Source: a virus
Taxonomy: Duplodnaviria > Caudoviricetes
DNA: 64,000 bases
Virus record (IMG/VR): IMGVR_UViG_3300026549_000036
Reading direction: 5' to 3' (one strand)
Shown here: in pieces, positions 1 to 64,000 of the stretch
How the letters are laid out: each line of letters opens with the position of its first letter
Position numbering within the stretch: position 1 is the stretch's first letter
Position numbers and translations under genes: made by a program
Notes under the pieces: model-generated
Database searches by the model: none
What the model was told of the DNA's origin: nothing
Seen by the model: the letters and a program-made list of their open reading frames with translations, nothing else

Positions 1-654
1 AAGGCAAAAAGCATTGCTGGTGGTGATAAACTTGTTATTAAAGAATATCCCGAAGGCACTGTAAACGCACTTCAAATTGAAGCACTAATTAAGGATTTGA
101 AGGACAAAAAGAGATTTGTGCCTGATGTATTGGTAGTAGATTATATTGGTTGTATGATTCCTAACGGAAAGCCAAATCCAAATCTTAACTCCAATAGTTT
201 ATTAACATTGGCAGCACAACAAATTCGTGCCCTTGGTATGAAATACGGGTTCCCAGTTATTTCTGCTTCTCAAACAAACAGAGGTGGTTATAATACTGCT
301 GAAATTTCTTTGAGCGATGCTGCTGACTCATTCGGTCAAAATATGAAGGCCGATGCTGTCTTTGCGGTCACACAAACTCCTGAAATGAAGGACCAGGGAA
401 TGTATAATGTTCAACTTCTTAAAACTCGTTATGGTAACCAGCGCGGTCAATTCGTAACGATTGGTGTAGATGTTGAAAAGCAGAGAATTTATGATTTGAA
501 CTCAAGTGCTTCTGTTGCTGCTAGAACACAAAATGTTGTAGATAATGTTGCTGAAATTCAGTCGCTCGGTAGTAACCCATTCTCTAGTATTACTGGTGTT
601 ACTAACCCAAGTGCTAGCGGTAAAGATTTGTCAAATTTGAATAGTGTATTTTAA
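1..654 (+). CDS. 41: DnaB-like replicative helicase (T4 gp41-like), C-terminal part; 5' end outside window
   Basis: Frame open from base 1; IKEYP, VVDYIG, SASQTNR, DAADSFG, LKTRYG motifs. Confidence 0.9.
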   Translation, partial: KAKSIAGGDKLVIKEYPEGTVNALQIEALIKDLKDKKRFVPDVLVVDYIGCMIPNGKPNPNLNSNSLLTLAAQQIRALGMKYGFPVISASQTNRGGYNTAEISLSDAADSFGQNMKADAVFAVTQTPEMKDQGMYNVQLLKTRYGNQRGQFVTIGVDVEKQRIYDLNSSASVAARTQNVVDNVAEIQSLGSNPFSSITGVTNPSASGKDLSNLNSVF

Positions 655-663
655 GGAGTACTT

Positions 664-1056
664 ATGGATTTTGATAGTTTAATTGAAGATGGCGAAGGTT
701 TATCAAATAGTCAAAACACTAAGGATAAATTCTTCAAAATTATGCGAAACAATGGCTTTGATTTTTCGGACATTGATGAAGCAACTAAGCTCCCCAAATT
801 CCTTATTCCAGTGATTGACAATGATACTGAACCATTCAATAAGTTCAATATATTGCTTTCAAAACTACATAAGAATAAGGAGATAAACATATTAGAAGCT
901 CTATCTATATTGGTTGAAGATTATCTTGAACCACCTATGGCTTTGAAATGTTTGGACGAACTTAACTATGTTGCTTTAACAACAGAACTTAAATCAAAGT
1001 TCAAAATTAAATCCAACACAAAACAGGATTTGTCAATTTTAGATTTCTTGAATTAG
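664..1056 (+). CDS. Putative late transcription coactivator, gp33-like
   Basis: Position in T4-like 33-59-32 order; ILEAL helix; ends SILDFLN, like the T4 LDFL clamp-binding tail. Confidence 0.55.
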   Translation: MDFDSLIEDGEGLSNSQNTKDKFFKIMRNNGFDFSDIDEATKLPKFLIPVIDNDTEPFNKFNILLSKLHKNKEINILEALSILVEDYLEPPMALKCLDELNYVALTTELKSKFKIKSNTKQDLSILDFLN

Positions 1057-1057
1057 T

Positions 1058-1687
1058 ATGCTTACCACTGACGGAATGTACGCTTTATATCGTGAATTGA
1101 AAGGTTTGTTGGAGAAACCTACTCCATCCAAAGTAAAGAAGTTTACAACAAACTATTTCAGGTATTTCACAGAACATTACTATAATGCTACGGCTAATTG
1201 GAGTGCTGGAGCAAGTAATTTCGTGACCTTAACAAATGCGATTAACAGTGGGCATTTCTCATTGGATGCGTTCTGTGTAATCTTCATTGGGTATTACATA
1301 ACGCAGAACAAATTGCTAACACAAAAATCATTGAATAGTATTGACAAGCTGAAGGAATTAAATAAATTTTATACACAATTTGAAATGACAAAACAAATTG
1401 AGTATATAAATAAGAAAATTGAAAATTCGGTAGATACAGAAGATGCATTTGCCGATTTCACACAAACAAAACTAGACGTATATAAAGTCGGAGAAGACCA
1501 AAAGAATACTTTATATGAAATGATTAAATCAGGTGAAGTTAATCTAATTCATTTCGTGATTGCGTGGCATAACCACAAGTTCGAAATAAATGAGAAATTG
1601 ATTACTGACGAAGATTATCGTAGATTTATACAGTATATGAAGGTTGTAAGACACAATATGTACAAAGTAACAAAAACTACTGTTTAA
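1058..1687 (+). CDS. Putative helicase loader, gp59-like
   Basis: Size (209 aa) and position directly before gp32; only weak N-terminal resemblance. Confidence 0.4.
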   Translation: MLTTDGMYALYRELKGLLEKPTPSKVKKFTTNYFRYFTEHYYNATANWSAGASNFVTLTNAINSGHFSLDAFCVIFIGYYITQNKLLTQKSLNSIDKLKELNKFYTQFEMTKQIEYINKKIENSVDTEDAFADFTQTKLDVYKVGEDQKNTLYEMIKSGEVNLIHFVIAWHNHKFEINEKLITDEDYRRFIQYMKVVRHNMYKVTKTTV

Positions 1688-1810
1688 TTTATCATAATAG
1701 TTTTGTTGAAAACGAAGTTATGAAAAATGAAAATTTTGAAATGACATCGTGATAGTTTTTTATATTTGTGATAGATTAAATGGTGAACAAATTATTAGGA
1801 GAAAATAAAT

Positions 1811-2764
1811 ATGCCAATTAAAAGAGATTTCCAAGGTTATTTTTCACAGATTCAACACGCAGGTAATGCTGGTGGTGATACCGCAAAGAAATCATACAAA
1901 GTAGAAAATGCATTCACACCTGTCCTCAAGGATGGTTCGTATGAAGTAGTTATGCGTTTTCTTCCTTCTCACCCAGACGAAATTAGCCCATTCATTGAAA
2001 ACAGAAACCACATGTTTCAGTTGAAGAATGGTACTTGGTTTGGTTGCGATTGTTTGAGTAAGTTCGGTAAGCCATGTCCGATTTGCGATTATAACCGTGC
2101 TATGTGGAAGAAGTATTCAAAAGAAGAAGCCAAAACAAAGACACTTGGCAAGTTTAAGCCAAATTATGTTTCCAATGTTTTGATTGTTCGTAATGACAAT
2201 GCTCCTGAAACAGAAGGAAAGGTATTCCGTTTTGAATACAAGTCTCTCGTTATGGGTCTAATTTCCAAGGCCATGACTGACCACGAAGACCCAGAAGAAG
2301 GCATTATCAAGGGTTATAACCCCTTTGATTGGAAGACTGGTGCAAACTTCATTTTCAAGGGTACACAAGCAGGTAAATTTGTTAAAAACGATATGTCTGC
2401 TTTCGGTGCTCAAAAGCCTATCAACAAGTGGGATAGAGCCACAAAGAAGTATGTTCCATTGACAGACGAAGAAATTGACGCTATTGAAGCTCAACTCTAC
2501 ACTCTCGCCGATTGTGAACATAAAGAAAGTGATGTTCGTGATTACCAGGGCATTTTGGATTCTTATTTGAAGAAGAATGGCTCACCACTCGGTGCCGACG
2601 AAGGTTTGTCCTTCGGTAATGGTGTTGTTGCTACCACAACAAAGGCCACTGCCGCAGCTACAACCACAGTCCCAGATGATGCGGAATTCACACCAGCCAC
2701 AGACCCAGTAGTAGATGAAGTTACTGATAGTGACGATTTCTTCAGTAAATTGTCTAATATGTAA
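1811..2764 (+). CDS. 32: ssDNA-binding protein, T4 gp32-like
   Basis: VMRFLP, H..C..CPIC Zn site, EGKVF, YNPFD..GANF, acidic tail DDFFSKL. Confidence 0.93.
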   Translation: MPIKRDFQGYFSQIQHAGNAGGDTAKKSYKVENAFTPVLKDGSYEVVMRFLPSHPDEISPFIENRNHMFQLKNGTWFGCDCLSKFGKPCPICDYNRAMWKKYSKEEAKTKTLGKFKPNYVSNVLIVRNDNAPETEGKVFRFEYKSLVMGLISKAMTDHEDPEEGIIKGYNPFDWKTGANFIFKGTQAGKFVKNDMSAFGAQKPINKWDRATKKYVPLTDEEIDAIEAQLYTLADCEHKESDVRDYQGILDSYLKKNGSPLGADEGLSFGNGVVATTTKATAAATTTVPDDAEFTPATDPVVDEVTDSDDFFSKLSNM

Positions 2765-2808
2765 TCTGTGAAAATAAATAAATAAGTTTAGAAATAAACG
2801 ATTTTATC

Positions 2809-2847
2809 AAATCCACCATTGACAACAGTGGTGGATTTTCTTATTTT
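2809..2847 (+). terminator. Terminator hairpin with an embedded TTGACA -35 box
   Basis: AAATCCACCA/TGGTGGATTT stem with TTGACA at 2819 in the loop. Confidence 0.7.
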
Positions 2848-2871
2848 TAAAGAAAAAAGGAACATATAACT

Positions 2872-3792
2872 ATGAATTATTGGCACAACACAAAACTAAA
2901 AATCTTGAACTTCACTCACTGCGATATGGATGGTGCTGGCGCGGGCATTGTCATTAAGAACTACTTCCACGATGTTATAACTGAGTCAATTAACTACAGT
3001 GCTGAAAATACTATCCTTCAAAAAATGATTAAATACAAGGACCAATTTGACGCAGTTATCTTTACAGATTTTTGTCCTTGTAATCTGACAGAAGTCAAAG
3101 CTTTTGGTAAGCCAGTTCTCGTTTTAGACCACCACGAAAGCGCTGTCAAGTATAATAACCCCAAAGAATTTGTTTATGTTTGTCCAGGTCATTGTGGTGC
3201 GAAACTCGCATTAACTTATTTTAATCACGATGATTGCTTGAAACATTTGACTGAACTCATTGAGATTGTAAACGATTTTGACCTGTATCTTTTGAAGGAC
3301 CCACGCAGTAAATGCTTTAATTCTCTTTACTGGGATATGGGATTTAACTGGTTTATGAACCGATTCTACAATGGTGACATTGAATTGAGCAAAGCAGAAA
3401 AGGCTTTCCTTGTTCGTAAACAGAAGGACTTCAAGAAACACTATGACCAGTTAGAAATTTCTGAACTTAAGAATGGTGGTGTGTTCTGTTATTCCGAAAA
3501 GTACATTTCGGAGATTACTGACGCATTAAGGAACGAAGGTTACAAGTGGGTTGTAATTTATCGTCCTGGTTATCTTTCTGTTCGCAGTTCGGATGATAGC
3601 AACATTAACCTTGTTGAGGTCGCAAAGATTGTTGGTAAGGGCGGTGGACACGAACAGGCCATTGGTATTCCACAAGAAAAAGACCAGCTAGATGCTTTAA
3701 TCGCAAAGGTTGATGACGCAGTAGACACTTATTTGAAACTCAAAACAAATCCACCATCTGACGAATTTATGAATAAACTAAAGGGAATGTAA
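2872..3792 (+). CDS. DHH/DHHA1 phosphoesterase (NrnA/NrnB-like)
   Basis: THCDMDG, FTDF, LDHH, SVRS, GGGH motifs. Confidence 0.9.
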   Translation: MNYWHNTKLKILNFTHCDMDGAGAGIVIKNYFHDVITESINYSAENTILQKMIKYKDQFDAVIFTDFCPCNLTEVKAFGKPVLVLDHHESAVKYNNPKEFVYVCPGHCGAKLALTYFNHDDCLKHLTELIEIVNDFDLYLLKDPRSKCFNSLYWDMGFNWFMNRFYNGDIELSKAEKAFLVRKQKDFKKHYDQLEISELKNGGVFCYSEKYISEITDALRNEGYKWVVIYRPGYLSVRSSDDSNINLVEVAKIVGKGGGHEQAIGIPQEKDQLDALIAKVDDAVDTYLKLKTNPPSDEFMNKLKGM

Positions 3793-3793
3793 T

Positions 3794-3988
3794 ATGCGGA
3801 AAACTTTTAGGGAATTTTTATTTTTCTCTGTATTAGCTGTGATGTTGTTAGGTGGCATCAATGCTGCTCAAGTAGACGAATACATTGAAAGTAAAAATCC
3901 ATTTCATAAAGAAAAAGTTTTACGCAAAGATTTTTCCGAATGGTATTTCTCAGATTGGCGATATAGTTGGAAATACGCACATAAATAG
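3794..3988 (+). CDS. Small protein with signal peptide or TM helix
   Basis: Hydrophobic N-terminus; codon 2 is an apparently non-shifting CGG. Confidence 0.5.
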   Translation: MRKTFREFLFFSVLAVMLLGGINAAQVDEYIESKNPFHKEKVLRKDFSEWYFSDWRYSWKYAHK

Positions 3989-3992
3989 TTCA

Positions 3993-4841
3993 ATGCAAGT
4001 ACAAAACATTAAAAGTCAATTTGATAATAAAATGGTGCCTTTGGAACTCACCGAAGGCGTTATGAATAACATAATTAAGTGTATTAAGGACCCTATAACC
4101 TGTCCGAATAAAGACAACATTCCACAATGGAAATTCTGTACTGTCAAAGGCAACATACGTTGTAATGACAATATGGATAAAACCAACATTCTAATTCTTG
4201 ACTATGATGATGCTGGTTATTCCTACCAGGAATTTGAAGATAGATTTAGAGGTTACAAATACTACTTACATACAAGTTATTCCTATAATGGAACTAATAG
4301 TAAGTTCCGTGTATTGTTGTTCCTTGACAAAGAATATGATATTGACAAATTGTTCTGTAAGACATCACAAGCAATTTATAGTCCATATACTTTGTTAGTA
4401 AATTATTTTAATCACGTAGATAAAGCCAGTTTCGTTAAATCACAATTTTTTAAGGTTCCAGCCGTAAAAGATAAAACTTCTCCATATTACTACAACATTC
4501 ACGATGGCGAACTGTTCAGTATGGATAACATAACTTCTTTTACATTTGCTTATGAAAATTGTGCACAGTTCCTTGAAAACGAAAAGAGAGATAGAGAATA
4601 CAAAGCACAAGTATTCAAAACTCAATATACTGGTGATTTGACAAAGGCTTTGGAATATGTGAAACGCAAAATGGAAGCCGCCCTTCCAGGTGAAAGACAC
4701 AACGCAGTATTTGGATTGGGTGCTTTCTTCCAGCATTGTGGTGGTGACTATGATACGTTCTCACGAATTAGACCAAGCTGGGCAGATAAAAAATTTGATT
4801 CTCAGATGAAAAGACTTGAAAAGGAATGGTTCAAACTATGA
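3993..4841 (+). CDS. Primase-polymerase (AEP-like) protein with PriCT-like C-terminus
   Basis: LILDYDD, HTSYS, KFRVLL, GERHNAVF motifs; ATG at 3993 preferred over TTG at 3885. Confidence 0.7.
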   Translation: MQVQNIKSQFDNKMVPLELTEGVMNNIIKCIKDPITCPNKDNIPQWKFCTVKGNIRCNDNMDKTNILILDYDDAGYSYQEFEDRFRGYKYYLHTSYSYNGTNSKFRVLLFLDKEYDIDKLFCKTSQAIYSPYTLLVNYFNHVDKASFVKSQFFKVPAVKDKTSPYYYNIHDGELFSMDNITSFTFAYENCAQFLENEKRDREYKAQVFKTQYTGDLTKALEYVKRKMEAALPGERHNAVFGLGAFFQHCGGDYDTFSRIRPSWADKKFDSQMKRLEKEWFKL

Positions 4842-5224
4842 CAAAAGAAGAACTTGTTAATTTATTAGAACACTCTGGACTAAACATTTATTTGAGTGAA
4901 GCATTTACAACAGATGATAATGAAGATTTCATTATACAAAAATACGCAAGTTATAAACCAACCACTCAAACTATTTTTGAATTTGAAAATGGTACTACAA
5001 TAAAGTATTATGACTATTTCCTTCACAAATTGAATTCACCAAATTTTTATGGTGACCTGTATATTGCTTTACCTGAAAAACCTGGTCTAACATTAGACTA
5101 TTCGTGCTATAATGAACAAACTATGCTTGACCTTTTGGATAGACGAATTAGGCAATATGAAGAAGTTTTAAAAGAAGTTAAGCAGAAAAACAAAGAATGG
5201 AAAGTTGGGAAGGACTTTGAATGA
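4838..5224 (+). CDS. DF-tail family hypothetical protein
   Basis: Ends KEWKVGKDFE. Confidence 0.7.
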   Translation: MTKEELVNLLEHSGLNIYLSEAFTTDDNEDFIIQKYASYKPTTQTIFEFENGTTIKYYDYFLHKLNSPNFYGDLYIALPEKPGLTLDYSCYNEQTMLDLLDRRIRQYEEVLKEVKQKNKEWKVGKDFE

Positions 5225-5571
5225 CAATAAATGAAATGATTGAAATGAAGGAGTTCGCTAGAGGTCTCGGCTATACCATTAGAGAGAATGATTGGGTAGA
5301 CCGCCGAAAATTTACAGTTCGTTATCCAAATTCAACTCTCTATTCTACTGTGCTTGATTTTACTTACGAAGGTTGTGATTATGTTAATTTGGATGAATCT
5401 TCAGTTGAAAGACTTATTCCTGGAGATTTTCACGGAAATCCAAGACAAACATTTTATGTTGGTGATTTGAATAAAGACGCTGTACAGAATTTTCTAGTTA
5501 AAAGATGGAAAGATTATAAGGACTATATTGAAGCCATAAAACTAAATAAAATAGAGAGTGATTTTAATTAA
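5221..5571 (+). CDS. DF-tail family hypothetical protein
   Basis: Ends KLNKIESDFN. Confidence 0.7.
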   Translation: MTINEMIEMKEFARGLGYTIRENDWVDRRKFTVRYPNSTLYSTVLDFTYEGCDYVNLDESSVERLIPGDFHGNPRQTFYVGDLNKDAVQNFLVKRWKDYKDYIEAIKLNKIESDFN

Positions 5572-5588
5572 ACAAAAGGAGAACCAAT

Positions 5589-7403
5589 ATGAATCTATTT
5601 AAAAAGTTCATAGTTATAGCATTGGCTGCGTTTACTCTTAATGCTTCGGCAGTGGGCTTGGCAGAAAATGCAACCAAGTTCGTGGGTAACATTACCACAC
5701 GAGGTCAAGTCCGTTCTGATTTCGGTACCTATTGGAACCAGATTACGGCAGAAAACGAATGTAAGTGGGCATCCATTGAAGGAACCCGTGGAAGATATAA
5801 TTTTGATGGTTGTAAAGCCGCATATAACTGGGCTAAGCAGAATGGTGGCTACTTCAAATTCCACGCTTTGCTTTGGGGTTCTCAGTATCCATCTTGGCTT
5901 GAAGGATTGAGCGTAGAAGATACAAAGACAGCTATTATGAATTGGTTTGATGCTGTCAAACAGAACATTCCAGACCCAGATATGATTGACGTTGTTAATG
6001 AAGCTATTAGAACCGGTAATAACCAGTATCACTCAAACTATCCAAAGACAAAGATAATTCAGGCTATGGGTGGTGATAACAACGGCGATTACACATTCAT
6101 TGTAAATGCGTTCAAAGAAGCTAGAAAAAGATGGCCGAATGCAGTGTTAATTTATAATGACTATAATACTGTTCAATGGCAAAAGAACGAAGGTATTCAG
6201 TTAATTCAGACCATTAAGAAAGCTGGTGCACCGGTAGATGGTTATGGACTACAAGCACACGATATGCAAACTGGTGGTGGTGGAAACAATGGTACTGGTG
6301 CTAATGGTTCCTGTTTGCCACTATCAACATTGAAGTCTGTTATTGAAGAAATCTGGACAAAGACCCAGACACCAATGTTCATTTCGGAATATGATATTGC
6401 GACCGAAGATGACAATGACCAGAAGAATTGTTATGAACAACAAATTTCTTACTTTATGGAAAATGAACATATTGCTGGTATTACAATTTGGGGATATATC
6501 TACGGTTCTACTTGGACTACCAACGGAAACTCTGGTATTATCAAGAATGGTAATGATAGACCTGCTATGACTTGGTTGAAGTCTTATTTACCATCACACC
6601 CAGGTAATAACTCTACTGGATTGTTGGGTAGCACACCAGTTGAACCTGAACCACAAAAACCATTTAAGGGAAAAGCATTTGATTTGACTGGACCTATTGA
6701 AGCAGAAAACTTTGACATTCCAGGTAAGGGCAAGAACGAAGACGGAACAAGTAATGCTTCTTATTCAGCCAGTGGAAGTTGTGATGGAACTTGGAACACC
6801 ACATATCGTGAAGGCACAACTGTTAGTATCGGTGAAAAGAATGGTGGTTTAGTTCTAGGTTGTAACCCAACTGGAAACTATTTTGAATACACAATTAAGG
6901 TTCCTGAAGCAGGTAGATATGTTGTTTACACTACTGTTGCTGCTGAAGGAGATGGTGCGATTATCTATAAGGTCGGAGATAAAGCAGTATCCGACACGAT
7001 TAAATACTCAGGCGATTCTTGGAACAAATTTGAAACAGCTAAAGGATTTGTAACATTTGATTCTCCAGGTGAACAAATTTTAACATTGGAAGTCGCTCAG
7101 GGTTATATTGACATTGACAACTTTGAATTTATGGTTACAGACTGTGCTCCAGGAGATGTAACTTGTGGTGGTCCTTCAATAGATTGTGATGCCCACCCAG
7201 ATGCTCCAGGTTGCGACATTGTAGCAATTCCAACTAGAACCTCTAGTCCAAAACTCCAGCACTTCACAGTATTTGACGTGAAGGGGTCAGTAATTACCCG
7301 AGTAGATAACTACACCATAGAGGGTGCCACTGCGTCCCTAAGACTAAATCCTGGCGTTTATCTGATTAAGTCGGACACAGAAATCAAGAAGTTCGTAAAA
7401 TAA
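5589..7403 (+). CDS. Secreted endo-1,4-beta-xylanase, GH10 plus CBM6-like module
   Basis: Signal peptide; TAENECKW, HALLW, DVVNE (acid/base), YNDYN, ISEYD (nucleophile); IEAENFD CBM; C-terminal PGVYLIK tail. Confidence 0.92.
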   Translation: MNLFKKFIVIALAAFTLNASAVGLAENATKFVGNITTRGQVRSDFGTYWNQITAENECKWASIEGTRGRYNFDGCKAAYNWAKQNGGYFKFHALLWGSQYPSWLEGLSVEDTKTAIMNWFDAVKQNIPDPDMIDVVNEAIRTGNNQYHSNYPKTKIIQAMGGDNNGDYTFIVNAFKEARKRWPNAVLIYNDYNTVQWQKNEGIQLIQTIKKAGAPVDGYGLQAHDMQTGGGGNNGTGANGSCLPLSTLKSVIEEIWTKTQTPMFISEYDIATEDDNDQKNCYEQQISYFMENEHIAGITIWGYIYGSTWTTNGNSGIIKNGNDRPAMTWLKSYLPSHPGNNSTGLLGSTPVEPEPQKPFKGKAFDLTGPIEAENFDIPGKGKNEDGTSNASYSASGSCDGTWNTTYREGTTVSIGEKNGGLVLGCNPTGNYFEYTIKVPEAGRYVVYTTVAAEGDGAIIYKVGDKAVSDTIKYSGDSWNKFETAKGFVTFDSPGEQILTLEVAQGYIDIDNFEFMVTDCAPGDVTCGGPSIDCDAHPDAPGCDIVAIPTRTSSPKLQHFTVFDVKGSVITRVDNYTIEGATASLRLNPGVYLIKSDTEIKKFVK

Positions 7404-7440
7404 AGAAAAATTTACATTTCTATTAGAAAATTTCTATATT

Positions 7441-7466
7441 GGTGGATTGAGAAATCCACCTTTTTT
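7441..7466 (+). terminator. Intrinsic terminator
   Basis: GGTGGATT/AATCCACC stem plus T-run. Confidence 0.8.
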
Positions 7467-7479
7467 AAAGGACTAAAAA

Positions 7480-8079
7480 ATGTTAGACTTGACTAATGAA
7501 AATGTTTATTTCGTGAGTGATACTCACTTTAACCATACAAAACTCTGTAAAGGCTATGATAACTGCTTTGACAGAACACGAAAATATGTAACTGTTGAAG
7601 AAATGAACGAAGACATTGTTGAACAGTGGAACAAACACATTACGAAAAATGACGTAGTAATTTTCCTAGGTGACTTTGTTTGGGGAGAACCTTGGTATAA
7701 AATGCCTGGTTGGGGAAAGGAATTTTATCCGAAATTGAACAACAAAGGTTTCATTTGGGTTAAAGGAAACCACGATGGAGTACTCAGTAGAACATTCAAA
7801 GGAATGATGCCATTTGTGGAATTTAAATACAAAGATAAAATTTATCTGTGTCAGCATTATGATTTTAACGAAAGACCTGAACTATTAGATAGTCATAATG
7901 CCGACTGCTATGTTCACGGACATACACATACTGATAATAAAACATCCAAATTCAAGAACGGTGCCATACAAAATAATGTTTGTTGGGAAGCGTGGTATCG
8001 TCCAGTCCACATTGACGAACTTGTCATAAATACTATAAACATTAACAATGATGGAGTTTGGAATGAATTTTTTATTTGA
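7480..8079 (+). CDS. Calcineurin-like metallophosphoesterase
   Basis: SDTHF, LGD, GNHD, HGHTH motifs. Confidence 0.92.
   Translation: MLDLTNENVYFVSDTHFNHTKLCKGYDNCFDRTRKYVTVEEMNEDIVEQWNKHITKNDVVIFLGDFVWGEPWYKMPGWGKEFYPKLNNKGFIWVKGNHDGVLSRTFKGMMPFVEFKYKDKIYLCQHYDFNERPELLDSHNADCYVHGHTHTDNKTSKFKNGAIQNNVCWEAWYRPVHIDELVINTININNDGVWNEFFI
8023..8043 (+). promoter_or_regulatory. Late-type promoter (CATAAATA variant)
   Basis: GTCATAAATACTATAAACATT, identical copy at 57713-57733. Confidence 0.65.
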
Positions 8080-9958
8080 AGGTGGAAATGCTAAAGCCAA
8101 AAATGGTGCTGAAGCTTCAAAAGTAAACATTAAGGCTTTTACAGATAAACAATACGAATCATACAAGTTAGACATTATTAACCTGGTTCTTGCTATCAAC
8201 AAGAAGTTTGAAGAAGCTTATGACGAACCTTTGTTTCCTTCAAACGATTTAATCACCAGTGCTAAAATCTTCTCAGGTTCCGCTAATACATTCTTCAAGA
8301 AATCAAAAGAAGAATATACAGCTATTAAATCTGCTTTAGGTGACATTGACGTCCAAGTAAATAAAAACAAGAAAGATAAAGTTAAAGAGTTCCTCGTCAA
8401 TAACGAAGGAACTAATTTTGCTGGCTTTACCTTGTTGGGAACTCAGTTCGGTATGGATTTCTTTAACATTTTCCAAGCTCCAAAGAAATACAATCCTGCC
8501 GCTACAAACATTCAAATTGACTTTGAATTTGTCTTGTATAATGACAATGGCGACATTGACGAATTGGATGTTTATATTAGAAATTCCGACTGGGACGATT
8601 TGAAAGAAGGCATTAAAGGTTTTGCTAAACAGCGTCTTATTCCTTCTATCTACAAAGCCATCTATGGTGTTCCAGGTGTTGTATTCCAAAATAAGAAAGA
8701 CTTGCCTTCTAAGGGTTATAAGAAAGACGAAGTTTCTTACAAAACATTCGGTCCTATGGGTTCAAGAGTAAAATATAACCAGGTAAAGGACGAAAATGGT
8801 AACCCTGTAAATTACGAAGGTAAACCAGCATTTAGAGAAATTCCAACTTCTCAGTCTACATTTAACAGAAACTTAGACAACGCATTTGAAGAAATGTTTG
8901 GAAAGAAACCTACTGGTGCGGAAAAACAAAAAATGTATTCATTCATTGGTGTTCTTTCTCTTATGAAAAAATACTTGAATGAAAACCAGATTAAGAGAAC
9001 ATATAAGTTCTTCTACGAAGATATTACAGAAATTACTGACGATGAAACAGTTTTAAATGCTATCTTTAATAAGTTTAAAGAAGTGTTCCCATTCATAAAC
9101 GAATCCTTGTCCTTTGAAAAATATGCTCAAAAAATGATGTTGGGCGAAGCATTTAGTAAAGGACTTGCACCTAAATTTAGTTTGGGAACAATAAATGTTT
9201 TCAACAAATACGATTGGAAGATTGGTAATCTACTTGGAGAAGCAAATGAAGTTGCTGGCTCCGAAGAAAATATGATGTATATTGCCAAGACCATTGTAGA
9301 TAACATTGAAACTGGTAACGATGGCAAGCCAGCTAAGGTTTGGATGTGTGGTGGTGCTGTAAGAGACGAAATCCTTGGCAAACAAAGTAATGACATAGAT
9401 TTAATGACTAACTGTGATGTCAAAGAAGTAGCACAATTATTTGACAGATGTGAAGTTGCTAGAACAGGAAATGCTAGATTAGCAAGAGTTTATATTGACA
9501 ATGACTTGTTTGAATTGGGTTGTCTAGAAGTTGGTGATACCATTGAACATAACCTTGATAGTAGAGATTTGACCTGTAATGCTATCTTGAAGGATTTGTC
9601 TACTGGAGAATACTTTGACCCTATCGGTGGTATGAAGGATATCCGAGCAAAACGAATTCGTTTTACAACGGCTGCTAGAGAAAAAATTTCAGCAGGTAAA
9701 GACCCAGCAGAATTGTTGAGAGCCTTCCGCTTTATGGCTCAGCTTGGTTGGAATTTTGCTCCGGACACAGCTAAAGCAATTCAGTCATACTCTAACATTA
9801 CCGGTGGTAAGATTAAGATTCAGCTCAAAGCAGCATTAGGACCTGCTAACTGGAAGAAACTTATCAAGGGCAAATACAAAGATAAAGCACTAGCCGCTTT
9901 GGAACAATATGGCTTTATGGATTGGGCTAAATCAACATTCCCAGAAGATTTTCAATAA
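8063..9958 (+). CDS. Multidomain protein: N-terminal putative nucleotidyltransferase-like domain plus CCA-adding/poly(A) polymerase domain
   Basis: C-terminal half has GGAVRD, DIDL, RDLTCNA, LLRAFRF; N-terminal half has SGS...GDIDV...QIDF. Confidence 0.8.
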   Translation: MNFLFEGGNAKAKNGAEASKVNIKAFTDKQYESYKLDIINLVLAINKKFEEAYDEPLFPSNDLITSAKIFSGSANTFFKKSKEEYTAIKSALGDIDVQVNKNKKDKVKEFLVNNEGTNFAGFTLLGTQFGMDFFNIFQAPKKYNPAATNIQIDFEFVLYNDNGDIDELDVYIRNSDWDDLKEGIKGFAKQRLIPSIYKAIYGVPGVVFQNKKDLPSKGYKKDEVSYKTFGPMGSRVKYNQVKDENGNPVNYEGKPAFREIPTSQSTFNRNLDNAFEEMFGKKPTGAEKQKMYSFIGVLSLMKKYLNENQIKRTYKFFYEDITEITDDETVLNAIFNKFKEVFPFINESLSFEKYAQKMMLGEAFSKGLAPKFSLGTINVFNKYDWKIGNLLGEANEVAGSEENMMYIAKTIVDNIETGNDGKPAKVWMCGGAVRDEILGKQSNDIDLMTNCDVKEVAQLFDRCEVARTGNARLARVYIDNDLFELGCLEVGDTIEHNLDSRDLTCNAILKDLSTGEYFDPIGGMKDIRAKRIRFTTAAREKISAGKDPAELLRAFRFMAQLGWNFAPDTAKAIQSYSNITGGKIKIQLKAALGPANWKKLIKGKYKDKALAALEQYGFMDWAKSTFPEDFQ

Positions 9959-9967
9959 GGATTTAAA

Positions 9968-11785
9968 ATGCCTACAAAATTAGTTACGATTAAGTCTAAA
10001 AGAAAAGAAAATTTTGGTGAACCTGTAGAAGTTAGTGCTTACTACTGGACACCAAAGAATAAATTGCTCGGCGTTCTTTTCGGTCATTTTGCCCCATTCA
10101 CAGGAAAATATGGGCATGCCCGCTTGATTTATGAAGCACAAAAACACGGGATTGAAGATTTCGTAGTTGTTATGCCTACAAATACTTCACCTTTGGATGA
10201 CAACAGAAATTTATTTACTGACGAACAGAAAATAAAAATTGTCAAAGAAGGTTGTAAAGAATTAGGAATTAACCTTCTTGATTGCTGGGTTGAAAATTTC
10301 AGAGTACCAAATGCTGTAATGGGTATGGTTCAAAGAAAGTACCAAGATTACAGAATTGTTGTTTGTTGTGGACCAGATAGAGCCAAGCAATATACAAGAC
10401 TAGCTGTTCCATTTGACATTAACAATACTCCATTTTTAGACCCCGAAGACCCTAACTTTAGAAAACAAGAAATGCTTGTTTGCGAAGACAGAGGTGAAAA
10501 AGAAATTTCAGGAACTAAAATCAGAGACATTTTGAAAAATGGAACTGTTAGTGAATTTACAAAAGAAACAGGTTACTCATCTAAAATGTGGGTAATGATG
10601 AGAAACTTCATTAAAAAGAACGGAATTGTTGAAATAAATGAATCCTTCTTTGAAAAGTATAACAAAGAAAAATACTTGAATGAAGAAATGGTAGATACCC
10701 CTAAGGTCCATATCAAACACTTGTATAACCCAGGTAACTCAATGCAGTTGAAACCAAATGAATTTTTGGAAATTATTGACTGGTTGAAAGCACAGAATGG
10801 TAAATTAGACGATAACATAAATGTTTCTTATTCCGAGAAATGTGATGGATTGCCTTGTAGATTTGGATTGGATAGTAACGGTAGATTCTTCCTAGAACAA
10901 GGTAAATCTGGTCCAATTTTTGACGCTGAAGAGTTCACTAACCGAGACATTGAACGTGTTGGTTTCAAGACTAGAATTAACACAGCTTGGAAAAAGGTCT
11001 TTAGAAAACTTGAAAGCGATAAAAAGATTATGAACATTCTCAAAAAATATAATACTGAGAGTGGTCTAAAGGTTATTGGTGAAGTTTTTATCAACTCAGT
11101 AGCTTTCAAAGGAAGAACAGACGATTTAATTCGTTACATTGGTACTGAGTATTATAAGTCCAAAATGGGTACTTTCTGTTCATTTGTTCTCATAAATGCT
11201 ATTGATGGCGAGAACAATGACCTTGAAAATTTTGAACAGTTGAAAAATGCTTTGATAAAAGTTTCCAGTCCTGAAATTATGTTTGACGATACGAATTACA
11301 AAAATAAATTCGGCGCCATAGATTTCAATGACGAAATTAAAGAATTGGACGATGTAATTAAGGGTCTTGAAAAAGAATTTGGTTCTGATGTCAAGAGCAT
11401 TTTGGCAAATCCTTCAAGAAAGAAGGACGATTTGTCAAAGAAAAAACGCATTAAAGAACTCATTGAAGAATACCAAGGTAAGTTTGACAGAAAGATACAA
11501 AATCTTTTCAATAAGACAGATGGTAAGTGGGGACCTGAAAGAGAAGGTGTAGTTTTGAAATTAGCAAACAACATAATGCTAAAAATTACATCAGATAGTT
11601 TCAAGAAGTTCCAAGCTAACAATAAAAAAGAAAATGATATTTACGGCTTCCAAAAGCACCGCGAATGGATTTTTGGACCAGCTGACGAAGAAGATGAACA
11701 AAATGAAAGTCTTTCTACAGTTGTAAATAATTTTTCTAAAATTGTTGGTGAGTTTATTACTGAAAGCAAACAGTTTAATAAATAG
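9968..11785 (+). CDS. Cytidylyltransferase-like domain fused to a ligase-type nucleotidyltransferase domain
   Basis: GHFAPF...GH, GPDR, ISGTKIR; then SEKCDG (KxDG), GEV, EGVV, LKI. Confidence 0.7.
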   Translation: MPTKLVTIKSKRKENFGEPVEVSAYYWTPKNKLLGVLFGHFAPFTGKYGHARLIYEAQKHGIEDFVVVMPTNTSPLDDNRNLFTDEQKIKIVKEGCKELGINLLDCWVENFRVPNAVMGMVQRKYQDYRIVVCCGPDRAKQYTRLAVPFDINNTPFLDPEDPNFRKQEMLVCEDRGEKEISGTKIRDILKNGTVSEFTKETGYSSKMWVMMRNFIKKNGIVEINESFFEKYNKEKYLNEEMVDTPKVHIKHLYNPGNSMQLKPNEFLEIIDWLKAQNGKLDDNINVSYSEKCDGLPCRFGLDSNGRFFLEQGKSGPIFDAEEFTNRDIERVGFKTRINTAWKKVFRKLESDKKIMNILKKYNTESGLKVIGEVFINSVAFKGRTDDLIRYIGTEYYKSKMGTFCSFVLINAIDGENNDLENFEQLKNALIKVSSPEIMFDDTNYKNKFGAIDFNDEIKELDDVIKGLEKEFGSDVKSILANPSRKKDDLSKKKRIKELIEEYQGKFDRKIQNLFNKTDGKWGPEREGVVLKLANNIMLKITSDSFKKFQANNKKENDIYGFQKHREWIFGPADEEDEQNESLSTVVNNFSKIVGEFITESKQFNK

Positions 11786-11803
11786 TATATTAGGAGAATT
11801 TCT

Positions 11804-13135
11804 ATGATTGGAAAGTTTACAGAATGGGTTAATGCTAATAATATACTAGACGAAGCAAATTTTATTGTTGATGTAAACAAGACTAAAGCTACTGACCACC
11901 ATTCACCAACTTATTTTGAGATAACATATCTTGATAAAATTAAGAAGATTTTGTTAGATGGAAAGCCAATTTTTCTTGACGTTCCAAAGAACATTACAAT
12001 AAATGATGTTACTACTGAAAAATATGATTATTTGACAATTAAAGATTTCAAAGCAAAAGATTTGGAAAAAGCAAAAACATATACTGATTTTTGTAATTCT
12101 TTAAATATGAAATCACAAAAGGTCAGAGCATTACATCTAAATCAAAGTAATTTCGTAAGTCATATTTGGAAAGGTTCTTTCAGTAATCGTGGTAATAGTT
12201 CATCTAAAGGTGGTGTTTTTGAAGTATTGCTTACTAGAGCACTTGAACAATACCAACAAGACCCAAAGAAAGTAGAAGCACGATATAAGACTGCTATTGA
12301 AAAAATCCTTAAAATTATTGGACTAAAAGACAAGTCTAAATTTAAGAAATGGGATGTTAAGAACAATGGTAACAACCGTTCTAAACGATTGAATTCTTTG
12401 TATGCTAATTTGGAATCAATATCTGATATTACCAAATTGGAATTTGAAGAAGAAGAGCATAACATTGGTAAGACAGTTTCCGATTTGATTATTACTGCCC
12501 CAAATGGTACTGAATTTTATTTGTCTTTGAAACACGGTAGCACAAATGAAATTGTAAACTTTGGCGCAGCTAAAATTAGAAAATCACTTGAACAACTTTA
12601 CAATGACTATGTGGCTAAAGGCGAAAAACCAAATTCTATTAACTCATTAGCTTCAACATTCTTAAAGAATTATTGTAAGGTATTTAACCTTAATCTTGCT
12701 AAATTGTTAGCAAGTTATGATTTGGTTAGTAATGATAAAGAGCCACAACTAAAAACATTTGATAAATTAAAGAACACTAAGTGCAGTAACAGTGGTGTTA
12801 TTTCCGAACAATTATCTAAACTAATTGCTTATTGTATCGGCTATGGTTACATTTATGTTCACGATACTGGTAAAGAAATTGAAGTCATTGACATAATGGA
12901 AAATGAAGATTTGGCAGAAATGATTAGAAAATACTCTGGTAACTATAATGTAAAATATGCTTGTGATACTGGTGCTAAAACTGTATTTGATTTTGACTTG
13001 TGCGACAAGAAAGATAAAAAAGACATTTTCATTCCACAGTCAAGATTTGAATTAAGACCAAATGCTGGTGCTGAAATTAACTTGTTCTCATTGAAGTTAA
13101 ATATAAACGCCTCCGAAATGGGTAATAATGGCTGA
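11804..13135 (+). CDS. PD-(D/E)XK-like nuclease-fold protein, probably late
   Basis: GGVFE ... VSDLII ... YLSLK; AATAAATA upstream. Confidence 0.5.
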   Translation: MIGKFTEWVNANNILDEANFIVDVNKTKATDHHSPTYFEITYLDKIKKILLDGKPIFLDVPKNITINDVTTEKYDYLTIKDFKAKDLEKAKTYTDFCNSLNMKSQKVRALHLNQSNFVSHIWKGSFSNRGNSSSKGGVFEVLLTRALEQYQQDPKKVEARYKTAIEKILKIIGLKDKSKFKKWDVKNNGNNRSKRLNSLYANLESISDITKLEFEEEEHNIGKTVSDLIITAPNGTEFYLSLKHGSTNEIVNFGAAKIRKSLEQLYNDYVAKGEKPNSINSLASTFLKNYCKVFNLNLAKLLASYDLVSNDKEPQLKTFDKLKNTKCSNSGVISEQLSKLIAYCIGYGYIYVHDTGKEIEVIDIMENEDLAEMIRKYSGNYNVKYACDTGAKTVFDFDLCDKKDKKDIFIPQSRFELRPNAGAEINLFSLKLNINASEMGNNG

Positions 13136-14000
13136 ATTAGATAAATTTTATACAAACAAAAATATAGCAAAAAATTGTGTAGAAACCCTACACAATTTTC
13201 TTGTCATTGACACAAACGATTGTTTTCTTGAACCTACGGCAGGTGACGGTGCGTTCCTTGATTATTTGACTAACTACGAAGCATACGATTTAAAACCCGA
13301 AGACCCTAGAGTTATTGAACAAGACATTTTTAAGTTCGTTCCTAATAGAACAAATTATATTACGATTGGAAACCCTCCATTCGGTAAGAGAAGCAAACTT
13401 GCTATTGATGTATTCAATACAGTAGCAAAGTATTCTGATGTAATTGCTTTCATTGTTCCAGTATCTTTCTTGAAATATAATGTTCAAAAAGAATTAGATA
13501 AAGATTTTAAACTTATACACAATTACATTCTTCCTGAAAATTCTTTCTTGGATAGAGGAAAAGTTTATGATGTGAACTGTGTATTCCAAATTTGGGTTAA
13601 GAGTGGAACAAAGTTTGATACTCACCCAAACATTAGATTGCTAGAAAGACCAAAGATTTCCTGTGACGATTTTAAGATATGGCAGTACAATGCGACAGAA
13701 AGTCAATTTAAAGTAGTCAATGAAGACTGGACTATTGCTGTGTATCGTCAAGGTTATAAAGATTACAAAAAGATTTTCACTCAAAAAGATAAAGCAACTG
13801 TGATTAGTGAAATGGATGGAAGTTCTACTGGCAAAAAAATTCAATTCTTTTTCATTAAGCCACTGAATGATACGGCAAAATCCATTATAAATAAAATTGA
13901 TTTTGAGAAGTTGGCTAACCGAAATACAAGTACTCCTGGGTTCGGAAAAGCCGATTTCGTAGATTATTATAATGAATTAAAACAGGAACTTGGTTCCTGA
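13128..14000 (+). CDS. N6-adenine DNA methyltransferase
   Basis: DKFYT, LEPTAGDGAF, GNPPFG, FIVP motifs. Confidence 0.9.
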   Translation: MAELDKFYTNKNIAKNCVETLHNFLVIDTNDCFLEPTAGDGAFLDYLTNYEAYDLKPEDPRVIEQDIFKFVPNRTNYITIGNPPFGKRSKLAIDVFNTVAKYSDVIAFIVPVSFLKYNVQKELDKDFKLIHNYILPENSFLDRGKVYDVNCVFQIWVKSGTKFDTHPNIRLLERPKISCDDFKIWQYNATESQFKVVNEDWTIAVYRQGYKDYKKIFTQKDKATVISEMDGSSTGKKIQFFFIKPLNDTAKSIINKIDFEKLANRNTSTPGFGKADFVDYYNELKQELGS

Positions 14001-14019
14001 AAATTTTTGAGGTGAATTT

Positions 14020-14815
14020 ATGATTAAACCAGATGTACATATAGAACTTTGGAACGCATTTAATGATATTAGTTTTAATGAACCAGACCACAAATATACA
14101 GATTCTAAAGGAACTTTGTATCAGTCCGCTACCGGTTGGATAAAACAATTTGAAGCAGATACCGATTGGGAAGAAATTAAGAAAAATAAAGCACAAAAAC
14201 TTGGTATTCCCGTAGAACAATTATCTAAAGAGTGGGAACGCAAAGGTGATTATGCAACTCATCTTCGGTACTCAAGTTCACGCAGTAATGGAATATGGGT
14301 GGCAGAAAAAGAACTATAATTTTGACAAGCGATTGAACAAAGATTTTCCTGAAATGGAAGAAGATTTCAACTACCGCAAAGGTGTATGTAAAGACATTAT
14401 GAATAAGATGAAAAAGATTTATGTACCTATTGCGAATGAATTTATTGTGTATGACCAGGAAAATGCTATATGTGGCACAATAGATGCAATAATGTATAAC
14501 ACTAAAAAAGATGTATTTAGTATCATTGACTGGAAAACATCAAAAAAATTTGACACCGGGAATCAATGGTCTGAATATATGAAAGACCCATTCAATCATG
14601 TTATTAACTGTAATACTTCACATTATTCTCTTCAGTTGTCATTGTACAAATACATTTTGGAAAAATATACTTCAATAAAAATTGGTGAACTTGTTTTATT
14701 TCAAATTCCTGGTAAAGAAAATCCAATGCCTCAAGTATTTCGCTGTTTAGATTTTAGTTCTCAAATTGCTAAATACTTTAATGATAAGAAAAAAGAGAAA
14801 GGACAGATAGGTTAA
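14020..14815 (+). CDS. PD-(D/E)XK (Cas4/RecB-like) exonuclease, +1 frameshift at CGG 14266
   Basis: Join gives GDYATHL-GTQVH...GTID...IIDWKT..QLSLY, about 264 aa. Confidence 0.85.
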
Positions 14816-14918
14816 TAATCTCACCTATTTGGGATAGTGTTTCCACCACTATCCCTAACTTTTATAAATATATTAGTCTATGTGGAAATGGACTATAAAC
14901 TATAAAGGAGATTATATG
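14798..14918 (+). promoter_or_regulatory. Structured RNA leader (3 hairpins, kissing loop, anti-SD) with TATAAATA late promoter at 14863
   Basis: Same architecture with covarying stems at 39329-39442. Confidence 0.75.
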
Positions 14919-15833
14919 TTTCATTGTGAAATTTGTCATAATGATTTTGTGAACATTCAATCATTTGCTCAGCATTTTAAGAAACACCATAATATAACAT
15001 ACGAACAGTATTTTGATGATTATATAGAACCAAATACTGACCATATTTGCCCGATATGTAAATTACACAAAAGAAAATTCTTTAAAGGTAAATATAGACA
15101 AACTTGTGGAAATCCAAATTGTCGTGCTAAGTGTATAACAAAAACTTGTATAGAACAAAATGGTGTTAATAATAATTTTTTGGTTAAAAATGAATGTGGT
15201 AAATGTAAAAGAGATATAACTAATAAAAAGAATACTGGTTATGAACATCCATTTCAAAACCCAAAAATACAAAATAAAGTAAAGAAATACAATAATGAAA
15301 AATATGGAACTGATTATCCATTAGAATCAAAAAAATATTGGGAAGAAAATAAATTATCAAATCCAATGCATAATCCTGATATAGTCAAAAAACTTATAGA
15401 AACAAGAAGAAAAAATGGGAATATAAGTAATAGTAAACGAATTTATTATAAAAATGAAAAATTTGATAGTAAATGGGAATTGGCATATTATATTTGGTTA
15501 GAAGATCATAACATTAAATTTACAAGAGAACCTTTATCTTTTGAATATAGTTATGACGATAAAATACATTATTATGTACCAGATTTTAAAATTGAAGATA
15601 AAATAATAGAAATTAAAGGTCTGCAATTTTTTGAAAATAATGACCCAACTAAAAGAATGATAAATCCCTATGACAGAACACAAGACGATTTATATGAAGC
15701 AAAACATCAATGTATGCTCAAAAATGAGGTAGAAATAATAACAGATTGTACTGAATATATAAATTATGTAGAAACTGTATATGGTAAAAATTATCTAGAC
15801 CAATTCATTAAAAGAAAAAGATTGAAAAAATAA
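14916..15833 (+). CDS. Free-standing homing-endonuclease-like protein (C2H2 Zn finger plus TnsA-like PD-(D/E)XK domain)
   Basis: CEIC..H..H; DSKWE; YVPDF..IEIKG; very AT-rich. Confidence 0.75.
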   Translation: MFHCEICHNDFVNIQSFAQHFKKHHNITYEQYFDDYIEPNTDHICPICKLHKRKFFKGKYRQTCGNPNCRAKCITKTCIEQNGVNNNFLVKNECGKCKRDITNKKNTGYEHPFQNPKIQNKVKKYNNEKYGTDYPLESKKYWEENKLSNPMHNPDIVKKLIETRRKNGNISNSKRIYYKNEKFDSKWELAYYIWLEDHNIKFTREPLSFEYSYDDKIHYYVPDFKIEDKIIEIKGLQFFENNDPTKRMINPYDRTQDDLYEAKHQCMLKNEVEIITDCTEYINYVETVYGKNYLDQFIKRKRLKK

Positions 15834-15856
15834 AGTACAATTTAAAATAATTATAA

Positions 15857-15896
15857 ATGGCGGTGTATTGACATCGCCATTTTCTTTTTGTATATT
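15857..15896 (+). promoter_or_regulatory. Hairpin-embedded sigma70-type promoter
   Basis: ATGGCGGTGT/ACATCGCCAT stem; TTGACA-N17-TATATT. Confidence 0.7.
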
Positions 15897-15903
15897 AGAT
15901 ATT

Positions 15904-16263
15904 ATGGAACTAAAAATTTATTATAAAACAGAAGATAGCGAAGCGTTCTATAAACGAACTTTGCCAGATGAAATTACTTCAATTAACTTGTATTTAAATG
16001 ATTCTGGTGGTGGTCAGATTGAATACTTATATCCACACCCGAATGATGGCAAAAAGATTTCAAGAAGTGATTGTTTGAGCTTTGCCGATGATGGTGTTAC
16101 CTATGTTGAAGTAAATGGAAAAGATAAATTCGTCCTCCGTAATAGAAAAGATTTTATAGCATTTTATAAGTATTTAACAGATTTTGATGTAGATAAGTTT
16201 ATAAAAGATTTTAAGGCTTTTGATAAAGAACAAAATATAAACGAGGACTTTGATGAAGATTGA
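15904..16263 (+). CDS. DF-tail family hypothetical protein
   Basis: Ends QNINEDFDED. Confidence 0.7.
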   Translation: MELKIYYKTEDSEAFYKRTLPDEITSINLYLNDSGGGQIEYLYPHPNDGKKISRSDCLSFADDGVTYVEVNGKDKFVLRNRKDFIAFYKYLTDFDVDKFIKDFKAFDKEQNINEDFDED

Positions 16264-16614
16264 ACAAATTATAACTGACACAACTAAACAATGGTCAGGC
16301 ATTAACTCCCTAATTATACCAGACAGAATCAATAAAATAAATTTATTTTTCTTCGGGATGATAATAAAGACACACTAGCACGATTGTTATTCTGCTATCC
16401 GATGATATGGAACCGTGGTGTTGGGAATAATACTGAAACAATAGACATTATGAAAGGTAGTTACATTGTTGTCAATGACAATAAGACATTTTATATGACT
16501 GACAAACAAGATGTAACTGAACTATACAGTTGGTTGACTGGTACTGATTTCAATAAACGAGTCAAAGAACTTAAAGAGTTCGGAAAGAAACAAAAGATTG
16601 CTAAGGATTTCTAA
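16253..16614 (+). pseudogene. DF-tail paralog of the preceding gene, split by a -1 frame break near 16346-16357
   Basis: PDRINKINLF aligns with PDEITSINLY upstream; continuation lies in the -1 frame. Confidence 0.6.
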
Positions 16615-17039
16615 TGAAAGATTGTAGATTTCTGTTGCCATTTGTAGATGAATTGCGTAAACTGTATCCTGACCATAAGATTGAATGGGTCAGAGATGAT
16701 ACCAATACTGAATACGAAAAGATAAACATTGATGATAAACCTTTCATTTATACAGAAATCGGCCATACAATAGATGAACTTGGTAAAGATAAAGTTGTTT
16801 CAGCAAGTATCGTTGTTGAATTTCAAAACTTATCTTCAGTTTCGGAATTTATGGGTTGGAGTATTGATGACCCCTATTCAGTTATGAATGAAAGAACTGT
16901 ACGATTATCATTGTTCAGTAATCATAAATGTTTAAGGGAAATCTTCAAATTTATTTTAACTGATAGTCCTGAATTAGTCCATAAGCAGATGGAAAATATA
17001 TACAGACTGAGTGAAATGGAAAGAGACTTTTATGAATAA
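16614..17039 (+). CDS. DF-tail family hypothetical protein
   Basis: Ends LSEMERDFYE. Confidence 0.7.
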   Translation: MKDCRFLLPFVDELRKLYPDHKIEWVRDDTNTEYEKINIDDKPFIYTEIGHTIDELGKDKVVSASIVVEFQNLSSVSEFMGWSIDDPYSVMNERTVRLSLFSNHKCLREIFKFILTDSPELVHKQMENIYRLSEMERDFYE

Positions 17040-17412
17040 AGAAGATTTATTTGCGAAAATGAAGTATAGATTAGGAGCTGCATATCCACAATTTACATTC
17101 ACTATTAAAGAAAATGCTTTAGTAATGAATAATAAAACTGCTGGTACTTTTATGGAAGCTCTTTCTGTACCAATACTTAGATATAATAAAGAAAGCGACA
17201 AAATGATATTGTCCTTTCCCAAGATTGTTAGCCCAGGTAAAAACACAAGTTCTCCTGGAAAAGAATATATAACACCCACTATTGACACCTACACCTTAGA
17301 TTACTATAATGTTAGTGAGAATCACATTGACTACATTGTAGAAAATTTGTTGTCAGGTGTTATCCAAAAAGAAGTTACAAAATACGAAAGTATGAAAAAG
17401 GATTTTGAATGA
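17032..17412 (+). CDS. DF-tail family hypothetical protein
   Basis: Ends YESMKKDFE. Confidence 0.7.
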   Translation: MNKEDLFAKMKYRLGAAYPQFTFTIKENALVMNNKTAGTFMEALSVPILRYNKESDKMILSFPKIVSPGKNTSSPGKEYITPTIDTYTLDYYNVSENHIDYIVENLLSGVIQKEVTKYESMKKDFE

Positions 17413-18281
17413 TAGAAGATTTTATTGATGAACAGAAAACTACGAAGGAAAAGGTTCTTTTGGTGGACCTTCATAATCTGAGTATGCGACATCTGTTCGC
17501 TCAAATTCCTGACCCAACTGACATATCTTACTCTGAATATAAAGTCGGGATGCTTATGAGTATTCGTAAACTGGCAAGAACATTTCAACCGGACAGAATT
17601 ATTTTCTGCCGAGAATCACACGATGGTAACTGGCGAAAATCTATCTACGCAGATTACAAAGGTAATCGTGCTGCGGCTAGAGAATCGTCAGTTATTGACT
17701 TTAATTCGTTTTTCCCAATTAACGAAAAATTTATTGAAGGACTTGAGAAATGTATGAAGAACTCTCAATTCTTGACTGTTCCACATTTAGAGGCAGATGA
17801 TTTGATTGCTCTAACTGTAATGAACGAACCTAATTGGGATATTACTTTAGTTTCAACAGATAAAGATTTCTACCAACTTCACGCTTACAAGAATTTCCAT
17901 CAGTGGGACCCGATTAAGGAAGAATACATACAAGTTATGAATCCTGAAGCCGCACTAATGGAAAAGATTGTTTTGGGCGACCGTGGTGATAACATTCCTT
18001 CATTAAAGAAAGGTGTTGGTACGAAAACCTTCGCTAAAATTTATAGTGAGGGCTTGAATGAATGGTTATCACTCAATATGCTTCAGGAATCATTTGACAG
18101 AAACACAAAACTCATTTCGTTTAGATGTATTCCTGAAGAATATAAATCTCAGGTCAAGAATATAATTGAAGACTTTGAGAAACAACCATTTGACGCCAGA
18201 GAATTTTTCAATTTCATTATTGGAGAAGGTCTCGGTGCGTTTATGGATAAAGCAACTGATTTTATTAACACTATGAAATAA
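17409..18281 (+). CDS. rnh: T4-type RNase H / 5'-3' flap exonuclease
   Basis: LLVD, WRK..Y.DYKGNR, EADD, STDKDF, GDRGDNIP. Confidence 0.92.
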   Translation: MIEDFIDEQKTTKEKVLLVDLHNLSMRHLFAQIPDPTDISYSEYKVGMLMSIRKLARTFQPDRIIFCRESHDGNWRKSIYADYKGNRAAARESSVIDFNSFFPINEKFIEGLEKCMKNSQFLTVPHLEADDLIALTVMNEPNWDITLVSTDKDFYQLHAYKNFHQWDPIKEEYIQVMNPEAALMEKIVLGDRGDNIPSLKKGVGTKTFAKIYSEGLNEWLSLNMLQESFDRNTKLISFRCIPEEYKSQVKNIIEDFEKQPFDAREFFNFIIGEGLGAFMDKATDFINTMK

Positions 18282-18293
18282 GGAGACCAGAAT

Positions 18294-19397
18294 ATGGCTT
18301 ACTATTACACTAAAACAAGTATCAAAATGACAAATCTCACCATCGCTTATAATATGGGCGGCTTATTTGACCAGGAAGGACAGAGGGGCATTTCTCACCT
18401 GATGGAACATTTGGTATGCGAAACTTTTAAAGACGAATATCCTGAATTGGCAAAGTACAATGTAGAATGGAATGCTTGTACTGGTTATGATGTAGTAAAG
18501 GTCTATTTCACAGGTTTGGATAAGTATTTCACTCCTGAATGGAAGCGTAGACTTGTGAACAAACTCACTGGTGGTTTGAAAATGAGCAAGGAACGATTTG
18601 AAGCAGAAAAGAAGATTGTGCTTCAAGAATATATGGATTGCTTTAATGAACCAGCAAATTCCGAAAACACAGTAAGACAGAAGTTTGGTTTCTACTCTCC
18701 GATTGGCAAGCGTGAAGACATTGAAGCATTCACATACGAAGATATGCAGGCATATTACGAAAAGCACATGCGTAAGCCAGCAAAGATTGTTGAAGTTGGT
18801 CCGACAAAGACTGATTTCTCTGCTATCCCAATGCAGGAAGAATATGTTGTTCAACCAATGAAGCCAAAGTATAAGAAGGATTGGAAACTCCCACTTGAAC
18901 CAACACCTGAAAACCAAAAGTGCGATGTTTCTTTCCTTTCCAAGAAGGCAGTAAATAAAGCCGATTATCCAGCACTCGCTATCGCAATAAATATGCTTGT
19001 GAATGGACTTGAATCTCCAATGACCCACGAAATTCGTGAAGTCCGTCATTTGACTTATGGTGTATCTGGTGGCACAATTAAATTCATTTCTTACGCTTAT
19101 CCAACCTTTGGTGCTACAACTGATAAGGAAAATAAGGATAATCTTGTGGACGCTTTCAAGTTCTTCTTTGATGACATTGAAAAGCATCTGGACAAGAAGC
19201 GTTTTGAAGATATGATTTGTAAGATTGAAGTTGACCGCGAACACGATAAGATTTTCAAGTACGCAAATGTAGATAAAATCATCAACAAGGGTAAAATTCA
19301 GATTGGTAATGCCTATAATAAGTTGACCTTTGAAAAGGTGGTTGAAATCGCAAAGAAATACTTGAAGACCGAAAATTTTGAAATTATTATTGAATAA
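18294..19397 (+). CDS. M16 family zinc peptidase
   Basis: HLMEH inverted zincin motif, WNACT, EIREVRHLTY. Confidence 0.88.
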   Translation: MAYYYTKTSIKMTNLTIAYNMGGLFDQEGQRGISHLMEHLVCETFKDEYPELAKYNVEWNACTGYDVVKVYFTGLDKYFTPEWKRRLVNKLTGGLKMSKERFEAEKKIVLQEYMDCFNEPANSENTVRQKFGFYSPIGKREDIEAFTYEDMQAYYEKHMRKPAKIVEVGPTKTDFSAIPMQEEYVVQPMKPKYKKDWKLPLEPTPENQKCDVSFLSKKAVNKADYPALAIAINMLVNGLESPMTHEIREVRHLTYGVSGGTIKFISYAYPTFGATTDKENKDNLVDAFKFFFDDIEKHLDKKRFEDMICKIEVDREHDKIFKYANVDKIINKGKIQIGNAYNKLTFEKVVEIAKKYLKTENFEIIIE

Positions 19398-19927
19398 TGA
19401 TTGATGGAAGTTATACATTAAAACCACACGAATTGTGTTTTAGGCGTATCGGTGAATACGCCGAAACACTCGGTTGTAATGTTGTTTATTATGATAAATC
19501 ATTTCACATCTTTTATTGTGGTAAACAACTTTGCCATATTTGGTATAATGACCAGGATATAATGGAGAACTATGGTTCTATTCTTGACAGAGAAATTTAC
19601 TATGTAGATTTAGCAGACCAATATATCCCTTATACTAAATGGGAGAAAGTTTGGTATAACATAAAAAGATTTTTCGGAAAAGCCGAAAATAATAAAGTGC
19701 TTATACATAAGAGGTGTCCTGGTGCTGTAACTAGACGTTTAATTCCTGACCACTATGGATGGGATAAGGAAACAATGGATAGTTATTTAAACAAAGGCAC
19801 CGGAAATTATTACTTAAGCGAAGAAAAACTAAAAAATCTAATTAAGTTCTATGTTACAGAAAATACAGTGAATGAAAAGCTATATTTGAATGGACTTAGA
19901 ATCAAACAAATTAACGAGGATTTTTAA
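19397..19927 (+). CDS. DF-tail family hypothetical protein
   Basis: Ends IKQINEDF. Confidence 0.7.
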
Positions 19928-20361
19928 TGGCAAAAACAATTATAGTCCAGTATTTGAATGATACGATTGAAAAGTTGCAGAAGATTGACAAGGGTGACTG
20001 GATTGACCTTCGTGCGGCTCACGATTACACAATTAAGAAGGGTGAGTTTGTACTAATTCATTTGGGAGTTGCTATGAAGCTACCAGACGGATATGAAGCT
20101 CATTTGGCTCCTCGCTCTTCTACATATTCCAAGTATGGTGTAATTCAGGCAAATTCTGTTGGTGTTGTAGATAACAGTTATTGCGGACCAAGTGACTGGT
20201 GGTATTTCCCTGCTATCGCATTGGAAAAAGATGTTGAAATTAAGAAGGGTGATAGAATCTGTCAGTTCCGCATTATGGAAAAGCAACCAGCTATCAAGTT
20301 CGTTGAAGGCAAAATGACCGACAAAGATAGAGGTGGTTTCGGCTCTACAGGAACTAAGTAA
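19927..20361 (+). CDS. dut: Trimeric dUTPase
   Basis: [29 protein letters not shown]. Confidence 0.96.
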
Positions 20362-20363
20362 TT

Positions 20364-30719: not shown

Positions 30720-31013
30720 ATGAAGAAAATCTTTTTGATTGTTATGTTGTTCGCACTTTCTGCTTTCGCCGATGAAATGTGTGTTGTTACATTTAAGATT
30801 AAGCAGTCCACATTCACGCTTAGCATTAGCGAACATATCAAGAACGAAGCAAACAAGCAGTTCCTCCAAATTCCTGTGGATTGTGATTTCTACAATACAT
30901 TGAGCATTGGTCAGGAACTTCACAACGAATTTAAGGTTGGTTCGTTCATTTTCAATGGTGATTTTTCTCGCTTGAAGATTACAGTTGAAAATAAACAGAA
31001 GGTAAAGAAGTAA
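30720..31013 (+). CDS. Small secreted protein
   Basis: Signal peptide MKKIFLIVMLFALSAFA. Confidence 0.7.
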   Translation: MKKIFLIVMLFALSAFADEMCVVTFKIKQSTFTLSISEHIKNEANKQFLQIPVDCDFYNTLSIGQELHNEFKVGSFIFNGDFSRLKITVENKQKVKK

Positions 31014-34000
31014 TGAACAGAAAAGAAATTCTTCAGTGTAGAGATTTTCTTAAAAGTCTCGGATTGACTCGTTGGAATGGGCGAGACTGGAAGTTTAATG
31101 ATAAACTAATCAACCCAAGTTATAAGATTATCTATGAATATGCTGGGACTTTCGTGATTTATACCCGAACTGAAGTAAGAAAATGGGATGGTAAGTACGA
31201 ATTGGTTACAAATTCTTGGTATGACTTTTCAGGAGATTTGGAAGAATTTAAGGTAGAAGTAAACAGTGCAGTTGAAAATTACAAGAAAGCAGCACAGAAA
31301 ATTAAAGAACTCAAAGCTCAAGAGGATTTTTAATGACTAAAAAAGATTACATTGCACTTGTTTATGAATTTGGTTTGTATTATGATGCTGATACTACTTC
31401 GGCATATTATAATGAATACCCGATTTGTGGTTACAGACCAGACCGGTCAAATTTCGGAACTAACGATTGGAGTTCAAAAATTTTAATTATTTTTGAAAAT
31501 TATACTGATAATCTTAACGAATACGGACACTATTCTGGTGTATATCAGGACAAATTTGCTACTAAAGTAGAAGAAGCTCGTCAGTTGATTTCAAATCAAA
31601 TTGTTTCTATTAAAAACAAGTACATAAATGCCCGATTGGAAAAAATGGAAAAGGATTTTTGATGAGAAAGAAAGATATTTTAAACATTTGCGACCAACTT
31701 GGAATTACTTATCAAGCTCAACCAGGTTTCCAAAACGAATCTTTATTCTATAAGGATTTTTATGTTGGTAGTATTGACAAGTTCGGAAGAAAGTATTCTA
31801 TCTATATGAGCCACGTCCCTAAAGAGATTGACGAAGGTGGATTGTTGGAAACTAAAGATAAAATAATTGCCGCATTGAATTTCAAAATCAAGTCCGCAAA
31901 GGAATTTGAAGCATTGAGGCGACAAGTGGAAATGGAGAAAGATTTTGAATAAGCAAATAGAACCAATTAAACAGATTGCGACTGAACTCGGTATCATTTT
32001 TGAAGATGATACTAAGGGTTGGCAGTGTTCAGTCAAAATTCCGTCTGCATATTATGTGACAGATGGTGATTATATTGAAGACCCAAGCACAATTTATATT
32101 TTCCGTTATGACGAAGAACGAATTACAGATTGTTTGTGTTTCACTAATCTAATTTTTGATACTGAACATAATAACAAACTAATTTGGGTAGGACACGATA
32201 ATTATGACCCAGTAATAAAAACCCCCAATTATAAAGAAATTAAACAAACATTAACCAAGTGCCTGAAAGAGTTGAAAGAAAAAGAAGAACAACTTAAAAT
32301 CAAAAACTTAGAAAAGGATTTTCAATGATAATGATACTAAATTTAACATTAGCATTTTTTGGTTTTGTAATCATTATCGCAGCCATTCTTGCCTTAAAAG
32401 GAATGATGAAGGTTAATGATTACAAAGTTAAGCCTTATGACAATACAATTTATCCAAGTCAAGCAGTTGAAATTGCTAAAAAATTAGCCGCATACAAAAC
32501 AAATTTCACTCGTTTTCCTGAACAAACGGCTACAAATGAAATTGAATTTATAGATACGAAAAATGTTGTGATTTTGAAAGTTTCTAAGGTATCGTGTTAT
32601 AGTTATATAACTGGAATTAAGAACCATCAGGGTTATCTGTATTCCATAATAAAAGATTATGTTGTTCTCAAAAGTTATACTTCGCTTGACGAATGTATGA
32701 GAGATTACCAGCAAAATTATTGTTTGTTTGTAAAGAAAATCAAAATTGCAGACAGACTTAAAAGTTTACAAGAGGATTTCTAATGAACAAAAAATATGAA
32801 ACAATGGCAAAGTTCAATATGTCAATGGTTCGCTATTTCGCAGATAAGTGTGGAACTGTTGGCCTGTATGATACTTACGATTGTAATTTTAGACCATTGG
32901 ATTTTAGTCAGTCCGATTTAAATTTATGGAAAATAATTGCTGCGTTTAGTAGTGATAATGACTTTGAGAATTTTCGTATTGTTCCAGAACAATATGCGAT
33001 TGAAAGAGTTAATAATTACTCAGCATATCAACTGGAAAAATACAAAAAACCAGTTTTGATTTTCAAACGAATTAACAATAATAACTGTGATTGGGAAATG
33101 TTAATGCAGATTACCAAGCCGGCTTTACTTTGTCAATACATAGATGGTGTAAAATATGCTTATGGATTGTCTGCTCAGGGAACTCCACTCCAGCTTGGTG
33201 TGCTGAACACTAGAGATGATTTTGATTGTTTCAAACGCAGATATACAGAAATAGAAAAACAAGTAGAAAGCAATTTTAAAGAACTTGAACGATATAAGTT
33301 GCTCAAAAAGCAATACGAAGAAAAAATTAGACTAATGAGAATGTCAGATGACTTTTGATGAATACTACAATTTGATGGACAAATACGGAATTGAAGTAGA
33401 CGCAGATTTGTATCTGTGTTATAGAAATTATTTGCTGGGTAGAATTGAAACAGACACAACTTATGAAGACCCAAATCGTAATGTTGCTTTTATTACTTAT
33501 AATAACAATGGAAAGCCGATGCGACTGTTAAATCCTATCGCAATAGATAATTTGTTAAAACACAGAACATTGGAAATAAAGAAGCAAAATGTAAAAGATA
33601 AAATAAATAAACTGAATGAGGACTTTGTATGAATGGTGTTGATTTTGAAAATTTTTATAAGAAATTTAATTTGAAATGGGACTTTCTTAATACAAATAAT
33701 TTTGAAACCAATTTACTTTATAGAGATAAATTTGTGTGTTCATATTACAAGAACCCCGAATCAGGTGAACGATTTATCCGATTTCCAGGTAAATGGTGGG
33801 CAGTTTCAAACTATAAAAAAGCTTGCGAATGTTTTGAAACATACTGCCGAAAGACAATAAAAGAGATTGACGAATTTTATAAACTGAGACGAATTAAAGA
33901 GGATTTTGAATGACACAAGCAGAACTTGTAACATTATGTAAATCACTTGGTTTCTGTGGTGAGCCAGGCAGATGTGTAAGAGGTTCATATTATGCTAATT

Positions 34001-37000
34001 TGAATCCCGAAAAATATACAGGTCCGACACTGATTTATCAACCAGTTGATGACACAAATGTTTATATTAGTCCTAGAGTTCATATTATGAAAAAACCACA
34101 CTTCTTTGCTGGTGTTCATAAAATATATGCTTATGAAGGAGTTAAAGACCCTAAATCAGAAACATATTCAATGAAAGAAAAATACCCAAAATATGATTTG
34201 AGTGATGATGAACAAATTAAAAAGGCACTGGTTGATTTACAGAAACAATGGAAAAGCGAACTGAATAAAATCAGAGAAGAAGAAATAAAAGGAGACTTTT
34301 ATGACGCTTAAAGAACTTGAAGAATTTTGTAATGGATTGGGATTTGATGGAAAAATTGGGCAATGCTGTGGCATTGATGGTGCTTTGTATTGCGATTTGG
34401 GTTATGAGTATGACGGCCCAACTGTAATATATTCTCCGCCTGGTGAAGAATATGTTTATATCGCAGAAGTTTTGACAATGAAAAAGAGTAAAAATAAGCA
34501 TTACACTTATGAATATGATAGCATTGAAGGTGGAACTGAATTTGAAGATGATATGACTATTATCTATCCTCAATACAAATTAAAAGATACTGAAGCAGTT
34601 CAAAAAGCAATTTATGCTTTGAAACACGAATGGAAAGAATGTTTAACAAAAATACGAATAAGGAAAGCAAAAAGTGACTTTCGCTGAGTTTAAAAGAATT
34701 TTAAAGAAATATAATTTAGCAAATAAAGATGCTTCGGATAAGGAAATTGAGTATGTTTATAGAACATGGTCAGTTAAGACTTTTTGCACAGACATAAATT
34801 CTAAACATTTAACCTTCATTAGAGATAATGATTTACATTTGTATTCTATGACACAGGACGAATTTATAGAACTGTTGAATATGAATATGGAACTGCTTAA
34901 GTACTATAAATGCGAACAAAAAATTATAAAGATGAATGAAGATTTTATATGAGTAGTACAGTTAAAATTGAACCAAACATATTAGCTTATCTAAAAGCGA
35001 ACTGTCGCTTTGTGTCAGCATTTGGTGAAACTTATTATTGGAAAAGATTTAACTATTTTAATTTGTTTTTGTATCCGGAAAAATTGGATATAGCCAGTCA
35101 CGAAAGGGGTCTGGACGGAAAACCACTTGACTTAGGAGAAATGGAATTACTTTGTAAATATAAGTTTTGGTATCAACTTAATTATGATGAATTCCTGAAA
35201 ATGATTAGCGAAGTAGAACTTTTTGATAAAGAACTAAGTTTAGTTGAAAAATATAAATCCATTGAGAAGGATTTTTAGTATTGTTTTTTGACAGGATTTT
35301 TCTAAATTAGAAATATGTATATAAACTTTCCACAAAAATCTTTTCCAATGTATTTCAAGCGTTTCCTTGATACTGGTAAGCATTATGCCATTTTCTTTAA
35401 AGATGTTGTTCAGGACACTTATGCTATCAGTATGAAACCAGAACCAGTTAATAATTATTGTGGATTGCCGGTTTTGAAAGTCATTGACCTGAATACTTTG
35501 GATAAATTGGAACCCGAATTTGTGTGGAAAGTTTTTGAACAAACTTTGAAAGAACTTGATGTTGCGGAGGATTTCTAAATGCTCATTGGACTTATTAAAT
35601 ACAAATTAGCCAAACGCAAAGTCATTAAAAATATGGAATTCTATGTAGATGTTGAAGATACTTATCTGACAAACATTTTTAATCACTACTTAGATTATTT
35701 TGAATACATTAAAGATATGGTTATGAAGCGTTATGAGTTAATGGTCGGTTATGGAAAAGAAGATTACTTTATTGACGATAGCAGATGGTATATTGAAGAA
35801 CTGAATAAAACCAAAAGAGAAATTGAAGAAGTTTTCAAGAAAGAACGATTTAATGTTCAGCTCATAAAGGCTATGAATAATAAAGGTCTTTTTACAGATT
35901 ACAGAAAAGGCCAGGCTGAAAGCATTATTGAAAACTTTTACAAAGCCAAAGAGATTTACGAAACTCGTTACCAAACATTCAGTCCTGAATTGTTGGTAAA
36001 AGAATACAAAATCAAACAGAAACTAAAAAGATTACAAGGAGACTTCTAATGTACGAAGAATACGAATTTTCAGACCAGTTTATGCGTAATATGACACATG
36101 AAATTGAACGATATGTAGAAGCAAGTCGTAATCATATTAAAGGCCTTGAAGGTAAAGTTGATTTTTTGGAAGACCAAATAATTACTTTGGAAAAGCAACA
36201 CGAACAATTACAACTGTTGGTTGAAATGATTAAAAGAGAAAATGAAGCTCTCAAAGCCTATATTAAATCTGGCGAGAAGATTCTCAAACTTGAAAAGGAT
36301 TTTGCTGATGACACGAATGGAAGCATTTGAGAAACTAGCAAAAAATAACGGACTTGATATTGAAATAATTGATAATGTTCATAGAGCTTGGTTCAATGAT
36401 AAAGATTTCGTGATGAGCATAAACACAAGAAAAGAATTCCAAGCTTTAGAAGTTGCGTCAAAAGTATTGGGTAGAAAGTTTATGTTGTTCAAACAATATA
36501 CGGACATTGGACCGAGAATTTATACGAAATTAGACAAACAAATTAAACAACTAATCGGCGATTTTAAAGTAGCCCAGGTAGAAGAAAGACTGGAGATTAT
36601 GGGAAATGACTTTAAATGATTTTATGGAACTCTGTGAGAAAAACCATTTACAACCTGAAGAATACAGTAAAAATTGGTATATTGCTAACATAAAATCAAA
36701 GTTTATAAAAGCAACTTGGATAATTTGTTATTGTACTACTGATGAGAAAACTGTATTACCGAATGACATTAGTACTGATGGTAAAACAATTACTTATAAT
36801 GGAAATGTTTTATACAATGAAACTGATTTCAACTGTAAACTTAAAGTTGTTAGAGAATTGGTTAGACTCTGTAAACAAAGAGAAGTTGAAAATAAACTGG
36901 AAGATTTGAAAAATGACTTTTGATAACGATGATATGGTTAGAATTTGTGATAAAATCACAGACAAGTGTGGTGTGCCTTGGGTTGAGCAGGTTCTTCGCA

Positions 37001-37886
37001 TAACAGATGAAAATTATATGCCGTTGATTAACTGGGGCAAGTCACCTTGTAGAGGACGCGGTCTTTCGTATGGATTTTATAACAATGCTTCAAATAAAAA
37101 TAAAGCTGAGTGGATTCATAATAAAACTTATAATGTTGTTTTTAACTTCGCTTTTAATACTCTGGTTGATTTAGACATTGACAAAGACGGAATTTACTAT
37201 TACGAAAATCTTGAAGTTGATATAAACAACGAATGGAAAAATAATAAAGATTATTGGGATGGAACTGCTTGTATAGTTGGTGAATATACCTTCAAGCCAT
37301 TTTCGTTTTTCAAAACAGAAGACCAACTGGTTGCGTTCGCAGCAGCAAAGTACAAATCTTTGAATAATAAATATATGGCTCTGCTTAACGAATTAAATGA
37401 TAAGACAGCTAAAACTTGGAAGAGTCTAATCATCAAAAAGAAGCAGAAAAAGGCGAAAGCCAAAATCAGAGAACTACAGGAAGATTTTGAATGATTACAA
37501 GAGAAGAAGTAATAGAAGTTTGTAATAAATTGGGATTGGTGGAATACACCGCTCCTGAATTAGACGAGTATAGACCTTGGAGATTTTCAAATAGCATTTT
37601 TAAAACTCCAACTTCATCCACGATTGTAGTTCTATCAAAAAATCCACACGATAAAGTAACTGGAAATAGACTGTATTTTTACGATAAAATAAAATACTTA
37701 AAAGATGATGGATTTAGGATGTGTTGTGAAGATGAAGTTTTGGCTTATTGTTCAAAAGATGGTAAAAAATATGCTGAAATGTATGATAAGGAATCTTTTG
37801 AAACTGCCGTTAAAAATGTAATCAAGAAAATAAAAACAACTGAAATGAATTTTAAACTAGAAAATATACAGAAAGATTTTAAATAA
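31013..37886 (+). other. Array of 19 consecutive DF-tail ORFs (starts 31013, 31333, 31659, 31945, 32325, 32783, 33348, 33629, 33910, 34301, 34674, 34949, 35315, 35579, 36049, 36308, 36606, 36913, 37491)
   Basis: Each ends in, or just after, a K-rich helix plus (L/I/M/A/V)xxDF; mostly stop/start coupled. Confidence 0.8.
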
Positions 37887-37902
37887 TAAATAGAATACAA
37901 TT

Positions 37903-38190
37903 ATGATTGAAACAGTTTATTGGTTATTCGGCATTATTGGTGCCGGAGCATTTGCTATAAATTTATTTCCGCAACTTATTAAATGTTATAAAGAAAAATC
38001 TGCTAAACAAATTTCAGTAGGATTTATTATCCTAGCCTTTGTTGGAAATTTGTGTTCAGCAGTTTTTGTGTTTTATACGAATTATAAAACTGGTTTATGG
38101 CAAATCCCTATCTATTTCAATTATGGAATTGCAACTTTATTAACAATTATTTTGACAATTATGAAGGTTAAGTATGACAAAGATAAATAG
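37903..38190 (+). CDS. PQ-loop / SemiSWEET-like membrane protein
   Basis: FPQLIK...KSAKQIS; three TM helices. Confidence 0.8.
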   Translation: MIETVYWLFGIIGAGAFAINLFPQLIKCYKEKSAKQISVGFIILAFVGNLCSAVFVFYTNYKTGLWQIPIYFNYGIATLLTIILTIMKVKYDKDK

Positions 38191-39329
38191 ATTTCTTAAC
38201 ATTTTAATTCCACGGAATCTTCTTGCCAACCTGTCTTGGCACAGTTTATAACTATTCTCAATATGCTAAAAACATAATGGAATGGTTTGATATAAGTAAA
38301 TTCTCAACTGACATTGGTTTTACTTTAATCATTTTCTTCCTGGGTATGGGTGCTGCCACTTTTGGTAGAATGGTAGAACTTAACCCTAAACGAATGGCTT
38401 GTATCAGTACCATATTGTTCTTTATTGGTATGATACTTGTTTTCTGTTCGCTCCAATTCCACTTGTTACCACTGTATTATGTTGGGTGTTCCTTTATGGG
38501 ATGTGGTACTGGTATTGGTTATGTTTCACCTATTAAGCAGTTGCTCAGTAATTTCGCAGATCATAAAGGTTTAGCATCTGGTTTGGCTATTACTGGTTTT
38601 GGATTGGGTAAGTTCGTAGCTGCTCCAGCCATTGAGTATTTGCTTACGGCTGTATCTCTACCTACTATGTTCCTTGTCCTTGCTGTGGCATTCCTGCTCA
38701 TTATGAGTGTATGTTCGTGGTTGTTTAAACCAAATCCAGCGTTCATTTCTACGGTCTATACTGCTATCCCTATTAGCACTCTAGTTAAGTACACATTCCT
38801 AACAAAGCAATATATTTCTGTATGGTTAATGTTCTGTATTAACATATCCTGTGGGTTGGCAATTATTTCGCAGGAGAAAGGATTGCTTACAGGACTTGGT
38901 TTTAAAGAAATCGCAACAATTATGAGTTTGACTGCCGTATTCAACATTCTCGGTAGATTTGGTATGAGTACTGTGAGCGATAAAATCGGAAGAAAGTGTA
39001 CTTACCATTATATTTGTAGTATAGGTATTATTGGTGCTTTCTTATGTTATACACAATTTGCTTGGCCCGCATTATTTGGTATTTTACTCATTGAATTTGC
39101 TTATGGTGGCAATTTTTCTACTTTGCCAAGTTTATTATCTAAATACTTTGGAGAAAATTGTGTTTCAACTGTACATGCTATGACTTTATCTGGATGGGGT
39201 ATTGCAGGAATAATAGGTCCTGTATTAGCAAATATATTTACTGGTACAAATCTATATTTAGTTTTAGCTGGTCTATATTTTATTGGTTTTTTTGGTATGA
39301 CTATATGTTTAAAATCAAAAGAAACATAA
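38174..39329 (+). CDS. MFS transporter (OFA-like), +1 frameshift at CGG 38213
   Basis: Join MTKINRFLNILIP-GIFLPTCLGTVY restores TM1; KGLASGLAITGFG, SDKIGR. Confidence 0.85.
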
Positions 39330-39442
39330 AAGGACAGGTGCTTCCTCCGTGGCACTTGGTGGATGTTACAGCATCCACCTAACTTTTATAAATATATTGT
39401 AGACTGTAATCTACATTAACATTTTTAACGGAGAATAATATG
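39329..39442 (+). promoter_or_regulatory. Second copy of the structured leader, TATAAATA at 39387
   Basis: Covarying stems relative to the 14798 copy. Confidence 0.75.
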
Positions 39443-40549
39443 AATGGCACAATAATATGTAAAATTTGTGGTCAGCCCTTTAAAACATATTGGGCTTTAA
39501 GTAAACATATAACAGATAAACACAATATATCAAAACAAGAATATTACGATAAATATTTTAAAAAACCTGGTGAAGGACTTTGTTATATATGTGGTAATAC
39601 AACAAAATTTTTAGGCAAAATTAATTATGGATATAATAAATTTTGTTGTAAAGAATGTTATAAACTTTATATGTCAAAAACAAATAGTAGTGAAACGTAT
39701 AAACAAAAAGTAAGAAAAACATTAAAAGAAAAATATGGTGAAGATGTAGAAAATGCTTTTCAATTAAAAATTGTTAAAGAAAAAATTGAAAATACATGTT
39801 TACAAAAATTTGGTGTAAAATATGCAACTCAATCTGATAAAATGAAAGAAAATAGTAAAAAAACTAAACTAGAAAAATATAATAATGAAAATTATACAAA
39901 TCGTGAAAAAGCATTAAAAACTTGTGAAGAAAAATATGGAAACAAATATTGGAATAATAGTGAACAAAATAAAATAACTTGTTTTGAAAAATATGGTGAA
40001 ACAAATCCAATGAAAGTTCAAGAAATAAAAGAAAATTTCTTTAAAAAATATAAAGAAAAAACAGGATATGATACACCATTTAATAATCCTAAAGTTATAG
40101 AAAAACGAAAAGAAAATTATTATAATAAAACAGGATATTATTATAATTCACAAAATCCAGAAGTTCATAAAAAACAAATGTGTTGTCGTTATACAGCACC
40201 TAATGGTAAAAATTATGATAGTAGCTGGGAATATAAATTTGAACAATATTTAATTGAAAGTAAGATACAATATGAATATCAACCAAATATAACTTTTAAA
40301 TGGATTGATTTCGAAGGTATTGAAAGAACTTATCTACCAGATTTTAAATTAATATATCCAGATGGTAAAGTAGAAATTGTTGAAATAAAAGGAGACCAAT
40401 TTTTTGATAAAGAAAATAATTATATAGATCCGCACGATAAAACTGAAATAGGACTATTTAATGCCAAACAAAAATATAATTGTATGATTGATAATGGTAT
40501 TAAAATACTTAGAAGAACAGATCTTAAATTATTAGGAATAAAATTATAA
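39440..40549 (+). CDS. Free-standing homing-endonuclease-like protein
   Basis: CKIC..H..H, KYG repeats, DSSWE, YLPDF..VEIKG; paralog of 14916. Confidence 0.75.
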   Translation: MNGTIICKICGQPFKTYWALSKHITDKHNISKQEYYDKYFKKPGEGLCYICGNTTKFLGKINYGYNKFCCKECYKLYMSKTNSSETYKQKVRKTLKEKYGEDVENAFQLKIVKEKIENTCLQKFGVKYATQSDKMKENSKKTKLEKYNNENYTNREKALKTCEEKYGNKYWNNSEQNKITCFEKYGETNPMKVQEIKENFFKKYKEKTGYDTPFNNPKVIEKRKENYYNKTGYYYNSQNPEVHKKQMCCRYTAPNGKNYDSSWEYKFEQYLIESKIQYEYQPNITFKWIDFEGIERTYLPDFKLIYPDGKVEIVEIKGDQFFDKENNYIDPHDKTEIGLFNAKQKYNCMIDNGIKILRRTDLKLLGIKL

Positions 40550-40632
40550 GTTTGGTTTAAAACCATTTCATTCTATGTGGGTATTAACAAACTCAATACC
40601 CATTTTTATATTATAACTAAGGAGATTAAACT

Positions 40633-40860
40633 ATGAATAATTATCTTATTGTAACTACTAAAGATTCAACTGGAACTTTCATTGACTACATCAAATTGAA
40701 GTATGTAGAAAGTTTCTCTATTTCAGGTGATGGTGAACGAATTGTTGTTACTATGCGAAGTGGCAGACAACATTTCATTAGCAATAAGTTCTCTACTTGC
40801 GAACAAAATAGCCAGAATGTTCCTTGGGAAGAACTTCCACGTATCATTTGTAATGGGTAA
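40633..40860 (+). CDS. Hypothetical protein
   Basis: AGGAG SD. Confidence 0.6.
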   Translation: MNNYLIVTTKDSTGTFIDYIKLKYVESFSISGDGERIVVTMRSGRQHFISNKFSTCEQNSQNVPWEELPRIICNG

Positions 40861-40863
40861 ACT

Positions 40864-42036
40864 ATGCTTATAAACCAGCAAATCACAGACGAATTAAAAA
40901 GTCATATTTGGGCGCTTGATTGGCAAAATTGTTGCGATGAAAAGACCAAATATACAACAGACGCAACATATCGTGAACAAATTAAAAATGATTGGTTCAC
41001 AAAACTAGAAGCAGAAATTGATGATTATAAAGACAAAGTAATTAGTCAATTTACTTCCAATGGATTTTTAGTAGATTACAATGACCAGTGTTATTCTAGT
41101 CTAAGGGCGAACATTTGCCGATTGACATATAAACTACGATTCTCAAAGAACGAAAAAACAAATCCTTTTGAGGCGGACATTAAAATTTGTGTTAATCTTG
41201 AAGATGAAGGTGTTTCTTATAACTGGTATATTGACAACCCAGTCCGAATTTATTACAAGAAATACTTGAATTGGGGTAACAGAAATGCCTGTAATCACAT
41301 GCTGTTCACAAGACGAGGATTTGCCCGTAGATATGGTTACAGTAGTTATCGCTGGGTAGGCACGATTGACGAATGGGCAGAAGGCACAAAGGCCAAAGAC
41401 ATTTGTAAGAAACTAAAGAAAACTATTACTGATATGGAATGTGAACACGAAAAATTACAGAAAGGTGTTCAGCAGAAAAAGAAAGAACTCCATATTCAGG
41501 AAGATGATGTTTTCGGAATGTTGACTGATTTGAATACAGAATTTAAAAATGCGAATGTTAAGTTCTTATTCAATGGCGAATGTAATTTTGATTATGTTGA
41601 TTCACCAATACGCTTCAATATAGTTTGTTCTAACAACCCAAGTCAAGATGACGAAAACTTGTATGTAAAAGAAGGTGTAGACATCGCATTTGAAGATGGT
41701 CCTTGGCCTGATGGAACAGCGGAAGAACGTGCTCAGTGGCAAAAGACACTTGAAAGCCATAAAATGAGATTGTTCTCAGATAACATAAATCCACAAACAG
41801 GTTATTACAGAAACCATATTACTATTTCATTGGTTTACAGACCAGATGTTCCTACTCATTGGCACTGTGAAATTTCCCATCCAATTTCTAACAAAATAAT
41901 TAAAAATATGCTTGGTTGTGAAACCTATTATGATTGTGGAACATTGGATGAAATAAAAGAACAATTAACTACTATATTCAGACGAGATAATAGTCTGTAT
42001 AATACTATTGAGGAATGGAAAAATGGCCTTAATTGA
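40864..42036 (+). CDS. Hypothetical protein, 390 aa
   Basis: Long ORF; internal DF-tail-like segment KKELHIQEDDVF. Confidence 0.7.
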   Translation: MLINQQITDELKSHIWALDWQNCCDEKTKYTTDATYREQIKNDWFTKLEAEIDDYKDKVISQFTSNGFLVDYNDQCYSSLRANICRLTYKLRFSKNEKTNPFEADIKICVNLEDEGVSYNWYIDNPVRIYYKKYLNWGNRNACNHMLFTRRGFARRYGYSSYRWVGTIDEWAEGTKAKDICKKLKKTITDMECEHEKLQKGVQQKKKELHIQEDDVFGMLTDLNTEFKNANVKFLFNGECNFDYVDSPIRFNIVCSNNPSQDDENLYVKEGVDIAFEDGPWPDGTAEERAQWQKTLESHKMRLFSDNINPQTGYYRNHITISLVYRPDVPTHWHCEISHPISNKIIKNMLGCETYYDCGTLDEIKEQLTTIFRRDNSLYNTIEEWKNGLN

Positions 42037-42523
42037 GATACCACAAGAAAAGTTAGATGAGATTAAAAAAGACCGAAAGTACAGTTTTATAACTCCACAA
42101 CAGGTTAGAAATCGTATTCAGGTCTGGGCAAGTAAACTCGGATGTAATCGCTGTCCAAAGGATATGCACGAAATTTCACAAAACTATCTTTTCTGTGTAA
42201 CTTTAAATGGGGCTGAATATGAATCCTTTGTTGGAACTAATGGTAATGTTCCACAAACAACATCTTACTGGAATTTTAACATTACTGTAATCAGACGAGA
42301 AGATATGCGTGAAGAAAGGCGAAAAGATTATATAATCTATGACAGACATTATCACGCACATCTGTTCTTTGAAATTCCAGTAATTGATTCTTTCTCAGAC
42401 GAGAAAATAGAAAAATGGGAAGATTTCTGTTTGAGATTTTTAGCCAAACAGGTTTTCATTAACAAAAAGAAAGCTAAAAATTGGCTGAAAATGAAAAAAT
42501 TAAATTCCGATTTTGAAGATTAA
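42023..42523 (+). CDS. DF-tail family hypothetical protein
   Basis: Ends MKKLNSDFED. Confidence 0.7.
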   Translation: MALIEIPQEKLDEIKKDRKYSFITPQQVRNRIQVWASKLGCNRCPKDMHEISQNYLFCVTLNGAEYESFVGTNGNVPQTTSYWNFNITVIRREDMREERRKDYIIYDRHYHAHLFFEIPVIDSFSDEKIEKWEDFCLRFLAKQVFINKKKAKNWLKMKKLNSDFED

Positions 42524-42552
42524 AAAAGGACGATTAAAAATCGTCCTTTTCT
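42523..42552. terminator. Bidirectional terminator
   Basis: AAAAAGGACGA/TCGTCCTTTT between convergent genes. Confidence 0.8.
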
Positions 42553-43098
42553 TTATTCACCCAAAGCCATCGCTTTTTCGGCTGGATATTGGTAATCAGG
42601 TGCTTTCTTCAACCAAGATAACAGTTGACGAAGAACAGTGATTAACTGATATGCATTCCATTTGACTGTCCCTATATCTTCAGTGAAAATACGAGCTGGG
42701 TCATAACCGTCCACACCGTAAGTATATAATTGTTCCATTGGTGTTAAGTGGTAGAAGTGGAACTTGTTATTTGTCAAATCAGATATAGTTCTCTCAATTT
42801 CTTTTTTCGCATTTACTTTATCGTGACAAAGTTCTCGCTTGATAATCTGTAAAATCGGACACCAAGTTGTTTTGTTCTTGTCATTTTCAAAATGAGCATA
42901 AGTATCCATCATTTCGTCAATTTCAATAAATCGGTTCATATTCAAAACGAGCCATAATCTTAACAACTGCGGAATGAGTCTTACGTTCTCACCTCTCCCA
43001 AATTCGTCAAGTTGTTCAGGTGTGAACTTTGTTTTAAAATGCGACATTCTTTTATTATACAGTTCTAATCGTTCTGCGTAGGTTTTCTTTTGTTTCAT
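42553..43098 (-). CDS. Hypothetical protein, the only credible minus-strand gene
   Basis: GGAG SD; no overlapping + strand gene. Confidence 0.8.
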   Translation of the reverse strand: MKQKKTYAERLELYNKRMSHFKTKFTPEQLDEFGRGENVRLIPQLLRLWLVLNMNRFIEIDEMMDTYAHFENDKNKTTWCPILQIIKRELCHDKVNAKKEIERTISDLTNNKFHFYHLTPMEQLYTYGVDGYDPARIFTEDIGTVKWNAYQLITVLRQLLSWLKKAPDYQYPAEKAMALGE

Positions 43099-43220
43099 AT
43101 TTTTTCTCCATTAAAATATCAGCTAGATTTTGTCTAACTGGCGTGAATTATTGAAGTTCTAGTTGAAACAAAAGTGTAAATTAACTATTGCGAACTAGAA
43201 CATTTTTTGCTATATTAAAT

Positions 43221-43604
43221 ATGTATAAACTTAGAGATTTAAATACTATGGGCTACAAAGAAATTATAAAGTATCTTGACGATTTTCCATTCCTTCACAA
43301 GCAAGAATATAGTGAAGGTTCAGTTGCGTATGAAATCGTAACTAAAACTATGTATCCTGAAGACGATGATTTACCGACAGAAAACACAGCTAGAGCAATT
43401 ACCATTGACCGATATGGACTTACTTGTCGCAGACTTATGGTTATGAATGGTCTGATTTATGCTAGAGAAGAACTTGAAGTAAATAATCTTACAGAACTGA
43501 AAAATTATTTGGTTGAAGTTGAAGAAGAAATTAAACGATATAGTAAACTGTATAAACAGGCTATGGTTGATTATAAACTAAACAAAATGAAGGAAGATTT
43601 TTAA
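43221..43604 (+). CDS. DF-tail family hypothetical protein
   Basis: Ends KLNKMKEDF. Confidence 0.7.
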   Translation: MYKLRDLNTMGYKEIIKYLDDFPFLHKQEYSEGSVAYEIVTKTMYPEDDDLPTENTARAITIDRYGLTCRRLMVMNGLIYAREELEVNNLTELKNYLVEVEEEIKRYSKLYKQAMVDYKLNKMKEDF

Positions 43605-44077
43605 TGATTTATATTGACTTTTTCATAAAAGAATCACAAGAAAGACATTTTTATAAGTTTGAAGGCGATAGTTTTGAGATTACAGAACTTCATATCGGCA
43701 GAAACAATTATGAATGGACTGGTAGTGAACGAAACGAAACTCACACAATTCCAATAAGGTTTACAATGAAAACTAATCTTGGTGAAATCCATAGTTTTGA
43801 AATTGACTGTTGTTATACAGAAGGAACAGATTGGAATCATAAAAAATACAGAAATTACAAAATGACCCATTTTTGTATATTGGACGAAAAAGATGGTTTG
43901 TATGTTGTAGCTGACGAATATGACGAAGAAAGTCACGAATGGAAAACAGACTATGAGTTCCAAAATAAAATTGCAGAATACTTTAATAGTAAAATCCAAA
44001 ACGATACAGATTTAATTAAAAAACGATATAAAGAAATAAAGAAATTGGATAAAATGCATTCAGATTTTGCAGATTAG
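43604..44077 (+). CDS. DF-tail family hypothetical protein
   Basis: Ends KLDKMHSDFAD. Confidence 0.7.
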   Translation: MIYIDFFIKESQERHFYKFEGDSFEITELHIGRNNYEWTGSERNETHTIPIRFTMKTNLGEIHSFEIDCCYTEGTDWNHKKYRNYKMTHFCILDEKDGLYVVADEYDEESHEWKTDYEFQNKIAEYFNSKIQNDTDLIKKRYKEIKKLDKMHSDFAD

Positions 44078-44122
44078 AAAAAATAAAAAATTTAATACAA
44101 ATTAAGAATGATTGCTATATTT

Positions 44123-44520
44123 GATACTGACATTAGTGAAAAGTCCCGTTCCTCGGAGCGAACAGCAACTCAATGTGAGTATCGGTAGAGGGCGGGCCAT
44201 TCTATAAATCCAAGGTTGTTTATAGATTAAGAGAATCGTTCTTATGAAACCGAATGATGAGCGAGTAGCGACCGCTCAATATGCCGTCATGCGTTTTATT
44301 GAATAAAGCCCAGGTACAGGATGACCGCCTGGTAAGTCAATTTGTAAAATCGCCTGCAAACCGACGAGCGACAGTCAAAACAAAAATGATTGTCAAACAG
44401 AAGTTCGTGCTTGTCTAAAATAGGCAAGCACCCTCCGAAGCTCCATATCAAACAAAAATTAAATCATCAATAAAATAATTGTTTCCGAAGGAAACAACGA
44501 AATTTCAAAGAAATTTCGTT
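44123..44520 (+). ncRNA. Unidentified highly structured non-coding element (ncRNA or replication origin)
   Basis: ORF-free, GC-elevated, about 10 hairpins, TATATT just upstream; strand inferred. Confidence 0.55.
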
Positions 44521-44546
44521 ATAACTTTCAAAAAAGAGATTATCAA

Positions 44547-46142
44547 ATGGATCCTAGAATTAAATTTCTTGAAGATAAATTAAAATACTTACAAGGACAA
44601 CTTACAGCTAATCTATTCAATAGACAGACACAAACATTAGTTTATCATAATTTAAATGATGAAGTTAATCATGTGACTAATAGAATAAGACATTATCTAG
44701 TTCATTTACATACAAAATGTGAATCAATGGATGATTTTATTAAATACTGTAAAGAAGTAGATAATGAATTTGAAGATGCAGGACAAGAACATTTATTTTG
44801 TACTGAATTTGACATTCCATATACAGGTAAATTAGACAAAAGTGTTTTAATACATTTTAAGACTGGAATGGCAACTAGAATTAGAGAGATAAATTCATTA
44901 CATATTGAAAAGAACAGACTGTATATTAACGGGCAGAAAGTAGCACAGGACATTCGTAGATTTATCTTTGTAGATAAAGCATTTGAATTGGATAAAAACG
45001 ATGAAACAGAATTTAATGAACTGATTGAACATTTTAAGTCTCTTAAAGAAAGACTTAAGTTACAGAACATTGGAGAAGATTTCAAATGACATTTTGTCAA
45101 TATGCGCTTATAAAAGCACAATATGAAATGGTAGAACAACACGATAATTTACAGTTATGTTTTTGTGCGGATAGAGATTGTACTGACCACGTTTGGCAAG
45201 CTCCATTGAGCATTAAAGAAGAACCAAAGGCTAGTAATGCATTTTATGTTTTAATGATTCCAAAGGGACTTGATTTCACAGAAGAAACATACGAAACTTA
45301 TAAAGGATTTTTTGAAAGATATATAAAGCGTGAAAAAGAAAAAGAAAAACTTGAGCGAATAAAGAAGGACTTTGTATGAGATTACTATTTGAAAATGACG
45401 AACTTGATAATTTGATACGCAAGTATCATTTGATGGTTTATTTTAGTTATGGTAATGATTATTGTTTATGTTTTGAAGGAGATGGTCCTTCTAGTTTCAT
45501 AGGAGCATATAGTAGATACGGTGGTAAAGTATATTTGTTTGACAGTATACATTTAAAACACGATAAAATAGTAGGTGATAAAAATAAAAGACACACTTAT
45601 ATAGAAGTTGAACCATTTGAAAAACATTTAAATAAACTTATAATACAGCGTAAGAGAATACTTGCGGAACAAAGAGAACGCAAAATGAAAAAGGATTTCA
45701 AATGACTTTTGATGAAGTAGATAAAATAATTTGTTCGTATGGATTTTATAAGTATTGTTATGACCAGGAAGAAAGTAGCACAGCTAAGTATTATATGTAC
45801 CCTGGAATAGATAGATTAGCAGTTTATACTGAAAATTTATGCGAACAAAATTATAATAGTTTAGATAAAAAACATTTCAGTGAAAAAGATTTGAACCGAG
45901 TAGATTTAGTTACATTTTCGCCGATTGTATTATGGAGTACTGGTGAGATTGGTATAAATTATGCTATTGAATCATTAAGATTGTGGAGAAAAAATATACA
46001 CACTACATCTTTTAAATTGACTGAAGAACGATTACACAAAGAACTAAAAAATTTTAAATTAAGTCTTGAATCTTTGTTACAAGAACAAAAAGTTGCTAAA
46101 ATGAATAAGAAATTAGAAAATATGGAGAATGATTTTGACTGA
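44547..46142 (+). other. Four coupled DF-tail ORFs (44547-45089, 45086-45379, 45376-45705, 45702-46142)
   Basis: End IGEDFK, IKKDFV, MKKDFK, MENDFD. Confidence 0.75.
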
Positions 46143-46551
46143 AGACGAATTAAAACAAACATTTGCGAATTTTAAGTCTACTGATGATAAGTGGACTTTT
46201 TTAATAAATTTGGCTAAAAATCATAAATGTTCGGAAAACATTAGAGAAGACAAATATCTGATTAAGGGGTGTTCTACAAAATTATGGTTAAAACCAGTCT
46301 TTGTAAACAATAATTTACATTTTGAAGTAGATGCCGAGATTGGCTTACTCTCATTGGGATTGGGAATTTTAGCCACAATGCTCTATAATGGCAGGACTTG
46401 CCAGGAAATGGCTCAAGTAGACCAGAATGTGTTTATAGAGATTGGTTTATTGTATGGGCTAAGTGCGACCAGGAATAACGGCTTTGCGAGCATTTTGAAA
46501 CAAATAGATTTGTATATAAAATTTTACAATAAAATTCTTTACAACCATTGA
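46129..46551 (+). CDS. sufE: SufE family Fe-S sulfur acceptor
   Basis: IKGCSTKLWL, DAE, GL..GLSATRNNGF. Confidence 0.85.
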   Translation: MILTEDELKQTFANFKSTDDKWTFLINLAKNHKCSENIREDKYLIKGCSTKLWLKPVFVNNNLHFEVDAEIGLLSLGLGILATMLYNGRTCQEMAQVDQNVFIEIGLLYGLSATRNNGFASILKQIDLYIKFYNKILYNH

Positions 46552-46576
46552 CAAAACTGCGATAAATTAGTATATT
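46548..46576 (+). promoter_or_regulatory. Sigma70-type promoter
   Basis: TTGACA-N17-TATATT. Confidence 0.75.
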
Positions 46577-46604
46577 TGTTATGTAACAAAAAAGAGGTAA
46601 CACT

Positions 46605-47399
46605 ATGAAAAAATCGCAGCTCACCAAAATCACCACAATTCTCCCGTTTGATTCTAACTATATCAAGGTGGGTAAGAACCGCAACAAGCTTTGGAATTTG
46701 ATGGATTCCGAAGGCAATTTGATTAGTGAAACCTGGTTTGAAAACATTGAAAAGACAACTGACGGTGCGATTATTACGAAGGCCGAAAAGAAGGAAATGC
46801 GTTTCGTGAATGTTGGTTCTTTCAAGAAATTTAATTCTGTTCGTGAACTGGTTCCTGTTAGTGTGGTTGGTCTGATTGACATTGACACTATTGAACCGAC
46901 CGAATGCTCTGGTTATGTTGCTAAGGCCTACTTCTTTGGTAAGAGAATTTACATTAAGGCTGACGGACGAATTTTTGATAGTAACGATAATGAACTTCGC
47001 ATTATGTTCAACTGTGTTGATACTCTCCGATTGAACAAGGCACTCTTGGATTTGAACAAGAAGCTCCACTATGATGGCAATTACGATTGCGAACACGGTT
47101 GGCAGGAAACTATTGACAACAAGGTTAGCATTTTCGGATTCTATTGGATTGACGATGACGAATGTTCCGTTAGCATTGGATATAACAAAGTTGATATGGA
47201 TTCCGATACAAAGAAATGGACAGATGAATTAAAAATCCGTGCTACTCTCAATATGCCGAAGCGTGTTCGTGAACAACTGACCGAAAAGTGGGGTAAACCG
47301 GAATCTGGTAAAGTCGGTGAATTTAACGAAAACTACACCTGGTCTTTCACGAAGGACAAGCTTGAATTTATCATTGACACCCTCAATAACATTGACTAA
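46605..47399 (+). CDS. Hypothetical protein (possible WG-repeat-like N-terminus)
   Basis: KLWNLMDSEGNLISETWFE; GAGG SD. Confidence 0.65.
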   Translation: MKKSQLTKITTILPFDSNYIKVGKNRNKLWNLMDSEGNLISETWFENIEKTTDGAIITKAEKKEMRFVNVGSFKKFNSVRELVPVSVVGLIDIDTIEPTECSGYVAKAYFFGKRIYIKADGRIFDSNDNELRIMFNCVDTLRLNKALLDLNKKLHYDGNYDCEHGWQETIDNKVSIFGFYWIDDDECSVSIGYNKVDMDSDTKKWTDELKIRATLNMPKRVREQLTEKWGKPESGKVGEFNENYTWSFTKDKLEFIIDTLNNID

Positions 47400-47413
47400 T
47401 TGGAGAAAATGAA

Positions 47414-47740
47414 ATGGCTGAATGGAATGTAGATAAGTTAAAAACTATGTTGGCTCCGCTCGGTTTCTCCTGTATAGAACATACTTGGGCTTGTGAGGAC
47501 AAGCCGAGAAGTTGGCTATTCAAACTTCCTCATTCAGTTCTATTGGAGTATTTCATTGTGTTGGATAAGTATACAGGTGAAATGGGCTGTGGTGATACAT
47601 TTATGGGTCACGGCAAATATATTACCTGTAACATTAATGCTATAAATTTTGATGTTATGGAGTTCGCAAGAAATTATGTTCGTACTTATAAAGAGTATTA
47701 TTTTAACGAAATGAAAAAGCATTTAGACGAGGATTTTTAA
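47414..47740 (+). CDS. DF-tail family hypothetical protein
   Basis: Ends KKHLDEDF. Confidence 0.7.
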   Translation: MAEWNVDKLKTMLAPLGFSCIEHTWACEDKPRSWLFKLPHSVLLEYFIVLDKYTGEMGCGDTFMGHGKYITCNINAINFDVMEFARNYVRTYKEYYFNEMKKHLDEDF

Positions 47741-47741
47741 A

Positions 47742-47960
47742 ATGGCTGAAGAACTTGTAACAACCTGTCCTTTCTGTGGACAGAAATTTACCGGACCAGG
47801 AAATTCAACCCGTGGTTACTGGGAAGCAAATGGAAAAACCAAAGAAGAAGATGCCAAGTTTGGCGAAACATTCCGTTGCTGTGATGATTGTAATATGAAC
47901 AAAGTCATTCCAGCACGATTGATTCTTATGAGGCAGTATGATAAGCATAGAAAGAATTAG
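47742..47960 (+). CDS. Small Cys-rich zinc-binding protein
   Basis: CPFCG...CCDDCN..VIPAR. Confidence 0.7.
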   Translation: MAEELVTTCPFCGQKFTGPGNSTRGYWEANGKTKEEDAKFGETFRCCDDCNMNKVIPARLILMRQYDKHRKN

Positions 47961-48297
47961 AGAAATTTTTGAAGCCGAAGGATTTGATGTCTTTTCAGCA
48001 AATGGTGGTTCTGTTGAATTGGTTTATCTGCCGGATAGTATGAAATATCAAGGCCGACTGATGACTATTTCATTTGACAATTTTCAAGATGGAAAATGCA
48101 TTTTTCCGAAATTCAAGATTGCTTCAAAGAACTACCACCCAAATATGAGTTACGATTATGGCGATGTTGTGGATTTGAAGATTATCAGTGAAAGTGATTT
48201 GCATCAGAAGGTTCACGATTTAATGCAAGATGCCATACTGATTAACAAACAAATTATTCAGGCAAAACGCACAAATAAGATTAAAAAGGATTTCTAA
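47938..48297 (+). CDS. DF-tail family hypothetical protein
   Basis: Ends NKIKKDF. Confidence 0.7.
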   Translation: MISIERIREIFEAEGFDVFSANGGSVELVYLPDSMKYQGRLMTISFDNFQDGKCIFPKFKIASKNYHPNMSYDYGDVVDLKIISESDLHQKVHDLMQDAILINKQIIQAKRTNKIKKDF

Positions 48298-48728
48298 TGG
48301 AATTAACTAGAGATATACTTAAAGAACTAATTAAGACAAAAAATCTTGCTTGGCAGCTCCCAGTTAATCTGAATAAGGGTGTGGTTGTAATGAAAACCAT
48401 AAAGCAGTTGGAAAAGTTGGTTAAGGACCGAGTAGATGAATACGATTTTGATAACCACGAAATTTTTACATACTGGAATATGGATAAAAACAAGCCACTC
48501 TTTGACATTATCGTTACTTATGACGAAAACATAACAGGTAGTCATTTTACATACGAATTAAGTGATTGTTCATTGTTTGGAATGTATTTGTTCCAGGATA
48601 ATTCACTTTCTGTTGGAATGGAAAATGTAATTGCGCAGTTGAAGTTGGATGTTCCGAATGGTCTTGATTATGCCAAATATGCCAAAGAGAACTTCAAAAT
48701 CGCACTTGGTGATACAGATTTCGTATAA
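48297..48728 (+). CDS. Hypothetical protein with degenerate DF tail
   Basis: Ends LGDTDFV. Confidence 0.65.
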   Translation: MELTRDILKELIKTKNLAWQLPVNLNKGVVVMKTIKQLEKLVKDRVDEYDFDNHEIFTYWNMDKNKPLFDIIVTYDENITGSHFTYELSDCSLFGMYLFQDNSLSVGMENVIAQLKLDVPNGLDYAKYAKENFKIALGDTDFV

Positions 48729-48750
48729 ATTTTATTCATTACTGCTCCTT

Positions 48751-48790
48751 CTAGGGTCCCCTTCTTGGGGACCCTAGTTTTTTATAAATA
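48751..48790 (+). terminator. Terminator running into a TATAAATA late promoter
   Basis: CTAGGGTCCC/GGGACCCTAG, T-run, TATAAATA at 48783. Confidence 0.8.
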
Positions 48791-48816
48791 CATTATAGAA
48801 TTTAATGAGGTTTTTA

Positions 48817-50559
48817 ATGAATTTATTAGAACAAGCACAACATTTCCTTGAAAGTAAGGGGTTTCTAGTAGAGAGTAAAGTAGAAGAACTCGGTTTTGAT
48901 GACGAAGATTCTGCTAATGTGTTTTATTATATCGGCCGTTACATTGAAAACAAAGGCCCACAGACTGAAGCTGCTATTGAGAAGTATCTTGAAACTAAAT
49001 TTAATGGTAACATACCATCAGTTTCTGTTAAAAATAAGAATACATATTGGGTTAATTTTTTAAGTAATTATTTCTACAAAGATGGCCGCAAATGGGATTT
49101 TACTGCTGACGGACACGAATGGTGGAGTGATGTAGCAAAATGGCACGAAGCCAATGCTGAATCCGAAGACCAAAATGCCAAATATGTAAAGCAATTCTTT
49201 GATTGGTATAATGAAAAGAAGAAGGGCAACGAAACAAATCCACCTAAAGACCTTATTAAATTTGTTAATAGTACTTCCGCAGAAGATGTAGAAAAAGTAT
49301 TTGGCAAATACTACAAATTTGCTATGGGTCAGTTAGACAAGTACTTGGATATGAATTTCTTGTCTGACGAAGATAAACTTATTCAAAATTTCTGGGATTG
49401 GCACAGAGCAAAGAAAGCTGGTAAACCATATCAGTTAGACCAAGACACAGTAGATGGATTGGTAACATTCCTTCGTAAGCCAAAAGCAGTAGAAGTATTA
49501 CAGCAATACTACTATTATTTTGTTCGTGTAATTGAAAAATTGTCTGATAAGAACATTAAGACCCCTATTAACACAACTGGTTTACAGAAAGAATTACAGA
49601 GAATTATGGATAACTTGGAAAATGATGATTTCGTAGATGAACTTGAAAAGATTGAAAGAAATAGATTGCGTGGTGGTGATATGACAGCCGGTCCTGTATT
49701 CGTATTGCCAACTGAAGTCATTAAATCTATTAGAAGTCTCGCTAAAGATACAAACAACATTAACAAAGAAAAAGTCGGTAAGATTGACAAATCACAGGTT
49801 AAAGATTGTTATGCTTACTGTGTAAACGAATTGAACAGAAAGTTCCACGTAGGAAAGACTGGTATCTTTGATTTGAACATTCAGGACTTCTACGATACAT
49901 ACAAGATTGTATTCCAGCGTGGTTTCAATACAAAGACATTACACAAAATCTTTGACGAAGTTAGCCAGTATCTATTAGACCAATTAGACAAGGGTACTGC
50001 CGATTATTGGAAGAACCGTGGAAAGATTGAACAGGACGAAATTGACGATTTCAATGAAGCATATAAGGCTCTTAAAGCAGCTGGATATGTAATTGTTGAA
50101 GATACGATTGATGATGTCTTACAGCATGGTTTATCCCCATTTGATAAGGCTAGACTAAACAAGGGACAGAAACCAAGTTGGGCAGCAAAAGTAACAGAAA
50201 TCGGTCCTAGACCAGCAAGACCAAAGAGAAGTCAAGATTGGTCTGAAAGGGCTATGGATAGTGTAACAGGTGTAAAAAGACCTTATAGTGAAGCAGATTG
50301 GCGCCGCGACAATGAACTCAATTTGAAGGGCAACAAACAAATAGAACAAAGATTGAAAGCAATTTTGAATGTAAGTGCTAAAGTAGAAGCAACAAAAGAC
50401 TATGTAGGTGTTTACACACAAGATAAAGCTTTCTATGTAGAAAGTCGTGGTATAACATACTTTGTAAAGATGGTCGGACATAGTTCTGTATTTGACAGAA
50501 AATCCGAATCAGTTAAGAGTTTATCAGATGTAGCAAAATTTATTGAGGAGAATGTGTAA
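48817..50559 (+). CDS. Late, probably virion-internal protein
   Basis: Late promoter; N-terminal A..FLESKGFLVES motif recurs internally. Confidence 0.55.
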   Translation: MNLLEQAQHFLESKGFLVESKVEELGFDDEDSANVFYYIGRYIENKGPQTEAAIEKYLETKFNGNIPSVSVKNKNTYWVNFLSNYFYKDGRKWDFTADGHEWWSDVAKWHEANAESEDQNAKYVKQFFDWYNEKKKGNETNPPKDLIKFVNSTSAEDVEKVFGKYYKFAMGQLDKYLDMNFLSDEDKLIQNFWDWHRAKKAGKPYQLDQDTVDGLVTFLRKPKAVEVLQQYYYYFVRVIEKLSDKNIKTPINTTGLQKELQRIMDNLENDDFVDELEKIERNRLRGGDMTAGPVFVLPTEVIKSIRSLAKDTNNINKEKVGKIDKSQVKDCYAYCVNELNRKFHVGKTGIFDLNIQDFYDTYKIVFQRGFNTKTLHKIFDEVSQYLLDQLDKGTADYWKNRGKIEQDEIDDFNEAYKALKAAGYVIVEDTIDDVLQHGLSPFDKARLNKGQKPSWAAKVTEIGPRPARPKRSQDWSERAMDSVTGVKRPYSEADWRRDNELNLKGNKQIEQRLKAILNVSAKVEATKDYVGVYTQDKAFYVESRGITYFVKMVGHSSVFDRKSESVKSLSDVAKFIEENV

Positions 50560-51785
50560 TGAAAACGATAGAACTTAAATGGATTGAAGATGATAACCAC
50601 GTTGTAGCAGAAGATGCTTACAATGGTTTGAAGGAATTAATTGATACTGGTGTATTTCCAGATTTGACTGCCAAATGTGAAGATGATACACTTTACATTA
50701 CTGGTGAAAAGGAAGATTTGGATAAAGCAGTAATGAAAATCCAAAAGGCTTATGCCAAGTATGGTCAGATTATGATTAAAGAAGCAAAGAATGGTGTAAA
50801 CCAGGAATTGCGTATTGAGTCATTTGACGAAAATGTTCAGGACATTTTTAACCATACACTTGACGATTACAACAAATTCAAATCTAGCAAAAAAAGACCT
50901 TTGAATTATGTAAAGCAGTTGAACGATTATAGATTTAAGTTCAAGAAGTTCTATGAAACGGCTGCTCGTTCTGACAAGAAGTTGTTGAAACCATATTTGG
51001 ACGAAATTTCTAATTTGTTAGACGAAAGCGAAATCATTACAAAGATTAAACCTATTAGAGCCAAACTTGAAGAAGATACAATGGTTGAAATGGCAAAGGA
51101 CATTTGCGAAGCTGCTAGAAAGAAAGTAGTAAATCCTGAAAATGTAGATACCATTGAAGATGTTGAAAAAGAATTACAAGAACTTGGTTACAATGAATGG
51201 CAGGCCAAAGGTTTGGTGAAAGAATACTTTAAGAAAGCTTGGCGTAAATTAGCATCAGGCGAATGTGCTATGAATGTTGCTATTGACATTGACGAAGAAT
51301 ATATGAAAGAATCTGTTGATAACGAATTAACTAAACATTTGGGTAATTTGAAAAATTGGGGAGTCATTGAAGAAAGTATGAATAGAAAACAATATAATGC
51401 AAAGTACGATAAAGTAGCATTAGCCTATGCTAGAGAAACTGGTATGGACCTTGACGATGCTTACGATGAATTAATGGACGTAGATGAACTTGTTAATTGG
51501 ATTGAAGGACCATACGACGTTGACGAAATCGTAGATAAACTAATGAATGAATCTACTAATATGAATGAAAGTTTCCTTTCTCCTGGTGAATTGAAAAAGA
51601 AACTTCAAAGAGTAGCTGCTCGTTGGGCATCAATAAAGGGTGTCAAATTTGAAGAAGCATACAATGAACTTCGTAAAAAGAAATCAGTGAAAGATATGTT
51701 GGACTTCTATTCAGTAGACGAAATCATTGACGATTTGAGTAAGAACAAAAAAGAAGTTGATGATGAACTTGAAGAAGAAATCTAA
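50559..51785 (+). CDS. Acidic late protein with repeated (M/I)xES motifs
   Basis: MKES, IEES, MNES x2; tandem C-terminal repeats ending VDEI. Confidence 0.55.
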   Translation: MKTIELKWIEDDNHVVAEDAYNGLKELIDTGVFPDLTAKCEDDTLYITGEKEDLDKAVMKIQKAYAKYGQIMIKEAKNGVNQELRIESFDENVQDIFNHTLDDYNKFKSSKKRPLNYVKQLNDYRFKFKKFYETAARSDKKLLKPYLDEISNLLDESEIITKIKPIRAKLEEDTMVEMAKDICEAARKKVVNPENVDTIEDVEKELQELGYNEWQAKGLVKEYFKKAWRKLASGECAMNVAIDIDEEYMKESVDNELTKHLGNLKNWGVIEESMNRKQYNAKYDKVALAYARETGMDLDDAYDELMDVDELVNWIEGPYDVDEIVDKLMNESTNMNESFLSPGELKKKLQRVAARWASIKGVKFEEAYNELRKKKSVKDMLDFYSVDEIIDDLSKNKKEVDDELEEEI

Positions 51786-51810
51786 GTAGCATAGATAAAA
51801 TAAAATTTAC

Positions 51811-51846
51811 AAAGCGGGTTGAAATACACCCGCTTTTTGCTATATT
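51811..51846 (+). terminator. Terminator with embedded promoter
   Basis: AAAGCGGGT-TGAAATAC-ACCCGCTTT; TTGAAA ... TATATT. Confidence 0.7.
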
Positions 51847-51853
51847 GTATTTT

Positions 51854-52778
51854 ATGATAATGTTAGTAAGTGACATTTTTGATTTGCTACAAAAGAAATA
51901 TGGAGCTGTAGAAACTCCTGTAATTGGAAGTTCTGTTGTTTACAGAATGGATTTAATGTTGAACTTCCATATAGATTTTTCGTTCAAGTGGTCTACTTGT
52001 ACGATTGAATTGTTTAGTACAAATTCAAAGTATGGTTCACATACAACATATTTCAGCTCACAGTATTGGATAAATGAAGAAGGTTTTGATAAGAAATTAG
52101 AAGATACAATTTCGGAATATGTTGAAACTGCAAAGAACATTGCTGAGAAAGAAAAGTTAGATAAGATAAAAGAAGATTTTGTATGACATACGAAGAATTT
52201 AAAAGTATAATAAATCCAAGAAAGGGCACAACTGAAGGAACTATACAACATTGGTATCAATGGTGTAGAATTGGAACTTGGACTTCAAATATAAAATCTC
52301 ATAAAATGAGTTATGACGCAAGTATGTTTTATATAAAAAATATCAGTTTAGAAGAACAAAAAGAATTTGAAAAAATTTATTACTATTTTAATAGATTAGC
52401 AAAAAGTAAAGCAAAGCTTGAAAAATTAAAAGAAGATTTCGTATGAGTCGTAATGAGATAATGTGCTTCTTAATGAATGAACAAAATTTTGAATACTTAG
52501 GAAATGAATTTTCAGATGGTAATATGTGTAACCATCTGGTTAACTTTAGTTTTGGGAATGACTATGTTATCGGAATGTATGTTTACAGTACTGCTGCAAC
52601 TATGGCATTAGAACAGTTCGCTCCAAATGGAATAAGAACAATAAACTCAGGCTCATTTCTATTGGATAAAAACTATAAGGATTCATTTAGAGATTTATTA
52701 AGCAAACTAACCTTAGAACTAAAACGCAGGACTATAAATACAAGGTTAGAAAAAATGGAGAAAGATTTTGATTCTTAA
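51854..52778 (+). other. Three coupled DF-tail ORFs (51854-52186, 52183-52446, 52443-52778)
   Basis: End IKEDFV, LKEDFV, MEKDFDS. Confidence 0.75.
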
Positions 52779-53125
52779 GCGTAAAAGAGAAGTAGAACGA
52801 TTAAGTGACCTTGAATTTGGTTCTGAGTTAAGTGGTTACAACATACCACGAATACGCAAAGTATTTCCGCAGATGATGTCAAATGCAACTGTTAGTGTTA
52901 TGCCAACATCACAGCCACAGCGGACTTTATTTTGCTCTAAGGTATTTGTATGGTGAAAATGAAGTACTTCCTAAAATGCAAAAGAACCAAACTCCTGAAA
53001 TGAAAATCAAACCACAGGTTCATCACCACCACAAACCTGTAGTAAGTAAAGTACAACTTAGACCTAATAATTGGAACGCAAATCCAGGTAAAAATGAAAG
53101 TAGACAGAAGTATAGATTCCGTTAA
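52768..53125 (+). CDS. Major-capsid (gp23) fragment mini-protein, +1 frameshift at CGG 52921
   Basis: Join IRKVFPQMM...VSVMPTSQPQ-GLYFALRYLYG resembles gp23 VRRAIP..GVQPM.SPTGQVFALRAVYG. Confidence 0.75.
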
Positions 53126-53387
53126 TGAATGTGAACCTTGGCGAAAGTACTATCAGTTCATAAACAACTCAAGTTATGGTTTCGCACAAAATATGACAAC
53201 TGGTTGGACTGGAGCATCCAACAGTGGAACAGGTGTAGTTTTTTGCCCTTATGTTCCACACATTTTTACTCCTAGTAATCTTTACCCACACATCATAGAA
53301 CCATTTAATTTAAAAACAGAAAAAGATGAAATTAAAACGAAAATCAGATATAGACAATTTAAGCGATTTAGAGCAACAGGATGCTAG
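53094..53387 (+). CDS. gp23 C-terminal-fragment mini-protein
   Basis: TTGWTGASNSGTGVVFCPYVP resembles gp23 TVGYKG..MDAGIYYAPYV. Confidence 0.6.
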   Translation: MKVDRSIDSVNECEPWRKYYQFINNSSYGFAQNMTTGWTGASNSGTGVVFCPYVPHIFTPSNLYPHIIEPFNLKTEKDEIKTKIRYRQFKRFRATGC

Positions 53388-53554
53388 TATAAGTTTTACT
53401 AGCCGGTGCTTTTAAGCCAATGGCATTACCATTAGTGAGAAGACAATTTCCTACATTGTTTTCTAGTGCTTTGGTAGGTGTAGTACCTCAAGACCCTAAA
53501 AAATATAATTCACCCAAACTAAATCCACGAAAGCAGAAATACATACATAGATAA
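53326..53554 (+). CDS. gp23 fragment mini-protein (not in track), +1 frameshift at CGG 53404
   Basis: MKLKRKSDIDNLSDLE (paralog of 52768 N-terminus) joined to GAFKPMALPLVRRQFPTLFSSALVGVVP. Confidence 0.75.
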
Positions 53555-53959
53555 ATGCTCCGAGAAACACGAAAATACCTTGAAGAAAATTTTGAGACCG
53601 AAGAACTGTTATGCGGTAACAAAGTTTTCCAAAAACGATTCTCCGGTTATTGGAAAATCGTTTTAAACAAGTATTGGGTTGATATAATAATGGATGAAAT
53701 GTTTGAGAAGTATATGTTAAGACCACCAAAAGATAGAAATGATGTGGCTTTAGCAAAAACTGTTCTTACTTTATATGCGACATATAGTAAGAAAATGGTC
53801 AGTAAATTGAAGACAGAAAAAATTAAACCAAAAAATCTAAATCTCAAACAAATTACTATATTAGTAAATGAGGTGCGAGACTTGGATGCTGAGTTTTCCA
53901 ATGATATGAAAAGACTTTTAACAATTCATCGCACATACAAATTAAATGAGGATTTTTAA
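53555..53959 (+). CDS. DF-tail family hypothetical protein
   Basis: Ends YKLNEDF. Confidence 0.7.
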   Translation: MLRETRKYLEENFETEELLCGNKVFQKRFSGYWKIVLNKYWVDIIMDEMFEKYMLRPPKDRNDVALAKTVLTLYATYSKKMVSKLKTEKIKPKNLNLKQITILVNEVRDLDAEFSNDMKRLLTIHRTYKLNEDF

Positions 53960-54267
53960 TGAACGATAAAGAAATGTTTTTACCAACAGACGAAGCAAAA
54001 GCAGCAGACATTAGAAATATGGATCCGCTAGAAGCAATTAAAGCTGCTGCCGAAGGCATTGGGTTGATTTTGAATGACCCAAATCCTAACTGTAAGAAGT
54101 GCCACGGAAGAGGGTTTATCGGTCGCCACGCAGATACTGGTGAACCAATAGCTTGTTCGTGTTTATTCCCAAAATATGAATCTGCTAGAGAAACTGGAGA
54201 AATAATTTTACCACAGAACCGTGCTCAGCGTAGAGCAGCAAAAAAGAAGGCAAAGAAAAATGGCTAA
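53959..54267 (+). CDS. Zinc-binding hypothetical protein
   Basis: CKKCHGRG...ACSC; basic NRAQRR tail. Confidence 0.65.
   Translation: MNDKEMFLPTDEAKAADIRNMDPLEAIKAAAEGIGLILNDPNPNCKKCHGRGFIGRHADTGEPIACSCLFPKYESARETGEIILPQNRAQRRAAKKKAKKNG

Positions 54268-64000: not shown

Follow-up and report, generated by a model that had tools for sequence, protein, structure and literature searches.

Homing endonucleases need to be silenced without harm to the genes that adjoin them, and to our knowledge the only worked-out solution is that of the T-even phages, a simple hairpin with an internal late promoter. An RBS-sequestering structure with an embedded late promoter has been established experimentally for I-TevI, I-TevII, I-TevIII, segB and mobE of phage Aeh1, the last of which also has an upstream terminator (PMC2988022). 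With the anti-SD upstream of the late promoter and the SD downstream of it, long transcripts are closed and late transcripts are open (PMC2988022). A second point of comparison is provided by the PeSL cassettes of T4-like phages, composites of a terminator and an early promoter. These short conserved modules of stem-loop and promoter are found at the borders of variable genes and are associated with the modular exchange of genes (PMC2839356, PMC4122927).

The leader described here was found in a stretch of 64,000 nt from an uncultured giant rumen phage (Duplodnaviria; Caudoviricetes; IMG/VR record IMGVR_UViG_3300026549_000036), referred to below as the window. Like the T-even genes and mobE of the Aeromonas phage Aeh1, it has an anti-SD upstream of its own putative late promoter and the SD downstream (PMC2988022). 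The T-even structures are single local stem-loops, whereas here the anti-SD is displayed in the apical loop of a hairpin of its own, in a loop-to-strand arrangement, and the promoter is spanned by a second contact, a covarying kiss between two loops. In further contrast to the T-even systems, a single conserved modular family, in about 40 designs, precedes nucleases of two unrelated families in uncultured jumbo phages. The sequence-only reading of this locus had called the arrangement more elaborate than the simple RBS hairpin of T4, which is borne out by the loop-presented anti-SD and the additional loop-loop contact; we regard the leader as a topologically more elaborate form of a known control principle, with a function that is presumed accordingly from its layout. 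The leader shares its short stem-loop and promoter makeup, its position at variable-gene borders and its association with modular gene exchange with PeSL, but the latter carry early promoters, with no reported pairing to an RBS or hairpin downstream, while the leader has a late-type box and two long-range pairings (PMC2839356, PMC4122927). No sigma-70-like site above background was detected in the leader when both window copies were scanned. The PeSL cassettes are the nearest modular analogue, and the leader appears to lack the sigma-70 early promoter by which they are recognised.

The first copy of the leader occupies positions 14798–14918 of the window, on the plus strand throughout. Its 5′ edge is an SD-like AAAGGA motif (14798–14803), which together with the next three bases makes up a conserved 9-mer that opens the leader. 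Hairpin 1 (14804–14831) has nine base pairs, one of them G.U, and a 10-nt loop (14813–14822); the base of the stem is formed by C-G, A-U and G.U pairs, and bases 14815–14822 of the loop constitute the anti-SD/anti-spacer. The same loop contains the stop codon (14813–14815) of the upstream PD-(D/E)XK gene. Hairpin 2 (14832–14854) has a G+C-rich stem of 8 bp and a 7-nt loop (14840–14846). A conserved 19-mer follows (14856–14874), containing a T4-type late promoter box, TATAAATA, at 14863–14870, and then hairpin 3 (14874–14895, loop 14881–14888). The translation start region (14907–14918) consists of the SD, GGAG (14907–14910), a spacer and the ATG at 14916. Loop 2 has its exact complement at 14882–14888 in loop 3, the seventh pair of this helix being in competition with the U-A pair that closes hairpin 3; bases 14815–14822 of loop 1 are exactly complementary to 14908–14915, that is, to the last three bases of the SD and the spacer. 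The sequence-only reading had placed the AAAGGA motif, the three hairpins, the RBS and both exact complementarities where they are found here. Its stem 2 has to be amended: the hairpin is present, but the first G assigned to it (14831) is already the last G of stem 1, leaving eight pairs when stem 1 is closed. The leader is followed by a homing-endonuclease-like ORF of 305 aa (ORF 1, 14916–15833, plus strand), which contains DUF7487, has a weak match to Phage_endo_I and belongs to phrog_3339; it also matches PHROG families annotated ‘homing endonuclease’.

A second copy, whose existence that reading implied, is located at 39329–39442, again on the plus strand. The first A of its AAAGGA motif (39329–39334) is the last base of the stop codon of an MFS gene. 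Hairpin 1 (39335–39358) carries the anti-SD at 39345–39350, and hairpin 2 (39359–39378) has a 6-nt loop at 39366–39371. The 19-mer (39380–39398, with TATAAATA at 39387–39394) is identical to that of copy 1. In hairpin 3 (39398–39415) the loop, 39404–39409, is the exact complement of loop 2, and in the SD and start codon region (39428–39442, ATG at 39440) bases 39428–39433 pair with loop 1. The ORF (ORF 2, 39440–40549, plus strand; 369 aa) is homing-endonuclease-like and paralogous to ORF 1, with an N-terminal C2H2-like finger and DUF7487. The only elements common to both window copies are the 5′ 9-mer, the TTG that closes hairpin 1, the 19-mer and GGAGA; the stems and loops differ, and loop 2 is complementary to loop 3, and loop 1 to the SD, in both. 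A search for direct repeats in the window missed the relation between the copies, since the conserved blocks are only 9 nt and 19 nt long. RNAfold z-scores for hairpins 1 and 2 together are −3.8 and −3.3 for the two copies, and the minimum-free-energy fold of copy 2 (RNAfold) itself contains the long-range helix between loop 1 and the SD. The MFS transporter gene directly upstream of the second cassette (38223–39329, plus strand; MFS_1, E = 2e-23) is unusual as an auxiliary gene in a phage.

Pattern scans, a covariance model (CM) and protein-based fetching together yielded about 70 further copies, representing about 40 designs, in phage contigs from rumen, sludge and fermenter; hairpin 3 and the RBS were never part of any pattern-scan query. 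A scan of viral contigs for the exact 19-mer returned two further leaders, one of them with wholly different stems and loops. A scan that required the 5′ 9-mer and the promoter and left all sequence beyond the promoter free gave about 20 leaders, and a metagenome scan with the pattern gave many more. After parsing, 68 members were retained, with 28 distinct hairpin 2 apexes and 38 distinct loop 1 sequences. When a MAFFT alignment was analysed with RNAalifold, hairpins 1 and 2 emerged, 11 of their 14 pairs showing compensatory changes, but hairpin 3 was misaligned, and the CM was therefore built from a cleaner seed of 14 sequences, comprising the three hairpins only and no loop-loop helix. It matches exactly two sites in the window and one in the nearest virus record compared (G001), and recovers one member missed by the text patterns. 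A first endonuclease protein alignment was too diverse for locus fetching; among 76 loci eventually fetched by endonuclease homology alone, 20 matched the CM.

Divergent variants have lost much of the conserved sequence and kept both pairings. Some are without the 9-mer, some have the anti-SD in a linear stretch or a short hairpin, and some carry new loop codes. Their promoter box reads TGTAAATA in one case and is degenerate in another, three divergent copies in all being off-consensus. The AAAGGA motif shows no variation across the CM alignment of the family, and the GGACA core of the 5′ motif is retained even in the divergent variants.

A search of Rfam 15 gave no match above noise over either window copy, and blastn of the leader against GenBank phages gave no match; we found no paper combining these features of the leader. 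Cultured relatives of the endonuclease in Ackermannviridae (phages PC3 and maane) are without the leader, the CM has no match in Lak-A2 or in an uncultured 462-kb phage, and no tractable cultured carrier was found. The leader is also absent from a complete 424-kb phage (G002), although the 19-mer promoter and a gp55-like gene are present there. Genome sizes of about 335–410 kb for the leader-bearing contigs are implied by their CheckV completeness. The leader is a real, strongly covarying RNA family that is absent from Rfam. The sole Rfam match in the window is elsewhere, to RF02947, the cow-rumen-2 RNA (44252–44357, plus strand; 78.3 bits, gathering score 66), in the gap between the ORFs at 43604–44077 and 44547–45089; this orphan rumen RNA motif is phage-borne here.

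Both long-range complementarities hold across the family. In 26 of the 28 distinct designs of hairpin 2, the apex has a complementary run of at least 6 nt within its own 45 nt after the promoter (median 7), compared with 20 of 756 pairs (2.6%) when loops of one design were matched to the downstream region of another. For loop 1 and its own 22 nt before the ATG, the corresponding figures are 36 of 38 (median 7) and 140 of 1406 swapped pairs (10%). The exceptions are truncated remnants that have no normal ORF (L089, L097, L179 and L188) and one design with just a 4-bp, G+C-rich match. The complementarity of loops 2 and 3 spans more than 20 different sequences.

Covariation was assessed in a CM alignment of 62 distinct sequences. 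The helices of hairpins 1, 2 and 3 are 99.2%, 99.8% and 93.0% paired, respectively, with compensatory changes in five of eight pairs of hairpin 1 and covariation in all eight pairs of hairpin 2; comparison across the family strengthens the three covarying hairpins of the sequence-only reading. In the loop 2:loop 3 helix, which is outside the model, 91.6% of cells are paired, compared with 72.8 ± 1.6% in shuffles, none of 500 being as high. Five of its six pairs show double-sided changes, which occupy 59 cells as opposed to 20.6 in shuffles, and the covariation score is 0.348, against at most 0.034 in slid controls. An individual pair may occur, for example, as GC (21), CG (13), AU (7) and UA (3). 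The building of a CM and its application to phage contigs, together with a search of Rfam, had been suggested as the means of checking the proposal; the further copies keep the loop-loop complementarity, and Rfam holds no matching family. Chance complementarity is ruled out by the folding z-scores, the swapped controls, the shuffles and the slid controls. The third pair of hairpin 1 is G.U in 62 of 62 sequences and G.U pairs occur in the kiss as well, which places the constraint on the sense-strand RNA and not on the DNA.

Nearly all copies have the box TATAAATA between hairpins 2 and 3. This 8-mer is identical to the gp55-recognised late promoter of T4 and is positioned, as there, 25–50 nt before the start codon; among related contigs, three of the five viral ones that bear the leader encode a late sigma factor of the gp55 type (phrog_234). 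In G001, at 56% completeness, neither the T4 gp55 protein nor phrog_234 found a match. The leader differs from the T4 promoter in an extended upstream context, CTAACTT and a T-run, which is absent at the other TATAAATA sites of the window. All eight occurrences of the box in the window are on the gene strand, as are 18 in G001, where three are on the other strand; half of the gene-strand boxes in the window and G001 fall within the 15% of non-coding sequence. Several are situated just after terminator hairpins and 15–35 nt before an SD-ATG. The claim that a late promoter lies between stems 2 and 3 is indirectly supported by the position of the box, the strand bias and the gp55-type genes, and from these we infer that the promoter is active and that it acts late. 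Hairpin 3 begins 0–5 nt after the box. Since the box adjoins it and a T4-like start would be about 6 nt downstream, hairpin 3 would be at the extreme 5′ end of the late RNA; in copy 1 the expected start, about 6 nt after the box, is in the 5′ arm of hairpin 3. On the other side of the box, hairpin 2 has a G+C-rich stem and passes a lenient terminator scan in both window copies, with a T-run that starts 4–5 nt past the stem and is interrupted in many copies; it looks like a weak terminator.

Two other occurrences of the box in the window may be mentioned. At 48742–48790 a strong terminator hairpin is followed at once by TATAAATA, 22 nt before the ATG at 48805, and the same composite is present in G001; it looks like a generic terminator/late-promoter joint of this phage group. 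Another box lies 33 nt before a large ORF (59686–63999, plus strand) of more than 1427 aa with cadherin-type repeats, which runs off the window and is probably a late adhesin or fibre gene.

G001 is 94–95% identical to the window over 12500–14758 and 15844–17500. Between these blocks the window has 1085 nt (14759–15843, plus strand), containing the leader and ORF 1, where G001 has 42 nt. Since G001 is without the copy 1 leader and the ORF together, the leader belongs to a mobile cassette. On the left, the cassette joins its flank at the conserved 9-mer, and the upstream nuclease gene had its C-terminus rewritten by the insertion. Family members begin where the upstream gene ends, at its stop codon, and in about 22 of 50 contexts the A's of this codon, a UAA, are shared with the 5′ motif. 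The upstream genes are of a replication and nucleotide-metabolism type: they include NrdD, directly in front of several independent cassettes, a T4 gp32-like SSB, which adjoins one cassette, dUTPase and others. DUF7487 is found in 28 of the 40 leader-driven ORFs, with or without a zinc finger (phrog_3339/12131, annotated ‘homing endonuclease’), with weak Phage_endo_I and TnsA-like matches; the other ORFs that could be placed, five in number, are HNH/NUMOD3 (phrog_655). The leader would accordingly serve two unrelated nuclease families, both predicted to be homing endonucleases. Its membership of the cassette, its use by two nuclease families, its start at the upstream stop codon and the resemblance of hairpin 2 to a weak terminator had all escaped the sequence-only reading.

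Some leader-driven ORFs are longer, about 570–595 aa (L026:8372-10159, L080:662-2434, L180:5593-7287 and L030:9283-10983). They have an N-terminal part of the DUF7487 type and a C-terminal region with weak matches to the N6_N4 DNA methylase family and to phrog_12517, and may be nuclease-methylase fusions. G001 has a leader copy of its own (G001:C1:184573-184760; L115 / L244:4573-4666), which is intact with matched loops; the ORF that follows has just 60 aa and similarity to the endonuclease resumes about 600 nt further on, so that here the leader has apparently survived in front of a disrupted nuclease gene. A different kind of gene border recurs more than 15 times in the window, where small genes end in ...EDF* and the next SD (GAGGA) and ATG overlap the stop codon (TAATG), for example at 24512–24547, 31304–31339, 43575–43610 and 53930–53965. 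The pattern suggests either a standard joint for translational coupling or a set of small paralogous genes.

We propose that the leader controls a free-standing homing-endonuclease cassette from its front end, the cassette being inserted directly behind an earlier-expressed phage gene. Transcription of the upstream gene would continue into the cassette, with some transcripts perhaps halted at hairpin 2. On the read-through RNA hairpins 1 and 2 would fold first; once hairpin 3 and the RBS emerge, loop 3 would kiss loop 2 through 6–7 bp, holding the SD and spacer near loop 1. Loop 1 would then pair with the SD and spacer (6–10 bp), masking the RBS and preventing synthesis of the nuclease. Late transcription would be started by a gp55-type sigma factor at TATAAATA, between hairpins 2 and 3. 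The resulting RNA would begin in the 5′ arm of hairpin 3 and lack both locking loops, leaving the RBS free and the nuclease to be translated. While the structure, the two covarying complementarities, the mobility of the cassette and the identity of the promoter motif are observed, read-through, the timing of expression, the transcription start and the effect on translation are presumed from them. A lock of this kind in cis, blocking the RBS on read-through RNA and freeing it on late RNA as the sequence-only reading had it, is in our judgement the probable function of the leader.

The calculated energies are consistent with such a lock. Median duplex energies are −10.2 kcal/mol for loop 1:SD and −8.7 kcal/mol for loop 2:loop 3. 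In a nested-only partition function, which is blind to both long-range contacts as long as the hairpins are closed, 43 of 53 copies have a less accessible RBS in the read-through than in the late RNA (median 0.39 vs 0.55). For the two window copies this nested-only proxy shows no difference in accessibility (0.49 vs 0.49 and 0.64 vs 0.61), and their case therefore rests on the pseudoknotted pairings. This counts against the lock, as does the absence of a gp55 match from the 56%-complete G001. Further, a pairing of 8 nt within a loop of 8–10 nt is sterically demanding; if hairpin 2 is an efficient terminator there will be little read-through RNA, and a lock in cis matters less; and the conserved 5′ motif plays no part in the model. 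The SD-like 9-mer might be a site of ribosome release or standby, or one for an RNase.

The same loops could be used between two molecules. Kissing in trans is familiar from OxyS-fhlA, ColE1 RNA I/RNA II and TAR-TAR*, in which loops of 6–7 nt are fully complementary, as they are here, with one contact on the RBS and a second elsewhere. The leader differs in that both partners are on one read-through transcript, although a trans mode is possible for it too. The upstream RNA would in that event end at or after hairpin 2, through termination or processing, giving a stable 3′ fragment with loops 1 and 2, which would bind the late endonuclease mRNA at loop 3 and the RBS and throttle its translation in the manner of a two-site antisense RNA. 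Hairpins 1 and 2 would then amount to an address-coded riboregulator, through which the 3′ end of the upstream mRNA represses in trans, by a kiss at two sites, the late mRNA of its own cassette only. Both the fragment and its proposed action seem to us rather unlikely, and the same low probability attaches to the address-coded riboregulator; locks in cis and in trans are mutually compatible. Hairpin 2 passes the terminator scan, but with a U-tract that is interrupted and 4–5 nt off the stem termination is probably weak. Fully complementary sequences of 6–7 nt presented in loops are typical antisense nucleation sites, yet the contact in cis is kinetically favoured whenever read-through occurs. 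Each cassette has its own loop code in contigs with several cassettes (the window, L079, L176 and L123), a diversity that is also expected from drift and compensation. Three remnants (L089, L179 and L188) have kept hairpins 1 and 2 and the promoter and have neither hairpin 3 nor an ORF, as would suit a trans-acting fragment. If the address-coded reading were true, the output of each selfish nuclease would be tied to the expression of the essential gene that it parasitises, and the diversity of loop codes would be selected orthogonality and not drift.

The lock in cis has also to be set against a role at the level of DNA, in which the leader blocks would supply homology for swapping endonuclease genes from site to site, in the manner of the PeSL cassettes, and the RNA pairings would be secondary. 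Near-identical leaders (97%, 94% and 98%) do stand before unrelated ORFs (17–23% protein identity), and homologous ORFs are found with different leaders. The identities of leader and ORF are in this way uncoupled, which makes the leader a module in its own right. The presence and absence of the cassette in otherwise near-identical genomes points the same way. Recombination fails to account for the invariant G.U or for a complementarity that is kept up over more than 20 changes of sequence; as a replacement for the lock we consider it improbable, more so than the trans mode, and we see in it a further property of the leader rather than an alternative to the lock.

It is very improbable that loops 2 and 3 are half-sites of an inverted-repeat operator flanking the promoter, which would co-vary with the specificity of a binding protein such as an autorepressing endonuclease. 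There is a precedent in I-TevI, which binds an operator overlapping its late promoter (PMC2988022), and many of the ORFs have an N-terminal zinc finger. However, endonucleases of unrelated families share one loop code, identical leaders precede different ORFs, the would-be half-sites are always in the loops of covarying hairpins, and their spacing varies. Since unrelated nucleases have a loop code in common and G.U is tolerated in the kiss, this reading was rejected. Separate functions without long-range pairing, with hairpins 1 and 2 as tandem terminators or 3′ stabilisers and hairpin 3 as a 5′ stabiliser, are barely credible and tandem terminators alone were rejected, for although hairpin 2 is terminator-like and hairpin 3 would be at the very 5′ end of the late RNA, the loop-loop covariation and the match of loop 1 to the RBS over about 40 designs cannot be incidental.

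The leader adds a well-supported structured-RNA family, which comprises about 70 copies and has a kissing helix that covaries, to those known. It indicates that uncultured jumbo phages possess a portable, standardised RNA module with two covarying tertiary contacts, which is reused by unrelated nuclease families at many genomic sites. If it acts in cis as proposed, it would be a natural example of a programmable two-key translational lock. The module also provides a sequence signature by which mobile nuclease cassettes and late promoters may be located in metagenomic phage genomes that are otherwise unannotated.

Follow-up and report, generated by a model that had tools for sequence, protein, structure and literature searches.

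A window of 64,000 nt, the whole stretch of DNA analysed here, comes from an uncultured T4-like rumen phage and carries a folded RNA leader of approximately 115 bases with three hairpins (39329-39442), which precedes an endonuclease gene. A second leader of the same layout, referred to as copy 1, is found upstream. On sequence grounds, the phage is T4-like. It encodes a gp44-type clamp loader with a Gp44_lid domain, for which the best tblastn matches are T4-like cyanophages and a pelagiphage, all 2545 records being below 60% identity; T4-like phages are found in the organism tally and in every one of the matches listed. The features of the two loci are the following.

14759..15843 (+): cassette 1, consisting of a leader (14799-14918) and an ORF (14916-15833); absent from G001
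14804..14915 (+): leader copy 1 (leader 14799-14918), with the same order of elements in other letters
39305..40545 (+): cassette 2, consisting of a leader and an endonuclease ORF; absent from the close relative L117
39326..39332 (+): 5' strand of helix P0, ATAAAAG, with its partner CTTTTAT at 39383-39389 in the MFE fold
39330..39337 (+): conserved word AAGGACAG, covering the P0-P1 junction and the first 3 nt of P1
39335..39358 (+): hairpin P1, containing the anti-RBS loop L1
39359..39378 (+): hairpin P2, containing the predicted kissing loop L2
39379..39394 (+): CTAACTT, one base, and TATAAATA (39387-39394), the box of a putative T4-late-type promoter
39398..39415 (+): hairpin P3, with its loop L3 complementary to L2
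39428..39433 (+): ACGGAG, the Shine-Dalgarno region targeted by L1 and situated 7 nt ahead of the ATG (39440)
39440..40549 (+): endonuclease ORF of 369 aa, with an N-terminal C2H2-like zinc finger and DUF7487

In copy 2, P1 is formed by CAGGTGCT (39335-39342) and GGCACTTG (39351-39358), which make eight pairs, two of them G.U, and its loop L1, TCCTCCGT (39343-39350), is complementary to the Shine-Dalgarno sequence ACGGAG. P2 joins GTGGATG (39359-39365) to CATCCAC (39372-39378) and exposes L2, TTACAG (39366-39371). P3, made of TGTAGA (39398-39403) and TCTACA (39410-39415), exposes L3, CTGTAA (39404-39409), and is separated from ACGGAG by an A/U-rich stretch. The TAA stop codon of the upstream MFS gene (39327-39329) falls inside the 5' strand of P0. 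Both loop complementarities, that of L1 with ACGGAG at 39428 and that of TTACAG with CTGTAA on the TGTAGA/TCTACA stem, had been proposed in an initial sequence-only reading and are correct in letters and coordinates.

Copy 1 repeats this order. Its P1 (14804-14831) carries L1 TAATAATCTC, the target of which, GAGATTAT (14908-14915), lies just before the ATG at 14916; P2 (14832-14854) carries L2 TTTCCAC, the box occupies 14863-14870, and L3 is GTGGAAA (14882-14888). RNAfold predicts the described hairpins in copies 1 and 2, with z about -3.5 for each, and a loose terminator scan classes P2 and the following TAACTTTTAT (in RNA, UAACUUUU) as terminator-like in both. The flanks had been described as common to the two copies, and they are: the 21-mer CCTAACTTTTATAAATATATT occurs twice exactly in the window, at 14854 and 39378 (0.05 expected), and AAAGGACAG is also shared. 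The flank between stems 2 and 3 is conserved as described, with the refinement that it holds the putative T4-late-type TATAAATA promoter. In a third copy, found in the nearest virus record, G001, the stems differ again, and L1 AACAGCTC faces GAGCTGT in its own RBS.

The leader and its mobile cassette

Both cassettes have empty counterparts in close relatives. G001 has 42 nt in place of 14759-15843, and the flanks of copy 1 are 94-95% identical there. L117 has 24 nt in place of cassette 2, with the sequences corresponding to window 36000-39304 and 40546-44000 contiguous and 90-96% identical to the window flanks (blastn), and of 15 relatives with the upstream MFS gene, none has the leader. Because these sites are empty in close relatives, the leader belongs inside the mobile cassette. 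Comparison with relatives that lack the insertion, which had been suggested as a means of defining the ends of the element, does define them, through G001 for cassette 1 and L117 for cassette 2. The leader and the ORF, with nothing else, make up one free-standing mobile cassette of 1.1-1.2 kb.

The insertion point lies a few codons ahead of the stop codon of the host gene. The 5' end of the cassette supplies this gene with a new tail and stop, while the end of the nuclease ORF roughly coincides with the old stop. Cassette 1 sits between a PD-(D/E)XK gene and the terminator hairpin of that gene (15855-15882), which is now found 3' of the nuclease gene.

With cassette 1 inserted, the reading frame of the PD-(D/E)XK host gene (window 14246-14815) takes in 13 codons of the leader and is closed by TAA TAA in loop 1. 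At the empty sites (L117 5083-5106 and G001 C1:15631-15672), an AAGGAC-like word stands exactly at the junction. These words, AAGAAGGAC in L117 and AAAGAAATAACAG in G001, resemble the 5' end of the leader and could reflect microhomology-guided insertion or a target preference.

The 369-aa protein matches Pfam DUF7487 (E=1.9e-22) as well as PHROG 3339 and 12131, both annotated "homing endonuclease", and a weak match to T7 endonuclease I is among the family assignments of the DUF7487 nuclease. By family assignment, the ORFs of the cassettes are predicted homing endonucleases. Behind distinct leaders, 27 ORFs were recovered. One BLAST cluster of zinc-finger proteins comprises 22 of them, with DUF7487 in nine of the ten scanned against Pfam; the other five are HNH-like, as judged by eye from an HH motif in their N-termini, with NUMOD3 in two of three scanned and no match to Pfam HNH in the three HNH-like proteins scanned. 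L105, a distant DUF7487 homologue and the one homologue examined in this respect, has no leader. The leader had been said to travel with its endonuclease family. The mobility stands, the empty sites placing the leader inside the cassette, but the restriction to one family does not, given at least two unrelated nuclease families and a DUF7487 homologue without a leader. Since two unrelated nuclease families carry the leader and L105 does not, it is apparently a portable regulatory module and not a trait of one protein family.

Several ORFs of this set depart from the common layout. Leader-headed ORFs of 590-595 aa in L026 (8372-10156) and L038 (665-2434, minus strand) combine DUF7487 with a C-terminal half resembling N6/N4 DNA methylases; their matches to Pfam N6_N4_Mtase (E about 5e-5) do not reach the gathering score. 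Behind the G001 leader, the third copy (L007 1606-2560), the nuclease ORF falls into two frames, one of 60 aa and one of 239 aa, and is either decaying or needs recoding. Relatives of the copy 2 nuclease, at 37-40% identity over half its length, are found in several copies in Prevotella Lak megaphages and also in Dickeya phages.

Covariation of the helices and the loops

In two pattern scans for GGACAG, a gap, CTAACTT, one to three bases and TATAAATA, 45 instances were obtained in which the 5' part forms the two adjacent hairpins on folding; 34 of these instances are distinct. The matches come mostly from cow-rumen samples, together with some gut and fermenter phage contigs. Conservation of TATAAATA, GGACAG and CTAACTT is partly ascertained because all three were in the search pattern; the AA before GGACAG lies outside the pattern and is more than 90% conserved. 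A covariance model built from the 5' domain of the leader, R1, finds only the two known copies in the window and one copy in G001. It also finds a few variants without the exact pattern (CTTACTT for CTAACTT) and a diverged sister class, described below. The box is present in all five model-found variants that depart from the exact pattern, at a varying distance from P2.

In a plain MAFFT alignment of the 34 distinct leaders, the P1 and P2 positions are paired in 96.4% of cells, compared with 63.6% in shuffles, and double changes fill 194 cells, compared with 54. The covariation score is 0.86 against 0.22 for shuffled alignments, none of 500 reaching it, and falls to 0.08-0.17 when the partners are slid. 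Covariation is seen at five of seven pairs in P1 and at eight of nine in P2. P3 is found in 30 of 31 relatives with 24 distinct stem sequences; it begins 3-5 nt after the box and shows the complement of L2 within a 6-7-nt loop. P0 (AAGN with N'CTT) is weakly supported, its pair 4 being formed in 30 of the 34 leaders where 19 are expected. Beyond the four inner pairs, P0 shows no covariation in these leaders, and the 7-bp P0 of copy 2 was accordingly rejected as a feature of the family.

At the base of P1, 33 of 34 leaders retain a G.U pair, which shows that the folded molecule is the sense-strand RNA, and neither DNA nor the opposite strand. An RNA from the opposite strand was rejected, as this G.U and other U.G pairs would be A.C mismatches on it; the minus strand of the window also has no TATAAATA.

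Around the three-helix core, the junction nucleotides (GA-CAG, UUG and CUAAC) are invariant, partly because of the search pattern. Such an invariant three-way junction could belong to a ribozyme or to a site for a phage RNase, at which the nuclease mRNA would be parted from the host mRNA. We consider self-cleavage or processing of this kind extremely unlikely: the leaders match no Rfam ribozyme or other family even at E<=10, and the contribution of the search pattern to the invariance weakens the argument from the junction.

For the loops, each leader was compared with its own downstream region and with those of all other leaders. The longest Watson-Crick match of loop 1 has a mean of 6.9 nt for cognate and 4.6 nt for non-cognate regions, and that of loop 2 means of 6.6 and 4.0 nt (permutation p<5e-5 for each). 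Duplex energies differ likewise, with -8.0 versus -3.4 kcal/mol for loop 1 and the RBS and -7.2 versus -2.8 kcal/mol for loops 2 and 3. In all 30 relatives with an assigned start, the complement of loop 1 lies within -13..+1 of the ATG. The ribosome site is found 70-90 nt downstream of loop 1, and the loop-to-strand pairing spans P2, the box and P3. The loop pairs are thus copy-specific, as had been proposed, each loop matching its own partner better than those of others. The proposal of a selected RNA structure is likewise borne out in the alignment of more homologues, where covariation is statistically supported. Compensatory change is strong throughout, in the three helices as well as the two loop pairings, and the structure must therefore be under selection.

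The same loop results weigh heavily on a reading in which the element would be only a terminator-promoter insulator and recombination handle, similar to PeSL cassettes, with functionless loop complementarities. P2 would terminate the host gene, the box would restart transcription, and the conserved words would provide homology for cassette shuffling. A hairpin followed by TATAAATA is indeed the usual intergenic layout of this phage, and R1 scores the junction at window 48729-48794 weakly; the same leader heads two unrelated nuclease families, and an AAGGAC-like word is found at the junction of both empty sites. As the sole explanation, however, an insulator is disfavoured by the cognate complementarities and duplex energies. 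It cannot explain how loop 1 and the RBS, and loops 2 and 3, remain complementary through about 20-25 different sequences, and it leaves P1 unaccounted for. We regard it as very unlikely.

Copy-specific loops may also be read as acting in trans. Upstream transcripts could end at P2, as the loose terminator scan allows in both copies, and release an RNA whose 3' end carries loops 1 and 2. Loop 2 would first kiss loop 3 of the late nuclease mRNA, and loop 1 would then settle on its ribosome site; a loop-loop kiss also starts the known antisense interactions of CopA/CopT and RNAI/RNAII. In each genome examined (window, L037, L078 and G003), no two copies have the same loops, and such differences would prevent cross-talk among the cassettes of one genome. 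The conserved UAAC, however, parts the U-run from the stem of P2, whereas the clear terminators of the phage have a T-run directly on the stem. Pairing in cis is kinetically favoured because the partners share a strand and only about 40-90 nt separate them. Orthogonality of the loops is without statistical support, since about 20 loop types make distinct loops per genome expected by chance. A trans-acting antisense RNA of this kind is thus quite unlikely. Its broader form, an address-coded riboregulator in which a P0/P1/P2 scaffold bears two re-writable loops and the released 5' domain silences only its own nuclease mRNA in trans, is also unlikely. If it were true, many selfish nucleases could share one 400-kb phage without cross-talk.

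A diverged sister class is found in L133 1500-1640 (from G002, a complete 424-kb relative), L134 1500-1640 (G004) and L041 9792-9950. Here the partners are swapped. Loop 1 (CCCC or CGCC) has its complement in the P3 loop (GGGG or GGCG); loop 2, in turn, faces the region of the ribosome site or start codon, with a match of 8 nt over the start codon in L041 and, by eye, only 4-5 nt in G002 and G004. With each loop assigned to the target of the other, this class suggests a design that can be rewired.

Two further leaders lack matching partners. L040 893-1010, identical in L088, has the 5' domain and box of the L026/L103 cassette and is followed by a terminator-like hairpin, with no P3, matching ribosome site or ORF. 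This orphan resembles the remnant of a cassette that has lost its nuclease gene. A second leader without matching partners is found in L042 (G003).

The late-type box and translation of the nuclease

In every copy, the box is placed between loops 1 and 2 on one side and P3 and the RBS on the other. Its word, TATAAATA, is the late-promoter word of T4-like phages. The evidence for it is one of position and not of count, as TATAAATA is not over-represented in the window (8 found, 8.7 expected). In G001, 10 of 18 boxes on the gene strand lie outside long ORFs, in about 16% of the sequence; seven of these ten intergenic boxes stand 7-33 nt before the next long ORF, and several directly follow terminator hairpins. 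Seven genes behind TATAAATA boxes in G001 have no PHROG family match that would mark them as late or structural. The box between stems 2 and 3 of the leader is probably a T4-late-type promoter.

Two other places in the window, 48750-48805 and 59650-59719 (boxes at 48783 and 59686), show a terminator hairpin or T-run followed by TATAAATA, a ribosome site and an ATG, and these boxes are likely late promoters. Behind them lie an ORF of 584 aa and one of more than 1427 aa with cadherin repeats; in PHROG and Pfam, these large ORFs yield cadherin-like repeats only.

A homing endonuclease must not damage the genome in which it resides. The leader probably serves as a two-loop clamp that masks the RBS on read-through RNA and leaves RNA from its own late promoter open, following the logic of I-TevI. 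Because the cassette is inserted at the 3' end of a phage gene, transcripts of that gene would run straight into the leader. A co-directional ORF has its stop within -28..+12 nt of GGACAG in 32 of the 34 leaders, and host-gene transcription is therefore expected to run into the leader. In the read-through RNA, the 5' domain would fold into a short closing helix, P0, and the hairpins P1 and P2. Loop 2 would kiss the P3 loop over 6-8 bp, and loop 1 would pair with the Shine-Dalgarno sequence and spacer of the nuclease gene over 6-10 bp, the two contacts together hiding the ribosome-binding site. If the TATAAATA box between the two halves acts as a T4-late-type promoter, its RNA would begin at about the foot of P3. 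The ribosome site would be open on this RNA because P1 and P2 are missing from it, and the nuclease would be made only from its own late transcripts. The analysis shows the structure and its covariation, where the cassettes end, where the box lies and how accessible the ribosome site is by computation; promoter activity, late timing and repression are what we infer for this clamp.

A thermodynamic model limited to nested pairs gives the Shine-Dalgarno sequence a computed probability of being unpaired of 0.22 in the full leader and of 0.63 in an RNA that starts after the box. With a foreign 5' domain grafted on, the computed value is 0.50, compared with 0.22 for the cognate domain (p=4e-7). In the full leader, the partner of the Shine-Dalgarno sequence is the region of hairpin 1, with a probability of 0.55. 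As modelled, the most likely effect of the leader is to silence translation of read-through transcripts. With short duplexes of about -8 kcal/mol, translation may be damped rather than blocked, and efficient termination at P2 and UAACUUUU would leave few read-through RNAs that extend to the ribosome site. The clamp model does not account for the conserved words at the junctions (AAGGACAG, UUG and CUAAC).

The position of the upstream stop codons also suits translational coupling, in which ribosomes terminating on the host gene, with its stop in or beside P0/P1, would open the clamp. Translation of the nuclease would then be tied to that of the host gene and remain far below it, and the TATAAATA box would have no essential part. 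The stops in 32 of 34 leaders agree with this, as does the host ORF ending inside loop 1 in copy 1 and inside P0 in copy 2. Stops 20-28 nt upstream are nevertheless too distant for a terminating ribosome to melt P1. Coupling also leaves unexplained the fixed place of the box in every copy, diverged ones included, and the start of P3 3-5 nt after it, and is in our view decidedly improbable.

Relation to known RNA elements

Kissing-loop antisense control is known from CopA/CopT of plasmid R1 and RNAI/RNAII of ColE1, where the two RNAs are transcribed from opposite strands and act in trans. The leader resembles these systems in its fully complementary loops of 6-8 nt and in the subsequent pairing, which blocks a ribosome site or a folding step. 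It differs in that its partners share one strand, the conserved G.U indicating that the sense strand folds.

For I-TevI, I-TevII, I-TevIII, segB and Aeh1 mobE, the parts of PMC2988022 that deal with these genes describe a read-through mRNA that is masked and an own-promoter mRNA that is open, and refer to T4-like late promoters of the TATAAATA kind. These T-even leaders mask the RBS and contain a late or middle promoter. As with them, a selfish nuclease gene is embedded in a host transcription unit of a T4-like phage, RNA from upstream pairs with the Shine-Dalgarno sequence (here as computed), and TATAAATA stands between the masking strand and the ribosome site, where it would let short late transcripts escape the mask. 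The T4 mask, in that account, is one local hairpin containing the ribosome site, whereas the leader is predicted to act as a two-point, pseudoknot-type clamp on a P0/P1/P2 scaffold; a single local hairpin holding the ribosome site is not what is found here, the site lying 70-90 nt downstream of loop 1. The leader also differs from the masks described there in being a portable family of conserved sequence, found in dozens of phages and with two families of nuclease, each copy having its own loop "addresses". The best reading is that the logic of the I-TevI type is known and that the two-point loop clamp would be new.

PeSL cassettes of T4-like phages, which, in the abstracts of PMC2839356 and PMC4122927, join a terminator with an early promoter, also resemble the leader: both are short conserved modules of a stem-loop and a promoter (putative in the leader) that border variable genes, are repeated within a genome and may serve as exchange points. 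The leader differs from PeSLs as described there in that its box is of the late type, it has three hairpins, and two long-range pairings covary in it, and neither the name PeSL nor these abstracts mention pairing with the ribosome site of the downstream gene. Membership of the PeSL group was rejected, as no sigma-70-like site above background is found in or beside the leader and the box is of the late type.

The leader region has no blastn match among deposited phages, and no description of it was found in the literature on homing endonucleases, free-standing homing endonucleases or DUF7487. These uncultured T4-like phages would have turned T4 logic into a portable RNA module with a conserved scaffold and two re-writable loops. 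The leader offers a clean natural example of covarying tertiary contacts, both loop-loop and loop-strand, and may provide a ready-made design for orthogonal translational switches.

It is also a candidate for a new Rfam RNA family. Across the 4227 families of Rfam release 15, the leader is unmatched at gathering scores in the window and four related loci, and at E<=10 both leaders of the window have no match, the best sub-threshold scores being 16-21 bits against cut-offs of 39-90. The same window contains a full-length cow-rumen-2 RNA (RF02947) at 44252-44357 (+), which scores 78.3 bits where 66 is the gathering score (E=6e-13). RF02947 is an orphan metagenomic RNA motif, which here lies in the genome of a T4-like phage.
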